64,000 bases of DNA, from assembly GCA_016198685.1 (NCBI GenBank), contig JACQID010000006.1, positions 192,001-256,000 of the forward strand, in the 5' to 3' direction. Shown here one piece after another: positions 1 to 64,000 of the stretch. The notes beneath the pieces are model-generated. The model saw nothing but the letters and a program-made list of their open reading frames with translations. It was not told the DNA's origin and made no database searches. A program made the position numbers and the translations under genes. The DNA is from Candidatus Aenigmatarchaeota archaeon. Lineage in GTDB: Archaea; Aenigmatarchaeota; Aenigmatarchaeia; GW2011-AR5. How positions within the stretch are numbered: position 1 is the stretch's first letter; the number at the start of each line of letters is the position of its first letter.

Positions 1-209
1 CCGGCCTGTTAAGTCCCTGGTTAAATCCTACAGCAAACTGTAGGGCTTGCTGGGGATACTATCAGGCTTGGGATCGGGAGAGGTCGAGGGTACGGCATGG
101 GTAGGGGCAAAATCCTTTAATCCATGTCGGACCACCTGTGGCGAAGGCGCTCGACTGGAACGAGTCCGACGGTGAGGGACGAAAGCTAGGGGAGCGATCG
201 GGATTAGAT

Positions 210-264
210 ATTGAAAAGTCTCAACTTTTCAATTTAGTGAGAAATGAGATTTTTTCAACTAAAT
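210..264 (+). other. 16S rRNA BHB mini-intron (55 nt) in the 790 loop
   Basis: Removal restores GGATTAGATACCCCGGTAG. BHB: central helix TTAG(204-207)/CTAA(259-262), bulges ATA(208-210) and ATA(263-265), inner helix TTGAAAAG/TTTTTCAA. Confidence 0.92.
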
Positions 265-840
265 ACCCCGGTAGTCCTAGCTGTTAACGATGCCCGTTTG
301 GTGTTACACGTTCTTAGTGAACGTGTAGTGCCGCAGCGAAGGCGTTAAACGGGCCGCCTGGGGACTACGGCCGCAAGGCTCAAACTTAAGGGAATTGGCG
401 GGGGAGCACTACAAGGGGTGGATGCTACGGTTTAATTGGATTCAACGCCAGGAACCTCACCAGGGAAGACAGCAGAATGAAGGTCACTCTGAAGGGGTTA
501 CCAGACAAGCTGAGAAGTGCTGCATGGCCGTCGTCAGTTCGTGCTGTGAAGTGTCCTGTTAAGTCAGGAAACGAACGAGACCCGTGCCGCTAGTTGCCAC
601 TTTCCGCTACGGCGGGGAAGCACTCTAGCGGGACCGCTGGTGCTAAACCAGAGGAAGGAGCGGGCCACGGCAGGTCAGTATGGCCTTAATTCCCTTGGGC
701 TACACGCGGCATACAATGCGCCGGACAATGGGATGCGACCCCGAAAGGGGAAGCCAATCTCTTAAACCGGCGCTTAGTTCGGATCGAGGGCTGCAACTTG
801 CCCTCGTGAAGCCGGAATCCCTAGTAAGCGAAGGTCATCA

Positions 841-1026
841 TTCCCGCAAGTTCAAATGACCGAGGCATATGCCTCAAACTGCCTGGCGCGGCGTAGAAGC
901 GCAACGAGAGATGACTGAGAATGGGCGGCTGACTACTTATGTCAGCAGACGGTTTGACAATGATCTCGTAAAAGCTTATTCGTCAGGTAGATACAGCAGC
1001 ACTATGATGGATTTGCGGAAGTGGAA
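841..1026 (+). other. 16S rRNA BHB intron (186 nt), helix 43 region, no homing endonuclease
   Basis: Removal restores GCGAAGGTCATCA-TCTTTCGCTGAATACGTCCCTGC. BHB: helix TCAT(835-838)/GTGG(1021-1024), bulges CAT(839-841) and AAT(1025-1027), inner helix CCGCAAG/TTTGCGG. Confidence 0.9.
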
Positions 1027-1034
1027 TCTTTCGC

Positions 1035-1072
<38 letters not shown>

Positions 1073-1705
1073 GCCATCTGAGTGGAGTCTTGGTGAAGCC
1101 CATGACGAATGGGTCGAACCATGGTTCTGCAAGGAGGGCTAAGTCGTAACAAGGTAGCCGTACGGGAACGTGCGGCTGGATCACCTCCTATATATCTTTT
1201 GTGTTGCATTATGCCGCACTGATAGACTGCCAATTGCTTGCGCCTTCATTCGGATTTTTTATTGTATTAATTTCTCTACGCAAAGCGCTGTTCTCGGTAT
1301 AAGAAAAATACGTAGAATTGCGGTATATTATTTCGATTACACTGCATACTTATTGCAAAACTGAAATCATAAAATGACTAACAAATATGTTAACTGCCCG
1401 CGTATAGCTTATTGGCACATCGAGTGTTATATGCAACTCATCCGAGCAAGGGTTGGTTTTGTAGGAATAATGAATTTCTAACACAATGGCCGTGTTTTTC
1501 TGAAGTTGTGGCACAAGAGCTTGGCATGCAAGAGTATTTTTCCTGCAACCCTATCGAGGGATTTGGCTTTATATTCGGGCATGTCTTAAATGAAGCGATG
1601 GACTTCCTTGCGCCTATCACATGTTTCTCCTGCGGATGGCAGAGCGAATCAGATCACGAGAAGAGATGCGAAATCTGCACGTCATGGCATGTTTATTTTG
1701 TGTAA

Positions 1706-2296
1706 TCATACTTTCAGATAGACATAGCCCCTGCGTCTTGCGCGCTCATCGGTTACAAAATTTTCTCTTGTGATCACAAGTGCATTCGATAACTCGGACT
1801 TGAGAAGCACTAATGCCTGAGACGCATCCCGTTGTTCAAGCCCGGAACCGTATGCATATAATGGGCGCTGTTCTTCCATATCGGTTTCGATCAACAATTT
1901 CCCTCCCGCACGCAAATTCTTGCTGACAGCCGTTAGGACGGCATCAAGGGGATTATTATGGCAGTTCCGTTGGCGTTCCGACGTGATGATGTCCCATGGA
2001 TTCGGATATAGCCATGTTATTACGGGATATTCTTTGCGTGGCATATGAAAAGTATCATAGCCGTTAAAGGTCAGCATTTTGTTTTCATCCGTGAAATTTC
2101 CAGGGGCTTGGAGATCTACCCCATCGACATACAGCCATTCATCAGTTCCTGCTACCCGCCTGACTTGACATGATGTATTCCTTAGAGACCATCTATAAAC
2201 CGGAAGTTGTATGCCTCCTTGCTCTTTGGTCATTCGGTGATAGGTAGATCTGGGATTGACGTAAGTCATTCCCGCTCCTATGTCAAGTATATCCAT
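1706..2296 (-). CDS. class I SAM-dependent methyltransferase, TrmB-like motifs
   Basis: Motif I ILDIGAG; YPNPW resembles TrmB FPDPW; LRAGGKLLIETD resembles LKPGGxLxxxTD. Confidence 0.65.
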   Translation of the reverse strand: MDILDIGAGMTYVNPRSTYHRMTKEQGGIQLPVYRWSLRNTSCQVRRVAGTDEWLYVDGVDLQAPGNFTDENKMLTFNGYDTFHMPRKEYPVITWLYPNPWDIITSERQRNCHNNPLDAVLTAVSKNLRAGGKLLIETDMEEQRPLYAYGSGLEQRDASQALVLLKSELSNALVITRENFVTDERARRRGYVYLKV

Positions 2297-2347
2297 GACA
2301 TGACAGAAGAGGGAAACGGCTAAAAAACCTGCAGTTGCTAGCGAAAC

Positions 2348-3082
2348 TCATTCTCTTCTCTTGCCCATGAGCCTAAGGAGGCTCAGGAACAGGTTTATGA
2401 AATCCAGATAAAGGCGAAGAGCGCCTATCACGGATTCTTTCGTGTCTTCTTCCGTGCCTTCATTGCCTATGACGTTCGTTTCGCGTATCTTCTGCGTATC
2501 ATAAGCAGTAAGGCCGGTGAACACAATGACACCGATAATCGATATTATGTAATCGAGCGGTCCGCTTTTCAGGAAGAAATTGACGACAGAGGCAAGTATT
2601 ATTCCAATAAGGGCCATGAAAAGTATCTGGCCGATTTTTGTCAAATCGGTTTTAGTGACATAGCCATAGACGCTCATTATTCCGAACATCGCAGCTGCAA
2701 TGAAGAACGTCAACCCTATGGATTCGATTGTGTAAACTAGAAATATGACTGACAGCGTCAGTCCCGTGAAGAACGAGTATGCGAGGAACATGATTATTGC
2801 AAGAGTGGCCGGAATCCGCTTGATCAATAATGCAAGCCCGAATACCAGGCCGAGCTCAACGATCATAAGAACATAAAATAGCCCTGTGCCGAGAATGATT
2901 GTGTATATTGCGGGCTCAGTGGCTGCAAAATATGCCGTGGCAGCGGAAATGCCAAGCCCGATAAACATCCATGCATAGACTTTGACGAAGAAGCGCCGTG
3001 TTTCTTCAGCTGCAGCGTGAGCGGATATCATGCTAGTTTTATATTCAGACCGCTTTAAAAGCTCTGCCTTAGTTGTCATCAA
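2348..3082 (-). CDS. Bax inhibitor-1/YccA (YbhL-like) membrane protein
   Basis: Seven hydrophobic segments; GYVTKTDLTKIG, FTGLTAYDTQKI, GALRLYLDFINLFLSLLRLMG signatures. Confidence 0.92.
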   Translation of the reverse strand: MMTTKAELLKRSEYKTSMISAHAAAEETRRFFVKVYAWMFIGLGISAATAYFAATEPAIYTIILGTGLFYVLMIVELGLVFGLALLIKRIPATLAIIMFLAYSFFTGLTLSVIFLVYTIESIGLTFFIAAAMFGIMSVYGYVTKTDLTKIGQILFMALIGIILASVVNFFLKSGPLDYIISIIGVIVFTGLTAYDTQKIRETNVIGNEGTEEDTKESVIGALRLYLDFINLFLSLLRLMGKRRE

Positions 3083-3091
3083 TATTTAAGC
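3081..3091 (+). promoter_or_regulatory. TATA-like box for tRNA-Ala
   Basis: AATATTTAAGC about 25-30 nt upstream of the tRNA 5' end at 3114. Confidence 0.5.
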
Positions 3092-3113
3092 AATGCTTCA
3101 TTACTAAAAAGAC

Positions 3114-3248
3114 GGGCTGGTAGATCAACGGAAGATCGCCTGCTTTGCAACGCAAGAAGGGAAGTATCCCTCCTTACAGTCCTATTCAACTCTCGGACGA
3201 TGCGAACAAAACAGCAGGAGGCTTCGGGTTCAAATCCCGACCAGTCCA
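3114..3248 (+). tRNA. tRNA-Ala(UGC) with 63-nt intron at 37/38 (3150-3212)
   Basis: Acceptor GGGCTGG/CCAGTCC-A with G3.U70; anticodon stem CCTGC/GCAGG; T-loop TTCAAAT; relaxed BHB TTTG/CAAA. Confidence 0.93.
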
Positions 3249-3551
3249 TCCGAAAGTGATTGTTAATCATTTTCTTCTCATTTTTATGCAGGATCAGCGG
3301 ATGCAAAAATCTTTTAATACTTTTTTGAAGTATGTTAGTTGTTGCGGGGTCAGGAATCCCGTGCTACTTAGTGAATGTCGCATACGCGACAGGATACAGG
3401 AAAGCTGATCAGAGCCAAGCAATAGGTTTTAGCAGAACCGTGCTTGCAGCATAAGGGGATGTTATTATCTATTCCGGTTCTGACTTGGCTTTCAAGGACG
3501 ATGACTAACGAATGTTAGTCGTCCGATGCTGAGGAAAAGTCATTCTGATGA

Positions 3552-3585
3552 AGGCGACCACAGGTCCGAAATAAAGATAGCTAGC
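3552..3585 (+). other. 5' strand of 23S pre-rRNA processing stem with BHB
   Basis: AGGCGACCACAGGTCCGAAAT (3552-3572) pairs with ATTTCGGGCCTGTGGTCGCCT (6779-6799). AAAG-ATA-GCTAGC pairs with GCTAGC-CTTT-AAA (6729-6741) as a BHB. Confidence 0.85.
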
Positions 3586-5815
3586 TCCCACGCTATTTGG
3601 TGGATGGCTTGGCTTGGTAGCTGACGAAGGTCGTGGCAAGCTGCGATAAGCTCGGGGTAGGCGCATGCAGCCTTTGAACCCGAGATTACCTAATGTCGCA
3701 TAGACGTCAATTCACGGGCAACTGTGAAGAGCAACGGGGAGAATTGAAACATCTTAGTAACCCCAGGAAGAGAAAGCAATCGCGATGCCGTTAGTAAGGG
3801 CGACTGAAAGCGGCACAGGACAAACCGAATCTGTCCCGTAAGGAGACAGAGATGTGGAGTTTGGACCTGGGCTACTCCTATCCGTATATTTCGAAGTTCC
3901 CTGGAAAGGGACGCGACAAAGGGTGAAAGCCCCGTAGAAGGAAAACGGAGGAGGATACCGGGTATCCAGAGTACGATTGGCCGGATAGCCAGTCGGAATA
4001 CGGGTCTCATCTAGATCCAATCCTAAACACTAACCAAGTCCGATAGTGAATTAGTACTGCGAAGGAACGTTGAAAAGAATCCGTGACAGGATTTGAAAAG
4101 AGCCTGAAACCATGTAGCTATAGTTTGACGGTTAAGGCTCTCGCAAGAGAGAAGAACCCGTCGTCCGTTTGGAAAAACGGGGCAGGGAGTTATCTTCTAT
4201 GGCAAGCTTAACCGCATTAAGCGGGGAGGCGGAGCGAAAGCGAGTCTGAAAGGGCGACTAGTCATAGGAGTTAGACTTGATGCCAGATGATCTAGGCCTG
4301 GGTAGGATGAAGCCCCGCGAAAGCGGGGTCGAGGTCCGTAACCGGATTTAGCACTACCTAACCGGGTGACCTGGGTCTAGGGGTGAAAAGCCAATCGAAT
4401 CTGGCAGTAGCGGGTTCCTCCCGAAATGTATGTGAGTACAGCCTGGCAATGAGTGCGGATGGGGTAGAGCACTGATTAGACTGTCGAGGGGAGAAATCCC
4501 CAGCAGTTTTGTCAAACTCCGAATCCATCCGTATATGTGCCGGAGTGAGGGTGTCGGAGTAATTTTGGCATCCGAAAGGGAAAGAACCCTGACCAAAGCT
4601 AAGGTCCCTAATTAGAAACTAAGTGTATCGAAAGTTGTCTTGAACCTTAGACAGAGGGAAGGTTGGCTTAGAAGCAGCCATCCTCCAAGCAACGCGTAAT
4701 AGCGGACCCTCCGAGGTTCAGGGCGCTGAAAATGGACGGGGCTAAGTTTCTAACCGATACTTTGGAGCCTGCGCAAGCAGGTTGGTAGGGAGGCATACCG
4801 CGAGGGCAGAAGCTTCTCCGTGAGGAGGGGTGGACCTCGCGGCATAGAAAATCCTGCCGGGAGTAGCAAATGAGTTGGGTGAAAAACCCAACCGCCTAAA
4901 GAGCAAGGGTTCCCCAGTAAAGTTTATCTGCTGGGGGTTAGTCGGTCCTAACTGCACCCTTAAGAAGAGGTGTGGGAAAGGGAATCCGGTTAATATTCCG
5001 GAACCGAGCAGCAATGCACTTTTGGAAAAATTTCAGGACAGCCTGACCATTGCCGTCGCAATGGCGAAGCGTCGAAGCTTGAGGAGTCTCGTAATGAGGA
5101 GAATTAAGTGAAGGCGTTACAGGATCCCTGTATTGGGGTTTTAGGCCATTCCTGGAGTCCATGAAAAGCCAGAAGATTAGAGTGCTGCCGTCCGTACCGA
5201 GAACCGACACCGGTGCTCGCGCTGAGAAGGCGAAGGCGTACAGGAGAATCCAAACCTAGGGAATTCGGCAAAATAGTGGGGTATCTTTGGTAGAACCCAT
5301 GCCTGCCCAGTGATTGGGCAGGTCGCAGTAACAAGAGGGATCCGACTGTTTAACAAAAACGTATCTGGCTGCTAAATCGAAAGGTCTTGTATAGCCAGTG
5401 AGTCGTGGCCACTAGTGGTGTGTTAAAGCTGGTTTCAACCGGCCCAAGCCCCGCTGTAGGCCGGCCCTAACTCTGAGGGTCTTAAGGTAGCGTAATCCCT
5501 TGCCAACTAATTATTGGCCTGCATGATAGATTCACGAGATCTCTGCTGTCCCGGGGCGGAACCTGGCGAAACTATTGTTCTGGTGATTAGGCCAGAGACC
5601 TCTAGTGGGAAGAGTAGACCCCGTTGAGCTTTACTGCAGCTTGTTGTTGTGGTATAGATCTGGGTGTATAGCGTAAGCAGGAGACGTCGAAGCCTGCCCG
5701 AAAGGGTGGGTGGAGTCGCCAATGTAACACTGCTCATCTGGATCTATACAGCTTACCCGCGAGGGGACAGCAGCAGGCGGGCAGTTTGGCTGGGGCGGTA
5801 CGCCTTTGAAAAGAT

Positions 5816-5859
5816 ATCGAGCATAGCGTCGTATTAATCCTCGCGATGCTCGGCTTAAT
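5816..5859 (+). other. 23S rRNA BHB-like mini-intron (44 nt)
   Basis: Removal restores GCCTTTGAAAAGATATCAAAGGC. Bulges ATA(5814-5816) and ATA(5858-5860); central helix AAAG/CTTA with one mismatch; inner helix TCGAGCAT/ATGCTCGG. Confidence 0.85.
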
Positions 5860-6066
5860 ATCAAAGGCCCTCTATGGTCAGCTCATCCGGGTCAGAAATC
5901 CGGAGATAGAATGTAAGGGTAAAAGCTGGCTTTATTGGACTTCGAAAAGCAAGATGTCCAATTGCGAAAGCATGACCTAGCGAAACGCAGTTCGGCCTAG
6001 ATGGCCGGCTGTGACTTGAGAAAAGCTACCTCGGGGATAATGGTGTCGTAGCGGGCGAGAGTTCTC

Positions 6067-6333
6067 ATCCGTATTGCGGTATCTAGTCTACATTAACCAC
6101 AAAGAAAAGAAAGCACTTAGCTGTCTTTATTAGGACAAGATATAGGCACGGCATTATTTGAGAATGCAAATTCTTGGATAATGCCAAAAACTTCTGGACT
6201 AACCAAGTGGCAGATGGCTGTGAAGGAACACTGTCCCAGAGCGAGTCCTCGAAAGGCTTACGTCTTTCGCAGGGCAATGAGCGCAATCGGTAGCTTCCGA
6301 GCCAATGTAAAAAATCTGCAGTGCGGAGAACAG
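6067..6333 (+). other. 23S rRNA BHB intron (267 nt), H89 loop, no homing endonuclease
   Basis: Removal restores GAGAGTTCTC-ATCGACCCCGC. Perfect BHB: GTTC(6061-6064)/GAAC(6328-6331), bulges TCA and AGA, 12-bp inner helix TCCGTATTGCGG/CTGCAGTGCGGA. Confidence 0.93.
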
Positions 6334-6728
6334 ATCGACCCCGCGTGTTGCGGCGTCGCTGTCGGCTGGCCCTCTCCTGGCTGCGCAGCAGCAGCCAAGG
6401 GTGACGGAGTTCACGTATTAAAAGGGCACCTTAGTTGGGTTCAGAACGGCGCGAGCCAGTTTGGTCTATATCTGCTAGAGGTGTTGCTGCCTGAGAGGAA
6501 GGAAGGATAAGTACGAAAGGAACATCCTTCCGTGGCCACTTGTTCACCAGCTGTCCGACAGGGCAAGCTGGGTAGCTACGCCATACGCTGATAAGGCCTG
6601 AAAGCATCTAAGGCCTAAGCAGCTCTCAAAAATAGGTAGTAGGCAACCGGCAAGACTACCGGTCATGGAAGCGGGATGTACGCACGAAGCTTCGGCGACG
6701 TGTTCAGTCCACGCTCTCCTACGCCAAT

Positions 6729-6799
6729 GCTAGCCTTTAAAACGGAAAAGTTGCGGCTTTTTCGTCCCGCTTGACGGGATTTCGGGCCTGTGGTCGCCT
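6729..6799 (+). other. 3' strand of 23S processing stem
   Basis: Complementary to 3552-3585, with two small hairpins inserted; followed by a T-rich tract. Confidence 0.8.
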
Positions 6800-6956
6800 A
6801 ATCTTTTTTATTTTGACGAATTATTTTCCATTTGCATCTTAGCGAATATAAATCGTTATATATAATATAACGCTAATAATAGAACGCGTAAACGCTATCT
6901 GACAGAGATGGGGAACTGTCTGATGCCATATACGCATGTACAAAAGGGGTGTGGTT

Positions 6957-7079
6957 ATGAAAACCATTGGAGAAAATTCAAAGAGTTTGCACAATTGCGG
7001 CAACGGCTTCAAGGGCCATATAGTAAAGGCCAGGGGAGTCAGCTTCTGCGGTTTCTGCGGGAAAGAATTCGGCCTTTAA
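6957..7079 (+). CDS. small putative Zn-binding protein (40 aa), not in ORF track
   Basis: MKTIGENSKSLHNCGNGFKGHIVKARGVSFCGFCGKEFGL: HxC...CxxC; SD-like AGGGGTG upstream. Confidence 0.5.
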   Translation: MKTIGENSKSLHNCGNGFKGHIVKARGVSFCGFCGKEFGL

Positions 7080-7180
7080 TATTCAATAGCCTGATGCTCT
7101 GCATCTTTCTATGCTTATTTAGATTGTATGTTCCATAGGAAATAGTGGTTAAATCTCTGACATAAAAAATAAATACCGGT

Positions 7181-7633
7181 ATGGACAATCTTACTAAGAT
7201 CGTTATGCTTGACTATTTGCAGCCGGCTCATATCACCTTCCTGATTGTAACAGCACTTTCCGTACTTTGCGGTTTTACAATAGGAGCAGAGCGCGAATTA
7301 AGGAATAAGCCGGCAGGCATAAGCACCCATATTCTGATCTGCTTTGGAGGGGCTTTGCTTACATTGATTTCGCAATCCATCGAGCCGAATACGCCTGCAA
7401 GAGTGGCTGCTAATATCGTTACGGGCGTAGGATTCCTGGGGGCAGGCCTGATTCTCAAGGGCAAGAACGGCTATGTGCACGGCCTTACTTCGGCTGCAAG
7501 CATATGGTGCACTGCTGCAATAGGGCTTGCAATAGGCTTCGGATGGTATTTCGAGGCCATCATATCCGCTCTTGTTGCGACTTTAGTTCCAAGAATTCCC
7601 CATATCCGTGGAACCAAGGCACGCGCAAAATGA
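7181..7633 (+). CDS. MgtC/SapB family membrane protein
   Basis: IGAERE..KPAGISTH, RVAANIVTGVGFLGAG, GLTSAASIW motifs. Confidence 0.92.
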   Translation: MDNLTKIVMLDYLQPAHITFLIVTALSVLCGFTIGAERELRNKPAGISTHILICFGGALLTLISQSIEPNTPARVAANIVTGVGFLGAGLILKGKNGYVHGLTSAASIWCTAAIGLAIGFGWYFEAIISALVATLVPRIPHIRGTKARAK

Positions 7634-7695
7634 GCTAGCTTTTCATTTTTGGTCGCCACCACAATCTTTAATATCATAGCGTAGGTATCTTATTC

Positions 7696-8023
7696 GGTGA
7701 CCTGCCAGCAACGGCCATTGTATCTGTAGGTTCCTGTAAAAGGGAATCCGCGGAGCGGTGGAGGAAACTCTGTCCACCCTCCGGCGAAAGCCGAAAATGC
7801 ATCATCCGTCGGAAGGCGGCTGCCGGAAACAGAAACGATACCCTGGCGCTGATCCGTGATGTGCCATTCAGGGATGAAACGGTCCGGCATGCATGGGTGC
7901 AAGCGAGAAGATATGCGAGGCTGTGCTTTGCATTGCTCAATGCTCAGACAAATGTTGCATGGCCTCCTGATGAACCCTTCATAGGGGGAAAGGCCTACAA
8001 AAGACAGGTTATGGCAGGTCACC
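7696..8023 (+). ncRNA. rnpB: RNase P RNA
   Basis: P1 GGTGACCTGCCA/TGGCAGGTCACC; GAGGAAACTCTGTCC (CR-I), ACAGAAACG, GATGAAACGG, GGGTGCAAG, ACAAAAGACAGGTTAT (CR-V). Pop5 and Rpp30 genes are in the window. Confidence 0.92.
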
Positions 8024-8106
8024 ACTTTATTTTAATCAAGAGTAATTGAAAATTTACAAAACTTCGTGAAGAGTAAACTTAAATGGGCTCCGATTTCAAT
8101 AATTGT

Positions 8107-9012
8107 TTATCGCCCGTTATACGCTTCCTTTAGTTTCGCAATATCAAACTTCTTCATCTGGAGGAAAGCTTGGGTTAGGCGTGCGATTTGTGCAGGCGTG
8201 CCTTTTTGCATCATTTCATTCATTGCTGCGGGAACAATCTGCCACCAGACTCCATATTTGTCTTTGAGCCAGCCGCATTGCTCCGCTTCAGGGACCGCAG
8301 AAAGGTTGTCCCAATAGTAATCTATCTCTTCCTGCGTGTTGCATGAGACAATAAATGATATTGCCTCATTGAAAGCAAAGTTGTGCATATGGGCGCTGTC
8401 CATGGAGGCAAACCATTGCCCCTCAAGCATGAGGTCGGTAAACATTATTGTCCCTTCGTTATCCGGATCCATGCCTTGAGGATAGCGGGCTATAGTTCCT
8501 CGTTTCGTATTTTTGAACACCGACATGTAAAAATTGGTTGCCTGTTCTGCCTTGCCGCACGCAGATCCAACAAACATAAGCGACGGAATAATAAAGGGGC
8601 GCTCTTCGCCTTTGGAATCAGAAAGAATAAGCTGCCACGAAAGCCCGTATTTGTCCTGTATCCAGCCATAGCGTTCGCTGAACGGATACGTCTGCAGCGG
8701 CATGAGTGCTGTGCCGCCCTGCGACAGTTTTTCCCAGAGCTTATCCAAATTCTCCTGCGCGTTTTTGCTCTTTGACGGATCAAAATTAACAATGAATGAT
8801 ATGGAAGGATTGAATTTGAATAAAGGTCCGGCACTGATGGACATGAATGGCCGTCCTGAGAGCTCAAAGGAAACAACGTCACAATCGCCTGAGGGCGTAT
8901 CGTGGAGCGTTATTACATTCGTGATTCTCGATTTGGGAAACGCTTCACAGTAAAACCCAGCAGCTTCCCTGGCTTCTTTATCGAACCATAAATGCGGCAT
9001 GATCTTTTCCAT
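8107..9012 (-). CDS. VOC/PhnB-like (3-demethylubiquinone-9 3-methyltransferase family), duplicated domain
   Basis: KIMPHLWFD..AREAA.FY...F, FKFNPSISFIV, EQCGWLKDKYGVWWQIVP, KFDIAKL. Confidence 0.9.
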   Translation of the reverse strand: MEKIMPHLWFDKEAREAAGFYCEAFPKSRITNVITLHDTPSGDCDVVSFELSGRPFMSISAGPLFKFNPSISFIVNFDPSKSKNAQENLDKLWEKLSQGGTALMPLQTYPFSERYGWIQDKYGLSWQLILSDSKGEERPFIIPSLMFVGSACGKAEQATNFYMSVFKNTKRGTIARYPQGMDPDNEGTIMFTDLMLEGQWFASMDSAHMHNFAFNEAISFIVSCNTQEEIDYYWDNLSAVPEAEQCGWLKDKYGVWWQIVPAAMNEMMQKGTPAQIARLTQAFLQMKKFDIAKLKEAYNGR

Positions 9013-9163
9013 ATATTTTCACCTCTTGCCCCCTAAATTATTAGGGCATCATTATATATAAAAAATTCCCATATGGCAGATTTGGGGGGTTATTCATCTC
9101 CTATAATCTCCGAATACAACTACTATTACAGGGCAGATTTAATAAAAATAAATTTGTGACTCA

Positions 9164-9246
9164 ATGAGAAAGCTGGATGATTGATTTATTTTGAGGGTAT
9201 AGAGACAAGTGGCAAAAACGATCATAGCAGTAGGCTATTGCCGTAA
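9164..9246 (+). pseudogene. possible thymidylate-kinase-like P-loop remnant
   Basis: Frame at 9181 reads LIYFEGIETSGKNDHSSRLLP*, like IxFEGxDxSGKxT; the upstream ATG is out of frame. Confidence 0.35.
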
Positions 9247-9292
9247 TGGGCTACTCCTTCCGGTGTTCTATCAAAGAGATGGACAAGAAACA

Positions 9293-9685
9293 CTAGTTGC
9301 GAGATTCCATAATTGCCTTGAGCTTGGCAAGATCCGTTTCAATTAGTCCTATATCTTCATTGTATTTCTTATCCTCAATTCCCGGCTGACGGAAAACTGT
9401 AAAGAGCATTTCGCTTCCCTTGGCGTTGCGCAGAACTCTCATGGCATTGAATATCTTGGTGCCTGAAACTATGACGCAGTGGTCCATGACGCCAAACGCG
9501 TTCCTTTCAACGAATTCGATTTTCACAGGGCCGGATGGCGTTTCCGCTATCCATAGGTTTCCTGACTTCTTGACGGATATGCAAAACGACTTGGCCCACT
9601 TCGGCAGGTTTTCCGGATTAGACGCAAATTCATAAACCTCCTTATGGTCGCAGCCAATGGATACGCTCAATGTCCGTGATTCCAT
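9293..9685 (-). CDS. SRPBCC/polyketide cyclase-like protein (likely start 9685)
   Basis: MESRTLSVSI...VYEFASNPENLPKWA...GVMDH...MRVLRNAKGSE.LFTVFRQPG. Confidence 0.85.
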   Translation of the reverse strand: MESRTLSVSIGCDHKEVYEFASNPENLPKWAKSFCISVKKSGNLWIAETPSGPVKIEFVERNAFGVMDHCVIVSGTKIFNAMRVLRNAKGSEMLFTVFRQPGIEDKKYNEDIGLIETDLAKLKAIMESRN

Positions 9686-9747
9686 AAGAGCATGCATCGT
9701 TATTAATAGCGCTTCAACGGCTTTAAGGCAAGCGGTTGCAAATAATC

Positions 9748-10222
9748 GAATGCGATTTGCTAAACAGAATATTATTCTTGCTGGAAGTCTGGTTGCGTTA
9801 TTGGTTTTTGGCGTTTGGGATGAGAAAAACTTGAATGCCCCAAACTTGAACGCAATTATCCTGCAGTCATAAAAGGCAATTGGGAGCCTTCTACTTTGCA
9901 CATGGACATGATATTGTCGGAATCGAAGAATCTAAGGAAGCTTGGCGTGAATACCGTATCCGTTGTGCCTCATTATGACTACGAGAATGGCAAAACGGTA
10001 TTAAGAGATAGCATAGAAAGCCATATCAATAGGATAGTGAGGGCCAAGCAGGAAGGCTTTGCAGTCATGCTCGTTCCGGATTTTGCGGGAGGCGACAGCA
10101 AAAAAATCGGCGTGCCGCTTGAACAATTCCTTTCCGATGCAAGAAATATTTCGCTTGACTGGGCATTGATTGCTGAAGAATATAACGTAGAATATTTTGC
10201 AACATTTTATAATGCTATTTAG
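9748..10222 (+). pseudogene. frameshifted, truncated secreted glycoside-hydrolase-like (GH113-like TIM barrel) gene
   Basis: Signal-like MRFAKQNIILAGSLVALLVFG in one frame; the frame shifts near 9820-9840 to YPAVIKGNWEP...LGVNTVSVVP...AKQEGFAVMLVP...WALIAEEYNVEYF, which then stops early. Confidence 0.55.
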
Positions 10223-10303
10223 ATATAATAAATTGCAGATAAAAGTTCCATTATTATTGCAATTTATATAATATCTGCTTATTTATACACCAAACGGGAT
10301 TTA

Positions 10304-11506
10304 ATGCCTATGGCCGAATGGTCGTTGTTTTTGGCAGGTATCATATTCATCATAGGATTTGTCGGCAATCTGGCATTCAAGCGCACGAGAATCCCAGAAG
10401 CGCTCTTTCTCATACTCGCAGGTCTTCTTGCGGGCCCTGCTTTAGGCATCATCGATAGCGCCACTTCGGTAGCCATAATGCCTGTTGTGGCTACTCTAAT
10501 GATAATAGTTGTCATGCTAGATAACGGTCTGTCATTTGACCTGTTCAAGGTTGTGCGTGCGCTGCCCGCTACATTAAGGTTGAGCATATGTATAATGCTT
10601 GTGACTGCCGGACTGATAGCTGCAGTGCTTGTGCTTTTAGGAGTGCCTCCTGTAATAGGCTTGCTTGTAGGCTTCATACTCGCGGGAACTACAACGGACG
10701 TCGTTGCAGGCTTGACGTCAAAAATGCCGGTTCCGCGCGACACGAAGCAATTTCTGGTATTCGAGTCTGTCATTAATGACGTACAGATAATACCATTTTT
10801 TGTCTTGATGGGCTTTATGATTAATTCTGCCGTAGGATTTCCATGGGGAATGCTGTTAGGCATACCGGTTGCAATAGCTATTGGAACTATAATAGCAATA
10901 GCGTGGACATTCGTATTAGGAAGATTTATCGGCAAGCATCCGCTCAACTACGCAGCGACAATAGGAATTCTTCTGGTCGTGTACAGCTTGGTCGAGACAC
11001 TTGGCGGCAATGCCCCTCTTGCAGCGCTTTCTTTCAGCCTTGTACTGGGCAATGCAGTGCGGGTTTTCGATAAATTAAAATTCAAGCTTGATTTACGCAG
11101 AAAATTTACGCCTGCGATAATAAAGGATCTTAAGCAGATAGAAACGGATGTCTCATTTTTCGTGCGCGCATTATTCTTCTTTTTTCTCGGCGCGGCATTT
11201 AGTTTCAAATCCCTTGACGCAGGTGTCGCAGTAGCGATAACCGTTGTGATGGCCGCAATACTGGTGTCGCGTTTCGTGCTATTCAGGATAGCTGCATTGA
11301 AGGCGCCGCATTACGGAGTTCACATAGGCGTTCTGACATGGATAATGCCGCGCGGGTATGTTGCTGCGGTTCTGGCTTTCAGCGCAGCTGGTGCTGGGGC
11401 AATCACGCCTCAGCTTCTGGACGTTATGCTGCTAGCCATATACCTTACCACCTTCGTAAGCATGCTATATGCAACATATTACGGGCAGAGATACGGGAAA
11501 GCGTGA
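10304..11506 (+). CDS. cation:proton antiporter (CPA1/NhaP-like)
   Basis: About 12 TM segments; FESVINDV and MPRGYVAAVLA motifs. Confidence 0.88.
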   Translation: MPMAEWSLFLAGIIFIIGFVGNLAFKRTRIPEALFLILAGLLAGPALGIIDSATSVAIMPVVATLMIIVVMLDNGLSFDLFKVVRALPATLRLSICIMLVTAGLIAAVLVLLGVPPVIGLLVGFILAGTTTDVVAGLTSKMPVPRDTKQFLVFESVINDVQIIPFFVLMGFMINSAVGFPWGMLLGIPVAIAIGTIIAIAWTFVLGRFIGKHPLNYAATIGILLVVYSLVETLGGNAPLAALSFSLVLGNAVRVFDKLKFKLDLRRKFTPAIIKDLKQIETDVSFFVRALFFFFLGAAFSFKSLDAGVAVAITVVMAAILVSRFVLFRIAALKAPHYGVHIGVLTWIMPRGYVAAVLAFSAAGAGAITPQLLDVMLLAIYLTTFVSMLYATYYGQRYGKA

Positions 11507-11508
11507 TA

Positions 11509-11988
11509 TCAGGCAGGACATCCGGTCTTATTACCGAGCTCCTGCAGCGTCATCTCTCCGATGATACGCGAGCCATCTTTGAACTCCCATGTCGGATAGC
11601 GACGTATATTGGCACCGATACATGTCTGCGTTTGGCCTGACCTGTCGGCTGTTGAGCATTCGATGTACGGCAGATATTCCGCCGACTGCCCGAATATTGC
11701 TTTTTGATCCGCGCAGTGCGGGCACCAGAAAGCCCCGTAGAATCTAGCGCCGCTTTCTGCTATGCATTTGGCAAAGCCGTCATACTGCCCCGGCGCTGAG
11801 TCCATAGAATAAAGATAATATCCGAGGCTAAAAATGGCTATGAGTATTACGGCATAAAGCACATGCGACATTTTGATTTTGGCCCAAGGCGCAGCTTTTT
11901 CCGGCGTATGTTTTGTTTTGTTATGAGAATATAGTGTGTCTTCCGAAGGCAACAGGCTGGTGCATTGATGGTATTCCATTCCGTCCAT
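11509..11988 (-). CDS. membrane-anchored thioredoxin/glutaredoxin-like protein (VKOR-partner-like)
   Basis: TM helix, then FAKC....ARFYGAFWCPHCADQK..FG...LPYIECS...YPTWEF. Confidence 0.85.
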   Translation of the reverse strand: MDGMEYHQCTSLLPSEDTLYSHNKTKHTPEKAAPWAKIKMSHVLYAVILIAIFSLGYYLYSMDSAPGQYDGFAKCIAESGARFYGAFWCPHCADQKAIFGQSAEYLPYIECSTADRSGQTQTCIGANIRRYPTWEFKDGSRIIGEMTLQELGNKTGCPA

Positions 11989-11993
11989 AATTA

Positions 11994-12581
11994 TCATGCC
12001 CCCTCCACGGAGCATCCGGTGCCAGAGAAGCACGATGCCTCATCGGGAGGCAGCCCCCTTTGAGGGCATTTGCCTGAGTATATACATGCATTGTCAGCGA
12101 CAGAATTTATCTGTATCGTCGTGTCTTGTACGGCGCTGCCGTAAGTTATTAGTATTTTGTCAAGGTCTTTTAGGTCATATTCTCCATAGGCATTGCTTTG
12201 CTGGCCGTTGATAAACATTCGCAACCGCGAGCTATCAGTATTGCAATAGGAAGATCCGTTATCAAGCGCAAAGCACGTTGAATTGAAATTCATGTTGAGA
12301 GACCGGAAAAAGAATCCGAGGGTTATGCCTTCTGCATGCTTGTGGATAACTGAGCCTTCCATGTCATGCAGATGCATGAAATTGCTGAGGGTCTTGCTGT
12401 CTGTAGACATGTACTTTTCCTGGGAAAAATTGTAAGGTTCGTTGTTGATATATACCCTGAAATCTGCGTGCTCATGAACTTCGCCTACGATGCCGGATGT
12501 TTTGTTTTGGCTTCCGAAATAAAACATCATGATTCCCAGAGCGATAACGATAGCTGCAGCAGAAATAGCGCGATTCATCAT
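11994..12581 (-). CDS. secreted His-rich putative metal-binding protein
   Basis: N-terminal TM/signal; HEHADF, FMHLHD, IHKHAEGITLGFFF; Cys-rich tail. Confidence 0.75.
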   Translation of the reverse strand: MMNRAISAAAIVIALGIMMFYFGSQNKTSGIVGEVHEHADFRVYINNEPYNFSQEKYMSTDSKTLSNFMHLHDMEGSVIHKHAEGITLGFFFRSLNMNFNSTCFALDNGSSYCNTDSSRLRMFINGQQSNAYGEYDLKDLDKILITYGSAVQDTTIQINSVADNACIYSGKCPQRGLPPDEASCFSGTGCSVEGA

Positions 12582-12717
12582 CCTCATATATATGCAGGCC
12601 AAGCGATTTATCCGCATCGAATGCGCCGGCTACGTGCAAGGCTTAAATTCCTTTATCGTGAAGCAAATTATGGACATAAAAAACGTTGCCGGGGAGAAAG
12701 ATAGAATATCGTGCAGC

Positions 12718-12996
12718 ATGGATTATCGGGCACTGGGACTGGAAATTTATATTAATTTTGGATGGGATGGGGATTCCATATGGGGGCCTTATCATACAAT
12801 GCAGGACGTGCATAACGCGGCTCTCTCTTTCCCGAAAGGCAGGGCTTATGATGTCGTTTTTAGATCCGTCTTTGGCCAAGAAGACGCACATATAACATAT
12901 ACGAGAGGTAGAGAGATGCTGGAGATTGAGGAGCCGATGCGAACAGTGACGCAATCGAGACGAGTTATTCCCAGTGTCTATTGTCGCGAAAGCTGA
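12718..12996 (+). CDS. hypothetical protein
   Basis: Open frame in an otherwise empty gap; no motif recognised. Confidence 0.4.
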   Translation: MDYRALGLEIYINFGWDGDSIWGPYHTMQDVHNAALSFPKGRAYDVVFRSVFGQEDAHITYTRGREMLEIEEPMRTVTQSRRVIPSVYCRES

Positions 12997-13054
12997 ATAT
13001 TTCCGTCGGGTAAGGATATTGAAGAATCGTGATGCTCTTGCGCAGGATGATATG

Positions 13055-13204
13055 TCAAATTTTTCCTACGGAAAGCACTTTTCCGCACTTGGGACATATA
13101 TAGAAGACTTTATCTGCCCCGAGGCGCATATCCCTCGTGGTTGTTATCCTTTCCTCGCAGAACGGACATATTGGCTCTTGGTTGTGATAATCGCCTATGG
13201 GCAT
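13055..13204 (-). CDS. small zinc-ribbon protein (49 aa), not in ORF track
   Basis: MPIGDYHNQEPICPFCEERITTTRDMRLGADKVFYICPKCGKVLSVGKI: CPFC...CPKC. Confidence 0.7.
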   Translation of the reverse strand: MPIGDYHNQEPICPFCEERITTTRDMRLGADKVFYICPKCGKVLSVGKI

Positions 13205-13254
13205 TGTTTTACCTATCAAGGGAAGATTTAATAGCTTTCCGGCGAATGTAAATC

Positions 13255-13410
13255 ATGGCCGAAAAGAAAATGAACATGCCTCAGGGCATGGCAGGTCTTA
13301 CGCGATATTACGACGTAAAAGAAGGCGCAATCAGGGTTTCCCCAAAAGCGGTTGTAGCGCTTGCAACAGGCTTCTCATTATTCATCGTCATCCTTAATGC
13401 TGTTGCTTAA
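13255..13410 (+). CDS. secG: preprotein translocase subunit Sec61-beta, not in ORF track
   Basis: MAEKKMNMPQGMAGLTRYYDVKEGAIRVSPKAVV plus TM; GLxRYY is the family signature. Confidence 0.92.
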   Translation: MAEKKMNMPQGMAGLTRYYDVKEGAIRVSPKAVVALATGFSLFIVILNAVA

Positions 13411-13501
13411 CTGTACTGAAGGGCATAATTAATCTTTTTTCTTAATTCTTCGTAAGAATCAAAAATCAAATGCTTAACTGTACTGAAGGGCATAATTAAT
13501 C
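13404..13501. repeat. perfect 31-bp direct repeat x2 separated by 36 bp
   Basis: TGCTTAACTGTACTGAAGGGCATAATTAATC at 13404-13434 and 13471-13501. Confidence 0.95.
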
Positions 13502-13587
13502 CCCGATTATGACGCCTTTAATTTATATGATTTGCGCGAGAATTAATGTCTTTAGGTATATTTCTTGGTGCGTATCCATGAATTCTT

Positions 13588-14382
13588 ATGAAAATCAGGA
13601 TAGGCACGGCAGGCTCGCCCACGGGCAGCAACATGACAGGCATAGCTGTGACTGAAAAAGCAGGGTTGCACGCGATGGAAGTGCAATTCGGGCGGGGCAT
13701 ACAGATGGGCAATGATCTTGCCGAAAAAATAGGGGAAGAACGGAAAAAATATAGTATAGGCCTCAGCGTGCACGCGCCCTATTACATAAACCTTCTTTCA
13801 GACAAGGCAGAAGCAAGCAGACAGAGGATAATAGATTCCTGCGATCGGGCAAAGCGCATGGGAGCTTCGCCAGTAGTTTTCCATCCGGGATATTACGGAA
13901 AGCTTTCGAAGCAAGAGGCTTACGAAGAAGCAAAAAGGCAGATATCCATTATACTCGATAAAGTCAAAGGATGGGGTGTTGAAATCGCTCCTGAGAATAC
14001 AGGTAAGGACACGCAATTTGGCACAATCGAAGAAGTTCTTGGACTAGCCAACGACCTCAAAACGTCTTTCTGCATGGACATAGCCCATTTCCGGGCGAAG
14101 TATCGAGGCAAAGAGAACCTTGATGATATGTTCGCCATGGTCCCAAAAAAACACGTTCATTTTCAGTATTCGGGCGTCGAATGGAATTCCGGAGGAGAGA
14201 AGCAACATCTACCCATAGAAAAGGCGCATTTCACGGACTTTGCCCGGAAGATTCTTGAAAGAAAAACCGACTGCACGATAATATGCGAGTCTCCCGACAC
14301 GTTTGAAGACGCGCAGAAAATGAAGAAAATATTTGAAGATTTAGGCTGGGAATTCGAGGCGCAAAAGCGAAGTAAAAGCTAA
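13588..14382 (+). CDS. nfo: endonuclease IV (AP endonuclease 2)
   Basis: LSVHAPYYINL, VVFHPG, APENTGK..QFG, CMDIAH, ICESP. Confidence 0.9.
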   Translation: MKIRIGTAGSPTGSNMTGIAVTEKAGLHAMEVQFGRGIQMGNDLAEKIGEERKKYSIGLSVHAPYYINLLSDKAEASRQRIIDSCDRAKRMGASPVVFHPGYYGKLSKQEAYEEAKRQISIILDKVKGWGVEIAPENTGKDTQFGTIEEVLGLANDLKTSFCMDIAHFRAKYRGKENLDDMFAMVPKKHVHFQYSGVEWNSGGEKQHLPIEKAHFTDFARKILERKTDCTIICESPDTFEDAQKMKKIFEDLGWEFEAQKRSKS

Positions 14383-14409
14383 TTAATTCATGTCGTTAAT
14401 AATATACTT

Positions 14410-15252
14410 ATGATTCTTGTGACTGGCGGAGCCGGTTTCATAGGCTCGCATCTCGTAAAAAAGCTGCAAAAAGGCGGCAATCATGTAAGAGTTCTTGACA
14501 ATCTCTGTTCAGGGAAAAAAGAGAATGTCTCGGGCGTTGATTTCGTGGTGGGCGATGTAAAATCCGAGATAGATGTATCGAAAGTCGTCAAAGGATGCGA
14601 ATATGTGTTTCATCTGGCGGCTTTGACTGATGCGCGCGATATGGGCGATGACGTTTTCAAGGTCAATTTCTTAGGGTCAAAGAATGTCTTTGCCGCGGCA
14701 GAAAGACACGGAGCCAAAGTCATATTTGCATCGTCAGCTGCGGTCTACGGGGAAGGGACTGCGACTGAAGACTCACCTTTGAAGCCGTTAAATGACTACG
14801 GCAAGAGCAAGGCCAAGGCCGAAAAACTGCTGAAAAGCGGGTTCATAGCAAGACTCTTCAATGTCTACGGGCCCGCTGGCAAAAGCGTGATAAACAGATT
14901 TGTCAAGGGCATCTGTGCCGGAAACGGCAACATAACAATTTACGGAAGCGGCCTTCAGACGAGGGATTATGTTTATGTTGACGATGTGGTTGACGCACTC
15001 ATGCTTGGCATGAACAGCGAAGGAATATACAATGTAGGAACAGGCTCCGAGACTTCTTTGTTGAACTTGGTCACGATGATAGAGAGATCCTGCGGTGCCG
15101 GCACTTCTATAAAATTTGAAGATGCAAAAAATGAGATTCAAAGGAGCAAGGCTATCATAACGAAAATAAAGGCGATAGGCTGGTCGCCAAAAGTTGCGCT
15201 TGAAGAAGGCATAAGACGCATATCTAGCGCTTCTTCAGGGCGTTCCGCATGA
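14410..15252 (+). CDS. NAD-dependent epimerase/dehydratase (GalE-like)
   Basis: ILVTGGAGFIGSH, SSAAVYG, YGKSK, RLFNVYG, RDYVYVDDVV. Confidence 0.93.
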   Translation: MILVTGGAGFIGSHLVKKLQKGGNHVRVLDNLCSGKKENVSGVDFVVGDVKSEIDVSKVVKGCEYVFHLAALTDARDMGDDVFKVNFLGSKNVFAAAERHGAKVIFASSAAVYGEGTATEDSPLKPLNDYGKSKAKAEKLLKSGFIARLFNVYGPAGKSVINRFVKGICAGNGNITIYGSGLQTRDYVYVDDVVDALMLGMNSEGIYNVGTGSETSLLNLVTMIERSCGAGTSIKFEDAKNEIQRSKAIITKIKAIGWSPKVALEEGIRRISSASSGRSA

Positions 15253-15925
15253 CATATTTGAAATCTATCCAATAATCTTTCATGCTTCTTTCGCGTCTCC
15301 TCATGAGAAACAGGAAGTTCTTTACTCCGTCTGCAATTCCCACGCCTTTGACATATACGGGAGAGGCTATCGGGACATTGGTGTATTTTATGTTGTTTCT
15401 GCCGACTTCAAATATTATTTCCACTGCAATCTCATAACGTTCTGCAATCAAGCGCAGTTTCTTTAGCGAGTCTGCGCTAAAGGCGCGGGATCCTGATTCC
15501 GTGTCTTTCAGTGACGTTCCTGAGATGAAGTTTGTTGCCGCATTAAGGAAAAGATTGCCGAATTTCTTGATAAAAGGGTATTTTGACAGGTCACGCCTGC
15601 CAAGGACAAAGCCGTATCCCTGCTTTATTTTCTCAATGAGTTTAGGAATGTCTGCAGGGTCATGCTGGCCGTCGGCATCTATTGTTATGATAATGTCGGC
15701 CTTCATGGAAAGCGCCTTTGAAAAGCCGGTTCTCAGGGCAGAACCCAGGCCGCGATTCTGTTCGTGGCTCACTACAGTCGCTCCTGCTTTGCGCGCAAGC
15801 GATGCGGTAGCGTCGAAAGAAGCATCATCTACGACAATGATCTTATCAACAAAAGACTTAGTGCGTTGCACTGCCGAGAAAACGGTTTTTTCTTCATTGT
15901 ATGCCGGCATTACTGCTATTATCAT
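15224..15925 (-). CDS. GT2 glycosyltransferase (dolichol-P-mannose synthase-like)
   Basis: MPAYNEE, VVDDAS, NRGLG, DADGQH, DTESG.R. Confidence 0.92.
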   Translation of the reverse strand: MIIAVMPAYNEEKTVFSAVQRTKSFVDKIIVVDDASFDATASLARKAGATVVSHEQNRGLGSALRTGFSKALSMKADIIITIDADGQHDPADIPKLIEKIKQGYGFVLGRRDLSKYPFIKKFGNLFLNAATNFISGTSLKDTESGSRAFSADSLKKLRLIAERYEIAVEIIFEVGRNNIKYTNVPIASPVYVKGVGIADGVKNFLFLMRRRERSMKDYWIDFKYVMRNALKKR

Positions 15926-15948
15926 CGAGTTGAATTGTTAACGAGCCC

Positions 15949-16188
15949 TTAAATTTCAATGCTTGTCATGTACCTAATGGAGCGGCCGAGCCTATAAGCA
16001 GGCTTTGCAACTTTTTCCAGAAACCTTGAAAACCTGGCGGCTCGGTCGGGATTCTCGGGCCAGAAGTCCTTTGCAATGGATTCGGCATTGTAAGATTTTT
16101 TTGCGGTGAGCCCCCTCTGGAAATTAGAGATGGGAGTGCAGATAGGAGCTTGGGTATAGAAGGTAATGTAGGCTCCCATATCAGCCAT
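15949..16188 (-). CDS. hypothetical protein
   Basis: Fills the gap between histone and GT2; start uncertain. Confidence 0.45.
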   Translation of the reverse strand: MADMGAYITFYTQAPICTPISNFQRGLTAKKSYNAESIAKDFWPENPDRAARFSRFLEKVAKPAYRLGRSIRYMTSIEI

Positions 16189-16210
16189 CAAATCAACGAA
16201 GGGATACAAC

Positions 16211-16405
16211 CTATTTAGAGGCAAACTCAACATCCTCTTTTTTGACAGTACGCCGGCCGGCATGTTCACAGAGCTTCACAGCGCTTGCTGCGATGGAAGA
16301 ACCATATTCTTCGGTCAAATCCCGGAGCTCAGCGGCGGCTTCTCTTGCCATCCTCTTGGCGCCGGCCTTTTTGGCAAGTTTTTCGAACGGCAACATCGGT
16401 AACAT
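16211..16405 (-). CDS. archaeal histone
   Basis: LP..PFEKLAKKAGAKR...A......EHAGRRTVKKEDV histone fold. Confidence 0.93.
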   Translation of the reverse strand: MLPMLPFEKLAKKAGAKRMAREAAAELRDLTEEYGSSIAASAVKLCEHAGRRTVKKEDVEFASK

Positions 16406-16556
16406 AGCTATATTTAGCTTCGCATGAATAAAAACCTCCTGTTCCGGGTTTAAAATAGCGAAATCTTTAAATACTTTATTGCTAGAATTTAGAGTTTAGA
16501 GGGCAAATGCTGTGTTACTTCATGGAAGTGACAAATAGTTTTTTCATATATAGAGG

Positions 16557-17492
16557 GTGATGATAATGGCAATTAGTAAATGTCCGGAATGCGGTTCAAC
16601 CAAATTCTATAATGATCCCGACCGCGCAGAGAAGACCTGCGCCAAATGCGGGATGGTAATAGAAGGAAATATTATAGATGTAGGTCAGGAATGGCGTGCT
16701 TTCGACTATGAACAGAAAGTCAAGCGCGCAAGAACAGGCGCTCCACTGACGCACAAGAGGCATGATAAAGGCCTTACTACAGAAATAGGAAAAGGTTCTA
16801 CTGAATTGTTCAAAGTTCCTGCAAAGAAAAGAGGGCAGTTCTTCAGGATAAGGAAATGGCAGAAGAGACTGCTCACAAGCAAGGACAGGAACATGTCTTT
16901 TGCAATGAGCGAACTGCAGAGGCTTGTTTCTTACTTAGGGTTGCCTAAGACGTTGCATGAAGAAGTTGCAAAGCTCTATGAGAAGGCGCTTCAGAAAGGC
17001 CTTGTCAGGGGAAGATCTATAGAAAGCATAATAGCTGCTCTTGTATATTCGCTTTCCAGAGAGTACCATACTCCAAGAACGTTGACTGAAATCTCCCAAG
17101 CTTCCGGTATAGGCAAGCGTGAGCTGGGAAGAACATACAGATACATTTCAAGAAAGCTTGACATAAGAATCCTGCCTGCAAGAGCCGATACATACATTCC
17201 AAGATTCTCTTCGATGCTCAAGCTCTCCGACAGGACGCAGATACATGCAATAAAGATACTCAAAGCTGCCAAGGATAAAGATGTTATTTCTGGCAAGGGG
17301 CCGACGGGGTGCGCCGCCGCCGCAATATACATCGCTTCAGTTCTCGAAGGCGAGAGGAAGACGCAGAGAGAAGTTGCCGATGTTGTAGGCGTAACAGAAG
17401 TTACAATCAGAAACCGCTACAAGGAAATGGCAGAAGCGCTCAACATAGAAGAAGAAGTCGAGAAGAAGGCCAAGGAAGAAGAAGTGAAGTAA
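16557..17492 (+). CDS. tfb: transcription initiation factor IIB
   Basis: Zn ribbon CPECG...CAKCG, GQEWRAF, RTGAP, two cyclin repeats, VTEVTIRNRYKE. Confidence 0.98.
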   Translation: MMIMAISKCPECGSTKFYNDPDRAEKTCAKCGMVIEGNIIDVGQEWRAFDYEQKVKRARTGAPLTHKRHDKGLTTEIGKGSTELFKVPAKKRGQFFRIRKWQKRLLTSKDRNMSFAMSELQRLVSYLGLPKTLHEEVAKLYEKALQKGLVRGRSIESIIAALVYSLSREYHTPRTLTEISQASGIGKRELGRTYRYISRKLDIRILPARADTYIPRFSSMLKLSDRTQIHAIKILKAAKDKDVISGKGPTGCAAAAIYIASVLEGERKTQREVADVVGVTEVTIRNRYKEMAEALNIEEEVEKKAKEEEVK

Positions 17493-18086
17493 TTATCTGA
17501 ACAACAATTCTGGGTCGTAGCCTTGTTCCTTAAGGTAATTCCTTATATCTCGCAGGCCGACTTTAACGCGCGTTCTTATTGTGCTTGCGGGGATGCCGGT
17601 TTGCCGCTGCATAGTAGAATATTTGACTCCCTGAAGATGCATAATTATTGCTTCTCTCGTGTTTTCCGGCAGGGCGTTTATGGCAGTAATTGCGGCATCG
17701 GCCGCATCCTGTACAACAATCATGCAGGTGAAATCAGGCGAGGAAGACAATGCTGCGTCAGCGTAATAGATGAACTCAGGTCGATTGCCGGGATTTCTTC
17801 CTGTGTTATGCCTTTGCTTGTCGATTGAGGCATTACGCACTATAGTGTACATCCAGCCACGGAACCCTGCTTTGTTTGAAGTGTCAAACCCTATCCGGGG
17901 CTCGTTATATACACGATGAATTTTTAGGAGAGCGTCATGCAAACACTCTTCCGAATCTTCAGGAGAAAGCCCCCTACCGACAAGATAGGAACGCAATTCA
18001 TGCGAATAATGCTGGTAAAGGTGTTCTATGACATCTTCAGGATTCTCCTTGCCGGTAAGATTTTGCAGATAAGGGTCTTGGATCAT
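17493..18086 (-). CDS. ECF-type sigma-70 family factor (regions 2 and 4)
   Basis: Region 2: LYQHYSHELRSYL..EDSEECLHDALLKI..FRGWMYTIVRNASID. Region 4: ALPENTREAIIMHLQGVKYSTMQRQTGIPASTIRTRVKVGLRDIR. Confidence 0.85.
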   Translation of the reverse strand: MIQDPYLQNLTGKENPEDVIEHLYQHYSHELRSYLVGRGLSPEDSEECLHDALLKIHRVYNEPRIGFDTSNKAGFRGWMYTIVRNASIDKQRHNTGRNPGNRPEFIYYADAALSSSPDFTCMIVVQDAADAAITAINALPENTREAIIMHLQGVKYSTMQRQTGIPASTIRTRVKVGLRDIRNYLKEQGYDPELLFR

Positions 18087-18106
18087 GATATGAGATTAGA
18101 AAAAAA

Positions 18107-18113
18107 TATTTAA
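18107..18113 (-). promoter_or_regulatory. TATA-like box upstream of sigma-like gene
   Basis: TTAAATA on the minus strand, 21-27 nt upstream of the ATG at 18086, consistent with a leaderless archaeal transcript. Confidence 0.45.
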
Positions 18114-18120
18114 GCGGGCA

Positions 18121-18984
18121 CTATTCGAGCATTCTGACGGAATCTATAGTGCCGTCGCCGTCTTCGTCGATCCCTTCGACAATGGCATAGCCTTTTTCGA
18201 GCTCCTGCTTATAGCGAAATATGGCAAGTATTGCGGCCTTTGTACCGGAATGCCTTCTGCCTGCAAGCAGGAGTATGCTGGCGTCTTTGTTAAGAGGATT
18301 TTTTGCTTTGATTAGAAATCCGACATCGTCTGATTTGTAAGTCTTTCCGGTGTATGAAGAATATATGTTGCTCCCTGCAAAACGTACAGGCAAGGAAGGG
18401 TTCACGAGTTTTGTTACCTTGTTTGTAACAGGCCCGCCCACTATTACGAGGTTATCGTTCATTTCTTCTTTGCCTATGCCTGTATCAAGCAGGACCGAAG
18501 GCGACGCATTGGCTATGCAGGAGCCGATGAAAAGCGCCAAGTCTACTGCATAATAAGCATCACGCGATCTTGCCTTCTCAGGGCCGTGGGGATCAGGGGA
18601 GCCTATGACGATCTTCGCGTTTAGAATGCCGTTTTTTATGAAAGCGGAAAGGAAGCCGGAATATGACGGAGGTCGTTCTGCCGGGACAAAATCTGCAAAG
18701 CGCATCACAAAGGCAGGCCTCGTGAGAGAATAGATTTTTGCGACAGCGCCCCCTATAGCCTCGTGCCGTTCGGCGCGGATAATTTTCATTTTCTCCATTT
18801 TCCGCATATGATAGTATATTTTCTGCTCGTCTTCTTTCAAGAAACGTGATATTTCTTTCGGATATGAAGGCTTCTTTGCAAGATGCTGAAGGATCCTTAT
18901 TGCGAGCTTTGATCGCGGAAATTCCTCAATCTCTTTCGCCGCGATCAACTCCTTTCCGTTTTTATAATCCCGTACTACGAACAT
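18121..18984 (-). CDS. ArsR-like wHTH regulator fused to S-layer-C-like domain
   Basis: ILQHLAKKPSYPKEISRFLKEDEQKIYYHMRKME wHTH; C-terminal NLVIVGGPVTNK and LLAGRRHSGTKAA. Confidence 0.75.
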   Translation of the reverse strand: MFVVRDYKNGKELIAAKEIEEFPRSKLAIRILQHLAKKPSYPKEISRFLKEDEQKIYYHMRKMEKMKIIRAERHEAIGGAVAKIYSLTRPAFVMRFADFVPAERPPSYSGFLSAFIKNGILNAKIVIGSPDPHGPEKARSRDAYYAVDLALFIGSCIANASPSVLLDTGIGKEEMNDNLVIVGGPVTNKVTKLVNPSLPVRFAGSNIYSSYTGKTYKSDDVGFLIKAKNPLNKDASILLLAGRRHSGTKAAILAIFRYKQELEKGYAIVEGIDEDGDGTIDSVRMLE

Positions 18985-19065
18985 ATTATCACTAAAAATT
19001 ACTTTTTACTGATATTATAAATTTTTTACTATAAGTATTTAAAAGGCCTGAGTTCATGTAAAACG

Positions 19066-20223
19066 ATGAAAATAATATTTTTTGCCGCCGGAAAAGGCGA
19101 AAGAATGATGCCTTTGACGCAAGATTCATCAAAAGTCATGCTGCCGGTTGGCAATAAGCCGTTTATTCAATGGTCCTTGGAAGCTGCAGGAAAGATAGGG
19201 CCTATAAGCATTGTTTGCAGAGCCGACCAGAAAGATGTGCAATTTCTAGCCCGGAGCATCGGCGCGGAAATCATAATCCAGGAAAAGCCGCTTGGCACTT
19301 TGGATGCATTGAAATCCTGTAAGCCGCACGTTGCAGGCGATTTCTTGCTCGTCAATGGTGACTGCATGTTTTCAGAGAAAGACATGATAAAAATTGCGTC
19401 ATGCAACGCCAATGCCATGGGAATCCTGCGCGTACAATCAGTGAAGAATTTCGGTGCCGTGGAATCTTCAGGCGGGATCCTGCAACGCATACGCGAAAAG
19501 CCTTCCGAAGGCGGGGAAGGATTTGCAAATGCGGCCATATACCGTTTCACCAAAGATATATTTGATTATATAGGTGCGCCTATCTCCAAGAGGGGCGAGT
19601 ACGAACTTACCGATGCTATAAATACCATGGCAAAACGCTTCAATATACAGACCATCGAAGTTCCGAGCTGGATTACGCTGACATACCCTTGGGATATTCT
19701 TGACGTGAATCAGAAGGTTCTTGACAGTTTCGGTAGCGTGATAGCCAAAGGCGCGGAAATAAGGAGCGGGTGCGTCATAGAAGAGCCGGTGGCAATAGAC
19801 GAAGGGGCAGTAATAGGCCCGAACTCTTACATAAGAAAATATTCGTCAATAGGGAAAGGCTGCCATATAGGAAATGCAGTCGAAATCAAAAGTTCTGTAA
19901 TAATGGAAGGAAGCAAAATACCGCATCTTTCGTATGTGGGCGACTCCATTGTCGGGAAAAGATGCAATCTTGGAGCAGGCTTCATCAGTGCAAACCTGCG
20001 GCTCAATGAGCAGAACGTAGGCTCGCTCGTTAAGGGAGTTGCTGTTGATAGCGGCAGGAAAAAGCTGGGCGCGATAATAGGTGATGATGTTAAGACAGGC
20101 GTGCGCGTATCGGTCATGCCGGGCAAGAAGATATGGCCGGGCATTGCAGTGCCCGCAGGAGCTATAATAAAAAATGATGTTGAAAAGCAGCCGAATATAT
20201 CGAAAATGGGGAAAGTGATATAG
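19066..20223 (+). CDS. glmU: bifunctional sugar-1-phosphate nucleotidylyltransferase/acetyltransferase (archaeal GlmU)
   Basis: AAGKGERMMPLT..SKVMLPV, RGEYELTD, hexapeptide repeats, HLSYVGDS, KLGAIIGD. Confidence 0.9.
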   Translation: MKIIFFAAGKGERMMPLTQDSSKVMLPVGNKPFIQWSLEAAGKIGPISIVCRADQKDVQFLARSIGAEIIIQEKPLGTLDALKSCKPHVAGDFLLVNGDCMFSEKDMIKIASCNANAMGILRVQSVKNFGAVESSGGILQRIREKPSEGGEGFANAAIYRFTKDIFDYIGAPISKRGEYELTDAINTMAKRFNIQTIEVPSWITLTYPWDILDVNQKVLDSFGSVIAKGAEIRSGCVIEEPVAIDEGAVIGPNSYIRKYSSIGKGCHIGNAVEIKSSVIMEGSKIPHLSYVGDSIVGKRCNLGAGFISANLRLNEQNVGSLVKGVAVDSGRKKLGAIIGDDVKTGVRVSVMPGKKIWPGIAVPAGAIIKNDVEKQPNISKMGKVI

Positions 20224-21945
20224 ATGTGCGGAATCGTGGGATTTGCGTTCAGAGATTCCTTTGAGATTAAGGATAGCGTGAAAGCGCTCAAGAGGCTTGA
20301 GTACAGGGGCTATGATTCTTTTGGGTATGCCGACAATAATGGCGTTGTCGGAAAACATGTGGGCGAAATAGCCATCGATAAAGTCCCTGCATTAAATACG
20401 AAAATTGCAATAACGCACACGCGATGGAGCACACACGGGGGCGTGACAGAAATGAATGCGCATCCCCATACAGATTGCTCAGGAAAAATAGCCATAGTGC
20501 ACAACGGGATCATAAGCAATTATAGGGAAATAAGGGAAGAAATGGAAAAGGCAGGCCATGCATTCAAGTCGCAGACAGATAGCGAGGCTATAGCTCATTT
20601 TTTTGAAAACAAAAACATCAAAGATGCTGCTCCGGAATTTTTCTCCAAATTCCAGGGGGAATTTGCAGTGCTTCTTGTAAAAAAGGCGGAAGAAAAAATA
20701 TATGCGTTTAAACGGGGCTCTCCGCTTGTGCTTGGGATTGCGCCAGAGGGCAATATACTTGCGAGTGACATCTATGCGTTTTCGGACAGGACAAACAGAG
20801 CCGTATTCTTCAATGAAGACGAATTTGCAGAAATAACTTCAGAAGGATTCACGTTCTATTCCATAACAGATACTACAATTCCTATCGAGAAGGAAATCAC
20901 GGTATTTTCATGGAAAGAAGGCGAGGAACTCGGGGAATATCCTCACTATATGATAAAAGAAATAAAGGAAATACCGCGCGCAGCGAGCCGGCTTCTTCTT
21001 TCTCTTGGCGGAGAGCAGAAACCTGCAGTTGAAAAAGTGGTTAGAATGCTAAAGGATGCCAAGCGGGTAATATTCGTGGCATCAGGAAGTTCATATCATG
21101 CTGCACTGATAGGCGTACAATTCCTGGCACGTGCCGGCATGGAAGCGCGTGCAGTAGTAGCTTCTGAATTCAGGAGCTTCATGCTTCTTGATGAAAATAC
21201 GGTTGCCGTGGCAGTGTCGCAATCCGGAGAAACCATGGATGTCATAGAAGCGATGCGCGGCATAAAGGCAAAGGGCGTTAAGATAGCTTCTCTTGTCAAT
21301 GTCCCTTACTCGACTGTACAGAGGATGTCCAATGCCCACCTGAACATAGGTGCAGGGCAGGAAGTCTGCGTTGCAGCCACGAAGACATTCATCAATCAGG
21401 TGATAACTATGGCATACATGGCATCAATGCTCGGATACAGGGCGGATTTTGCTTCCCTGAATGACTGCATAACAAAAGCGCTGTTGCAGGAAGAACGAAT
21501 AAAGGAGATAGCCGCAGAACTGAAAGATGAGAGAGACATTTACATTCTGGGAAGAGGAGTCTGTTATCCTGTCGCAAGGGAGATAGCGCTCAAGCTCAAG
21601 GAGATCGCCTATGTGCATGCCGAAGGCATGATGGCAGGCGAGCTGAAGCACGGCACGCTAGCGCTCATAGAAAAGGGGACGCCAGTCATATGTCTGATGC
21701 CAAAAAATGACAAAGATATAGTCTCAAGCGCCGAGGAAGTAAAGGCGCGTGGCGCTAAAGTCATATCTTTTACAAGCAACGGCTACGATAGTGAAGAAGG
21801 CGTGAAAATAAATGCCACAGATGCAGCGACTTTCGCTATTGCATCTGCCATAGTCGGACAAATTCTTACATATTATATCGCCATGGGGAAAGGGCTGCCG
21901 ATTGACAAGCCCAGAAATCTTGCAAAAAGCGTTACCGTAAAATAG
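20224..21945 (+). CDS. glmS: glutamine--fructose-6-phosphate aminotransferase
   Basis: MCGIVG, LEYRGYDS, HTRWSTHG, SQSGET, ELKHG, DKPRNLAKSVTV. Confidence 0.98.
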   Translation: MCGIVGFAFRDSFEIKDSVKALKRLEYRGYDSFGYADNNGVVGKHVGEIAIDKVPALNTKIAITHTRWSTHGGVTEMNAHPHTDCSGKIAIVHNGIISNYREIREEMEKAGHAFKSQTDSEAIAHFFENKNIKDAAPEFFSKFQGEFAVLLVKKAEEKIYAFKRGSPLVLGIAPEGNILASDIYAFSDRTNRAVFFNEDEFAEITSEGFTFYSITDTTIPIEKEITVFSWKEGEELGEYPHYMIKEIKEIPRAASRLLLSLGGEQKPAVEKVVRMLKDAKRVIFVASGSSYHAALIGVQFLARAGMEARAVVASEFRSFMLLDENTVAVAVSQSGETMDVIEAMRGIKAKGVKIASLVNVPYSTVQRMSNAHLNIGAGQEVCVAATKTFINQVITMAYMASMLGYRADFASLNDCITKALLQEERIKEIAAELKDERDIYILGRGVCYPVAREIALKLKEIAYVHAEGMMAGELKHGTLALIEKGTPVICLMPKNDKDIVSSAEEVKARGAKVISFTSNGYDSEEGVKINATDAATFAIASAIVGQILTYYIAMGKGLPIDKPRNLAKSVTVK

Positions 21946-21987
21946 CATATACAGCTTGTTTTATAAAAACTCATAACTTATTATGTT

Positions 21988-22692
21988 ATGGAGAGACACC
22001 ATCATCTTATTCTTTGGGATATCGGAGGAGTGCTCCTCAGGCTCAATTACGGCGAATTCTACGATGAAGGTGCCAGGCTTTCAGGAACGCTCACCCCTGA
22101 GCAGTTCAAAGACGCGTATATAGAGTCAAGAATCGACTATCGCGCAATGAAAGGCGTGCTTGACAAGGCCATGTTTATTTCCGAGCTCCGAAGGATTCTG
22201 AAAAGGCCTATTGCAGAGCAGGATGTAAAGAATTTTCTAAAGCTCTCGCTTGGCAGGCCATATCCTCCTACCTTAGAACTTAAGGAACGTGCCCATCGTT
22301 CAGGATATCCCGTAGGCGTGTTATCGAATGCATCGCAAATAGTTCATGAGATACTTAAGGAGGATTTTCCGGAAACGATTGAAACATTTTCTCGGGAGAA
22401 TCCCGCGGTGTTTTCTTACCAAGTTGGATCTGTAAAGCCCGAGGACGAAATTTACAAGGCGGTTCCCAAATTCGATGAAGTTACGTTCATAGACGACAAA
22501 GTGTCTTATGTGAAGAAAGCCATAGATGATTTCGGATGGAACGGGATATTGTTCACTCCTATCATAGACAAGCATGAAGCAATCAGGGCCGAACACAATG
22601 ACGTAAGAAAACCCCTGAAGAATTTTGCAGAAGCCGGCTCTACGGAGCAGCTTGTCGAGGCATTAAACCGGTTCGGCATCTCCCTGCTTTGA
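21988..22692 (+). CDS. HAD-superfamily hydrolase (YihX-like)
   Basis: LWDIGGVL, LSN, KP, FIDD motifs. Confidence 0.85.
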   Translation: MERHHHLILWDIGGVLLRLNYGEFYDEGARLSGTLTPEQFKDAYIESRIDYRAMKGVLDKAMFISELRRILKRPIAEQDVKNFLKLSLGRPYPPTLELKERAHRSGYPVGVLSNASQIVHEILKEDFPETIETFSRENPAVFSYQVGSVKPEDEIYKAVPKFDEVTFIDDKVSYVKKAIDDFGWNGILFTPIIDKHEAIRAEHNDVRKPLKNFAEAGSTEQLVEALNRFGISLL

Positions 22693-24339
22693 CTTTTCTA
22701 TCGACTGCATCTCGAAAAGTTTCTTCACGCGCTTTATGTTGTCGGCATCTGCCGGTCCCTTGTCATAGCGTATGCGTTTGAGGCGCGGGAAACGCAATGC
22801 CATGCCGCTGCCATAAGTTGGCGATTTCTGTATTTCTTCATACGCGACTTCCACGACTATTTCAGGGCTGACTTCTGCAATTCGGTCCTGCTCCCGGATC
22901 ACCGCTTTCTTCAGCATCTGCGTCAGTTTTTCCAATTCTTCTTCTGTAGTGCCTGATGCCATCTTGCCTATTTCAACTAATTTTTCTTTCTTCTCATCCC
23001 ATACAGAAAGAAGGAATGAGCCGTACCATGCAGAACGCTTGCCCTCGCCAACTATGGCTTTTGTGATAATGCAGTCAAGGGTTTCCATAATTTCCTTGAC
23101 CTTAAGCCAGTATCCGACTCTCTTTCCCGGCTGGTAAGGAGCTTCAATGTTCTTCACCATGACGCCCTCCTGCCCGGCAGACAGTGCCTTCTGGTAAAAA
23201 GCATTCGCTTCCTCGTAATCAGTAGTTTCCAGATGCTCGGCAAAGCCGAACCCGGCGAGAGGTTTCACTGTTTCCTTGAGCTTCATCCACCGTTCCTTTA
23301 ATGGCGATCGCATGAGGTTCTCGCCATCGAGATAAATGATATCGAACATCCTTACATGAACAGGAATTTCTCTGACCATTTCGTCTATCGAATGCTTCCT
23401 TTGTATTCTTCGTGAAAGCATCTGAAACGGAAGCGGATTGCCTTCTTTGCTTATGGCAACGACCTCTCCCTCTGCTATAGACTGTTTTGCACGCATGGAC
23501 TCACGTGCACGTGCAACGATTTCAGGGAACTGGCGTGAAACTTCCTCAAGATTACGGGAAAATATTTTCACATCAGAATTTTTCTTGTGTATTTGAATGC
23601 GAAATCCGTCGTATTTGGTTTCAACTGCAGAACTTTCAAATTTCTCAAGGGCCGTCTTGAGATCTGCAGCCCTTTCGGCAAGCATCATGCGGACAGGAAC
23701 GAAAACTTCCATCTTTGCGGTCTTTCCCTCGGCTGCCATAGCTGCGACCCTGCCAAAATCGCCGGTGACGTCGAAAAGGTGCTCAACTTCTTTAGGATCG
23801 CGTGAGAATGCCTTGGCTATGGCATCTCTTACTGTTCCCGCAGCAACGCCTACGCGCATCTCCCCAAGCACAGTCCTTACTATGTATCTAGCCTCTTTCG
23901 GGGATGCAGCGGACAGAAGTTCGGAAATCAAAGCTATCTTCTTTTCACGCGATCCCTTGCCCTGCATGCCGGGAAGTTTCTTGATATTCTCGACTACTTT
24001 TCGGGCAGTAAGATTTCTATGGCCAAGAGTATTCTGTTTTCTGCTTTTCATGAGTTGTTCTGAAGTAAGGCCGAGATCGCCGGTTTCCCTGAAGACTGCA
24101 TCAAGCTCCTTTTCGGATGCGCCTGTCACATTAATGATTATCTTTTTCATGAGTTCCGATGCGACACCAAGGTTTTCCTGGCCTGAAGGGAATACCTGGC
24201 CTAAAGAAAGCAACACTGTATCATATAGTTCATCTTTCGTCGTCTTGGAATAGAATTCGCTTAATATATCACGTTTCTGCAGTTTCTTCGTTGTGGACTC
24301 AAGCTTCCCGTAGGAATCTGCGAGATCTGAATAATCCAT
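22663..24339 (-). CDS. lig: ATP-dependent DNA ligase
   Basis: KYDGFR, EGEVV, EGVMVK, WLKVK, ALRFPR. Confidence 0.98.
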   Translation of the reverse strand: MDYSDLADSYGKLESTTKKLQKRDILSEFYSKTTKDELYDTVLLSLGQVFPSGQENLGVASELMKKIIINVTGASEKELDAVFRETGDLGLTSEQLMKSRKQNTLGHRNLTARKVVENIKKLPGMQGKGSREKKIALISELLSAASPKEARYIVRTVLGEMRVGVAAGTVRDAIAKAFSRDPKEVEHLFDVTGDFGRVAAMAAEGKTAKMEVFVPVRMMLAERAADLKTALEKFESSAVETKYDGFRIQIHKKNSDVKIFSRNLEEVSRQFPEIVARARESMRAKQSIAEGEVVAISKEGNPLPFQMLSRRIQRKHSIDEMVREIPVHVRMFDIIYLDGENLMRSPLKERWMKLKETVKPLAGFGFAEHLETTDYEEANAFYQKALSAGQEGVMVKNIEAPYQPGKRVGYWLKVKEIMETLDCIITKAIVGEGKRSAWYGSFLLSVWDEKKEKLVEIGKMASGTTEEELEKLTQMLKKAVIREQDRIAEVSPEIVVEVAYEEIQKSPTYGSGMALRFPRLKRIRYDKGPADADNIKRVKKLFEMQSIEKSKQGDAEPV

Positions 24340-24688
24340 GCTAAAATAAGGCGGCAGCGCCTTAAATGCTTCAACCTTGAGGAATATACTCTTGACATCC
24401 TCTGCGGCGGCTTATTCTTACTATGTGCGGATTGGACGACACGTGAGTCAGATATATGGATGTAATTTACATATTTTGCATCGCGTCTTTCAAGGCCGTC
24501 AGAATAAAATTCTTTCTCTTCGTCTTGGGCTTCCATTATTTGAGCTTGAGGGAGTTATATTTTCAGGGGCTTAGCGTGCTGTTCGTTCCCAAAACATAGA
24601 CTACTATCTATAATTAAGGGCAATCATGCATAAAAACGGGCTCAAACAACCTTTATAAAAATTGCTGTCAATAGAGGAAGGTGCTAAT

Positions 24689-25318
24689 ATGGCCGTAAAG
24701 AAACAATGGTATGATATAGTAACTCCTAAGGCATTCGGAGAAGTAGTGGTAGGGGAAACGCTTGCTGCCGACCCGAAATTTCTGCTTGGAAGGACGCTTA
24801 ATGTAAGCTTTGCAGAGCTTTCCAATGACTTTGGAAAATATTACATAAAAGCCATCTTTCAGATAGAGGCTACAGAAGGACAGAAAGCGAAAACGAAATT
24901 CATAGGCCACGAATGCATGAGAGAACGCCTGTATAGGATGGTGCAGCGCGGGTCCAAGAAAGTTGAAGCTATTCAGGATGTTGAAACTAAGGACGGCATG
25001 CCCATAAGAGTCAAAAGCATAATCATACTGAGAAGCAACGCAGGCACTTCTGTCAAGAATGCAGCAAGAAACGCGATGAAGGAAACTGTGATTGCAGTTG
25101 CGAAAGAAACGGAAGCGGAAAAATTCATAGGCATGATGCTTGCCGGCGAATTACAGGCTAAATTAAGACAGGAATGTAAGAAAATCACGCCTGTGATTAA
25201 CGTTGAAATAAGGAAAAGCGAAGTTCTCGGCCAGAGAAAGATAATAGAAGGCGAAGAGCACAAGGCTCTTCTTGTCGCCCAGGCCAAGGAGCAAGCTGAA
25301 CAGGCCGAAGCTCAGTAA
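24689..25318 (+). CDS. rps3ae: 30S ribosomal protein S3Ae (eS1)
   Basis: KQWYDIVTP, GRTLNVS, TKFIGHE, EIRKSEV. Confidence 0.95.
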   Translation: MAVKKQWYDIVTPKAFGEVVVGETLAADPKFLLGRTLNVSFAELSNDFGKYYIKAIFQIEATEGQKAKTKFIGHECMRERLYRMVQRGSKKVEAIQDVETKDGMPIRVKSIIILRSNAGTSVKNAARNAMKETVIAVAKETEAEKFIGMMLAGELQAKLRQECKKITPVINVEIRKSEVLGQRKIIEGEEHKALLVAQAKEQAEQAEAQ

Positions 25319-25704
25319 GGCGTATCGTAATTTTTAAAATATCTGCTGCAAAACTGCCTCAAGTTCTTGGCGAGCTTATGTTCGCCAAGCATATTTATGG
25401 GCAGCCATATCATTTCGCCAAAGATCTCCGGCTCCATGATATCGGGTTCGCCCTCTATTATCTTTGCTAGGAAAATATGGCCTCTTAATTCCTTGTCCTG
25501 ATAACTTACATCATCATAGCCGCCGTATTGCAATATCTGTACGGTGCATCCGATTTCTTCCTTGGCTTCGCGTACGGCTGCCTGTTCAGCGGTTTCTCCC
25601 GGTTCAATCTTGCCGCCCGGAAGCTCATAGTGAGAATGCTTTTTCTTCCAAAGCAATAGAAGCTTGCCGTCTTTGATTATGGCGCAGCCTGCTATTTCTA
25701 TCAT
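25312..25704 (-). CDS. NUDIX hydrolase
   Basis: Nudix box GGKIEPGETAEQAAVREAKEEIG. Confidence 0.93.
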   Translation of the reverse strand: MIEIAGCAIIKDGKLLLLWKKKHSHYELPGGKIEPGETAEQAAVREAKEEIGCTVQILQYGGYDDVSYQDKELRGHIFLAKIIEGEPDIMEPEIFGEMIWLPINMLGEHKLAKNLRQFCSRYFKNYDTPY

Positions 25705-25734
25705 GCAAAACAATGGCCGCGAGGGTTAAAAGAA

Positions 25735-25941
25735 TTATCGTTGTTCAACGTTGGCGGCTGAAGATATCCACAAGACACCTGCAGAGAGGAACATTACAAG
25801 CGCGAGGATTAGGGCTACGCCAAAGCTTACCGGGGTAGTTCCTTCAACCCATTCTATATTGCCGGCTATTAATGCGCCGATCATCATGGCAAAAGAACCA
25901 AGTATCCATAGGCCGTGTACATGGAAGTCAAACCCCGTCAT
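25735..25941 (-). CDS. small 2-TM membrane protein
   Basis: Two hydrophobic helices; ATGA overlap with the upstream gene. Confidence 0.8.
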   Translation of the reverse strand: MTGFDFHVHGLWILGSFAMMIGALIAGNIEWVEGTTPVSFGVALILALVMFLSAGVLWISSAANVEQR

Positions 25942-27125
25942 TTCTTGCCCCTCTTCTTGTCGGCAACTACAGTCGACATATCCTTCACGAATCTTCGGAC
26001 GTATTCGCGCATGAGTTCTATATCCCTTTGCGGAATCTCGCCTGTGCGGTCCTCGTCAAGCATCTTTCTCATGGACACGACGCGCTTGAGCACTTCATCA
26101 TAGAATTGGTCCAGCCTGCCTGCATCTATAAGATGCGTCTTTATAGCGCCAGGCAGATCCTTCGGGTCGGGAGGAAGCTTGTCTATGTTTTTGAGGCCGG
26201 CGACAGCCGCCTTGATCATTACCTCATAATTGCGCTGCACGAGATCTTTCTTTCTGTTCTTCTGCAGATGCAGAAGCATCTGCTCCATGCGCGAAACGAA
26301 GTTCTTGGATTTTTGTATGAAGTCGTCAAGCTGCACGCCTGTGATGTCCTTTATCTCCTTGTGTTCGACGCGCTTGCGGAAGTCTATGACGCTTTCCAGA
26401 TCCCTCAGGTAATTTTCTTCCAACAGCTTCGCGTCAACTAAATGCTCCTTGACGCTATCGGTTGTATGCTTGGGCGATGGAGGATTGAGACCCATATACA
26501 TAAGCACGGCTTGGGATGAATTGAGCATGGCATAATAAACGTCTTCTGCGACCATGTAGAGCTTTGCCGTTTCCACGCGCGTGATCTTCTGGGGAGCGGA
26601 TTCCATGAATTTTTCAACCGCCTCCAGTGTTGTGGGTATTTTCCCGTATTCCAGGAGCTTTCTTACAGGTATCCAGAAGCCTGTATCATACAGTGCCCAG
26701 CCGTCCCTGACTATTGTATAAAGTAATGGATGCCCGATCCTTGCCATATCCCAGAATTCCGTTAACGTCCAAGCTGGTTGAACCACTATATCTTCGGAAA
26801 GTTTCTTGCCCATGGAATAAAGATCGTCATCAAATCTCGCCTTCATCTCAGGCGTGAATCTTGATAGAGTATCGTCTATTATAACAAGCATGTCTATATC
26901 GCTTTTCTTGTGAAAGTCCGTTCTTGTGAACGATCCAAAGAGCACTACTGCCTTCACGATATCCTTGTATTTTTTGAGGATTTCGTCCTTGTATTTATTT
27001 GCTATAGCAAGTTGTTTTTTCCTGAATTCTTCAAGCGGTTTGTTCTCTATAGATGCTGGCTGCTCTCCGTTTTGGACAGGCGTCTTGACCTTCTTCGTTT
27101 TCTTGACTGCTTTCTTGGTAGGCAT
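25938..27125 (-). CDS. nucleotidyltransferase (MNT/pol-beta) - HEPN fusion protein (likely start 27125)
   Basis: LFGSFTR....KSDIDMLVIIDD (GS-x10-DxD); YYAMLNSSQAVL and RKRVEH (Rx4H). The longer track ORF overlaps the upstream gene. Confidence 0.85.
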   Translation of the reverse strand: MPTKKAVKKTKKVKTPVQNGEQPASIENKPLEEFRKKQLAIANKYKDEILKKYKDIVKAVVLFGSFTRTDFHKKSDIDMLVIIDDTLSRFTPEMKARFDDDLYSMGKKLSEDIVVQPAWTLTEFWDMARIGHPLLYTIVRDGWALYDTGFWIPVRKLLEYGKIPTTLEAVEKFMESAPQKITRVETAKLYMVAEDVYYAMLNSSQAVLMYMGLNPPSPKHTTDSVKEHLVDAKLLEENYLRDLESVIDFRKRVEHKEIKDITGVQLDDFIQKSKNFVSRMEQMLLHLQKNRKKDLVQRNYEVMIKAAVAGLKNIDKLPPDPKDLPGAIKTHLIDAGRLDQFYDEVLKRVVSMRKMLDEDRTGEIPQRDIELMREYVRRFVKDMSTVVADKKRGKK

Positions 27126-27165
27126 ATTATTACTTGAGAAGGGGTTATAAGAATTTATCGCTTTT

Positions 27166-28896
27166 CTAGCGGTATCTGCCTCTTTCCCATTCTTTGGCTT
27201 TTCCGGCATCAACGGCAGCCTTGCCAAGGAATGTATGCTTCTCTTCAGGTATTTTGAGAAGGCCCTGTAATGGATCCCATGCATGCTCGCGCATGGCAAC
27301 AAGCTGTTGTGCATAGATATCCTTGTTTTCGAGGGATAGGCCGTAGAATTCGGGCGGAAGCGCCTCAGGTCTTGTGTCTGTATCAAGATATTTTACTATC
27401 TGCCTAAGCACGTAAACGCTGTATTCAAATATGTTGCTCATTTGCTGGTTGCCCGGTGATCTTCCGCTGCCACGTTCAAATATAATATAGCCGTCTTTGA
27501 AGCCTTTCTGCCTGAACCAGTATATCCATTTATATAGCGTGTCCGCGCCGCGGTCAGCGAGGGCTATAGGAATATGTGCCGTCCCGAAGTACGGTATAGG
27601 ATCGCCCAAGTGGAGTAGGAAGACTTGCGATCCGAAATCGTTGGGTAAGGTAGGAAGTTCAATGTTAAGGTCTATGTTCTGGCCCATCTCCTGCTCGAAG
27701 TCTATGCACTGCATGACTGCCGAGGAGCCTATTTTTTTGAGAAGATGATAGGCATGCAATGGATGATAAAGCCGCGCTATGCCTTCTGTTCCCTGTCCGG
27801 ATTGCGGGCATTCAAGAAGAAGCTTGACATTGTTTTTTTCGCAGAATTCCACGACGCTCATGCCACCCATGTGTTCCCTGTTATAATCCACTCTGCCAGG
27901 GCTTTTTCTGGTGGTAAAATGAGAATACAAGTAAAATGCAGCTACTGCCGCGTTGAATTCTCTCTGTTTCTCTATATATGCGCGGTTGGCGTCTTCTGAA
28001 TTATTGGAATAAGGTTCGCCTACTATCTTCACCCATATGGGATCCTTATTCGCTATCATGTATACGGCAGTGGCAAGATAGGCATCTATTTCTCCGGCCT
28101 CTATCTGATATTTTTCTATTTCGCCCTCTTTCCAGATGTCAAAGAGTCTTTCTTCTCTCATTCTTCTGAGAGTGGAATTTTCGATGTCGTCCCTTTGGGC
28201 GTTTAGAGAGTTTCTTACGTCATGCTCCAATTGCTCATCGCTGAGATCCTTGTACCTTTCGTCTTTTCGGAGCGCTTCTCTCGTGGCTTCTTCGGTCTTT
28301 TTTGCTTCTTCCTGGAAAATTTTGGCGACTTCAGTGCGGTATCTGGGCGTCTGTCTCAGCTCCTGCTCCACACGGCCCCCTACAAGATGCCTCTTAAGCC
28401 AGTCTTTGAGCACTTCAGCGCCTTTATCGCCTTGAGCAATCCGTTCATCGACCCATTCGCCAAATGGTTGTCCTGTAGGAGCTACAACCTGATATGTGTA
28501 ACCGAAAGGTCTTAGCTCGCGCTCATGAAACGACATCCATGTCGTGTTTGAGAGATGGAAGTTGACGTAGATGAATTTCAGGTTAGACGCGCCCTTCATG
28601 GTTATGCAAAGCCTTTCGTGGCTCTGGTCCCATCTTATGCGCTCTGCACTTTCAAACATGGCAACCTCGCCGATCTCGCCATGAAGGCCAAGTTCCATGT
28701 TCAATTTTTCGCGGACGCGATCCACGTAATTCTTTATGTCAGGCTCCAGGAACTCAAGGACTGTATCAAGATCAACCTGGTTGAATTGTATGCCTAGCGT
28801 GGCGCCAAAAGAGCCTGCCTTGCTGCCTAGACCCAAAAGATTCGGATCTTTTCCGATATTCCACCAGCCTGAAGAAATGCCAACTTTGTATGCCAT
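27166..28896 (-). CDS. xylose-isomerase/AP-endonuclease-2-like metal TIM barrel with large helical insertion
   Basis: LGLHGE, VNFHLS, LLLECP, CIDFEQ, LHLGDP, HIPI, IIFERG metal-ligand pattern. Confidence 0.75.
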   Translation of the reverse strand: MAYKVGISSGWWNIGKDPNLLGLGSKAGSFGATLGIQFNQVDLDTVLEFLEPDIKNYVDRVREKLNMELGLHGEIGEVAMFESAERIRWDQSHERLCITMKGASNLKFIYVNFHLSNTTWMSFHERELRPFGYTYQVVAPTGQPFGEWVDERIAQGDKGAEVLKDWLKRHLVGGRVEQELRQTPRYRTEVAKIFQEEAKKTEEATREALRKDERYKDLSDEQLEHDVRNSLNAQRDDIENSTLRRMREERLFDIWKEGEIEKYQIEAGEIDAYLATAVYMIANKDPIWVKIVGEPYSNNSEDANRAYIEKQREFNAAVAAFYLYSHFTTRKSPGRVDYNREHMGGMSVVEFCEKNNVKLLLECPQSGQGTEGIARLYHPLHAYHLLKKIGSSAVMQCIDFEQEMGQNIDLNIELPTLPNDFGSQVFLLHLGDPIPYFGTAHIPIALADRGADTLYKWIYWFRQKGFKDGYIIFERGSGRSPGNQQMSNIFEYSVYVLRQIVKYLDTDTRPEALPPEFYGLSLENKDIYAQQLVAMREHAWDPLQGLLKIPEEKHTFLGKAAVDAGKAKEWERGRYR

Positions 28897-28920
28897 GTTT
28901 TTTACCTATACGTCAAGCGC

Positions 28921-30729
28921 TCAGTGATGCCCGCCGCCCCCGGGTGCAGGAGCCGCCGGTTTTGGCGGAGGAGCGGGAGTCGCCCCGCCTTTGCCGATGC
29001 CTATCTTGTTCTTGAGGAAATTGACTATCGGAGCATATCTTTCTTTTGCCATGCCTCGAAGGTGAATCTTGCCTATCCTTTCATCGAAATCCTTTTCATA
29101 AGGCCTGTTCTTCATGAATTGGAACGCAAACCCTATCTTTGCCAGCGTCTCGCTTATCTTTGCCATGCCCTCATGGAAACCGCCGCCTTCATGATCTTCT
29201 TTTTTATCGTCATGGTCATGCTCATCATGCCCTGAGTCATGGGAATCTCCACTGCTCTTCTGATTCTTTTTTTCTTTTGTCTCTTTCTCTGTTTTTTTGT
29301 TATGTTCAATATCGTGGATCCTATCATGCAATGATTTCTTGAGTCCAAGCAGCTCGTCCACATACCAGTCTAGCTCCTGCTTCATGGCCTCGTATTCAAG
29401 AAGCTTCACAAGCAGCACATTCTGGCTCATGAAGACGCCATAAATAAAAAAATCCGCATCCTCTATTTCATCGCCCGATGCAAGACGCATGTTCATCTTG
29501 TTGATGTCCAATACAAAGAACGAATAATAGAGTTTTCTTGTGGTGATAGATGAAGTTTCGGTAAGTATATGTTTTACTTTTTCATCGACCCAGTCTTTAG
29601 TTATCCACTTGTATTTCACGACAAGCCCGTGATCTTTATGGAATATAAGATTATCCTGCGTCCACTTGTCATAAGGAGTAAAAGTCCCGTCTGCTTGCTC
29701 AACCGCCTGCTCTTCCGAGCCGGCCATACGGGCAAATTCAGTAGCAGTATAAAATCGCCATGCCCATGCCCTTATGTTGTTCACAGCAAGGGCTTGGGAC
29801 GGATTGAAAAGAAAATTTTCGTGCATATGGTGGCTCCCCATCCCCTTGCCCTCAAGGCCTTCTGCCAGGAGCTTGTGCCTCAGTATATTCGGGCCAAGCC
29901 ATTCTCTGTACATATGGACCGTATATTCTCTGCTTCTCACGAGTTCCGTTATTTTCTGATATCGCGATTTGAGCTCTGGTTCAAACAGTTTTTTCCATTC
30001 CTGATATAGACGGTTCTTTGAAGAAAGCACGACTGCTTCAGCTTTAGAGACGTTCAGTTTCTCGGTTATTATGTTGACATCTGTTTCACTGCCCATGCGC
30101 ATGAAATCGGTTATGAGTGTCGGCCATCTGCTTACTATATTGCGCATGGCTATGCTGTCTCCGGTATGTGCGTCTACCTGATCTATAAATACCGCCCTAA
30201 GCGCGTGTTCATCCTTTTTTTCTGCAAATGAGGACCATCGCTTATCTTCGGGCGCGTCTGGATCGTATTTCACGCCAAAATAATCAAGGAATTCCCTGTA
30301 TTTTCTTTCATCGTGCTTCAGAAGCTCAAGATCTGCTATAGATTGCGATATGGATTGCAACCCTGCCTTTATTCTGCCCTCGATTTCCTCTTTCTGGGCA
30401 ATTGTTATATGATAGTACTGGGAGTATGTAGGCGTCACTTCTATTGTCTCGGAAATTTTCTTGACGCCGTTATATTCCCATTTCCTCAACTGCAAAAGAA
30501 GGCTCATCCATATGCCGGATGTCATTCCAGGAGGAGTTGTGGGGTTTATCTTTGTGAACATCTCAAATGGCATGGAGCATACTGCATGGCCAAGATATTT
30601 GCCATGAGGGCCAAAATATTCGGAATCAAACCCTTTGTCGTTTACCCTGGCATTTGGAACCCCTGTTATAGGATTTCTTGTCGTAAACATTTTATCGTCA
30701 AGAATGAAATCCTTAGGTTTTTCAGGCAT
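28921..30729 (-). CDS. uncharacterised helical/coiled-coil protein with His- and Pro-rich tail
   Basis: 602-aa ORF; heptad stretch QKEEIEGRIKAGLQSISQSIADLELLKHDERKYRE; C-terminal low complexity. Confidence 0.85.
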   Translation of the reverse strand: MPEKPKDFILDDKMFTTRNPITGVPNARVNDKGFDSEYFGPHGKYLGHAVCSMPFEMFTKINPTTPPGMTSGIWMSLLLQLRKWEYNGVKKISETIEVTPTYSQYYHITIAQKEEIEGRIKAGLQSISQSIADLELLKHDERKYREFLDYFGVKYDPDAPEDKRWSSFAEKKDEHALRAVFIDQVDAHTGDSIAMRNIVSRWPTLITDFMRMGSETDVNIITEKLNVSKAEAVVLSSKNRLYQEWKKLFEPELKSRYQKITELVRSREYTVHMYREWLGPNILRHKLLAEGLEGKGMGSHHMHENFLFNPSQALAVNNIRAWAWRFYTATEFARMAGSEEQAVEQADGTFTPYDKWTQDNLIFHKDHGLVVKYKWITKDWVDEKVKHILTETSSITTRKLYYSFFVLDINKMNMRLASGDEIEDADFFIYGVFMSQNVLLVKLLEYEAMKQELDWYVDELLGLKKSLHDRIHDIEHNKKTEKETKEKKNQKSSGDSHDSGHDEHDHDDKKEDHEGGGFHEGMAKISETLAKIGFAFQFMKNRPYEKDFDERIGKIHLRGMAKERYAPIVNFLKNKIGIGKGGATPAPPPKPAAPAPGGGGHH

Positions 30730-30762
30730 TATTATACTTATCTTGGTCGTGCTATAAATGGT

Positions 30763-31107
30763 TTATGTAAGAAGCAGCCAGATACCGAGTATGCTAAGCA
30801 CGATGCCTATGAATATTCCGGCCTTGCTCATGCCTTCTTTCTGATAATCAAGTATATCCGGGAAACCTATTACAAGAAACACTCCGATGCCTGCAAGGAA
30901 AAGCGCAAAGAGCTTTTTCAGAACAAAGCCTAGCGTAAGTTTAGAGACATATATCCAGCCGCCGCCAAATATCGACAAGACACCTACTATCAGGACTATC
31001 ATAAGGTGCGTATCTTTAAGGACGCTGCCTCGCTGTTCTATGGAGAAATATATGGAAAGGATGCCAAAAGCTATGAGAACAGCTCCTATGACGTATTCTA
31101 CGACCAT
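30763..31107 (-). CDS. 4-TM membrane protein (likely start 31107)
   Basis: Four hydrophobic segments. Confidence 0.8.
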   Translation of the reverse strand: MVVEYVIGAVLIAFGILSIYFSIEQRGSVLKDTHLMIVLIVGVLSIFGGGWIYVSKLTLGFVLKKLFALFLAGIGVFLVIGFPDILDYQKEGMSKAGIFIGIVLSILGIWLLLT

Positions 31108-31180
31108 GTCATGACCTCTAACGCATAAATAGCGCCATAATTTTATATACCGCGTACTATAATAATAGATAGGTTTTAGC

Positions 31181-31702
31181 ATGGTTTGGGCAAGGACAAG
31201 GTTGCTGATTTGGGACTACATATTCGAGCCAGTAAAGAGAATAAAAGTAAATTACGTCGGCCCCCATCCGGACAAATTCTACAAGGAGGTCAATAAGCTC
31301 ATAAGGACAGTTTTCAACGTCCCTGACGCCTATGTGCAGGAGAAAGAATATACGTGGGAAAAGGGCGAAGAAGCCGAGAAATTCGACATAGACTGGGAAG
31401 TCAACAAGATGCTGGATACTTTCAGCTACATAACGGTTGAAATATCCCTGAGAGGCTTTGTCTCCCATGACCACGGCAAGGCATCAATAGTGCTAAGACC
31501 GAGACTAATAACAGAATACCCTCAAGACACGGTCTGGCAGAACAGCATAGTATACGAAATGCTCAGGCGCGTATGGCACAAGTTTTTCTATCACCAGAGA
31601 AGAATGGAATACCTTGCGATGGGCAAGGAAATGGTAGTGACTTTTGAGAACAGCGTCAAGGCCTATGGAGAGCAGCTTAGGGAGAGCAAGGTGGAAGAGT
31701 GA
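31181..31702 (+). CDS. uncharacterised protein, paralog A
   Basis: Shares layout (Y.WE, alternating beta strands, WxxFY..RR) with the next gene; GTGA overlap. Confidence 0.8.
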   Translation: MVWARTRLLIWDYIFEPVKRIKVNYVGPHPDKFYKEVNKLIRTVFNVPDAYVQEKEYTWEKGEEAEKFDIDWEVNKMLDTFSYITVEISLRGFVSHDHGKASIVLRPRLITEYPQDTVWQNSIVYEMLRRVWHKFFYHQRRMEYLAMGKEMVVTFENSVKAYGEQLRESKVEE

Positions 31703-32187
31703 GCCCAACGGTACAGGTTGAGGATGATATACTTCAGCCATCCGATTCCATGAAGATAGATTTCAAGGGAAAGCATCCTTTTGCCGCATGCGAGAAATTT
31801 CCGGAATATTTGAGGGATATAATGAAGGTATCCCGGAAAGATATAGTTGAAACTGACCTGCGATGGGATATCACTTCCGATCCGCGCACGTTTTACGGCT
31901 GGTGGGCAGGGTCGAGGAAAGAGGACAGGTGGACAAGGACTACCATAAGAATAATTGCACAAGGGGAGCAGGGCACGAATTTCAAGGGCTCCATAAAAAT
32001 CATAATCAAAGGCACCATAACGACAACCTATGAATACAGCAACTTCATACAGAAGAGCTTCTGGTGGTTTTTCAATCACATGTTCTACTATAACAATAGA
32101 AGAAGATACTTTGAATTTGCTAAGGATAACATAATGGAGATACGCGAAGCTTTACTAAAGCAATTCGAAATATACCGGGAGGCATGA
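31699..32187 (+). CDS. uncharacterised protein, paralog B
   Basis: FWWFFNHMFYYNNRRRY vs RRVWHKFFYHQRRMEY in paralog A; ATGA overlap. Confidence 0.8.
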   Translation: MSPTVQVEDDILQPSDSMKIDFKGKHPFAACEKFPEYLRDIMKVSRKDIVETDLRWDITSDPRTFYGWWAGSRKEDRWTRTTIRIIAQGEQGTNFKGSIKIIIKGTITTTYEYSNFIQKSFWWFFNHMFYYNNRRRYFEFAKDNIMEIREALLKQFEIYREA

Positions 32188-32600
32188 CTATGGGAATAGG
32201 CGACATAATAGGAGGCGTAAAAGACAAAATCCTTGGAAGGAATAACAATGAGGATCTTGATGACATAAAATCTTATGTTACCGGTGCCAATGACCAATAT
32301 GGGCAAAGCTTCCGTGAAAACGTGATGGGTGCGGCTGAACAGGCAAATGATACCCCGCCCAAGCCTTGGGAGCGGGAAAATATTGCTACCGACCCTTTCG
32401 GTTCAGAGCAGCCTTTACCTGACAGGCGGGACCTTACGATGCAAAGCGGCCGCCCAAGCCGTACTGAAGCAAACTATGATATCATGGAGAAATTGACCAT
32501 GATCGAATCCCAGCTTGCCGCGATCCGAAGCCAGACTGAAACAATCAATGAACGCCTGAAGAATCTTGAGTTCAGGATGGGGACAGGAAGAAGGTTCTGA
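32184..32600 (+). CDS. uncharacterised protein: amphipathic N-terminus, linker, C-terminal coiled coil
   Basis: MGIGDIIGGVKDKILG; IMEKLTMIESQLAAIRSQTETINERLKNLE heptads. Confidence 0.8.
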   Translation: MTMGIGDIIGGVKDKILGRNNNEDLDDIKSYVTGANDQYGQSFRENVMGAAEQANDTPPKPWERENIATDPFGSEQPLPDRRDLTMQSGRPSRTEANYDIMEKLTMIESQLAAIRSQTETINERLKNLEFRMGTGRRF

Positions 32601-32624
32601 TTTTTATAGAATGAGAAAATACGG

Positions 32625-34313
32625 CTACAAATAATATTTCCCCTGTTCTTTCTGCTCGCGGTCCTTGACTGAATCGGGCTTGTTCGCGCGTGGGCGCTTG
32701 GTTTGCGGGTCTTTTCTGAAAGTGACGTTGAGACTCTTCAAAAATTCATTAAGTCCTTCATTGAGAGTCATGACTCTGGCGTGACCGCGAATCCCAGGCT
32801 CGCCAGTGAATAGCATTGCTTTGTCAGACACATAGTTAATGAGCATGAGATCGTGGTCTATTATGAGGACAGTTCCGAAGCTCTTGAGTATCTTGGCGAG
32901 CGCCATGCGCTGGTCTACGTCAAGATAGGCCGAGGGCTCATCAAGAAGATAAAGGTCGGCATCCTTCATCAGGCAGAGGGCTATTGCGACGCGCTGCAAT
33001 TCTCCTCCGGATAGATTCTTCACGGATTTTTCCATGAGCCTTTCGATGCCCAGCTGGCGCATTATTATCTTGTCCTGCCTATCGGCAGTTCCGAGAAGCT
33101 CGGCAACTGTCCCGGCAAAATCGCTGTCAAGATACTGCGGCTTGTACGATATCTTCACGTCCTGGCGTTCAGCCAGCATCTTTGCAAACGTCGTTTTGCC
33201 AAGGCCGTTGGCGCCCAGAACGCCAACCACTTCGTTCTGGTATATAATGCCAGGGTCGACCGTGAGGGAAAACTGATCATAATTTTTCTGCATTTCATCG
33301 AAGGCTACTGCAGCGGTCTTCGATGGCTTCTTTTCGTTAGTTGCTTCGAACTGAAGCGGGTCTCGGAACTTTACGTTTTCTTCAGGGATATATCCGTCAA
33401 GGAAATTGTTTATTCCTTTCCTCACGGAATAAGGCTGAGAGACTATGCCGTATACGCCCGGCGAACCGTAGAATATATGTATCCTATCTGCCATGATATC
33501 AAGGGTTGCGAGGTCATGCTCAACTACCATCACAAGCTTTTTTTCTGCAAGCTTCTTTATCGTCATGGCGACGTTCACTCTCTGCCTCACGTCAAGGTAG
33601 GAAGATGGCTCGTCAAAATAATAGATATCGGCATCTTTGGCGAGTGCGGCGGCGATTGCGACCCGCTGCAATTCGCCCCCTGAAACCTCGGAAAGCTTGC
33701 GGTCCAAGACTGCGGAAAGCTCGAGTTGTTTTATGATTTCATCAGGGCAATTTTTCAGAGCCTCCTTGACAGTCCCTTTGATCACATCAGGCAATAGATT
33801 AACTTGCTGGGGCTTGTAAACGGACTTCACGTCCTCTTTCAAAAGCCGCTCGAAATAGTTCTGCAGTTCCGTGCCTCTATGCGTCTTCATTAGGCTTTCA
33901 TATACATCTTTTTTGCTTCTTCCTTCAGATACCATGCCAAGATTAGGAGCGAGCTGTCCGGATAATATGCGAAGGGCGCTGGTTTTGCCTGTACCGTTAG
34001 GGCCAAGAAGGCCGACAACGCCCTGGAAAGGCACTGGAAGTCCGAAGACGCGAAAGCCGTTTACCCCGTACTGCATTATCGGGCTTTCTTTCTTCTCTTC
34101 AGGAAGGTTAACTATATACCACGCATTGAAAGGGCACTTCTTGTGGCACAAGCCGCACCCTATGCACAAGGATTCATTTATCTGAGGATGGAATTTGTCC
34201 GGCCCGATATAAATGCATTCTTCTCCTTCCCTGTTGACAGGGCATGCGGCTATGCATTCGTAACTGCATTTCTTCGGGTTGCAAAGTTCGTTATCAAGGA
34301 CTGCTATTCTCAT
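32625..34313 (-). CDS. rli: ribosome recycling ATPase ABCE1/RLI1
   Basis: N-terminal 4Fe-4S CNPKKC..C..ACP/CIGCGLC; two ABC cassettes (GPNGTGKT, LSGGELQR, DEPS). Confidence 0.98.
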   Translation of the reverse strand: MRIAVLDNELCNPKKCSYECIAACPVNREGEECIYIGPDKFHPQINESLCIGCGLCHKKCPFNAWYIVNLPEEKKESPIMQYGVNGFRVFGLPVPFQGVVGLLGPNGTGKTSALRILSGQLAPNLGMVSEGRSKKDVYESLMKTHRGTELQNYFERLLKEDVKSVYKPQQVNLLPDVIKGTVKEALKNCPDEIIKQLELSAVLDRKLSEVSGGELQRVAIAAALAKDADIYYFDEPSSYLDVRQRVNVAMTIKKLAEKKLVMVVEHDLATLDIMADRIHIFYGSPGVYGIVSQPYSVRKGINNFLDGYIPEENVKFRDPLQFEATNEKKPSKTAAVAFDEMQKNYDQFSLTVDPGIIYQNEVVGVLGANGLGKTTFAKMLAERQDVKISYKPQYLDSDFAGTVAELLGTADRQDKIIMRQLGIERLMEKSVKNLSGGELQRVAIALCLMKDADLYLLDEPSAYLDVDQRMALAKILKSFGTVLIIDHDLMLINYVSDKAMLFTGEPGIRGHARVMTLNEGLNEFLKSLNVTFRKDPQTKRPRANKPDSVKDREQKEQGKYYL

Positions 34314-34342
34314 ACTAAACACTTGAATTTCAGAAATAAAAG

Positions 34343-34873
34343 CTACTCGTAGACGATGTCAAGGTCTTTTCCGTATATTCTGGAGAGTGAATCCAAGCTG
34401 CCGCGGCTTACACGTCTTGCGTATCGTCTTGACACGCGCAGCCTTAATTTCTCTTTTCCGTCATAAAGGACATTGACGCCTATTACAGGAACCATCAGCA
34501 TGTCTTCAGCCATCTTTTTCCTGTCGTCAGTCTCTTCGAGTATCTTCACTTTTCTCCTGAGGGCGTCCTCTATCTTTTTTACGCCCCTGCCGCCTTTCCC
34601 TATTATTTTGTTGACAGCACCCTTTTTTGCGGTTATGACGACCCGGTCGCCATCTGTGACGCTCTCATAATCGGCTTCTGAATCGACCGAGTGAAGGGCT
34701 CTGGCCACATCTACCTCAAGCTGAGTAGTCTTGCCTTCGTGGAGGTTTTTCAGGCAGCTTTGGCACAGAACGCCACTACCTCTGCAGAACCGGCAAATTT
34801 TCATGAAATCACTATTAGGCTGATAGACTAACTTTCTAAGATAACTTTTTAACTCTTGTTGGGGATAGCTCAA
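34343..34873 (-). CDS. NusA-like KH-domain protein with N-terminal Zn finger
   Basis: ICRFC.GSGVLCQSC; KIIGKGGRGVKKI GxxG loop. Confidence 0.8.
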   Translation of the reverse strand: MSYPQQELKSYLRKLVYQPNSDFMKICRFCRGSGVLCQSCLKNLHEGKTTQLEVDVARALHSVDSEADYESVTDGDRVVITAKKGAVNKIIGKGGRGVKKIEDALRRKVKILEETDDRKKMAEDMLMVPVIGVNVLYDGKEKLRLRVSRRYARRVSRGSLDSLSRIYGKDLDIVYE

Positions 34874-34887
34874 TCAGCGGCGGCTGC

Positions 34888-35919
34888 ATGACGGTCTCCA
34901 AGAAGATGATAAATATGGTAACAAAAAAACAATTAGACAGGGCGCATGACCTTGATTTCCGCAAGACATTGGATGTCAAGGATTTTGTTCCAGTCAAAGG
35001 TCATGATTTTTCCAAAAAGATGAACTTGAAGGAGTTTATAGATTCCTTCAAGACGCTCGGCTTTCAAGCGACCAACCTTGGCATAGGAGTGGATATTGTA
35101 AGAAAAATGCGCAAAGAGAAAGTCAAGATAATACTTACTTTTACCTCCAATCTCACGACATCTGGCATAAGGGATGTAATAACATTTCTGGCTAAAAACA
35201 GGCATGTTGATGTGCTTTGTACGACAGGCGGGGGAATAGAGGAAGATATACTCAAGTGTTATGATCCATTTGTTCTAGGTCACTTTGACAAGGACGCAAA
35301 AGAGCTTTATGGTAAAGGCATGAACAGGACAGGGAACATTTACGTTCCGGATTCAATATATGCAAAATTTGAAAAATTCACATTGGCGCTTCTTGAGAAA
35401 TTTTACAAGAGGCAAATAGCAGAAAACAAGATATTGACAGGCATAGAGCTTGTCAAGGAAATGGGCAAGGAAATAAACAACGAGTCGTCTTTCCTTTATT
35501 GGGCGTACAAAAACAACATTCCGGTCTTTTCGCCGTCAATACTTGACGGCGCCATTGGTGATATTGTATGGTTCTTCAAGCATCAAAATCCTGATTTCAA
35601 GTTCGATTCTTCTGAAGACATATATCAGATGAATGACATGCCGCTTGACGCCAAAGACACAGGCGTCATCGCCCTTGGAGCCGGAGCTTCCAGACATTAT
35701 GTCCTTAACGCCCATATTTTCAGGGGTGGCACAAAATATGCTGTGTTTATTTCCAGCGGCACGGAATGGGATGGTTCCACATCCAGCGCCAAGCCTGATG
35801 AGGCTTACACATGGGGAAAAATCAGGTTGTTCGAGCCTTTCTACAAGAACTCTGTTGAAGTCGCTGGGGACGCGACGATACTGTTTCCGCTGATAGTCGC
35901 TGGGGCATTTCTTGATTAA
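34888..35919 (+). CDS. dys: deoxyhypusine synthase
   Basis: GFQATNLG, TSN..TSG, TGGGIEED, GMNRTGN, DGSTSSAKPDEAYTWGK (active Lys retained). Confidence 0.97.
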   Translation: MTVSKKMINMVTKKQLDRAHDLDFRKTLDVKDFVPVKGHDFSKKMNLKEFIDSFKTLGFQATNLGIGVDIVRKMRKEKVKIILTFTSNLTTSGIRDVITFLAKNRHVDVLCTTGGGIEEDILKCYDPFVLGHFDKDAKELYGKGMNRTGNIYVPDSIYAKFEKFTLALLEKFYKRQIAENKILTGIELVKEMGKEINNESSFLYWAYKNNIPVFSPSILDGAIGDIVWFFKHQNPDFKFDSSEDIYQMNDMPLDAKDTGVIALGAGASRHYVLNAHIFRGGTKYAVFISSGTEWDGSTSSAKPDEAYTWGKIRLFEPFYKNSVEVAGDATILFPLIVAGAFLD

Positions 35920-35949
35920 TCTCGCGTATTGCGGTAATCTTAATTTAAA

Positions 35950-36031
35950 CATCGAATTCCGCCGTATTAACACGGCGGATGAAACAACGGGAATTCGATG
36001 TGCAAATCCACCGCTTTCAAGCGGTGGATTT
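35950..36031. other. two adjacent strong hairpins in intergenic DNA
   Basis: CATCGAATTCC/GGAATTCGATG enclosing GCCGT/ACGGC; AAATCCACCGC-TTTCAA-GCGGTGGATTT. Confidence 0.8.
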
Positions 36032-36057
36032 TTAAAGCTTGGTATAAAAAATACACG

Positions 36058-36489
36058 ATGGCAGAAAACAGCGAGATTTCTTTTGCAGATTGGGTTGCTA
36101 AAAACGGACTAAAATACGGTGAACCTGTAGCCATACTCCACAACGGCCATTATACCGCTAATACAAAAAGAAAGCCTGTGAGTCTTTTTCCGGGAGATGC
36201 AATCGTGGGAAATCTCCAGACGTTTAACTGGACACGCTATGATAATCATGCGCCTGAAAACGGTGCTGTTTTGGGCCTCAGATACCCAATAAAAGTATCT
36301 ACTGAGGATAAAAGCGCAAGAAGATATGCCCCTGTCAACGGTCGCATTCCTTTCCATGAATACATAACAGAGGGCAATAACGGCAATGGTGTTGCATTTG
36401 TCGTAGGAAGAGAGGCAGTTGCCAAAGCAATAGGGATTAAGCCCGAGCAATTGAAATCTCTCATGGCCGACCCCTACAAAGCGCTATAA
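36058..36489 (+). CDS. hypothetical protein (likely start 36058)
   Basis: Open frame; TTTTAAA box about 25 nt upstream. Confidence 0.6.
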   Translation: MAENSEISFADWVAKNGLKYGEPVAILHNGHYTANTKRKPVSLFPGDAIVGNLQTFNWTRYDNHAPENGAVLGLRYPIKVSTEDKSARRYAPVNGRIPFHEYITEGNNGNGVAFVVGREAVAKAIGIKPEQLKSLMADPYKAL

Positions 36490-36516
36490 AACCGATTTTT
36501 CTTTTCTTGTTTTTGC

Positions 36517-37092
36517 TTACCTAATCCCTATCGATTGGAGCGTTTCCACGACGCGAGTCATGTCTTTCTTGGCGAAGATGAATATGGTGTCTGTGTAGCA
36601 GCTGTACGTTTCTTGTATGTTGATTCCGCGCTCGGCTAAGGCCGAACAGACGTATGCCATGAAGCCCGTATTGTTCTCTATTTCCGCCGGGCTGATTATT
36701 CTGACCTCCAGCATGTTCTCGTTCTTGCGCATGCATGGTATATCCATCGGCTCTTCGGTTATCACGGTTGTTGCGTTGCTGCCTTTTATCACGTGAAGAT
36801 AATCCGTTTTCCTCTCCATGTTGCTGGATTTCAGTATGTAAACATTCACGCCCGTTTTTATCTCAAGGCGGCTATTTTTCAGCAGGCTTATGATGTTTTT
36901 GCCGTCGGAAGTTGCCTCGTCGCCAAAACGCCTTGCAGCCACTATGACGGCGTCAAAATTCTTCACGTTCAGCTCTTGCTGCGCCGCACGGGCGAGTGAA
37001 GAGAAGTTGACAAAGCCCCTCTTCAGGGCCCAGACCAGATACGGTCTTTCCCTTATCCATGCATGAACGCGCTTCGCTATAGGCTTTTCCAT
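36517..37092 (-). CDS. HTH + ACT-domain amino-acid-sensing regulator
   Basis: GFVNFSSLAR N-terminal domain; C-terminal ACT TGFMAYVCSALAERGINIQETYSCYTDTIFI. Confidence 0.85.
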   Translation of the reverse strand: MEKPIAKRVHAWIRERPYLVWALKRGFVNFSSLARAAQQELNVKNFDAVIVAARRFGDEATSDGKNIISLLKNSRLEIKTGVNVYILKSSNMERKTDYLHVIKGSNATTVITEEPMDIPCMRKNENMLEVRIISPAEIENNTGFMAYVCSALAERGINIQETYSCYTDTIFIFAKKDMTRVVETLQSIGIR

Positions 37093-37121
37093 GTTTATCT
37101 TATGTCAAAAAACTATTTAAA

Positions 37122-37139
37122 ATGTCCTATTTTGGACAT
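37122..37139. promoter_or_regulatory. inverted repeat, candidate operator in divergent promoter
   Basis: ATGTCC-N6-GGACAT between TATA-like TATTTAAA and TTTATA; extra half-sites ATGTCA (37102) and TTGTCC (~37153). Confidence 0.55.
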
Positions 37140-37180
37140 GAATTATTTATATTGTCCGGGGGATAGAAATGCTTCGGTGA

Positions 37181-37894
37181 ATGAAATGGAAAGGGATCAT
37201 CAAAGAAGACTCGAAGATTATCGGCATAAGTATAGAGTATGGTCACACGTATCTTGGAGACCCGCCAATACAAGAAGCAGGAATAGCGATTGCGAAAGAC
37301 ATTGAAGACATTGCCACAAACACTGGTGTTGCCGTTTCAAGGCTCGTGCTCATAGACGACTATAACCGTTCTGGGGGAGGCAAGGAAGAATACGCTAGTT
37401 TTTATTCCAAGCATCTTGAATTCTTCGGAATGAAACCGACACATATAGTATGGGAGGGAGATTGCGTCGGGCCTGCAAAAACACTTCTCGATTCTTTGCG
37501 TGAAGTTCCTCCTGGGGCAAATCTTTTGGGTAAATATTTTAAAGGTGAGAATATGTATGTTTCGGATCCGAGCGGAAAAAGAATAAAGGTAAGACATGGC
37601 ATGCATTATCAATGCCCGGTTCTTGCTGCAGTTTCAGAGTTGTCACAATTGGGGGTTGTGGACGTTCCTTATCATGCGACTGGGGAGCTGCGCCATTATA
37701 AAGGGAAGGCCGCTGTTGTTGTATTGCCTATGCAATATCGTCCCGTGGAAGAAAATGCCAATAGGCTAATTTCTCTGTTATATGGAGATGAACATGCGAT
37801 ACACAGGTTTTTCTTTGATGGCCGACCTTCAAAGGACTACGTTGCGTCATGGCTTGTCCAAAATGAGGTGATAAATGATGCAAGGATACCTTGA
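37181..37894 (+). CDS. class I aaRS-like HUP-fold protein (SCO2522-like)
   Basis: SIEYGHTY (HIGH-position), LVLIDDYN, WEGDC, YQCPVLAA...LG, VLPMQYRPVE. Family recalled from memory. Confidence 0.55.
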   Translation: MKWKGIIKEDSKIIGISIEYGHTYLGDPPIQEAGIAIAKDIEDIATNTGVAVSRLVLIDDYNRSGGGKEEYASFYSKHLEFFGMKPTHIVWEGDCVGPAKTLLDSLREVPPGANLLGKYFKGENMYVSDPSGKRIKVRHGMHYQCPVLAAVSELSQLGVVDVPYHATGELRHYKGKAAVVVLPMQYRPVEENANRLISLLYGDEHAIHRFFFDGRPSKDYVASWLVQNEVINDARIP

Positions 37895-38942
37895 ATGCGT
37901 AAAGTGTAAAAAGAAATATGAAGAATCGATAAAAACTGTTACTTGTATCCACAATAAATATTACGATTATCTTGAGTACAAGAATGTAGCGCCGGCAAAA
38001 AATACAGTGACTCTGGGGCAAGGCAATACCCCCATGGTAAAATTAAAAAAGACGGGAGCTATGATTGGATGCCAAGAATTATATGTTAAGGACGAGAGTA
38101 AGAATCCGACAGGCTCATTCAAGGATAGGGAGAGTGCTGTATTGATAGACAAGGCGGTTGATTTTGGTATAAAGGATGTTTTTGCAATATCGTCCGGCAA
38201 TGCCGCAATATCCCTTTCAGCATACGCAAAGGTGGCTGGAATACGTTGCACATGCTATATCCCCGATCATGCATCCGAAGGTAAAAAGAAAATGATACAG
38301 CTTTTTGGAGGAAAAATAGTGGAAATGGCAGGAACATATGAAGTGGTTTATAGAAAAATTCTGGACGAAAATATTCCGGGGTGGAATTGCACCTTAAACC
38401 CGTTCAAATCCGCAGGAAGCAAAAAAATCGCTTGGGAAATATACGAAAAGGTAGGGATGCCGGATAAGATTATCGTTCCGTGCGGTAATGGATCTAATCT
38501 TGCAGGCATATGGTCAGGCTTCAAGGAAATCGCGCAGATGAAAAAAATCGCGAAGCTTCCACAAATGATAGGAGTGCAGGTCGAAGGAGCTTCGCCGCTC
38601 AAAAGCGCCATGGAAAGTGGAAATGATTATGAGATTTTAAGCAACATTGCTGATTCCGTTGCTGAAGGTATCGTAGCAACCGAATCGTACTCTTCGCCAA
38701 AAGCATTGCGTGCATTGAAGGAATCAAAGGGTTCTGTATTAGAGGTGAATGAACGTGAGATAAAGAGCGCCTTAAGGCATATGTTAATTGAGGAATCCTT
38801 GGTAATGGAGCCTACGTCTGCAGCTGCATTTGCAGCCGTCTGGAAGCTCAACATTTCCGGTAAAAAAGTCATAGTTTTGCTGACGTCTAGTGGGACAAAT
38901 ACTCTTTCTGAGATATCGGATATTGTTTTGGGTTCGCGCTGA
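37875..38942 (+). CDS. threonine-synthase-like PLP fold-II enzyme
   Basis: TLGQGNTP, NPTGSFKDR (PLP Lys), SSGNAA, VPCGNGSNL, EPTSAAA. Confidence 0.88.
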   Translation: MMQGYLECVKCKKKYEESIKTVTCIHNKYYDYLEYKNVAPAKNTVTLGQGNTPMVKLKKTGAMIGCQELYVKDESKNPTGSFKDRESAVLIDKAVDFGIKDVFAISSGNAAISLSAYAKVAGIRCTCYIPDHASEGKKKMIQLFGGKIVEMAGTYEVVYRKILDENIPGWNCTLNPFKSAGSKKIAWEIYEKVGMPDKIIVPCGNGSNLAGIWSGFKEIAQMKKIAKLPQMIGVQVEGASPLKSAMESGNDYEILSNIADSVAEGIVATESYSSPKALRALKESKGSVLEVNEREIKSALRHMLIEESLVMEPTSAAAFAAVWKLNISGKKVIVLLTSSGTNTLSEISDIVLGSR

Positions 38943-38975
38943 TAATATTAAAAACACTGCCAAAGAAGTGATACC

Positions 38976-40637
38976 ATGACGCTCGAGAAATTCCGGGAAG
39001 AGTCGAGGCAAATAGCAGGCAATTACAATACGCTTTTGGAAACGCCTCCAAAGGAAATAAAGGCGGATTTGGCCATGCCGTGCTTCTCGCTTGCAAGGGA
39101 ACTTCGCAAAGCGCCGCAGGAAATAGCCGTTTCGCTCGCAAAAGAATTTTCAAAAAACAAATTTACCTTGATAAAAGAAATCAAGGCTGAAGGGTCATAT
39201 GTGAATTTTTACGCCAACTGGGACAAGCTATCGGAAGAAATAATAACAAGTGCGTCCGAAAAAGAGTATGGCAAAGGAAATGCAATGGGCAAGGTTATTG
39301 TGGAGTTTGCGCATCCGAATACGCACAAGCTCTTCCATATAGGGCACTTAAGGAACATAATTACCGGCGAATCCGTAGCGCGAATGCTAGAGTATTCGGG
39401 CGTGAAAGTCATACGGGCAAACTACCAGGGAGACGTGGGCTTGCATATAGCAAAATGTTTGTGGGCCATTGGCAAGGAAGACGTAAAAAAAATAAAGAAT
39501 CTTGACGATAAGATACGGTTCCTTGGCAAGGCTTATGCAAAAGGCAGCAAGTCATACGAAGAAGATGAAAACGCGAAAAAAGAAATAATAGAGATCAATG
39601 CGAAAATATACAAGAAAGACCCGGGCATAATGAAGCTCTGGCAGGAAACCCGCCAGTGGAGCCTGGATTATTTTGCAAGAATATATGCGAGGGTCTATAC
39701 AAGATATGACAGGCTGTTTTTCGAATCCGAAGTTGCTGGAAAAGGCCTCAAGATATCCCAGCATGCGCTGAAGAAAGGGATACTCAAAGAGAGCGATGGC
39801 GCGGTAATATTTGACGGCGAATCGCATGGTCTTGATAAGCGCGTATTCATAAACAGCCTGGGCTTTCCGACATATGAAGCCAAAGAGCTTGCCCTCGCCG
39901 AGCTAGAATTTACCGAGTTTGGGAAAATAGACAAGTGCATACATGTAGTCGGGCCTGAACAGGCCAGCTTCTTTAAGGTGACGTTCAAGGTCGAAGAGCT
40001 CCTCGATCAGAAATACAAGGATAAACAGTTTCATCTGGCTTATGGCTGGGTAAAATTACGGGACGGCAAGATGTCCTCACGGCTCGGCAACGTCATAGAA
40101 GGCGAGTGGCTGCTTCAAGAGCTCAAGAAGGCCATACTAGGGAATTATGTTGCAAAAGAGGATCACGATGAAAAGCTCAAGGAAGAGATAGCGGAGGCGG
40201 GCGCAATCGGGGCGGCAAAGTATTATTTCCTCAAGTACGGGACTGCATCCGAAATTTCCTTTGACATAAAGGAAGCGGCGTCGCTTGAAGGTGATACAGG
40301 CCCGTACCTGCAGTATACTCATGCACGGGCTGCATCTGTCCTGAGAAAATCAGAGAAGACGCCACAACCAGGACCGGTTTCGGAGAATGAGACAGAGCTT
40401 GCGCGCAAGCTTGCGGAATTCCCGGAGTCTGCCCGGAAAGCTGCAGAAGAATTGAAGCCGAACATCGTGGCAAATTATGTTTTTGAACTCGCATCGATGT
40501 TCAATGCCTATTATCATGAAGAGAAAATAATAGGATCGCAAAACGAGGCCCAGAAACTTGCATTGGTCGGAGCTGTCAAGAACGTTATAGGAATTTCCCT
40601 AAATCTTCTGGGGATAAAGCCGCTCGAAAAGATGTAA
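38976..40637 (+). CDS. argS: arginine--tRNA ligase
   Basis: PNTHKLFHIGHLRN, GKMSSRLG, EGDTGPYLQYTHAR, DALR anticodon domain. Confidence 0.98.
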   Translation: MTLEKFREESRQIAGNYNTLLETPPKEIKADLAMPCFSLARELRKAPQEIAVSLAKEFSKNKFTLIKEIKAEGSYVNFYANWDKLSEEIITSASEKEYGKGNAMGKVIVEFAHPNTHKLFHIGHLRNIITGESVARMLEYSGVKVIRANYQGDVGLHIAKCLWAIGKEDVKKIKNLDDKIRFLGKAYAKGSKSYEEDENAKKEIIEINAKIYKKDPGIMKLWQETRQWSLDYFARIYARVYTRYDRLFFESEVAGKGLKISQHALKKGILKESDGAVIFDGESHGLDKRVFINSLGFPTYEAKELALAELEFTEFGKIDKCIHVVGPEQASFFKVTFKVEELLDQKYKDKQFHLAYGWVKLRDGKMSSRLGNVIEGEWLLQELKKAILGNYVAKEDHDEKLKEEIAEAGAIGAAKYYFLKYGTASEISFDIKEAASLEGDTGPYLQYTHARAASVLRKSEKTPQPGPVSENETELARKLAEFPESARKAAEELKPNIVANYVFELASMFNAYYHEEKIIGSQNEAQKLALVGAVKNVIGISLNLLGIKPLEKM

Positions 40638-41123
40638 TCAGGGTATTTTTCTCACAGTTCTTTCCACTAAATCGAAAAGAAAAGCTTGACCCCTTCCAAT
40701 GCGATCCAATAGGCCATTTATGGCTAATTCAGCTCTCAGATAAAAAGTGGCAAAATCTTCGCATACATCCTCATGAGAAATGACTACAACGGCATCGGCG
40801 TTGCGCCCCCTGCTTTCTATATTGCTCATCAAACGACGCTGGTAACTAACGTTTCCTTCGGTGTAACCCTCGTTAATGCCCTGGCTTCCAGCAAGATAAT
40901 CGAGCGTCTCAACGGAAGACGCACCGAGTTCCCCAGCTACTATTCTTGCGGTCTCTTGTGCTCTTCCAAGGGGCGATGTGATCAAGCGAATGCTGCCTTC
41001 GCCTATCTGATTCTTTAGATATACGCCAAGAGCTTGGGCCTGTTCAACGCCCAGTTCGCTTAATCCGGACTCGTAATTTCTCGAGAGCGGGTCGCCGTGC
41101 CTCGCAATTGCAACATACCTCAT
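40638..41123 (-). CDS. histidine phosphatase (SixA-like)
   Basis: IARHG, LSELGVEQA, TSPLGRAQETA, VISHE. Confidence 0.88.
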   Translation of the reverse strand: MRYVAIARHGDPLSRNYESGLSELGVEQAQALGVYLKNQIGEGSIRLITSPLGRAQETARIVAGELGASSVETLDYLAGSQGINEGYTEGNVSYQRRLMSNIESRGRNADAVVVISHEDVCEDFATFYLRAELAINGLLDRIGRGQAFLFDLVERTVRKIP

Positions 41124-41225
41124 GATTTAAGAAAGGGCTAAAAGCTTTAATTCATTGGCAGATTCAGCCTGCGGATGAATTGTTCTCCTGCAAGATTGGA
41201 TGCCGTGAAAGGACGAAAAGATTTT

Positions 41226-41684
41226 TCATGCCCGTCCCATGAATTCCGTTGTGCCGTCAGGGCGCACAAAAATAGCGTGCCCCCTTCTCAATTCAGGATG
41301 CGGTATTACAAGGCCGTATTTGCTACGCACATAAAAAGGCGGCAATGCGCTGGAAACTGCCTTGTGGGTTACCACAACTACATTATCTGCCATGTGAACA
41401 GCTTCGTCAACGCGGCCAATAATTGCGTTCAACGGTATTCTACCCGATGTATATTCGCGGAGCATAGGATCAGTTTCCACATATGCATCGCCCAAGAGAT
41501 CCGCCAATCTTTCCGCGCTGTTTTGGGACATGGGACTGCCGGCGGTGAGTATATAGAAGCATCCGGCCTGTCCCGATTCCTTTATCCTGCAGCCAAGATA
41601 ATCGATTTGCTCTGCGCCGTATGTATTCAGGCTGCCATCTTCTTGATGATAATTGCCGTGCCTTGCAATGAAAAGATTTGGCAT
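41226..41684 (-). CDS. histidine phosphatase (SixA-like), divergent paralog
   Basis: IARHG, LNTYGAEQ, VVVTHK; the SP.xRA motif is degenerate. Confidence 0.78.
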   Translation of the reverse strand: MPNLFIARHGNYHQEDGSLNTYGAEQIDYLGCRIKESGQAGCFYILTAGSPMSQNSAERLADLLGDAYVETDPMLREYTSGRIPLNAIIGRVDEAVHMADNVVVVTHKAVSSALPPFYVRSKYGLVIPHPELRRGHAIFVRPDGTTEFMGRA

Positions 41685-41707
41685 GACGTCTTTACATCAG
41701 AAAATTA

Positions 41708-42220
41708 TTAATTTGTTTTTCTGGCCAGAATAACGTATTCTTTTTCCTTGCCGTGGATTTCAAATTCAAATATTATCTGAAAATCAGTGAGAAGAGAACG
41801 AAGCAGGTTCCTCCTCTCTTCATAGACGCCATGCGAAAAGAAGACAGACAAAAGTGCCAGTCCTCCGGGCTTCAATACCCTGGCGAAATCCGTGTCTTTC
41901 ACGAGATGCATCGTATCAACAGACACCACTGCATCAAAGCGACCGTTCTTGAAAGGAAGAAACTTTGCGTCGCCAATTACCAGAGTTTCCTTGTCGACTT
42001 TTTTCATGAAATCCTTGCGGATGTCCAAAGAGACAACGTTTTTGACGTCAAATTCCTTGCTGACAAGAAAACGCTCCAAATAGCCGGAACCGGATCCTAT
42101 ATCCAGAACCCGTTTTTCGAGTATGGATGAGAAAAAGTCCCTTCCCATGATGCGCAGGAACTCGTCGTATTTTTCCCATTGAACATCCTGCCATGAATCA
42201 TAAACCTGAGGCGTGAACAT
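41708..42220 (-). CDS. class I SAM-dependent methyltransferase
   Basis: VLDIGSGSG, GDAKFLPF..GRFDAV, RVLKPGG. Confidence 0.9.
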   Translation of the reverse strand: MFTPQVYDSWQDVQWEKYDEFLRIMGRDFFSSILEKRVLDIGSGSGYLERFLVSKEFDVKNVVSLDIRKDFMKKVDKETLVIGDAKFLPFKNGRFDAVVSVDTMHLVKDTDFARVLKPGGLALLSVFFSHGVYEERRNLLRSLLTDFQIIFEFEIHGKEKEYVILARKTN

Positions 42221-42225
42221 CGTTA

Positions 42226-42699
42226 TTAATTGCGCTCCAATGAATTAAATCTTTGCATTATGGTTGCGATGCGTTTTTCCTTGAGTACGCCCTCTTCGGC
42301 CGATACATCGTAAGAATTGACAGAAAGTGCAGAGGATATGATACTCACTGTCCATACAGGAACGCCGGCTTTCATGGCAAGCGTGAGAAGCGTTTGCACA
42401 GGAGGCATGCTATAATCTGCAACTGCAATCTGCACTGCTTTCTCAGGGGATATTTTTACGGTGGCGATGTCGAGCTTTTCCAGCTTGCTCAAGGCAGGCG
42501 TTTCCGCTTCGACTTCCACTGTGCCGTTCTCATGAACAGTGCAGTTTACTGTCGTATGGGTTTTAGGATTATAAAAATGGAGGGTCCATTCGCCTATGCT
42601 TTCGTGCACAGAAGCGAACAAGGAGCCCAGGAAATAATTTTCAAGGCGTTTGGTCTTTTCGCTTTCCCCGGCTATCTTTACGGCCTTGGAGAAAAGCAT
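42226..42699 (-). CDS. hypothetical protein with PepSY-like C-terminus
   Basis: ISPEKAVQIA...PVWTV...YDVSAEEG pattern. Confidence 0.6.
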   Translation of the reverse strand: MLFSKAVKIAGESEKTKRLENYFLGSLFASVHESIGEWTLHFYNPKTHTTVNCTVHENGTVEVEAETPALSKLEKLDIATVKISPEKAVQIAVADYSMPPVQTLLTLAMKAGVPVWTVSIISSALSVNSYDVSAEEGVLKEKRIATIMQRFNSLERN

Positions 42700-42700
42700 C

Positions 42701-42928
42701 TTACACCTTCTTCAGTTTTTCAGCAACGAAGTTTATAACAGCTTCGTCTACGGGTATAGCGAAGGACTTATTGTATCTTCTTTCGCCTTCCTTCGTGAAG
42801 AAGCCTCTGCTTAGCGATATGAAAACATTTTCGCCTTCTTCAGTCTTGGCTTTCTTCCTGGCGACTTCCAGAAACTTGTTCTCGCCAAATTTTATTTCCT
42901 CGGATGTTATGGTTTCAAATTCTACCAT
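42701..42928 (-). CDS. small conserved protein, possibly PC4-like nucleic-acid binder
   Basis: Beta-rich FLEVARKK..FISLSRGFFTKEGERRYNKSFAIP plus C-terminal helix; SD GGAGGT. Confidence 0.6.
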   Translation of the reverse strand: MVEFETITSEEIKFGENKFLEVARKKAKTEEGENVFISLSRGFFTKEGERRYNKSFAIPVDEAVINFVAEKLKKV

Positions 42929-43005
42929 TTGTGCCTTACCTCCTTGTGTTTTGTTTGCTGAAAATTAGAGGGCATCGACTTATTTAAAGATATTTCATTG
43001 CCATC

Positions 43006-44454
43006 CTAAAAAACTATTTCAATGTCTGAAAGCTTGCCGTCCTTGAACAAACGAATAAGATGATTGTTCGTATCCGCTATCAAAAGAGCATCGCCAAGGC
43101 TAATTACATCATTGGGTTCATAAAGCGGAAGGTAATCGCATTCCGTATCGCCTATAGTGCAAATCTTGGAGGTTTTTCTTCCTATTAAAGCAGACACAGT
43201 TCGGGTTCTAAGGTCAGCTTCCCTGATTGCGTGGTTGTAGGTGTCGGCGATATACACCTTTCCGTTGGAATAATCAACTCCAAGTGGATGCTGCAAAAGA
43301 GCCTTGTCAAATTGTCCGTCGGCAAAGCCGAACACAAACAGGCCTTTTCCTATCAATGTTTCGACAACTCCGGATGAAAAATGGACGCGACGCAAGGCGG
43401 ATACCTCGCTGTCAACAAAATACAGGAATTCTCCGTCAGTTGCAAGACCCGATGGCTGTGCAAGGAAGGCAGAATGTCTTGGCCCGTCGATTATGTTCTC
43501 GGCCGAAGTTCCGGCGTAAGATACAAGCTGCCGGGTTCTTGTATCCATTTCCCATATCTGGTGGGAGCCTGCCATGGCTATATAGAGTTTGTTATTGCGA
43601 AACAGGACATCCCAAGGAGAATTGAGTTTCCCTTTGTGCGGCTCGCCCTTCGATTGTTCGCCGGTGCCGGCAATCGTTTCAACCGTTTTTCTCTTCAAGT
43701 CTATGAGTCTTATTGCATGATTCTCAGTATCTGCGACGTATATACGGTCATCGGCGATCGCAACTCCCTGCGGCCTGCTGAACATGGCATTGGCAAAGCT
43801 TCCATCCATGAGGCCTCCTGCGATAGAACCTATTTCGTATAGGACTTTTGCTTTTGTGCCGTGCAATTCCGTGACAAGAATTCGGTTATGGTTAGAATCT
43901 GCTATCGCAAGAATGCCGTCTTTATAATCAATTTTTCCGGGGAATGAAAGAACACGTTTCGTTTCTTTTGGGCTAGAAGTTATTGAAATCTTCTCGGCGG
44001 CGATATCCCTTCTTTTGAGAAGTGCGGTTATCATGACATCGATGTCCTGCAATTGGCCCTCTCCCGATCGTTTATATGCAATTTTCCCATCAGGCCCTAT
44101 TATTACTATTGTAGGCCATGCAGTAACCCTGTAAGCATTCCATATATGGTGATCTTTGTCCACGATGACCGGATGCGTTATTTCGTACCTTTCGACTGCC
44201 GACTGTATGTTATTCACATCATTTTCGTTTTCGAATTTTGCGGAATGGACGCCTATGAACACAACCGGTTGCCCGGCATAATCTTCTTCGAGCATCTTAA
44301 GGTCCGGTAACACATGGATGCAATTGATGCAGCAGTAAGTCCAGAAGTCAAGGACCACGACATGGCCTTTGAGGGCTTTCATGCTGAGAGGCCTATCACT
44401 ATTGAGCCACTCGCCTGTTGCGGGAAATTCCGTAGCGGAAGAAGAAAACAACAT
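43006..44454 (-). CDS. thioredoxin-like + NHL beta-propeller protein (NHLRC2/SOQ1-like)
   Basis: DFWTYCCINCIH, IGVHSAKF, multiple IADSNHNRI/ADTENHAIR NHL repeats, PSGL, QHPLGV. Confidence 0.92.
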   Translation of the reverse strand: MLFSSSATEFPATGEWLNSDRPLSMKALKGHVVVLDFWTYCCINCIHVLPDLKMLEEDYAGQPVVFIGVHSAKFENENDVNNIQSAVERYEITHPVIVDKDHHIWNAYRVTAWPTIVIIGPDGKIAYKRSGEGQLQDIDVMITALLKRRDIAAEKISITSSPKETKRVLSFPGKIDYKDGILAIADSNHNRILVTELHGTKAKVLYEIGSIAGGLMDGSFANAMFSRPQGVAIADDRIYVADTENHAIRLIDLKRKTVETIAGTGEQSKGEPHKGKLNSPWDVLFRNNKLYIAMAGSHQIWEMDTRTRQLVSYAGTSAENIIDGPRHSAFLAQPSGLATDGEFLYFVDSEVSALRRVHFSSGVVETLIGKGLFVFGFADGQFDKALLQHPLGVDYSNGKVYIADTYNHAIREADLRTRTVSALIGRKTSKICTIGDTECDYLPLYEPNDVISLGDALLIADTNNHLIRLFKDGKLSDIEIVF

Positions 44455-44514
44455 ATAGATTTTAGATACGACAGTGCAATAATAAATACCTTTCTGATCG
44501 AATATCTGAGAATT

Positions 44515-44832
44515 ATGTACATTATCGGCGGGAACGTAAATGCATCAGAACCTTTTCAGGCCGCCTTAGAAAGATGCGCCGACGGTTCGCTTTCGGGCAT
44601 CTTAGAAACGCTCTCAGGAAGATATCCTGCACAGGTTGTGTCAGGCAGACATGGCGAAATGATGACTGCAGGCCCTCTCACTTTCAGACTTGAAACGCTA
44701 TGGATGACAACGCAAAAACTAACGCAAGTTTTAGGACGATGTTTCTACAATGGGCGGGTTGTTGGAGATATCAATGCCTATATCGAAGAAAGGCCTGCCG
44801 GTACAAGACTTCATTCATTGTACATGGATTAA
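44515..44832 (+). CDS. hypothetical protein (likely start 44515)
   Basis: Open frame filling the gap; no motif recognised. Confidence 0.45.
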   Translation: MYIIGGNVNASEPFQAALERCADGSLSGILETLSGRYPAQVVSGRHGEMMTAGPLTFRLETLWMTTQKLTQVLGRCFYNGRVVGDINAYIEERPAGTRLHSLYMD

Positions 44833-45974
44833 ATAAAATCCTTCACGCTTTTCTGGCGCAATATAACGCTTCTTTTCAGGTATTCTGCCAAAGGCAGGCG
44901 TATTCTTGCTTTAATATATTCAAGCGCTTCTGTTTTCGATGCAAATCGTTTAGCTATGGAGTTGAATGCATTGCGGATCGTTTCCCGGACCAGCCAGACG
45001 CCAATCGGCACGGTATAGCCTCCGCCTATTTCCCGGAACACGACGGCCTTGCACTGCTTTTTCATGGCATGAACCGCTTCAGTGACTCCGATGCGCGAAG
45101 CATAGTATCCTCCGGCTTCAGTGCTTGCGTAATCCTTGCGTCCGGAGAACGGCTCGTACTCGGCTGCTATTTCCACGGCATCGGAAAATGACCAGTTGCT
45201 GCCAGGATGCCATGCCTCGAAGTTTTCAAATTCCCAAGTGCCTGGCATCAGAAGAATGACAAAATGGTTGTCCATATATTCCGATTCGTAGACAAGGCAT
45301 TCTTCAATTTCTGGAAACAATCGGATTTCCTTCATAAGGTGTTTTGCAATTATGTCATCTGATGCGGTAATGGACCAGCGTGTCGGAACCATTTTTTTTG
45401 ATATGCCGAGAATTCCCGAGGAAAGTATATTGGTAAGCTTGTAGACATCGACTCCGGATTTGTAAAGAAGAAAGCTTGCATCAGCGGCTTTCAGGTCATC
45501 GGAAACTATGCTGTCGACTTTTCTGGAAATCTTGGGATTCTGCGCAAGCCTCATGCTTTCTATTGTCACGGATGGCCCCATCGGCTGAACGTAAGATGAA
45601 ATCGTCATCCTATAGCCGGGCTTGTTTCGGAACCCAAGCTCGACATCAGTAGGAGAGGAAGCGAGTGCAAGCTCTTGATTATACTCAAGGAATTTTGACG
45701 GAGCATGGACTGAATGTCTGTATTTGCTCCGAAGAAGCGATGATCGCAGTTTTATTATGTCGTAATAGCCTTTCCCGAACCATTGGCCGGGATTATCCTG
45801 CGCAGATGAATATTCCATGGATGCAAGAGGACCGACAAATACATCCGGGTATCCCTGTCTTCCTACAAATATGGAAGATGACGGGCCGAAGAATGAATCG
45901 CCCATTTCCTGCAAGGCGCTTTTTATGGCAAGAGAAACGAAGACCGGCGGCGCGGTCCTTGACCTGACATTCAT
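44829..45974 (-). CDS. nreA: Nre family DNA repair protein
   Basis: FVGRQGYP.V.VGPL, VPTRWSITASDD, AGGYYASR, GVWLVRE; C-terminal PIP-like QKSVKDF. Confidence 0.93.
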   Translation of the reverse strand: MNVRSRTAPPVFVSLAIKSALQEMGDSFFGPSSSIFVGRQGYPDVFVGPLASMEYSSAQDNPGQWFGKGYYDIIKLRSSLLRSKYRHSVHAPSKFLEYNQELALASSPTDVELGFRNKPGYRMTISSYVQPMGPSVTIESMRLAQNPKISRKVDSIVSDDLKAADASFLLYKSGVDVYKLTNILSSGILGISKKMVPTRWSITASDDIIAKHLMKEIRLFPEIEECLVYESEYMDNHFVILLMPGTWEFENFEAWHPGSNWSFSDAVEIAAEYEPFSGRKDYASTEAGGYYASRIGVTEAVHAMKKQCKAVVFREIGGGYTVPIGVWLVRETIRNAFNSIAKRFASKTEALEYIKARIRLPLAEYLKRSVILRQKSVKDFI

Positions 45975-46042
45975 GAATCAATTTGGATTTAATCTATAAA
46001 GCGCTTGCCCGGAGCGAAGGGAATGTGGAGAAAGTAACGGCG

Positions 46043-46297
46043 CTATTTCTTAACAGATGCGCTTTTTTTGGCATGCTTGCTCCATTTAAGGTCCTCGTAT
46101 TCTATCCATGCCATGACAAAGCCGATGAATATCAGTCCCATCCCGAATAAACCGGAGAATAACACGGCAAAAGCGTATGTAGGTCTTATGTGAAATATCG
46201 GGTCGCCTGAAAAATGACCAAGAATGGGACCAACATACCAGTATAGACCTGCGGCAAAAAGAATCATGCCGATCAGAATCTTGGCTGCGGAATGCAT
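46043..46297 (-). CDS. small 2-TM membrane protein
   Basis: Two hydrophobic helices and a basic tail. Confidence 0.7.
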   Translation of the reverse strand: MHSAAKILIGMILFAAGLYWYVGPILGHFSGDPIFHIRPTYAFAVLFSGLFGMGLIFIGFVMAWIEYEDLKWSKHAKKSASVKK

Positions 46298-46354
46298 ATT
46301 ATGCTATAGAAAGTTAGTTTTATATTCTTTACCCGGCTACTTAATGGTGATATT

Positions 46355-46891
46355 ATGAGCCTTTATTCATCGCTTAGAGAGATGTGGAAAAAGCCTAAAG
46401 ACATATACAAGTCTTCAGTCAGAAGCATGAAAGATGAAAGCTTTGAACGCATAGAAAGACCGACAAGGCTCGATCGGGCAAGAGCTTTGGGGTACAAGGC
46501 CAAGCAGGGTTATGTTATAATCAAGGCAAAAATAGGAAAAGGCGGGCGAGTAAGACCAAGAGCCAGAAAAGGCAGAAAGCCCTCTAAAATGGGTACATTC
46601 TTCACGCCTAAGCACAGTGCACAGGCTATTCTCGAAAGAAGAGCAGTCAGGAAATACCCGAATATGGAAGTTTTGAACTCTTATTATGCCGGCGAAACCG
46701 GAATGCACAAGTTCTATGAAATTATACTCGTTGACAGAAGCCATCCTGTGATAAAGAATGACAAACACATCAGCTGGATCACGTCGCAAAGAAGAAGAGC
46801 TTTCCGTGGCCTGACATCGCAGGGCAAGAAGGGCAAGAGAGGCAAGCAATACCCCAAGCCTTCTGAATTGGGAATAAGCAGAAAAGTTTAG
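46355..46891 (+). CDS. rpl15e: 50S ribosomal protein L15e
   Basis: ERPTRLDRARALGYKAKQG, EVLNSY, RAFRGLTS.GKK. Confidence 0.97.
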   Translation: MSLYSSLREMWKKPKDIYKSSVRSMKDESFERIERPTRLDRARALGYKAKQGYVIIKAKIGKGGRVRPRARKGRKPSKMGTFFTPKHSAQAILERRAVRKYPNMEVLNSYYAGETGMHKFYEIILVDRSHPVIKNDKHISWITSQRRRAFRGLTSQGKKGKRGKQYPKPSELGISRKV

Positions 46892-46936
46892 GCCCTTTTT
46901 TAAGCTTCCTTAACTACTTTTATCAGGCGTAGGTTA

Positions 46937-47614
46937 ATGGACTATTATGACTTGCACACGCATTCGTCCCTTACCATAGGAGAGAACACGACAGATGAAA
47001 TGCTAGCCATGGCTCGGAAACTTGGTTTACGCGGGATAGGAATTTCCGGGCTTCGCGAAAAGCCGGCTTCAGAATTGGATATAATCTCATGTTATATTAT
47101 AGAAGCAAAAAACCCGCAGCAGCTCATGGAAGAGGCAAGGAAATACAGGGATTCATACGAAGTTCTGATGGTTTCGGGCGGCAATTACGAGGTCAATAGG
47201 GCAGCTTGCGAGAATCCCATGATAGACATTTTGTGCCATCCTGGAAAGGGCAGAAAAGATTCAGGCCTGGATCATATATGCGTGAAGGCTGCGAAGGAAA
47301 ATAACGTTGCCATAGAAATAAATTTCCGGGAAATTCTGGATAATTACAGGAAAAGACGCGTCAGAATACTCGAAGGAATAAGGAGAAACGTTTTGCTCTG
47401 CCGAAAGTTTGGAGCCCCTATGGTGGCGTTTTCAGGCGCAGTAACAAAATGGGGAATGCGCGCAGGCAGGGAACTGGCCGCAGTTGCAGCCATTGCAGGC
47501 ATGGAACTGCCTGATGCCATAGCGAGCGTGAGCGTCATACCGCAGCAGATAGTCGCAAATAACAGGGAGAGGCTTTCCGGAAAGAAATGGCAGGGGGTAG
47601 TTATCCATGAATGA
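46937..47614 (+). CDS. rnp3: RNase P protein Rpp30
   Basis: PHP-like DLHTH, VNRAACENPMIDILCH, AIEINF; operon position. Confidence 0.9.
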   Translation: MDYYDLHTHSSLTIGENTTDEMLAMARKLGLRGIGISGLREKPASELDIISCYIIEAKNPQQLMEEARKYRDSYEVLMVSGGNYEVNRAACENPMIDILCHPGKGRKDSGLDHICVKAAKENNVAIEINFREILDNYRKRRVRILEGIRRNVLLCRKFGAPMVAFSGAVTKWGMRAGRELAAVAAIAGMELPDAIASVSVIPQQIVANNRERLSGKKWQGVVIHE

Positions 47615-47978
47615 TCCTAGGATGCTTCCGCCCAGCATGAGGCCCAAGAAGAGATATATAATATTCGAAATAATATCGGAATCACCTGTAGAATTTAAGG
47701 ACTTTTCCAGCATGGCATGGAATTCATTTCTTTCTACATTGGGCGAAGCGCATGCAGCTGAGGCAAGAATATGGATAATACCGAATCTTTATGACGCCAA
47801 AAAACAGAAGGGCGTAATAAGATGCGGGAATGCATATGTCGAAGACATCCGGGCAGCCTTGGCCATGCTTTCTATCGTAGGAGAATCCCGTGCAATAATC
47901 AGGGTGGTTGGTGTCACAGGCACGATAAAATCGGCCAAGGAGAAATACGCCGATCCTAATTTAAAACAATACGCGTAA
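47607..47978 (+). CDS. rnp2: RNase P protein Pop5/Rpp14
   Basis: LPPSMRPKKRYIIF, GVTGTIKSA. Confidence 0.93.
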   Translation: MNDPRMLPPSMRPKKRYIIFEIISESPVEFKDFSSMAWNSFLSTLGEAHAAEARIWIIPNLYDAKKQKGVIRCGNAYVEDIRAALAMLSIVGESRAIIRVVGVTGTIKSAKEKYADPNLKQYA

Positions 47979-47986
47979 GTGATCGT

Positions 47987-48385
47987 ATGGATTATGCTGA
48001 CATGCTTAAGAGGGCAAGGGAAAGAATCCCGAAGACCGAGAATAAGGAAAGGTTCGAGATTCCCATAGCTGAGGTGACCACGGGCAAACAGACCTCCATT
48101 AAGAATTTCACTGAGATAGCCAAGGCCCTAAGGAGGGATTCAAAGCACCTCTCCAAATTCTTGTTCAAGGAATTGGCAGTGCCTGGAAGCTCAAGAGGCA
48201 CGGAACTTCTGCTCCAGGGCAAGTTTTATCCAGGCCCAATAAAGCAGAAGATAGAGGAATATGCAAAAGAATATGTTTTCTGTCAGGAATGTGGCAAGCC
48301 TGACACCAACATGACAGAGGAAGGCAAGATCGTTGTGATCAAGTGCGAAGCCTGTGGCGCAAGAAAAACAGGAAGAAAGCTCTAG
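47987..48385 (+). CDS. eif2b: translation initiation factor aIF2 beta
   Basis: ERFEIP, NFTEIAKALRRD, YVFCQECGKPDT, CEACGA. Confidence 0.95.
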   Translation: MDYADMLKRARERIPKTENKERFEIPIAEVTTGKQTSIKNFTEIAKALRRDSKHLSKFLFKELAVPGSSRGTELLLQGKFYPGPIKQKIEEYAKEYVFCQECGKPDTNMTEEGKIVVIKCEACGARKTGRKL

Positions 48386-48421
48386 CCAATTCTTTTTATA
48401 ATTCCTATAGGAAATAATCCT

Positions 48422-48718
48422 ATGGGATTTTCGTACAAGATGCATGTCAGCGGGGACCACAGAGTATTGGCTATAGCAGATTCGGACGTGTTAGGCATGG
48501 TTTTTGAGGAAGGGGAACTTTTCATGGAAGTCGGGAAGAATTTCTACGGCGGCGAAGAATGCTCGGAAGATCAGGCACGTGAGCTTGCTGCAGAAGCCAC
48601 GATAATAAATGCCGTGGGGAAGAAAATCGTTAAGCTTCTCTCCGACGATGGCATGGTGGACAAGTCGATGATACTTGAAATAGGAGGCGTGCACCATGCG
48701 CAGGTCATTCGTATCTAA
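48422..48718 (+). CDS. DUF424 family protein
   Basis: VLAIADSDVLG..F.EG, ATIINAVGKK, IGGVHHAQ. Confidence 0.88.
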   Translation: MGFSYKMHVSGDHRVLAIADSDVLGMVFEEGELFMEVGKNFYGGEECSEDQARELAAEATIINAVGKKIVKLLSDDGMVDKSMILEIGGVHHAQVIRI

Positions 48719-49310
48719 AGGTCAGTGGTTCATAATCTCCGCGGTTATAATATCAGGCGCATTGCTCGCTATATCCTTTATTTTCCGAGGCTATTTTGCC
48801 GCCGACACGTCTGCTGTGCAGCTAAACGACCAAAGCTATTACTTCTACTCAATCAACGAATCTATAGCGAACATCCATGCATCGAATACGGATTGCACAA
48901 CCAAGCAGAAGGACATGGAAGAACTGGAGCATTTCGCTTCGCAGGAAATGATAGATAAAGGCATCGCTTTAGCGATGATATACGAAGTAGACTGTACAAG
49001 CAATACTATAAACAAGAAAGTTTTGCTCCTTCACTCCGGTGACATGGAAATCTGGGAGGGGCAAAGACCGGCAATTTCGTCATTGATTCTACAAGGAGGT
49101 ACAGGGAAGGGGGGAATTGCTGTTCCTGTAAATTATGAGTATAATATTCAAGCTGACATATACAGCAGCTTTGGAGGCGCTTTAGTCCGCTCTGAGCAAA
49201 TCACAGTTCCTGCCGATGCGACTGAATTTGATGTAGGTCCGGCATCGGGCGGAAATTATATAGTACTGCGAAGCGTGTTACTTTCGGGCAACAGGCAGTT
49301 CGTCCTATAA
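48696..49310 (+). CDS. type IV pilin-like protein with class III signal peptide
   Basis: RRSFVSKG/QWFIISAVIISGALLAI: basic leader, G/Q cleavage site, hydrophobic helix. Confidence 0.7.
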   Translation: MRRSFVSKGQWFIISAVIISGALLAISFIFRGYFAADTSAVQLNDQSYYFYSINESIANIHASNTDCTTKQKDMEELEHFASQEMIDKGIALAMIYEVDCTSNTINKKVLLLHSGDMEIWEGQRPAISSLILQGGTGKGGIAVPVNYEYNIQADIYSSFGGALVRSEQITVPADATEFDVGPASGGNYIVLRSVLLSGNRQFVL

Positions 49311-50387
49311 GCCTTCCACATCCTCTTTTTCTATGCCTTCAGGAAGGGCTGATTTTTTTGACATAGCTCTCAGAAGATGCGCATATTCGCGGACTCTGCG
49401 AGAGGAGATGTGGAGAATCGAAGATAGCTTGGAGGTGTCTTTTCGCGCGGCATATGCCCTCGGATAAGAGTATCTTGTGAATTTTCTATACATCTCCTGC
49501 TTGGCAAGCGCCACGCCAACTGCCCCCATGCTTGGATATTTGGCAAGCGACCATGCCTGTCTTTTCATTATGCGAGACGCAATCAAATCTGCTTTGGAGA
49601 GGGAATCCAGTGCTTTCCATATTTCTTCCGGCTTTTCATATTCCTCGGCCAAATTCCATTCAAGCCAGAGCAAAACATCAGATTCCGGCTTTTCACTATT
49701 ACGAAGAACAGAGAGGACGTTTTCCATGCTTCTTGTTTTGAATATGATTTTCACAGTCTCAAATATGTCGTTTTCTGAATCCCGCAATCCGGCATTTTTT
49801 TCGTCGGCGAGGGATTCCATGTCTATTATCGCGGCGCGTACATCGCCGTCTGCGACGCGCGCTATATGAGACAAAGCAATGTCACTGGACTTCAAGGTCT
49901 CCTTATCGCGGATATTCTTCAGCAGTTTCGCTATGCTATCGTATCGGACTCTTTTGAACGCGAGAGGAGATGAAACTGCTCTTAGGTTTCTGAGCTTCTT
50001 GGAATAAGGATCGGCCGCAATCAGCAGAACGGGAAATTTTGATGATTTTACTATCTCCTCCACCGCCTTCACAGAATCAACCATGTCAAGATCCTCTATG
50101 AGGATGGCTTTTTTCTTGTGTATGAGGCTTTGCTGCTCGGAGGAATTTTTAATCGTGGCTTGCAAGCCCTTGAGAGAGCGGTCATCCGCAGCGCTGGATT
50201 CAACAAGTTCCGCTCCTGCAGCCATGGCAGCGAGCTTTACTGAAAGAGATTTGCCAGTGCCCGGCGGCCCGGAAATCATTAGCGCTCCTCCTTTCCATTC
50301 GCGTATGAATTTTTCCACGGCCCGTGCTGCCTCGGCATTACCCAATATTTCAGAAGCAGAAACAGGCTCGTATTTCTTCAGAAGCAT
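49305..50387 (-). CDS. rfcL: replication factor C large subunit
   Basis: KKYEP, GPPGTGKS, SAADDR, GDVRAAI, LSKADL. Confidence 0.88.
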   Translation of the reverse strand: MLLKKYEPVSASEILGNAEAARAVEKFIREWKGGALMISGPPGTGKSLSVKLAAMAAGAELVESSAADDRSLKGLQATIKNSSEQQSLIHKKKAILIEDLDMVDSVKAVEEIVKSSKFPVLLIAADPYSKKLRNLRAVSSPLAFKRVRYDSIAKLLKNIRDKETLKSSDIALSHIARVADGDVRAAIIDMESLADEKNAGLRDSENDIFETVKIIFKTRSMENVLSVLRNSEKPESDVLLWLEWNLAEEYEKPEEIWKALDSLSKADLIASRIMKRQAWSLAKYPSMGAVGVALAKQEMYRKFTRYSYPRAYAARKDTSKLSSILHISSRRVREYAHLLRAMSKKSALPEGIEKEDVEGL

Positions 50388-50520
50388 ATTTATTCTTCTT
50401 TTGCAATCATTAAACCTTTAAGTTCTGACGTCCCATAGATTAGCATGGGAAACCAAAATTCCCACCCGGTGACAGCATTTCTTTTTATAGTTTGAACGGC
50501 GAGTTAGTGCGGTGTTCCGG

Positions 50521-50694
50521 ATGGAAAAAAAACAAGAGATTTTGGAAGACGCGCAGGAAGAAGAAAGACCGCTCAAAGATTTGAGGCCGGTAAAAGATGC
50601 CCGCGAAATACAGCTTCTTGAGCAAGGTTACGTTCCCAAGTTGAGCAAGACAGGAGAAAAATTCAAGGGCAAGAACAAGATAATAATCGGTTAA
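50521..50694 (+). CDS. small hypothetical protein
   Basis: 57-aa charged ORF after a TATA-like TTTTTATA; GYVP.LSK motif. Confidence 0.5.
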   Translation: MEKKQEILEDAQEEERPLKDLRPVKDAREIQLLEQGYVPKLSKTGEKFKGKNKIIIG

Positions 50695-50774
50695 TTCCTT
50701 TGTGCGAGAATCAGGACATCTGATTACATGTTTCAGTAGAGGTAGATTCGCGCCTCCTTTAGCGCCAAAGCAAT

Positions 50775-51812
50775 TCAATTGGCGTGGAATTTTACCGATC
50801 TGGCAAATTGTACAAGCCCTGCTTTCATTGATCTCTGCTCGACTATGTCATTGATGAAAGCCCTGTACCCGGTGCTTGTTCCATCCAATCCTATATACCC
50901 ATGATCTATTTCTGCGGCAGCGAGGATCTCCGGCTTGTAAGGGCTGGTTTTTAAAATTCCTAATGCTTCTTCGACAGAAGAACTATTTACCATGCCACGG
51001 TATTCTGCATAGCCTTCCATTATCATTCTGGCTATATATTCAGGCACGTCCGCATATCCGGCAAGTTCAGCGGAATCGACGTGTCTCAGTTCATGCTTTG
51101 TAACCCTGTATAGCTCATCAAGATATATTTCAGGGTGTGTTATAGCGCCATTAAGTATTTCTTGATTTATTTCCAATGAATCGGCATACGCTCCTCTCGG
51201 TCCCAGTCTTATGCCGGTAACACCCAAGGCGGCATCATTTTCCTTGGGATATACTGTTATTTTTCCCGAGGGTTGCGATCTAAGGCCTAGTCGATCTTCA
51301 TGTTTTACTGCTTTTGCTGCATCATCTATGTATTTCTGCACTTCGTTGTCTGCGCTGTAGATTGCCGGAAAATTGAGCCATGCGGGCGCGTCTAACTCCT
51401 GAACAGATGCTCTAACAAAGCCTTCGCCTTCGGGAAGCGAAGAAACGTATATATCATTAAAATTATTGATCTGCGTAGCAGGAGCTCCTATATTCTTTGC
51501 GCTTGTTCTTTCTCGTGCATGCGTTCCTTGGATATCAGGAATATATACGCCTGTTTCTGCAAATCCAGCACCTGAAGACGCGGGTTTGTAATTCTTAACG
51601 GAAGAAACATACACTTCTCCAAGAGGATTTCTCGTTATATAACCAGCTCTGCCGATAGTATACCCTTCAGAGACGGGATTATTGAATACGTATGACTTAG
51701 GAGTTTCCCATGTAGGCTTATTCATGAAACGTGCCTGATCCGTTAAAAGATCCGGCAGTGTGCGGGATTCTTCAATCTGCTTAGGAATCTGCCTAATTAT
51801 AATAGCTACCAT
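50775..51812 (-). CDS. hypothetical protein with C-terminal gluzincin-like motif
   Basis: VTKHELRH followed ~16 aa later by MEGYAEY. Confidence 0.65.
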   Translation of the reverse strand: MVAIIIRQIPKQIEESRTLPDLLTDQARFMNKPTWETPKSYVFNNPVSEGYTIGRAGYITRNPLGEVYVSSVKNYKPASSGAGFAETGVYIPDIQGTHARERTSAKNIGAPATQINNFNDIYVSSLPEGEGFVRASVQELDAPAWLNFPAIYSADNEVQKYIDDAAKAVKHEDRLGLRSQPSGKITVYPKENDAALGVTGIRLGPRGAYADSLEINQEILNGAITHPEIYLDELYRVTKHELRHVDSAELAGYADVPEYIARMIMEGYAEYRGMVNSSSVEEALGILKTSPYKPEILAAAEIDHGYIGLDGTSTGYRAFINDIVEQRSMKAGLVQFARSVKFHAN

Positions 51813-51836
51813 AAAACCGTATCTGTAGAAGAAAAT

Positions 51837-52502
51837 TTAAACCTTATCTGCCGCATAGATCTTCTTGATTTCATCGAGAGAGAGCTGGTGGATCTTCTTC
51901 GTCTTGAGATTTCCAGGCGTGCCTGGTAAAATACCGGCGTTCTTGTTTTTCATGGTATATGCATGGCGAAGAAACGCCCAGAATTTTTCATCCATGATCT
52001 TTTTCTGCTTTAATACAAGAAAAGCGGAATCTATGCCTTTCGGCGCGAACGCTTCAGCCGGAACAATCCCTGCAATCTCCGCATCACAGCAATCCTCAAC
52101 CAGAAGACCAAGCTTGTCCTGCGATATGGCTTTTTCTGCGAATTCCTTCTGTACAAGAAGAACGCAGATTTCCCATTTCTTCTTGAGAAGGGCAAGGAGG
52201 AGCGGCTGGGAAATGTAATACGGTATGTTGGATACTACCTTGCTGAATTCATGTTCCTTCTTCAAAAAAACAAGAGCATCTTCATGGAATACATCAACGT
52301 TAGCTATGGCCTGCAACGTAGGAATGAATTTTTCGTCCTTTTCGACGGCAAGAACTTTCGCCTTGGCCGCGAGCTTGCGGGTCAAATAAGCAGGGCCTGC
52401 CCCTATCTCCAGAATCACATCTTCTTTTTTCAATTCGGCAAGCGCAACCTCTTCGTTTAGAATGGCATTGCTCGAAATAAAGTGCTGATGGAGCTTTTGC
52501 AT
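51837..52502 (-). CDS. rsmA: 16S rRNA m6,2A dimethyltransferase KsgA/Dim1
   Basis: QHF, LEIGAG, VEKD, VSNIPYYIS, LVQKEFAEK, F.PK.IDS. Confidence 0.93.
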   Translation of the reverse strand: MQKLHQHFISSNAILNEEVALAELKKEDVILEIGAGPAYLTRKLAAKAKVLAVEKDEKFIPTLQAIANVDVFHEDALVFLKKEHEFSKVVSNIPYYISQPLLLALLKKKWEICVLLVQKEFAEKAISQDKLGLLVEDCCDAEIAGIVPAEAFAPKGIDSAFLVLKQKKIMDEKFWAFLRHAYTMKNKNAGILPGTPGNLKTKKIHQLSLDEIKKIYAADKV

Positions 52503-52504
52503 AG

Positions 52505-52696
52505 CTAAGTCCTGAACTTCGCAACATCCTGCAGTTTGTCTACATGCGTCATAAGAAGAGCCCTGCAGCAGTATCTCTTTACGCCCAGTTCATCAAGAAC
52601 CTTTTCGGCGTTTATGCCATCGTTCTTCTCTTTGAACTTCTGCCATAAGCCGCCTATGGGCTTGCCGCATGTCATGCATCTAACGGGTATTATCAT
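52505..52696 (-). CDS. rpoN: RNA polymerase subunit N (Rpo10)
   Basis: MIIPVRCMTCGK...LGVKRYCCR. Confidence 0.97.
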   Translation of the reverse strand: MIIPVRCMTCGKPIGGLWQKFKEKNDGINAEKVLDELGVKRYCCRALLMTHVDKLQDVAKFRT

Positions 52697-52721
52697 TATT
52701 ATCACTTGCTTTATGCAGTAT

Positions 52722-53135
52722 TTATCGCTTGCTCTGCTGCTTGCTTGCGCGAGGTCCGTCCTTTGAGCGGGATGGCTTGTGAGGCTCGGTCCTTCTTGCA
52801 TCAGAAACCAGAATCGAGCGGTCGTATTCGGAATAAAGCTCTTTGAGCTTCTTGTCCTTGGTCCATTCCACAAGAGCGTGGCCTATAGCGGTTCTGGCGG
52901 CATTGCCTTGCCCCCAGACGCCGCCTCCGGCAACAGAAACATCAATATCAACGGTTCCCGCTACATCGCCAGCGAGCACAATAGGCTCCTGCATTCTCAT
53001 GCGCTTGTATCGCGGCTGAACGTTTTGAATAGGAACAGAATTTATCCTCACGATTCCTTTACCTTCCCTTATGATGGCTCTTGCTACAGCCTTCTTCCTC
53101 TTTCCAGTTGCAAACATGTTTTTCTTCTTGGCCAT
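52722..53135 (-). CDS. rps9: 30S ribosomal protein S9
   Basis: [37 protein letters not shown]. Confidence 0.97.
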
Positions 53136-53539
53136 TAGCCTCTCCATCCTACGGTTTTCGCGAGCTCTTCCATATATAAGAAGGAAGATTTAATATTCTT
53201 TTCCATCTTGATGGCTTCCTTGCCTTTGTATTCTTCAGGCATGCCGACATAAATCGAAAGCTTCTTCATGGCTGCCCTGCCCTTGAGAGTCTTGTAAGGC
53301 ATCATGCCTCTTATCGTGCGTCTCACGAGCCTTTCAGGCGAGCGCTGGAAATACGGGCCGGAATACTTGGAACCTCTTTGTTCTCTTTCAAGATATTTGC
53401 CCTTTATAGTTTTCTTCGGGCCTGTTATTATTATCTTTTCCGCATTCAGGATCGTGACTTCTTCGCCCTTTATAAGATTCTTTGCAGCAGAAGAGGAGAG
53501 TCTTCCGAGAACAGCATTCTTTCCGTCTATTATTATCAT
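53135..53539 (-). CDS. rpl13: 50S ribosomal protein L13
   Basis: [27 protein letters not shown]. Confidence 0.97.
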
Positions 53540-53639
53540 ATTTATCAGCCTTTACTTTTCGCAAGAAGATTTAAATGCATTGCAACTCCTTGCATGAGGT
53601 TATTATTAGGCTTTATAACCCTTTTGGGAGAGGGTATAG

Positions 53640-54083
53640 ATGAAATTTAGAATTCCTTTTAGTGAAGCAGTAATAGCTGCCGTGTTAGCTGCGTCCGCAG
53701 CATGTAGTGAAATGCCGTCTACTCAGCAGCCATCAGTAACGACTGCTTATCCTACTCCAAACCTAAGCACCCGGTATTATTCTCCTGGAAAATCTTCCAT
53801 GGTGGTAAAAATAGAGGGCATAGACTGCAGTGATAAATATAGGATGGACCGGGAGAAATATCTTGACGATTTAACGACAGGAATATCAATTATCAGAACA
53901 CATGGTGTGGCAGGTTATCCTATTCATCCAGATACCATCACATACGAATCTCTAGGAGATGGCAAATTTAATCTGACATTCAAGCTTCAAGGACCCCTTA
54001 AAAGTCAAGAAGACGCTGAGAGGATACATATTCAAACAGCTAACATTCTGTGCCCGACAATATCACTAAAGGAATATCATTAA
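53640..54083 (+). CDS. putative lipoprotein, hypothetical
   Basis: Signal peptide with lipobox-like SAAC, then Ser/Thr/Pro linker. Confidence 0.7.
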   Translation: MKFRIPFSEAVIAAVLAASAACSEMPSTQQPSVTTAYPTPNLSTRYYSPGKSSMVVKIEGIDCSDKYRMDREKYLDDLTTGISIIRTHGVAGYPIHPDTITYESLGDGKFNLTFKLQGPLKSQEDAERIHIQTANILCPTISLKEYH

Positions 54084-54178
54084 TGCGGGGGGCAGGGTTT
54101 GAACCTGCGAAGGCACTAAGCCACGGGATTTCTTCACGGTCTTAAGTCCCGCCCCTTTGGCCGCTCGGGAACCCCCGC
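54084..54178 (-). tRNA. tRNA-Leu(UAA) with 11-nt intron (54130-54140)
   Basis: GCGGGGG/CCCCCGC-A acceptor; CGGGA-CTTAAG[ACCGTGAAGAA]A-TCCCG; long variable arm; GTTCAAA T-loop. Confidence 0.92.
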
Positions 54179-54259
54179 TTGCATTTTAATTGGATATTAT
54201 TGTTTTATAGCTGTAAATGCAAGAGTTGAATATAAAATTGATTGCAGAAAGAATCGATA

Positions 54260-55024
54260 TTACTTGATTGCTTTCTTGGCGTCTTTTAAGAAATCTTCGG
54301 CATTCTTTTCTATGCGTTCAAGAGCCATATCAAGAAGCTTGGGAGCCTCTAATCCGGATGCTGTTTCTACATTGAAGACAAAGGCCGTCTCGTCGTGACG
54401 GGCCTCATTACCCTCGATGAATCTTACGCAGTCCTTGCATCCGTCCATGGGCGCGAGCCTTACGTTTGCGCCTTTCTTTTCAAGAGTATGAGCTTCGCAG
54501 GGCTTGGCTTTCCCTTCAGCCTTGACAATGTAAATATTCTGATAACCTGCTATTGCAGCCTGGTTTCTTGCTTTCTTTCTGCCAAAGCCCAAGCGTGCTG
54601 TTGCCTCGAATTTCAATTTCTGTCCTTCAAGAAGTTCGACAATGGGGATGTCAGGGTCAGTAGACCTTACAGACGGATCAGTGCTTTTCATGTCCCCTGC
54701 CTTGACTATGCATGGGCCTTCTTTTTCTGCCACGAGAACCATCTGGCAGCGGCTGCATCCTTCTCCATTGCACTTGCATTCGGATTGCAGGCTGTACATT
54801 ACAGGATCAAAAGTCAGGGGAATAAGACCGAGTCTTCGCACTAGAGCTTCATCAAAAAGCCCGGAGTTGTTGTTCTCAACATCAGCTTCTTCAATGGAAA
54901 GGACGGGTATTCCGCCTATAAGAGTTCTCCTTATTGCGTTAGCCATTCCGACATCGCTTTCGGAAAGGACAAACCTTATGCTGTCCGAGGATTTTTCGAG
55001 AATCTTGAGTTCCATTATTATCAC
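54260..55024 (-). CDS. rpoD: RNA polymerase subunit D (Rpo3)
   Basis: ANAIRRTL, DEALVRRLGLIPL, C.C..GCSRC, F.F.VET.SG. Confidence 0.97.
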   Translation of the reverse strand: MIIMELKILEKSSDSIRFVLSESDVGMANAIRRTLIGGIPVLSIEEADVENNNSGLFDEALVRRLGLIPLTFDPVMYSLQSECKCNGEGCSRCQMVLVAEKEGPCIVKAGDMKSTDPSVRSTDPDIPIVELLEGQKLKFEATARLGFGRKKARNQAAIAGYQNIYIVKAEGKAKPCEAHTLEKKGANVRLAPMDGCKDCVRFIEGNEARHDETAFVFNVETASGLEAPKLLDMALERIEKNAEDFLKDAKKAIK

Positions 55025-55081
55025 ATTTAATGTGAATGAAAATCTTTTAAAGGGTTCATTCGCGATTTCTTGCCACGCAGC

Positions 55082-55474
55082 TTATACTCTTCTTCCCCTG
55101 CGGCCGCCCTTCTTCCTCATGCTGTCATGCGGCATAGGCGTCACATCCTCAATTGAGGATATCCTGAAACCGCTTCGCGCAAGCGCACGTATAGCAGGCT
55201 GCGCACCCTGGCCGGGTATCTTGGATTTCGTTCCACCGGGCGCCCTTATTCTGATGTGAAGGTTGGTTACGCCCTGTGCATGAGCTTTTTCTGCAACCTT
55301 CCTGACAGCCTTCATGGCCGTGAAGGCCTTGCCCTTGTTCATATCCTTGTCCGAGACCTGGCCGCCCGAAGATATTGCTATCGTTTCAGCGCCTGTAACG
55401 TCGGTGATATGGATTATGGTATTGTTCATGGAAGAATATATGCTGGCTATTGCGAATTTTTGCTTCATCATCAT
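55082..55474 (-). CDS. rps11: 30S ribosomal protein S11
   Basis: [43 protein letters not shown]. Confidence 0.98.
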
Positions 55475-55989
55475 GCACCTTCTGCCGGCTTGGCTTCACT
55501 TTCATTTAATTTAGCTATAATCTTGGCGGCTATTGACTCTTCAAGCTTTATGGAGGCTTCCTGAGTCGTAGGCACAAGATAGCTTGGCCATCTGGCTTTT
55601 CGTCCGTCTATCATGACATGGCCATGGGTTATAAGCTGTCTTGAATGCTTCATCGTGTTTGCAAGGCCTTTTTTTGCAACAACGGATTGCAATCTTCTGT
55701 CCAGTATCTGCTCAAGAGGTATTCCTAGAACTTCATCCAGGCTCTTGACGTTTATGCCAAGCATTGCAAGCTTTGCAAATAGCTCCTGTTCTTTACTCTT
55801 GTCAGGAGATGCCTGTAGGCTTCTTGCTCTTCTTCGAAGATTTCTGAGTATGCTTTCAGCTCTCCAGAGTTCCTTCTTTCTTCGAAGACCGTAAGAGCTG
55901 ACTATGCCTTTCTCTTTTTCTATCCTCTCCTTGTCATATGGCTTGACAGGAGTCGCATATTTTCTTGTTTGCTGTTTTGGGTGTCCCAT
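55471..55989 (-). CDS. rps4: 30S ribosomal protein S4
   Basis: [19 protein letters not shown]-like [16 protein letters not shown]. Confidence 0.97.
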
Positions 55990-55995
55990 GAATCA

Positions 55996-56490
55996 TCACT
56001 TCTTTGCCGGTGCAGGAGAGCTTTCGGCCTTTTTAGGTGCAGATTTCTCCTTCATGGCTTTCTTGCTGACGCCGACGCTTGTGTTCGTTCTGAACGAGCT
56101 GCGCGTGCGCTGTCCTCTTACAGGCTGGCCAAGTTCGTGTCTCAGCCCCTTGTAGGACTTTATCCTTTTGAGGAGGTTGATGTCTTCTCTCCTTGCAAAA
56201 TCTAATGCTATTTTAGTGAGATGAATATCCTTGCCCGTTTCCATGTCTTTTCTTCTGTTCAGGAGGAACGCAGGAACAGCAGGATTGGCTATTGCGCCCT
56301 GAAGGGTTTTGAGTTCGTCCGCAGACAGCTCGCCTATTTTCTTGTCTTCGCTTATTCCAGCTTTCATGCAGGCAACTTTGGAAAATGTGAATCCAACGCC
56401 TTTTATTCTTCGAAGGGCCTTGCCGGTCTTGAGAGTGCCATCTATGTCAGTATCCATGAATCTTACAATTTTTCTGAGTTCTGCCATCAA
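55996..56490 (-). CDS. rps13: 30S ribosomal protein S13
   Basis: IKGVG, LNRRKD.ETG, SYKGLRH..GQPVRGQRTRS. Confidence 0.97.
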   Translation of the reverse strand: MMAELRKIVRFMDTDIDGTLKTGKALRRIKGVGFTFSKVACMKAGISEDKKIGELSADELKTLQGAIANPAVPAFLLNRRKDMETGKDIHLTKIALDFARREDINLLKRIKSYKGLRHELGQPVRGQRTRSSFRTNTSVGVSKKAMKEKSAPKKAESSPAPAKK

Positions 56491-56530
56491 TTCACCGGGA
56501 TTATTTCTTTACAACCTAAAGCTTTAATGT

Positions 56531-56692
56531 TTACTCGATATTTGCCCATTTGAAGTCTCTCGGGTCGCGTCTGAGTTTGAACATATTCTTTTCGCATTTG
56601 TTGGAGTCGAAGGTGAAGATTTTCCCGTTTTTGTCAACGAAGACCAAACCTGTTCCTTCTTCTATTTCTTTGGAGCAAAAAGAGCATTTCAT
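56531..56692 (-). CDS. rpl24e: 50S ribosomal protein L24e, not in ORF track
   Basis: MKCSFCSKEIEEGTGLVFVDKNGKIFTFDSNKCEKNMFKLRRDPRDFKW. Confidence 0.95.
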   Translation of the reverse strand: MKCSFCSKEIEEGTGLVFVDKNGKIFTFDSNKCEKNMFKLRRDPRDFKWANIE

Positions 56693-56695
56693 TTT

Positions 56696-56911
56696 TTATC
56701 GCCTTCCATAAGATTCGGAGGATTCCATTTCCGTTTCCTTGAGCATCAGTATGTCGCCAATTGCTACCGGACCCATCACGTTTCTTGTGAGAACCTTGCC
56801 CTTGTCACGGCCGTCTGTTAGTATGCACTTGACTACGGCGACTCCCTTGGCTCCGGATCTCTTTATTATGTTGATGACTTCGGCAGGTGTGGCGTCTGAC
56901 ATATTGATCAC
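56696..56911 (-). CDS. rps28e: 30S ribosomal protein S28e
   Basis: PAEVI, VKC.IL.G.DKG, RNVMGPV..GDILML.ETE. Confidence 0.96.
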   Translation of the reverse strand: MINMSDATPAEVINIIKRSGAKGVAVVKCILTDGRDKGKVLTRNVMGPVAIGDILMLKETEMESSESYGRR

Positions 56912-57222
56912 TTGACTATTGAATTAAGTTTTGCTTTTGCTTCGCCTGCGTCCAGCACTGCAACAGAAACTGTCGGGACCTGCAATCCGGCAGCTCTTCC
57001 GAGTTCGGATTTTGTAGGTACCTTCACGAGAGTTATCTTCTTCTCGTCGCACAGAGGCTGAAGGTGCATGACAATTTCAGGAGGAGTGACATCTTCGGCA
57101 ACGACGACAAGCTTGGCCAAGCCTCTTTCCACGGCTTTGGTTGTTTCGTTTACGCCTTTCCTTATCTTGCCCGTCTCGCGGGAAGCTTCTATTATTTCAA
57201 AAATTTCTTCCGGTTTGGTCAT
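56908..57222 (-). CDS. rpl7ae: 50S ribosomal protein L7Ae
   Basis: GKIRKGVNETTKAVERG.AKLVVVAEDV.P.EIV.HL, ELGRAAG. Confidence 0.97.
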   Translation of the reverse strand: MTKPEEIFEIIEASRETGKIRKGVNETTKAVERGLAKLVVVAEDVTPPEIVMHLQPLCDEKKITLVKVPTKSELGRAAGLQVPTVSVAVLDAGEAKAKLNSIVK

Positions 57223-57502
57223 TGGTATACACCTCGCTTTTTATCGCAGGAGTCCTTTTATTCTTGTTGACTCATACTGCAAATACTTCGGCCTTAGCCG
57301 AAATATTTACTGTCTTTATTAAGAGGGAAAATGTTTTAAAGGGTTTGTGGCCGGGGATTATGAGAAATAGCGCAGAGAATCCGATTTATATGACCAGATG
57401 TTTCTCATTATTATTTCATGGCGAAAAGAGCTGGAATTCCCTTTATAAAATATTTTGTTGATAGGGTTGAAGATATTTATAGGTTTGCTCCAATTAAATC
57501 CC

Positions 57503-57667
57503 ATGCAAACCAGCAGGTTCCTGAAAGTCAAGTGCGGAAAGTGCAAGAACGAACAGATTACCTACAGCAAGGCTTCCACAATAGTCACGTGCCTTGTCTG
57601 CGGTGAACAGCTTGTTCAGCCTGCAGGCGGCGTCGCCCGGATTCTGGCTCAGGCCGAGGAGCTCTGA
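57503..57667 (+). CDS. rps27e: 30S ribosomal protein S27e
   Basis: SRFLKVKC.KC.NEQ, C.VCG..L..P.GG.A. Confidence 0.96.
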   Translation: MQTSRFLKVKCGKCKNEQITYSKASTIVTCLVCGEQLVQPAGGVARILAQAEEL

Positions 57668-57671
57668 AATA

Positions 57672-58433
57672 ATGGCGAAGAAAAGGGGCTTCCCGATGCA
57701 GGGGGAGCTTGTTATCTGCGCTGTTAAAAAACTGAACCCTAATTCTGCGGATGTTTTTCTCGAAGAATACGGAATGGACGGAATGGTTCACATTTCCGAG
57801 ATAGTCACGGGATGGGTCAGGAATATAAAGGACCACATAAAGGTCGGGCAGACTGGAGTTGCAAAAGTCATACGTGTTAACGAAGATGAGGGCTATATTG
57901 CCCTTTCGTTAAAGCGGGTCGACAGCAGGCAGGAAAAGGAAAAGCTCAAGGAATATAATCTTGACAAGAAAGCCGAAAAGATGCTTGAGATGGCTGCCGA
58001 GAAAAGAAAGAAGACGCTCGATCAGGCGTACAAGGAAGTCGGATTCACGCTTCAAGAAAGTTTTGGCTCTCTATTCAAGGCCTTCAAGAAATCCGTATCG
58101 GGGCCCGAAGGCCTTATATCACGTGGAATAGCAGCCGAATGGGCAGAAGCAATAAGCGATGTTGCAGTCAAGAATATCGAGCAGAAGGAGTTTGAATTCA
58201 GGGCGGATTTGACCCTGAGAAGCTATGATGAAAACGGCCTGGATTCTATAAAAGAATTATTGGGTAATGCAGAGAAGGCGGGACTTGAAGTCCTTTACAT
58301 ATCCGCTCCGCGTTACATGCTTAAATTCAGGACAAAGGATGCAAAGAAAGGAGAGCGGGAGTTCCAGGAAATACTCGAAAAGCTTGAATCCAAGTCAAAG
58401 AAAGTAGAAACTTCTGCAAAAATAATCGAGTGA
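57672..58433 (+). CDS. eif2a: translation initiation factor aIF2 alpha
   Basis: P..GELV, GMVHISE, IALSLKRV, ISAPRY. Confidence 0.96.
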   Translation: MAKKRGFPMQGELVICAVKKLNPNSADVFLEEYGMDGMVHISEIVTGWVRNIKDHIKVGQTGVAKVIRVNEDEGYIALSLKRVDSRQEKEKLKEYNLDKKAEKMLEMAAEKRKKTLDQAYKEVGFTLQESFGSLFKAFKKSVSGPEGLISRGIAAEWAEAISDVAVKNIEQKEFEFRADLTLRSYDENGLDSIKELLGNAEKAGLEVLYISAPRYMLKFRTKDAKKGEREFQEILEKLESKSKKVETSAKIIE

Positions 58434-58603
58434 ACAAAATGTTCAAATGCTCCGCATGCGGCAAGTATATCTTGATACAATGCACATGCGGCGGCAAAGC
58501 AGTGCCTGCAGAACCGCCGAAATTCTCGGCTGCAGACAAGTATGGCAAGTATAGAAGAATGGCCAAAAGTTTTAATTATGCCAAGAACCAATAATTATGA
58601 GTG
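58430..58603 (+). CDS. nop10: H/ACA sRNP protein Nop10, not in ORF track
   Basis: KCSACGKY....CTCGG....PPKFS..DKYGKYRR; GTG start overlapping the eif2a stop. Confidence 0.92.
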
Positions 58604-58608
58604 ATTGA

Positions 58609-59376
58609 ATGAACTCTTACATAAAAATTATTGAAAAGCCGAAGCTCAAGAAACCTATCATGGTTGTCGGACTTCCTGGCGTTGGCAATGTGGGAAGGGT
58701 TGCCGCAGGGTATATGGTTACAGAACTCAAGATGAAAAAGATGGCAGAGCTTTATTCGCCGCATTTCCTGCATCTTGTCGTCGTTGAAGAAGGCGACACG
58801 CTGAGGATGCTGAGGTGCGAGTTCTATTATATGAAAGGAAAGAAGAACGATCTCATTGTGCTGACTGGCGATACGCAAAGCGTTACAACAGAAGGACATT
58901 ACGAATTCTGCGAGAGCGTCTTGGAGTACGCGAAGAAACTGGGAGTAAAAGAAATAATAACTATCGGCGGTTTCTCCGATGGAAAGGCGCCTCAAGAGCC
59001 CCGCATTATAGGCGCTGCAGACAGCAAGACGACAAAAAAGAAATATGACAAGTATAAAGTAGACTTTGGCAAGGATCATCCTATCGGGACAATAGTCGGT
59101 GCATCCGGCATGCTCGTAGGCATGGCAGAAAGGTACGGAATGTCAGGGCTCGTTCTGATGGGGGAAACAATGGGAATGCCCTTTGTCATGGATCCGAAAG
59201 CTGCGGACAGGACTTTACATTCACTCATACGTATTCTTGGAATAAACCTTGACCTCGGAAAGCTCGAGAGCACGGTCAAGGAGCTTGAAGATAGGCTTAA
59301 AAAGACAGAGGAAATACATAAGAATCTGCTCAAGGACGTAACCAAATCCAAGGATGATGTCCGTTATATAGGATGA
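58609..59376 (+). CDS. PAC2 family proteasome assembly chaperone
   Basis: GLPGVGNVG, DLIVLTGDTQ, ITIGG, IVGASG.L, DPKAA. Confidence 0.93.
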   Translation: MNSYIKIIEKPKLKKPIMVVGLPGVGNVGRVAAGYMVTELKMKKMAELYSPHFLHLVVVEEGDTLRMLRCEFYYMKGKKNDLIVLTGDTQSVTTEGHYEFCESVLEYAKKLGVKEIITIGGFSDGKAPQEPRIIGAADSKTTKKKYDKYKVDFGKDHPIGTIVGASGMLVGMAERYGMSGLVLMGETMGMPFVMDPKAADRTLHSLIRILGINLDLGKLESTVKELEDRLKKTEEIHKNLLKDVTKSKDDVRYIG

Positions 59377-59591
59377 GCCTCGAAAAAGGTGACAATATGT
59401 TTGAATATCCAGGTTTTACAAGGTTTGAAAGTACAAGGATAATTTCTGCAAGGACGCTCCAGCTTTCAATGGGCGCCCCGCCGCTTATTAAAACCGGCTC
59501 TTTCGTGCCGCAGGAAATAGCCCGCAAAGAATTTGACATGAACATACTTCCCATAACAGTCAAGAGGATATTGCCCAAGAGGGCGGAATAA
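59373..59591 (+). CDS. rpoK: RNA polymerase subunit K (Rpo6)
   Basis: TRFE..RIISAR.LQLSMGAP, A.KE....LPITVKR. Confidence 0.95.
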   Translation: MSLEKGDNMFEYPGFTRFESTRIISARTLQLSMGAPPLIKTGSFVPQEIARKEFDMNILPITVKRILPKRAE

Positions 59592-59615
59592 ATTCAATAA
59601 GTTTTAAAAGGTTTT

Positions 59616-60296
59616 TTGATGCAAATTGATGCTGATAGTATGCCCAAATCGAAAGAAAAGCTTATTGTGCCAAGAGAGGTCTATCTTTCTGCAGGAGTGC
59701 ACATAGGCATGACAACAAAGACTGCGGACATGAAGAAATTCATATATAAGGTCCGACCTTCCGGGCTTGCAGTTCTCAACGTAGGGATGCTTGACAAGAG
59801 AATAGGCATAATAACAAACATGCTCGCAAAGAAAAGCAAGATACTGCTTGTTTCAAGAAAAGAAAGCAGCTCTCAGGCCGTAAACAAATTCGCAGAAGCA
59901 GTCGGCGCAAGGGCGATAACAGGGCGATTCATGCCAGGCACGCTGACGAATCCGCAATCAAAAGACTTCTATGAGCCTGATATTCTCATAATCACCGATC
60001 CGCTTGAAGACAAGCAGGCCATGACAGAAGCTCTCCAGATGCGCATACCTATCGTGGGGCTCGCAGACACGTTCAATGAAACGTCTTATATTGACTTTGT
60101 GCTTCCATGCAACAACAAGGGCAAGAAATCCCTTGCGTTGGTGTTCTGGCTGCTTTCTAGATTGATAAAGGAAAAACGCGGCGAAGCTTTTGATATGAAG
60201 ATGGAAGACTTCGGCTATGAAATGGATGCCCAAAGACCTTCAGGAAAAGAAGAAGGCGCCGAAGCCGAACAGGAAGAAGCGGAAAAGGAAGCATAA
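59616..60296 (+). CDS. rps2: 30S ribosomal protein S2
   Basis: YLSAGVHIG, GRFMPGTLTNP, DP..D.QA..EA, P.NNKG.KSLA. Confidence 0.97.
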   Translation: MMQIDADSMPKSKEKLIVPREVYLSAGVHIGMTTKTADMKKFIYKVRPSGLAVLNVGMLDKRIGIITNMLAKKSKILLVSRKESSSQAVNKFAEAVGARAITGRFMPGTLTNPQSKDFYEPDILIITDPLEDKQAMTEALQMRIPIVGLADTFNETSYIDFVLPCNNKGKKSLALVFWLLSRLIKEKRGEAFDMKMEDFGYEMDAQRPSGKEEGAEAEQEEAEKEA

Positions 60297-60353
60297 TTAT
60301 TTCTCAGCCCTAACAAACCGAAATGCTTTTTAATGCGGTAATCAGTTAATTGT

Positions 60354-60866
60354 ATGCCTGAAGTGCTTGACAAGGATTCGCTCAGGGCGCTGAGCGCCGG
60401 GACAAGGCAGGAGATCGTCAAGCTCCTTAAGGGAAGACCCTATACGGCTTCTGAACTTTCTAAAATAACAGGAAAACATGTAACAACGATATCAGAGCAT
60501 CTCGATACGCTCTGCAAATCCGGCATCATAGAGAAGAATGACACAGGCAACAAGTGGTTATATTATAAACTAAGCGGCAAGGGCGAGAAGCTCTTCAAGC
60601 CGCAATATTATTCATGGATTCTTGTACTAGCCATATCGGTTTTCGGCATATTCTTCGGGCTAAGCGGAATGTTCGGCATGCAAGAATATGTGCTAGAAGA
60701 CATGACATCTAAGTCTGCTACGATAATGGAAGGCGTAAGAGAAGTTCCTGCATCAAGTCCTGGAGCGAATTATATGCCAATAGCATTGACAGTTTTATCG
60801 CTTGCTGCAGGCGGCTATGCGGCATTCCGCATAATGCGCTCTAGAAATACGGCAGGAATAATCTAG
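60354..60866 (+). CDS. ArsR-like wHTH protein with two C-terminal TM helices
   Basis: LRALSAGTRQEIVKLL...ASELS..TGK..TTISEHL..L..SGII; TM segments at ~87-105 and ~142-160. Confidence 0.82.
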   Translation: MPEVLDKDSLRALSAGTRQEIVKLLKGRPYTASELSKITGKHVTTISEHLDTLCKSGIIEKNDTGNKWLYYKLSGKGEKLFKPQYYSWILVLAISVFGIFFGLSGMFGMQEYVLEDMTSKSATIMEGVREVPASSPGANYMPIALTVLSLAAGGYAAFRIMRSRNTAGII

Positions 60867-61813
60867 CCGCGTATTATCAGGAATGCTATATAACATAAGT
60901 ACAGCACAACGAACATCGCTCCCTGACTTTTTTCAAGCGTGTGCCTCTTGCCTATGAACATGAATACGAATAGCAGCGTTGTTACCAATAGAAGAATAAG
61001 AATATCTACAGATGCATGGAGTGACATTGTTATGGGATTGAGCAAAGCGGAAATTCCGAGTATGAAAAATATATTGAAAATATTGGAACCTATTATGTTT
61101 CCTATCGCCATGTCATCTTCTCCTTTTCTTGCAGCATTTATTGAAGTGAAGAGTTCTGGCAATGATGTGCCTACTGCAATTATTGTTGCAGATATTAGAT
61201 ATTCGCTAACGCCCATATTGGATGCCAACATGACAGCGCCTTCGACAACCCATCTGCCGCCAAAATAAAGCGCAACAAGACCTAATGCTATTGCAATTAT
61301 TGAATGGAGCATAGGTCCAGTTTTTCCCGTGTCGGCTTTCAAGCCTGTACTCAATGCCATCGTTGCGACATAATAGAGAAATATTCCAAAGAAGAGAAGC
61401 AAAATGATTCCATCCGATTTTGTAATAACTGCTGATGTGTCATCAAGAAATGTTCGGGAAGAATATGTAAAGAGGGCAATAGCAGCAAGCAAAGAAAGCG
61501 GTATTTCATTCCATACTGTGGACCTGTGAACTTTCAGAGCTCGGGAAAGGGCCGAGATACCTAAAATAAGAAGGATATTCGCTATATTGCTGCCAGCCAC
61601 ATTTCCTATTGCTATGTCAGAGCTGCCTTGCATGGAAGCTATCACATTGACTATGAGCTCAGGCAGTGATGTTCCGAAGGCAACTATCGTAAGCCCGACA
61701 ACAAGAGTCGGAACACCAAGCTTTTTTGCTAGCGAAGATGCGCCGTCAACAAGCCAATCGGCCCCTTTGGAAAGAAGTACAATGCCTGCCGCAAGGAGCG
61801 CGTACTCTAACAT
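60863..61813 (-). CDS. Ca2+/Na+ antiporter (CaCA, YrbG-like)
   Basis: Two alpha repeats GTSLPE...GNxxGSNI.N. Confidence 0.95.
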   Translation of the reverse strand: MLEYALLAAGIVLLSKGADWLVDGASSLAKKLGVPTLVVGLTIVAFGTSLPELIVNVIASMQGSSDIAIGNVAGSNIANILLILGISALSRALKVHRSTVWNEIPLSLLAAIALFTYSSRTFLDDTSAVITKSDGIILLLFFGIFLYYVATMALSTGLKADTGKTGPMLHSIIAIALGLVALYFGGRWVVEGAVMLASNMGVSEYLISATIIAVGTSLPELFTSINAARKGEDDMAIGNIIGSNIFNIFFILGISALLNPITMSLHASVDILILLLVTTLLFVFMFIGKRHTLEKSQGAMFVVLYLCYIAFLIIRG

Positions 61814-61953
61814 GCATCAATTAACAACGAGAAAACATTATAAAGTGTATTCTTATAGTAAATCGCAATGATAATGGAACTTTTAGCTGCAATTTACTAT
61901 ATGTAAATGACATTATGAAATGTTCCAAAATAAATGTTATTTACTATTAGAAA

Positions 61954-62505
61954 TCAAACGGCGCCGGCGCCGGATTTTTCTTCAACGAGAATCCTGCATG
62001 TGGTAGGAAGTTTGTATTTCGCCTGCATCATCGCCTTCTTGACGAGGGGAATCATGGATTTAGGAGACTGGATTTCTATCATCTTCTGATTTGCGTGGAT
62101 GCGTGCGGCAACGCCGACGGGCTTGCCGAATGATGCACGCATGCCCTGCTGGAATCGGTCTGCACCTGCTCCGGTTGCCAAAGCGTTTTCTCTTATCACG
62201 TGATGGGGAAATACCCTGATCTTCATGAAGAAGGTTGCGCCCTTGGCCATGCGCTTCTCAAGATAAGAAACAGCCGCGACTCTGGCGGATTCAAGCGAAT
62301 TATGCCTTATCTGGACATCGTTCTTGGAAACAAGATAGATACTGCTGTCATAATCGCCCTTTGTGCCGTGCTCAAACTCAACAAGCTTGGACTTCGGCAC
62401 TCCCTTTACATAGCCCTTCGCAGGCACTCGAATACTCTGTCTTGTGTAAGGGCGTTCTAGTCTTCTGTAGCATCTTCCCGGTCTTAGTGTTGCCATAAAT
62501 ATCAA
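61954..62505 (-). CDS. rpl10e: 50S ribosomal protein L16/L10e
   Basis: LESAR, R.FPHHV.REN, GAGADR.QQGMR..FGKP.G.AAR. Confidence 0.97.
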   Translation of the reverse strand: MIFMATLRPGRCYRRLERPYTRQSIRVPAKGYVKGVPKSKLVEFEHGTKGDYDSSIYLVSKNDVQIRHNSLESARVAAVSYLEKRMAKGATFFMKIRVFPHHVIRENALATGAGADRFQQGMRASFGKPVGVAARIHANQKMIEIQSPKSMIPLVKKAMMQAKYKLPTTCRILVEEKSGAGAV

Positions 62506-62699
62506 CTATTCCTTAATCGAACAAGTTTCTTAAAGGTTTCACATCTCTTCCAAAGCGGCAAAGTTCTATGAAATACTGGATGCTGCCGCCGGTAAATGCG
62601 TTGAAAGCAAGGCCTGCAAAAAACCCGTCCTTCAATCCCCTAATTTTGTCGCTGGTCATTTTCTTAATTCCGGCATGATCTAGTTCAAATAAAACAGAG

Positions 62700-62825
62700 C
62701 GCCGAGAGCAGGATTTGAACCTGCGCGAGCACAAGGCTCACACGCTATCGGAGGCTTCATATTTTCCATACCGGAAAAATGACCATTCCAGGCGTGCGCG
62801 TTGGACCAAGCTCCGCCATCTCGGC
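62700..62825 (-). tRNA. tRNA-Ser(GGA) with 39-nt intron (62747-62785)
   Basis: GCCGAGA/TCTCGGC-G acceptor (G73); CACGC-CTGGAA[intron]A-GCGTG; long variable arm. Confidence 0.93.
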
Positions 62826-62853
62826 ATTTCTATTATTCTACCTTAGTTAACGG

Positions 62854-63696
62854 TTAAAAAACCTCACTGCACATCTTCTCAAGCTCATTATCGCTCAGCA
62901 TGGAATAGAAACAATGCCCTTTTGCATTCCTGAGGTTTCTAACTTCTTCCTCGCCTGCAACGATGAGATATTCTCGTTTTGGATGCGGATCCTTTCCGTT
63001 TCGTATCCATGAAACATCATTGTGCTTTTTCAGTGCTTGCCGGTATTCTTCGGTTTCTTGAAACTGCGATTGCACGTAGGAACCATCCGTGAATGCCTGA
63101 AGCATGGATTCAATCAGGATATCTTTAGCGTCTTCGGCTGTCCTGCCCATTAAACTGCAAATATCCGGCATTGAAGATAGCAGTTCCGCTTCGCCTGGTC
63201 TGAGATCTATTGCATCCTCAATGTGTTGCGCAGAATAAGGCATAAGAGCTACAGCGCCATGAGCGAAGGCATTGCCCTTTGTTAAGCATCTTGCATAACT
63301 GCCTACGATTTTTCCGTGCACCTTTAGAGTGCATGTTTTGCTGTCACCGTGCGCATAGTACAATCCGGCAGCTCTCATGGAACGCGTAAGACGTTCGCAG
63401 ATGTAAGCATTCATGTCTGCGAGTGACCCGAACCGATACGGCAAAGACAGTGCCCAATGAAAGCTGTCTCGCATTTCCAACGTTGCAGTTCCTCCTGTCA
63501 TTCTTCGGGCTACTGGGTAATCGCCCTTTATTATCGAAGGATGCTGATTTTTCCCAAGGATTATTACAGGATCAGAATAAGCGTAAAATCGCAAGGAGGG
63601 AAAATTGGTCATTGTCTCGTCTATAGCAAGTTGTTGTGCAGGCAGAAGAGAATCATTATAGCCCAAGAATGCGAAGCTCACGTTAAGGAAATGCAA
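62854..63696 (-). CDS. lplA: lipoate-protein ligase A family
   Basis: AIDE, LRFY, LGKNQ, RRMTGGTA, GKIVG.Y.R, HGAV. Confidence 0.88.
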   Translation of the reverse strand: MHFLNVSFAFLGYNDSLLPAQQLAIDETMTNFPSLRFYAYSDPVIILGKNQHPSIIKGDYPVARRMTGGTATLEMRDSFHWALSLPYRFGSLADMNAYICERLTRSMRAAGLYYAHGDSKTCTLKVHGKIVGSYARCLTKGNAFAHGAVALMPYSAQHIEDAIDLRPGEAELLSSMPDICSLMGRTAEDAKDILIESMLQAFTDGSYVQSQFQETEEYRQALKKHNDVSWIRNGKDPHPKREYLIVAGEEEVRNLRNAKGHCFYSMLSDNELEKMCSEVF

Positions 63697-63711
63697 TGAA
63701 AATATTAAAGA

Positions 63712-63879
63712 TCATAGCTTCTCCGCTTCATCTATTATCATATTGGGAATGTCCCCGGCGAGCACCGAAAAGCGGAGTTTGCACGCGTTGCAGGTGAGCT
63801 TGTTTGTAGAACTGTCATATTCGAGGTCGCCCTTGCATTTGGGGCATGCCATTATCTGGAGAAGCTCTTCAGGAAGCAT
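63712..63879 (-). CDS. Trm112-like protein, not in ORF track
   Basis: MLPEELLQIMACPKCKGDLEYD....LTCNACKLRFSV..DIPNMI.DEA. Confidence 0.92.
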   Translation of the reverse strand: MLPEELLQIMACPKCKGDLEYDSSTNKLTCNACKLRFSVLAGDIPNMIIDEAEKL

Positions 63880-63909
63880 ATGGTTACTTGGCGCGAAACG
63901 ACTTAAATC

Positions 63910-64000
63910 TTAGGATATGGTTGCTTCATGATTACCCTATCGATTTTCGCCGCAATTCCTTTTCGCGTATCGGTTCCATCTATCTGTGAGTATCCCAGCG
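63910..64000 (-). CDS. C-terminal fragment of an ORF running off the window
   Basis: Open frame ...LGYSQIDGTDTRKGIAAKIDRGNHEATIS*. Confidence 0.35.

Follow-up and report, generated by a model that had tools for sequence, protein, structure and literature searches.

A genuine ECF-type sigma-70 family gene in an Aenigmatarchaeota chromosome, with a host-like promoter and an apparent record of gain and loss within one genus

What could a sigma factor do in a cell whose transcription starts with TBP and TFB? The question has stood since sigma-70 genes were reported from DPANN archaea in 2021, and it is raised again, though not answered, by a gene of Candidatus Aenigmatarchaeota archaeon located in the window analysed here (64,000 nt; C1:192001-256000 of a 275-kb contig). 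The 2021 work described sigma-70 genes (fam00359) in DPANN genomes, especially those of Woesearchaeota, excluded mis-binning as the explanation, detected no anti-sigmas and did not settle the mechanism (Castelle et al. 2021, PMC8204110). The phenomenon of sigma-70 genes without an anti-sigma in DPANN archaea is thus already published, and a bacterial sigma in an archaeon is not new.

The gene is native to the archaeal chromosome. On its contig lie the archaeal 16S rRNA (1-1189) and 23S rRNA (3576-6738) genes, a histone gene and tfb (Table 1), and the GC content across the sigma gene (0.45-0.47) equals that of its neighbours. The assembly (935 kb, 8 contigs, 93.7% complete) contains a single Rpb1_1 match (RNA polymerase large-subunit domain), which is the archaeal Rpo1N, so the genome has no bacterial core RNA polymerase; there is likewise one Sigma70_r2 match and one TFB gene. 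Four separate runs gave assemblies with the identical protein directly downstream of the HTH/S_layer_C gene, and there is no population variation among the four across the sigma gene; the DNA is present in runs SRR12113383-385 and SRR12113430. One of these run-assembly contigs (L067) covers both junctions, carrying the NTP-transferase, HTH, sigma and tfb genes, and differs from the window by six mismatches, all at the L067 contig end, inside tfb. Given the archaeal markers on the contig, the run assemblies, the matching GC and the absence of a bacterial core, we exclude an assembly chimera or mis-binned bacterial DNA, to which only a negligible probability can be given; the syntenic remnant in a related genome (G003, below) argues against such an artefact as well. 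A chimera at the junctions had been put forward as what could undo the original prediction, and the repeated junctions and the G003 remnant speak against it. That this is a real, natively located and horizontally acquired ECF-type gene is a conclusion we hold with very high confidence.

Two Rfam tRNA matches elsewhere in the window, of 135 nt (3114-3248, + strand, between the 16S and 23S rRNA genes) and 126 nt (62700-62825, - strand), went unreported by ARAGORN and are probably intron-containing tRNA genes. The 23S rRNA match (+ strand) extends over 3163 nt against a model of 2987 positions, which suggests inserted sequence. A putative 106-aa ORF with no Pfam match (15949-16269, - strand) overlaps the 3' end of the histone gene (16211-16405, - strand) by 59 nt in another frame.

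Table 1. Features of the sigma gene locus in the window, and contents of the equivalent slot between tfb and the HTH/S_layer_C gene in four congeners (G001-G004); for these slots the last column gives the DNA identity of tfb to that of the window.
Feature	Position	Strand	Details	Basis
Sigma-70 family ECF-type gene	17493..18086	-	197 aa, ATG start	ORF list, Pfam/NCBIfam, AlphaFold2/Foldseek
Stop codon of sigma gene	17493-17495	-		ORF list
Sigma-2 domain	17805..18020	-	residues 23-94	Sigma70_r2, column statistics, structural match
Sigma-4 helix-turn-helix domain	17553..17693	-	residues 132-178	Sigma70_r4_2, structural match
tfb	16557..17492	+	genome's only TFB gene; convergent, abuts sigma gene	TFIIB repeats, Zn ribbon
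Winged-HTH (HTH_20) + S_layer_C protein gene	18121..18984	-	287 aa, upstream of sigma gene	Pfam, synteny in G001-G004
Spacer, HTH/S_layer_C gene to sigma gene	18087..18120	-	34 bp; TATA box, then T7 run	sequence read
TATA box TTAAATA	18113..18107	-	starts 27 nt before ATG	sequence read, genome-wide peak
Slot in G003			192 bp with last 108 bp of sigma gene	tfb DNA identity 88%
Slot in G001			288 bp, weak nucleotide traces of sigma gene	tfb DNA identity 82%
Slot in G002			orphan ORF on tfb strand, no Pfam match, unrelated to G004 ORF	tfb DNA identity 76%
Slot in G004			another orphan ORF on tfb strand, no Pfam match	tfb DNA identity 78%

The 197-aa protein is a genuine, full-length, two-domain ECF-type member of the sigma-70 family. 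The original prediction of one ORF with both sigma-2 and sigma-4 regions was borne out: the motifs it quoted are present, and the HMMER comparison it proposed gave significant matches to both Pfam domains, Sigma70_r2 (28.6 bits, cut-off 24) and Sigma70_r4_2 (32.2 bits, cut-off 25.7). The sigma70-ECF superfamily model TIGR02937 also scored above its cut-off (46.9 bits, cut-off 42.9), and no NCBIfam equivalog model came near its own (best PRK12513, 53.8 bits against 206). The nearest solved structure by sequence is RpoE of R. sphaeroides (2q1z), with an alignment over both domains at E 4e-11. An AlphaFold2 model built from 134 sequences (mean pLDDT 86.8) consists of two helical bundles and a low-confidence linker at about residues 97-118, and every one of its top Foldseek matches in the PDB is an ECF sigma; the sigma-4 part superimposes on region 4 of E. 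coli sigmaE on -35 DNA (2h27_D; TMt 0.84, rmsd 1.1) and the sigma-2 part on region 2 of the same factor (4lup_A; TMt 0.67). The protein has the ECF architecture, with these two domains only, and at 197 aa falls within the range of group IV (~170-220 aa, without region 1.1 or sigma-3).

Column statistics against 133 relatives showed that 14 of 17 family-consensus positions are retained (E46, E47, D51, L54, W78, I82, R84, N85, D89, R92, L139, P140, T169 and R173). The three departures are Ser for A at position 45, His50 for the Gln of region 2.2 and His for W57, so that the region 2.2 motif (D/E)(D/E)xxQ(D/E) reads E46-E47-C-L-H50-D51, keeping its acidic residues with His in place of Gln. Histidine occurs at the Gln position in 10 of the 133 relatives and at position 57 in nine; a subgroup signature made of His50 and His57 was ruled out, since the two co-occur in none of the 133. 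Most sigma-like proteins of related archaea retain the consensus positions, the Gln included. The Pfam scores are also among the lowest of the sigma-like genes of the phylum (29.5 bits in that comparison, where others reach 85), and these low scores, together with the two histidines, make relaxed constraint possible.

The protein has no close relatives. Among 5.8 billion clusters built at 90% identity it finds itself alone, in a cluster with a single member sequence, and no intact orthologue was found in 15 billion proteins. An exhaustive HMMER search of 1.84 billion representatives returned 1893 matches at E <= 0.001, of which the best non-self match is 31% identical (E 9e-12, 61.7 bits). The two best matches lie in bacterial contexts, one of them (P0002) next to a ChrR-type Cupin_7 anti-sigma gene, and bacterial matches score up to 61.7 bits against 35 bits at most for intact sigma-like proteins of related archaea. 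A pattern scan of GTDB genomes recovered only ECF sigmas of Bacteroidota (27-31% identity). Judged from these sequence comparisons, the gene is of bacterial origin. In a tree of 88 sequences (archaeal sigma-like proteins, unlabelled best database matches and three Bacteroidota sequences), the window protein forms a long branch on a polytomy with no supported sister, so no donor lineage can be named; nor did a DPANN-wide clade that includes it, the kind of clade that the original prediction had proposed testing for, appear in that tree.

Sigma-like genes are common in the lineage, with Sigma70_r2 matches in 20 of 70 genomes of the order, 69 of 371 genomes of the phylum and 14 of 98 high-quality genomes. 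Those inspected adjoin archaeal genes (aEF-1alpha, adenylate kinase and an HVO_0163-type HTH gene). Two or three Sigma70_r2 genes stand in tandem or a few kb apart in some cases (G302:C20:14768-20369, G304:C76:450-2243, G321:C5:105444-106389 and G023:C15:17773-19333 [L009]), and some of these genes occupy open frames 395-842 aa long, a hint that they are fused to further domains.

The identity of TFB is clear from its TFIIB repeats (E 5e-41) and Zn ribbon (E 5.8e-16) in Pfam, the only two TFIIB matches in the genome being the two repeats of this one gene, and the stop codons of the two genes do abut at 17492/17493, as had been noted. The meaning given to this tail-to-tail arrangement did not survive a wider comparison: of ~105 sigma-like matches spread over 69 genomes of the phylum, that of the window genome (G000) alone lies next to tfb, TFIIB repeats were found in 60 of the 69, and the only other case of a sigma-like gene and tfb on the same contig has them 33 kb apart. 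A meaningful linkage to tfb was rejected as non-recurrent in this sample, and by this comparison the two genes are neighbours by accident, through the place where the sigma gene inserted. Separately, the second cyclin repeat of TFB (17350-17430, residues 265-290) gives a sub-threshold match to Sigma70_r4, scoring 20.7 bits where the cut-off is 24.1 (E 3e-4); it reflects the known resemblance of the helix-turn-helices and is no evidence of a link to the sigma gene.

No anti-sigma gene lies beside the sigma gene, whose flanks are tfb and the HTH_20/S_layer_C gene; among ECF sigmas a cognate anti-sigma, as a rule co-transcribed, is typical though not universal. The original prediction was correct in this respect, and the absence extends across the genome, where no zf-HC2 match was found and Cupin_7 gave one match, below its cut-off and on another contig. 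The 287-aa product of the upstream gene pairs an N-terminal HTH_20 domain with an S_layer_C "outer domain", an odd combination of DNA-binding and surface-layer parts; it is kept in all four congeners searched, at dN/dS of about 0.07-0.09.

Within 5 kb either side, the sigma gene has housekeeping neighbours (glycosyltransferase, histone, tfb, NTP transferase and GlmS), with no integrase or transposase. These surroundings bear on the proposal that the protein is an effector aimed at the RNA polymerase of a bacterium that serves as partner or host, or else belongs to a virus or mobile element. An effector would suit the life of DPANN archaea, attached to other cells, and a protein that does retain the residues expected of a working bacterial sigma. 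Against these points, the structural model contains the two sigma domains only and nothing like a secretion signal, the neighbourhood is of the housekeeping kind described, a single-protein scan of IMG/VR found no viral relatives, and 50,697 phage records yielded one weak match at 25% identity. We consider an effector or mobile-element role highly unlikely.

The sigma gene has a promoter of host type upstream of it. On the coding strand, the spacer upstream of it reads GCCCGC-TTAAATA-TTTTTTCTAATCTCATATC-ATG. Across the upstream regions of 536 long ATG-started ORFs from this genome, TTWAWA boxes peak at -31..-26 (80 of the 536 genes, with the maximum at -29), against about two per position elsewhere, which from its position is the signature of leaderless transcripts. 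The box of the sigma gene, at -27, lies within this peak and matches the local consensus TTTAAAtatTt, so that the original reading of TTAAATA as a box at archaeal promoter distance is upheld. Upstream of the box the sequence is G/C-rich, in contrast to the A-rich stretch usual in this genome. The gene thus carries the promoter geometry of its host, with no ECF-type autoregulated promoter evident, and we infer that the T7 run following the TATA box may terminate the transcript of the upstream HTH/S_layer_C gene.

Comparison with the four congeners searched, all of which keep tfb and the HTH/S_layer_C gene in synteny, suggests how the sigma gene came and went. The 108-bp remnant in G003 is 83% identical to the window gene with three 1-nt gaps, and is followed by weaker similarity with a 34-nt deletion; its translation is 66% identical over residues 124-197 (E 1.8e-11), and by this alignment the G003 copy is a frameshifted 3' stump. 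In G001, the alignment to the window takes in HTH-gene sequence, the spacer and the first ~47 nt of the sigma gene (72% identity), two tiny colinear matches are present besides, and the 50-aa ORF of that spacer gave no protein alignment to the sigma protein; a remnant is probably present here too, the gene having been lost. G004 has a different sigma-like gene on a separate contig. The interval from tfb to the HTH/S_layer_C gene (17493-18120; slots L003, L011, L012 and L013) is a spot of gene turnover, with three unrelated contents (sigma gene or remnants, and two orphan ORFs) in five species of one genus. The simplest history would have the sigma gene enter the slot before the split of G000 and G003, and before the split of G001 as well if the weak traces there are real. 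Kept in G000, lost in G003 and probably lost in G001, the gene is accessory, not core. The gene is dispensable, as the stump in G003, the probable scraps in G001 and the unrelated ORFs in G002 and G004 indicate.

This record raises the possibility that the gene is a non-functional relic, transferred into a cell with no bacterial core polymerase for it to work with and by chance still unbroken. The broken or scrap-like copies in G003 and G001, the lack of any intact orthologue, family scores among the lowest of comparable archaeal genes and the unrelated orphan ORFs that mark the slot as a turnover site all fit such a relic. Its age fits less well. Between G000 and G003, tfb has a dS of 0.75 (dN/dS 0.004) and the HTH/S_layer_C gene a dS of 0.97 (dN/dS 0.087), and the sigma gene is older than this split, whereas in a neutral simulation a 197-codon ORF stayed open in 11% of cases at d = 0.1, 2.3% at d = 0.2 and 0.3% at d = 0.4, figures for substitutions alone, with indels left out (the G003 remnant has three in 108 bp). 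Given this divergence and the low neutral survival, we infer that selection kept the ORF open during the greater part of its time in the genome. In the G003 remnant 33 codons can be compared, and the dN/dS of the sigma gene, taken from these in place of its full length, is 0.36 (dS 0.34, dN 0.12); synonymous sites of the neighbours have diverged further than the remnant has, which suggests that the G003 copy, too, was constrained for long and broke fairly recently. Constraint on the gene may have been lost recently. The 14 of 17 consensus residues retained, the host-type TATA box at canonical distance and a GC content fully like that of the host also count against a relic, and we regard it as an unlikely explanation, if one to be taken seriously. 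A singleton with relaxed selection and no expression had been named as one outcome that would refute the original prediction; orphan status was confirmed (best non-self match 31% identical), and the ORF is open where neutral survival is 0.3-11%.

If the gene was maintained, a more specific role may be asked of its sigma-2 domain. In bacteria sigma-2 docks on the beta-prime clamp helices, of which the archaeal clamp coiled coil is a homologue, and the protein could bind the Rpo1N clamp coiled coil and, by competing with TFB, TFE or Spt4/5, modulate initiation or elongation, or serve as an alternative promoter-specificity factor. The persistence of the acidic motif of region 2.2 and of the W78/R84/N85/D89/R92 block, here as in most related archaeal sigma-likes, suggests that a sigma-specific surface is constrained in cells that lack a bacterial core. 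Set against this, the region 2.2 Gln, the most conserved core-binding residue, is His in the present protein, the gene is dispensable within the genus, and no recurrent linkage to tfb or polymerase genes was seen in the phylum sample. A complex prediction for sigma-2 (residues 1-105) with Rpo1N residues 1-400 scored 0.01 against a mark of 0.32, was run with no controls and counts neither way. We judge clamp binding to be rather improbable. The broader notion of a bacterial-archaeal hybrid, in which the ECF-derived protein works with archaeal machinery (the Rpo1N clamp or TFB/TBP-bound promoters) as a sigma-like accessory specificity or regulatory factor, we hold to be quite improbable.

The explanation that we tentatively prefer, at a likelihood a little short of even, is that of a resident gene of bacterial origin whose product acts as an accessory, sigma-derived DNA-binding regulator. 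A bacterial ECF sigma gene would have been transferred into the turnover-prone slot between tfb and the HTH/S_layer_C gene and would then have gained a host TATA box at the distance usual for leaderless genes. In the G000 lineage selection would have kept it open, with deletion removing the copy in G003 and probably that in G001. The protein would bind DNA sequence-specifically through the helix-turn-helix of sigma-4, and possibly through sigma-2, modulating a few host promoters, and transcription of its gene, not an anti-sigma, would determine how active it is. In this scheme the DNA binding of an ECF sigma on its own is purely conjectural, as is any target site. Of the domesticated sigma that was first proposed, there remain a genuine ECF protein in an archaeal chromosome, the lack of an anti-sigma, a host promoter and an ORF kept open; on the other side, such genes were already published, the tfb position carries no detectable meaning, the gene is dispensable and no DPANN-wide clade includes it in the tree.

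Relative to the DPANN sigma-70 genes already known (fam00359), the window gene is alike in the archaeal marker genes on its contig, the lack of an anti-sigma and a TBP/TFB-type initiation in the cell; it differs in being an orphan, at most 31% identical to anything and apart from related archaeal sigma-likes in the tree, and in having a dated gain-loss series inside one genus. With bacterial ECF sigmas (RpoE 2q1z; sigmaE 1or7, 2h27 and 4lup; M. tuberculosis SigH 5zx2 and SigL 6dv9) it shares a length of ~200 aa, the sigma-2 and sigma-4 domains, the region 2.2 and 2.4 blocks and the 4.2 helix-turn-helix. Unlike them, it resides in a cell without an anti-sigma and without a bacterial core polymerase, so that directing such an enzyme to promoters, the defining activity of these factors, cannot take place there. 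Its promoter is of the archaeal TATA type and not an autoregulated ECF one, it belongs to no NCBIfam equivalog group and it has His for the region 2.2 Gln. The likeness to TFB is one of role in promoter specificity, TFB being the functional analogue of sigma; their folds and ancestry are unrelated, and the two genes are adjacent only in the window genome among the sample searched.

What is new here is the orphan lineage, a host promoter set against a genome-wide benchmark, the series of gain, maintenance and loss in one genus and the negative result on linkage to tfb. The locus offers a clean case, being a single-gene insertion with a host promoter and dated gain and loss, and no anti-sigma to complicate assays. 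Were the protein to prove inert, it would be a gauge of the time over which a transferred gene without use can keep an intact appearance; were binding to the archaeal RNA polymerase or to host promoters shown, this would be a rare instance of a core bacterial initiation factor re-used by an archaeal system.

What the first reader, a model, noticed from the sequence alone, without database searches (positions are those of the whole stretch)
36517..40637. Candidate tRNA-dependent biosynthetic operon: ACT regulator / aaRS-like enzyme / PLP enzyme / ArgRS
Seen: an HTH-ACT regulator divergent from three tightly packed genes (20-nt overlap, then a 33-nt gap). The first has a HIGH-position motif (SIEYGHTY), LIDDYN, WE and CPVLAA. 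From memory this resembles the actinobacterial SCO2522 family and class-I-aaRS-like folds, with no anticodon-binding domain. Established: stand-alone aaRS-like catalytic domains (CDPSs, MshC), and fungal Arg-tRNA-using cyclodipeptide synthases, make small peptides or amides. Inference: the operon may couple a PLP-made non-standard amino acid to (Arg-)tRNA-dependent amide formation under amino-acid sensing. That would be unexpected in a biosynthetically minimal DPANN-like cell.
Basis: partly seen in the sequence, partly recalled or inferred. Interest (0 to 1): 0.75.

Follow-up and report, generated by a model that had tools for sequence, protein, structure and literature searches.

The report
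Stripped ArgRS core plus ThrC-like enzyme
A tiny-genome archaeon carries, between an amino-acid-sensing regulator and its only arginine-tRNA-charging gene, an undescribed gene pair: a cut-down copy of that charging enzyme's core without its ATP motifs, coupled to a threonine-synthase-like enzyme. The pair recurs across ultra-small archaea and bacteria, and its chemistry is still unknown.

Summary
In detail: four ORFs, the 20-nt overlap, the 33-nt gap and all four motifs are there.

- **ORF 37181-37894.** It has no Pfam or NCBIfam family. It models confidently (pLDDT 92) as a class-I aaRS catalytic core, closest to ArgRS (Z 17.8). It has no anticodon domain, no HIGH and no conserved KMSKS.
- **Conserved residues.** E19, H22, Y24, D59, E92 and C145 are invariant. 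By sequence alignment the first three fall on ArgRS's arginine-binding bulge, not on its ATP site.
- **PLP enzyme.** It is ThrC-like but scores below every curated ThrC cut-off. The genome lacks homoserine dehydrogenase and homoserine kinase.
- **Pairing.** In a well-supported PLP-enzyme clade from DPANN and CPR, the mini-ArgRS is adjacent in 29 of 36 assessable lineages and argS lies within 5 kb in 19 of 24, in shuffled gene orders.
- **argS and the regulator.** The argS here is the genome's only, native ArgRS. Relatives of the ACT protein sit beside argS, argG or an ornithine/aspartate carbamoyltransferase-family gene elsewhere in the phylum.

Best reading (about 0.4): an arginine-regulated, ATP-independent module that salvages or edits arginine. 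tRNA-dependent amide synthesis is neither shown nor excluded. This scan has met "mini-ArgRS" on other DNA; I found no paper on it.

The parts
36517..37092 (-). DUF7523 + tandem-ACT protein, a probable amino-acid (arginine)-responsive regulator, divergent from the operon
   Evidence: Pfam ACT_7 36 bits (cut-off 27) and DUF7523 31.6 bits. AF2 pLDDT 88.6; residues 61-191 match aspartokinase-type tandem ACT domains (Z 13.2 to 1zvp, 12.9 to 5yei). Homologues occur in 37 of 371 genomes of the phylum. In genomes without the module they sit beside argS (8 loci), an OTCace-family (ornithine/aspartate carbamoyltransferase) gene or argG. DNA binding was not tested.
37122..37139 (.). Perfect palindrome ATGTCC-N6-GGACAT between two divergent TATA-like boxes in the 88-bp intergenic region; candidate operator
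   Evidence: It is identical in L003, and similar TGTTC/GAACA-type palindromes lie beside ACT genes in L025, L166 and L168. The genome-wide count of the degenerate pattern is at chance (4 observed, 3.35 in shuffles), so this is a hypothesis only.
37181..37894 (+). ORF2: stand-alone, stripped ArgRS-like class-I aaRS catalytic core ('mini-ArgRS', SCO2522 superfamily) without HIGH, KMSKS or an anticodon domain
   Evidence: No Pfam or NCBIfam hit. AF2 pLDDT 92, pTM 0.89. VIA Z 17.8 to 1bs2 (rmsd 2.9, 187 aligned), 17.5 to 4q2t, 17.2 to 2zuf. Foldseek 1iq0 and 2zue at E 5.6e-6; Atlas top clusters are ArgRS. The family HMM hits real ArgRS at E 1e-8 in two colinear segments. Invariant residues: E19, H22, Y24, D59, E92, C145, L182.
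37875..38942 (+). Zn-ribbon ThrC-like fold-type-II PLP enzyme, translationally coupled to ORF2
   Evidence: PALP 228 bits. Best ThrC models are all below cut-off: TIGR00260 144.2 against 167.1, PRK08197 193 against 303. Best PDB match is 2zsj at 1.1e-44. It is the only PALP-family gene in the genome. It belongs to a 54-row clade (SH-aLRT 97) that holds every ORF2- or argS-linked member.
38976..40637 (+). argS, the genome's only arginyl-tRNA synthetase (housekeeping)
   Evidence: TIGR00456 361.7 bits against 261.65; Arg_tRNA_synt_N + tRNA-synt_1d + DALR_1. Single match in the genome. 60-61% identical to ArgRS of same-family genomes that lack the module.

Best explanation
ORF2 and the ThrC-like gene form a co-inherited two-gene module that acts on arginine or a close arginine derivative. 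It is expressed together with the cell's only argS under an ACT-domain, amino-acid-sensing regulator.

Shown:
- ORF2 is a cut-down paralogue of the ArgRS catalytic core.
- It keeps the Glu equivalent to the guanidinium-binding acid of ArgRS (E. coli D118), the beta-bulge that holds the substrate's main chain, and further invariant Asp, Glu and Cys at the C-terminal edge of the Rossmann sheet.
- It has lost HIGH, KMSKS and every tRNA-body-binding domain.
- It is translationally coupled to a ThrC-like PLP enzyme.
- The pair is tightly linked to argS in many DPANN and CPR lineages.

Inferred:
- ORF2 cannot make an aminoacyl-adenylate. It binds the arginyl moiety, free or esterified, and either hands it to or receives it from the PLP enzyme, or hydrolyses or transfers it through Cys145 or a metal held by Glu, His, Asp and Cys.
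- The PLP enzyme converts an imported arginine-related amino acid, for example a wrong stereoisomer or analogue, or a phospho- or acyl-precursor.
- The net effect is arginine salvage or pool editing that keeps ArgRS supplied with correct L-arginine in a cell that cannot make arginine.
- The ACT protein switches the operon according to arginine level.
For: **Fold.** The model has pLDDT 92. ArgRS tops three independent structure searches.

**Sequence homology to ArgRS.** The family HMM hits ArgRS of related genomes at E 1e-8 to 7e-7. It aligns the family consensus V-E-A-A-H-I-Y (I-E-Y-G-H-T-Y in the window protein) with ArgRS V-E-F-A-H-P-N, and the WE(S) motif with F-E-S. hhalign gives E 6e-4.

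**Residue mapping.** In E. coli ArgRS, D118 binds the guanidinium and A121 and N123 bind the main chain of Arg (PMC3956977). These positions correspond to E19, H22 and Y24.

**ATP motifs.** HIGH and KMSKS are absent in the window protein and not conserved in the family.

**Pairing.** In 371 genomes of the phylum, a PLP enzyme at 44% identity or more occurs in exactly the four genomes that have ORF2. Across 41 lineages (clusters at 70% identity) of the clade, ORF2 is adjacent in 29 of 36 assessable ones and argS is within 5 kb in 19 of 24, in at least four different gene orders. One argS per roughly 1-Mb genome would give about 1% by chance.

**Arginine regulation.** ACT homologues in genomes without the module sit head-to-head with argS (8 loci), with an OTCace-family (ornithine/aspartate carbamoyltransferase) gene (L158) and with argG (L166).

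**Auxotrophy.** The genome has no argG, no ADI, no homoserine dehydrogenase and no thrB; its GHMP kinases belong to the mevalonate pathway.

**Neighbours in sister lineages.** These are arginine- or acyl-amino-acid-type enzymes: ADI/DDAH-like, M20 deacylase, GNATs and an M15 dipeptidase.
Against: - No substrate, product or activity is shown for either protein.
- The window's subclade has Ala where most family members have the Asp of C-x-x-L-D, which probably corresponds to ArgRS D317. It also has V-E instead of Q-Q, so arginine binding by this particular protein is not assured.
- That Cys/Asp mapping rests on motif analogy, not on a residue-level superposition.
- The PLP enzyme keeps the catalytic Lys and a basic residue (Lys here, Arg in most of the clade) in the ThrC phosphate loop. 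A phospho-amino-acid substrate, and even threonine-synthase chemistry, is therefore not excluded.
- Gene linkage to argS could partly reflect shared ancestry and block transfer.
- The operator and arginine sensing by the ACT protein are inferred from neighbourhoods only.
Confidence: 0.4

Rival explanations
1. One reading: ORF2 is a CDPS/RCDPS-like, ATP-independent enzyme. It takes the arginyl group from Arg-tRNA(Arg), supplied by the adjacent ArgRS, and forms an amide, peptide or cyclodipeptide with an amino acid made or modified by the PLP enzyme.
For: - ORF2 has a class-I aaRS core that has lost HIGH and KMSKS, as CDPSs have.
- An invariant Cys, plus Glu, Asp and Tyr, sits in the pocket.
- Fungal arginine-specific CDP synthases are tRNA-dependent, need a Cys, a DDXXE motif and two Tyr, and sit in a cluster that also has a PLP enzyme (PMC11610942).
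- Linkage to argS is strong.
- In the subclade lacking ORF2, a GNAT-like protein takes its place next to the PLP enzyme. From general knowledge, several aa-tRNA transferases have a GNAT fold.
Against: - No CDPS appeared among the top structural matches, which are all true synthetases, GluQRS or MshC.
- No tRNA-binding surface or domain is evident in a 237-aa core.
- No tailoring, export or resistance genes lie nearby.
- The hosts are minimal symbionts with a single housekeeping ArgRS.
Confidence: 0.2
2. ORF2 is not an enzyme. It is an arginine-binding (or uncharged-tRNA-end-binding) regulatory or chaperone subunit that tunes the PLP enzyme or ArgRS according to arginine availability.
For: - The catalytic ATP motifs are lost while part of the ligand pocket is retained.
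- ORF2 is translationally coupled with the PLP gene.
- The module sits in an arginine-regulon context.
- From general knowledge, aaRS paralogues such as HisZ act as regulatory subunits.
Against: - Six residues with catalytic or metal-binding character (Glu, His, Tyr, Asp, Glu, Cys) stay invariant down to 16% identity. That is more than a simple binding role usually needs.
- The family also occurs in bacteria without the PLP enzyme or argS, beside NAD-synthase/2OG-oxygenase/cytidylyltransferase-like proteins.
Confidence: 0.15
3. The PLP enzyme is a genuine, divergent threonine synthase. ORF2 supplies or activates its substrate as an unconventional homoserine-handling enzyme. Proximity to argS is inherited synteny without functional meaning.
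For: - The best sequence and PDB matches are threonine synthases (2zsj at 1.1e-44).
- The PLP Lys and the basic residue of the phosphate loop are kept.
- The ACT domain resembles Thr/Lys-binding aspartokinase regulatory domains.
- A divergent aspartokinase-like gene exists elsewhere in the genome.
Against: - The enzyme is below all six ThrC equivalog cut-offs.
- No homoserine dehydrogenase and no thrB are found in a 93.7%-complete genome.
- ORF2 has no ATP motifs, so it is not a plausible kinase.
- argS linkage persists through several gene orders in both CPR and DPANN.
- ACT homologues flank arginine genes, not threonine genes.
Confidence: 0.1
4. ORF2 is an ATP-dependent amino-acid ligase like MshC or GluQRS that uses a non-canonical ATP site.
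For: MshC (Z 13.4) and GluQRS (Z 14.8) are among the structural matches.
Against: The window protein has neither His of HIGH and no KMSKS, and the family conserves neither motif. MshC and GluQRS keep both (general knowledge).
Confidence: 0.05

Closest known systems
Arginyl-tRNA synthetase catalytic domain (yeast 1BS2, human 4Q2T, P. horikoshii 2ZUF, E. coli ArgRS)
   Same: Same Rossmann-type core (Z 17.2-17.8, 187-202 residues aligned at 2.9-3.1 A). Two colinear sequence segments align. The Glu equivalent to the guanidinium-binding D118/E148 and the substrate main-chain bulge are kept.
   Different: Only 237 aa. It has no Add1 N-terminal domain, no inserted domains and no DALR anticodon domain. 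HIGH and KMSKS are lost. A Cys probably occupies the gate-keeper Tyr position. It does not reach any ArgRS family threshold.
SCO2522 family (NCBIfam NF040566; Pfam PF28097), function unknown
   Same: Clear superfamily-level homology. 14 of 22 homologues hit NF040566 (best E 1.4e-15), and the window protein hits it weakly over the Y-Q-C-P-V-L-A-A segment.
   Different: The window protein scores 11.6 bits against a 200-bit cut-off. The bacterial relatives seen here sit with NAD-synthase/2OG-oxygenase/cytidylyltransferase-like proteins rather than a PLP enzyme or argS. No paper mentions SCO2522.
Cyclodipeptide synthases (AlbC type) and fungal arginine-containing CDP synthases (RCDPS, AnkA/AvaA)
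   Same: Stand-alone class-I-aaRS-like cores that lost the ATP motifs. RCDPSs are Arg-specific, tRNA-dependent and depend on a Cys (PMC11610942).
   Different: CDPSs derive from the TyrRS/TrpRS branch (general knowledge) and were not among the top matches. Relatedness to RCDPS was not testable here. No natural-product context is present.
MshC and GluQRS (YadB), truncated class-I synthetase paralogues
   Same: Anticodon-domain-less class-I cores with non-translational roles. Structural matches: Z 13.4 (3c8z) and 14.8 (4a91).
   Different: Both keep HIGH and KMSKS and use ATP (general knowledge). ORF2 has neither motif.
Threonine synthase (ThrC; 2ZSJ, 6CGQ, 1UIM, 2D1F)
   Same: The PLP partner shares the fold, the F-K-D-R lysine motif and the basic residue of the phosphate loop, at E 1e-37 to 1e-45.
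   Different: It is below all curated ThrC cut-offs. It has the clade-specific motif A-x-E-S-Y-S-S-P-K-A and forms a separate clade (SH-aLRT 97). It sits in genomes without a homoserine pathway and is linked to argS and a mini-ArgRS.
EpmA(PoxA)/EpmB(YjeK), an analogy from general knowledge
   Same: An aaRS paralogue teamed with an amino-acid-modifying PLP-type enzyme for a non-canonical use of an amino acid.
   Different: It is a class II LysRS paralogue with an intact ATP site that modifies EF-P. No target protein is indicated here.

Membership tests
Class I aaRS catalytic domain (HUP/Rossmannoid) | Rossmann-type nucleotide-binding fold of class I synthetases | tested here: met
   AF2 pLDDT 92. 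VIA Z 17.8/17.5/17.2 to ArgRS, 15.1 to GluRS, 14.9 to CysRS. Foldseek E 5.6e-6.
Class I aaRS catalytic domain (HUP/Rossmannoid) | HIGH signature | tested here: not met
   The region aligned to ArgRS H-V-G-H is G-D-P-P-I-Q-E-A-G in the window protein, with no His. Only a single His (E-H) survives in most CPR-type members.
Class I aaRS catalytic domain (HUP/Rossmannoid) | KMSKS signature | tested here: not met
   No conserved motif follows the last strand, and most members end 10-15 residues after it. A P-S-K-D segment is conserved only in the five closest sequences.
Arginyl-tRNA synthetase (PF00750 / TIGR00456), for ORF2 | Score above the family threshold; Add1 and DALR domains | tested here: not met
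   No Pfam or NCBIfam hit for ORF2. Only local profile similarity (E 1e-8 HMM against ArgRS; hhalign E 6e-4).
SCO2522 family (NF040566) | Equivalog score of at least 200 bits | tested here: not met
   11.6 bits, E 0.14 for the window protein. 14 of 22 homologues match, best E 1.4e-15. This is a distant superfamily relative, not a member.
Cyclodipeptide synthase | Structural or sequence match to CDPS; use of two aa-tRNAs | tested here: inconclusive
   No CDPS in the 50 best VIA or Foldseek rows, which does not exclude the family. tRNA use is not testable with these tools.
Threonine synthase (TIGR00260 and PRK equivalogs), for the PLP enzyme | Score above the curated cut-off | tested here: not met
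   144.2 against 167.1; 193.2 against 303; 190 against 358; 180.2 against 421; 166.1 against 301; 156.5 against 266.
Threonine synthase, for the PLP enzyme | PLP-binding Lys and basic residue of the phosphate-binding loop (N-P-x-R-x-E-G) | tested here: met
   The F-K-D-R motif is present. The loop has Lys in the window protein and Arg in most of the clade. Assigning this loop to phosphate binding rests on my recollection of the T. thermophilus ThrC structure.
Threonine synthase, for the PLP enzyme | Pathway context (hom, thrB) in the genome | tested here: not met
   No Homoserine_dh. The three GHMP kinases are mevalonate kinase, phosphomevalonate kinase and diphosphomevalonate decarboxylase. 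The genome is 93.7% complete.
Arginyl-tRNA synthetase, for gene 38976-40637 | Equivalog score, three-domain architecture, single copy | tested here: met
   TIGR00456 361.7 bits against 261.65; three Pfam domains. It is the only match in the genome.
ACT-domain ligand-sensing regulator | ACT fold | tested here: met
   ACT_7 36 bits against 27. Tandem ACT, Z 13.2/12.9/12.5.
ACT-domain ligand-sensing regulator | DNA-binding HTH domain | tested here: inconclusive
   Residues 1-60 are predicted as four helices, but the fold searches were filled by the ACT part. The domain was not folded alone.

The most novel reading that the evidence does not exclude
The mini-ArgRS is the first ATP-independent enzyme derived from the ArgRS branch that works on the arginyl ester of tRNA(Arg), or on enzyme-bound arginyl-adenylate, through an invariant Cys or metal site. 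Together with the ThrC-like PLP enzyme it would form a tRNA-linked amino-acid conversion or proofreading system, comparable in logic to SepRS/SepCysS or to trans-editing factors, that is widespread in CPR bacteria and DPANN archaea.
Probability: 0.17. Interest if true: 0.9.

Novelty: new variant of a known kind. Interest (0 to 1): 0.7.

Why it matters
CPR bacteria and DPANN archaea have almost no amino-acid biosynthesis. A conserved, translationally coupled enzyme pair tied to the single ArgRS is therefore likely to matter for how these symbionts obtain or police arginine.

The protein adds an ArgRS-derived, ATP-motif-less branch to the short list of stand-alone synthetase cores (CDPS, MshC, GluQRS, HisZ). 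It also gives the orphan SCO2522 family (NCBIfam and Pfam entries without a function) a structural identity and a testable context.

The ACT-DUF7523 protein emerges as a candidate arginine-regulon regulator in archaea that lack ArgR. All of these proposals can be tested with simple recombinant proteins.

Tried and rejected
- **Complex prediction, ORF2 + PLP enzyme:** score 0.00, no verdict. It is not used as evidence either way.
- **The protein-atlas search:** no usable hit.
- **Rfam on 34000-42000:** nothing. **PADLOC:** nothing, so no sign of a defence system.
- **The search for related loci with the wide alignment:** failed. The narrow one found only a 97%-identical MAG.
- **'ArgRS travels with the module by HGT':** rejected for this lineage. 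The window ArgRS is 60-61% identical to ArgRS of same-family genomes without the module, and the deoxyhypusine synthase (DS) gene, the ACT gene and argS are neighbours there too.
- **'The phosphate-loop Arg is lost in this PLP clade':** rejected. It is Lys in the window protein and its nearest relatives but Arg in most of the clade. The F-K-D-R-E and S-G-N-A-A motifs also occur in ThrC-like proteins that pass TIGR00260.
- **Palindrome as a genome-wide regulon motif:** the count is at chance.
- **SIEYGHTY as the HIGH motif:** rejected by alignment to ArgRS.
- **Papers not held:** Delagoutte 2000 and Yee 2023. Roles of ArgRS residues beyond those in PMC3956977, and the RCDPS fold, therefore could not be checked.
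- **Model coordinates** are not readable in the script box, so no residue-level superposition or distance check was possible.

Full report
**1. Observation.**
One search confirms four ORFs at the stated coordinates:
- 36517-37092 (-), 191 aa
- 37181-37894 (+), 237 aa ('ORF2')
- 37875-38942 (+), 355 aa
- 38976-40637 (+), 553 aa

The overlap is 20 nt and the gap before argS is 33 nt. Family scans give DUF7523+ACT_7, nothing, PALP/ThrC-like (below all cut-offs) and argS (TIGR00456, 361.7 bits against 261.65). The genome is a 0.93-Mb, 93.7%-complete Ca. Aenigmatarchaeota (DPANN) MAG.

**2. What ORF2 is.**
- It is rare at the single-sequence level: 2 hits in the 5.8-billion-protein set and 22 at E<=1e-3 among 1.84 billion representatives.
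- With these homologues, AlphaFold2 gives pLDDT 92 and pTM 0.89.
- Three structure searches agree on a class-I aaRS catalytic core with ArgRS on top:
  - VIA-align against 48,161 chains: Z 17.8 (1bs2, rmsd 2.9, 187 residues), 17.5 (4q2t), 17.2 (2zuf). GluRS, CysRS, GluQRS, MetRS and MshC follow at 13-15.
  - Foldseek: 1iq0 and 2zue at E 5.6e-6.
  - ESM Atlas: the top clusters are ArgRS.
- The match spans model residues 12-226, so there is no further domain.
- Sequence homology to ArgRS is detectable. The family profile hits ArgRS of Aenigmatarchaeota at E 3e-5 per genome. An iterated profile hits them at 1e-8 to 7e-7 in two colinear segments. hhalign gives E 6e-4.
- 14 of 22 homologues hit NCBIfam NF040566 'SCO2522 family' (best E 1.4e-15). 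The window protein reaches only 11.6 bits. No paper in the library mentions SCO2522.

**3. Active-site reading.**
The profile-to-ArgRS alignment places the family consensus V-E-A-A-H-I-Y (I-E-Y-G-H-T-Y in the window protein) on ArgRS V-E-F-A-H-P-N. This is the beta-bulge just before HIGH.
- In E. coli ArgRS, D118 binds the guanidinium and A121 and N123 bind the main chain of Arg (PMC3956977). E19, H22 and Y24 occupy these positions.
- The stretch aligned with H-x-G-H contains no His in the window protein. Most CPR-type members keep a single His.
- Nothing like KMSKS is conserved.
- The second aligned segment puts W-E92 on the ArgRS F-E-S motif.
- By motif analogy only, C145-x-x-L-(D/A)149 corresponds to ArgRS Y313-x-x-x-D317. 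Most family members keep the Asp; the window's subclade has Ala, and V-E instead of Q-Q further on.
- All invariant residues (E19, H22, Y24, D59, E92, C145) lie at strand C-termini or helix N-termini in the model's secondary structure, which is the usual active-site edge of a Rossmann sheet (inference).

So the protein keeps an amino-acid pocket of ArgRS type with a new Cys, and has lost the adenylation machinery.

**4. The PLP enzyme.**
- It is ThrC-like: 2zsj at 1.1e-44. It has an N-terminal Zn-ribbon and the F-K-D-R lysine motif.
- It misses all six ThrC equivalog cut-offs and is the only PALP-family gene in the genome.
- The genome has no homoserine dehydrogenase. Its three GHMP kinases are mevalonate-pathway enzymes.
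I find this only partly true. The loop residue is Lys here but Arg in most of the clade. The F-K-D-R-E and S-G-N-A-A motifs are shared with ThrC-like proteins that pass TIGR00260. The clade-specific feature is the motif A-x-E-S-Y-S-S-P-K-A.
- A phosphorylated substrate therefore remains possible.

**5. The pair is a conserved module.**
- From the ORF2 side, homologues at 26-70% identity are followed by a PALP gene, usually overlapping it.
- From the PLP side, relatives at 42-53% identity in CPR (Microgenomates and others) and in Woesearchaeota are preceded by 'no-Pfam' ORFs. These turn out to be ORF2 family members at E 1e-28 to 3e-32.
- A metagenome scan gave 80 further loci.
- In a maximum-likelihood tree of 106 PLP proteins, one clade (54 rows, SH-aLRT 97) contains every ORF2- or argS-linked member. 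The other 51 rows contain none.
- Collapsed at 70% identity, the clade has 41 lineages. ORF2 is adjacent in 29 of 36 assessable ones and argS is within 5 kb in 19 of 24.
- Gene orders differ: ORF2-PLP-argS; PLP-ORF2-argS (L042); argS-ORF2-PLP (L067, L069); opposite strands (L059, L070).
- A nested subclade has lost ORF2. It instead carries GNAT proteins and an M15 dipeptidase, plus in places a cyclase-family protein, an M20 deacylase and an ADI/DDAH-like protein. It is still often near argS.
- Within the phylum (371 genomes), PLP homologues at 44% identity or more occur in exactly the four genomes that have ORF2. All four have argS next to the module.
- A fifth genome (G200) has contig breaks exactly there. 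A near-identical metagenome contig (L003) carries the full module.

**6. argS and the regulator.**
- The argS is the only ArgRS in the genome.
- It is 60-61% identical to ArgRS of same-family genomes that lack the module. There, the deoxyhypusine synthase (DS) gene and argS are direct neighbours. The argS is therefore native and housekeeping.
- ACT-DUF7523 homologues occur in 37 of 371 genomes. Without the module they lie head-to-head with argS (8 loci), or beside an OTCace-family (ornithine/aspartate carbamoyltransferase) gene (L158), argininosuccinate synthase (L166) or a GNAT (L160).
- The C-terminal two-thirds fold as an aspartokinase-type tandem ACT domain (Z about 13). The arginine sensors CASTOR1/2 are weaker matches, at Z 6.4-6.8.
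- The simplest reading (inference) is that this protein is an arginine-responsive regulator of argS and arginine genes, and that ORF2-PLP was inserted between it and argS.
- The 88-bp intergenic region has two divergent TATA-like boxes around a perfect palindrome, ATGTCC-N6-GGACAT. Similar palindromes lie beside ACT genes in distant relatives, but the pattern is not enriched genome-wide.
- The genome lacks argG and ADI, so it is probably an arginine auxotroph.

**7. Mechanism.**
- Shown: fold, loss of ATP motifs, conserved pocket residues, translational coupling, co-inheritance with the PLP clade, linkage to argS and to an arginine-gene-associated ACT protein.
- Inferred, about 0.4: an arginine-regulated, ATP-independent module that salvages or edits arginine or an arginine derivative for ArgRS.
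- Rivals:
Fungal RCDPSs are tRNA-dependent and Cys-dependent (PMC11610942), but homology could not be tested.
  - A non-catalytic arginine-sensing subunit (0.15).
  - True threonine synthesis (0.1).
  - An MshC-like ATP-dependent ligase (0.05).

**8. Novelty.**
Stand-alone aaRS-core paralogues are a known kind. An ArgRS-derived one without ATP motifs, coupled to a ThrC-like enzyme and to argS, is not described in any paper I could find. It has no Pfam hit in the copy searched.

Earlier agents of this scan noted 'mini-ArgRS' proteins and argS-linked ThrC-like enzymes on other DNA. I treated those notes as leads and re-derived the linkage independently here.

**9. Limits.**
- No biochemical evidence exists for either protein.
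- No residue-level structural superposition was possible.
- Metagenome loci are phylogenetically non-independent.
- The organisms behind most metagenome loci are unknown.
- The complex prediction gave no verdict.

Noticed in passing
window 36517-37092 and loci L158-L174: The DUF7523+ACT protein family looks like an arginine-regulon regulator of Aenigmatarchaeota. In genomes lacking the module its gene lies head-to-head with argS (8 loci), or next to an OTCace-family (ornithine/aspartate carbamoyltransferase) gene, argininosuccinate synthase, a GNAT or deoxyhypusine synthase.
   Followed up: partly
window 37122-37139: A perfect palindrome, ATGTCC-TATTTT-GGACAT, lies between two divergent TATA-like boxes. 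It is identical in L003, and related TGTTC/GAACA palindromes lie beside ACT genes in L025, L166 and L168. The pattern is not enriched genome-wide (4 against 3.35 expected).
   Followed up: partly
loci L045, L047, L051, L053, L057, L060, L061, L068: A nested subclade of the same PLP enzyme has no mini-ArgRS. It is flanked instead by a 280-aa GNAT-like protein, an M15 (VanX-type) dipeptidase, a second GNAT, a cyclase-family protein, an M20 deacylase or an ADI/DDAH-like protein, and is still often near argS.
   Followed up: partly
L009:2406-6771 and L021:4106-9067: Bacterial SCO2522-like proteins sit next to a large NAD-synthase (PP-loop) + 2OG-Fe(II) oxygenase + cytidylyltransferase-like protein. 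This is one 1143-aa fusion in L021 and two genes in L009. It is a second conserved context of unknown function.
   Followed up: no
L020:43-1127: Two SCO2522-like genes lie in tandem, overlapping by a few bases, on a short metagenome contig.
   Followed up: no
G000:C3:27014-27811 (outside the window; locus L110:931-2631): A divergent aspartate-kinase-like ORF (83 bits against a cut-off of 208) with C-terminal ACT region, in a genome without homoserine dehydrogenase. Its substrate is unclear.
   Followed up: no
window 34888-35919 and loci L116-L123: The deoxyhypusine synthase gene and argS are direct neighbours in many genomes of this family. In the window they are separated by an orphan 163-aa ORF (35998-36489, no family), the ACT gene and the module.
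   Followed up: partly
genomes G189, G197 and G199: G189 carries two ArgRS genes (61% and 35% identical to the window's). Two genomes of the same GTDB genus have an ArgRS only 41-42% identical, so ArgRS types are mixed within this group.
   Followed up: no
window 40638-41123 and 41226-41684: Two paralogous small histidine-phosphatase-superfamily genes lie convergent to argS. One is kept in the 70%-identity relative L003.
   Followed up: no
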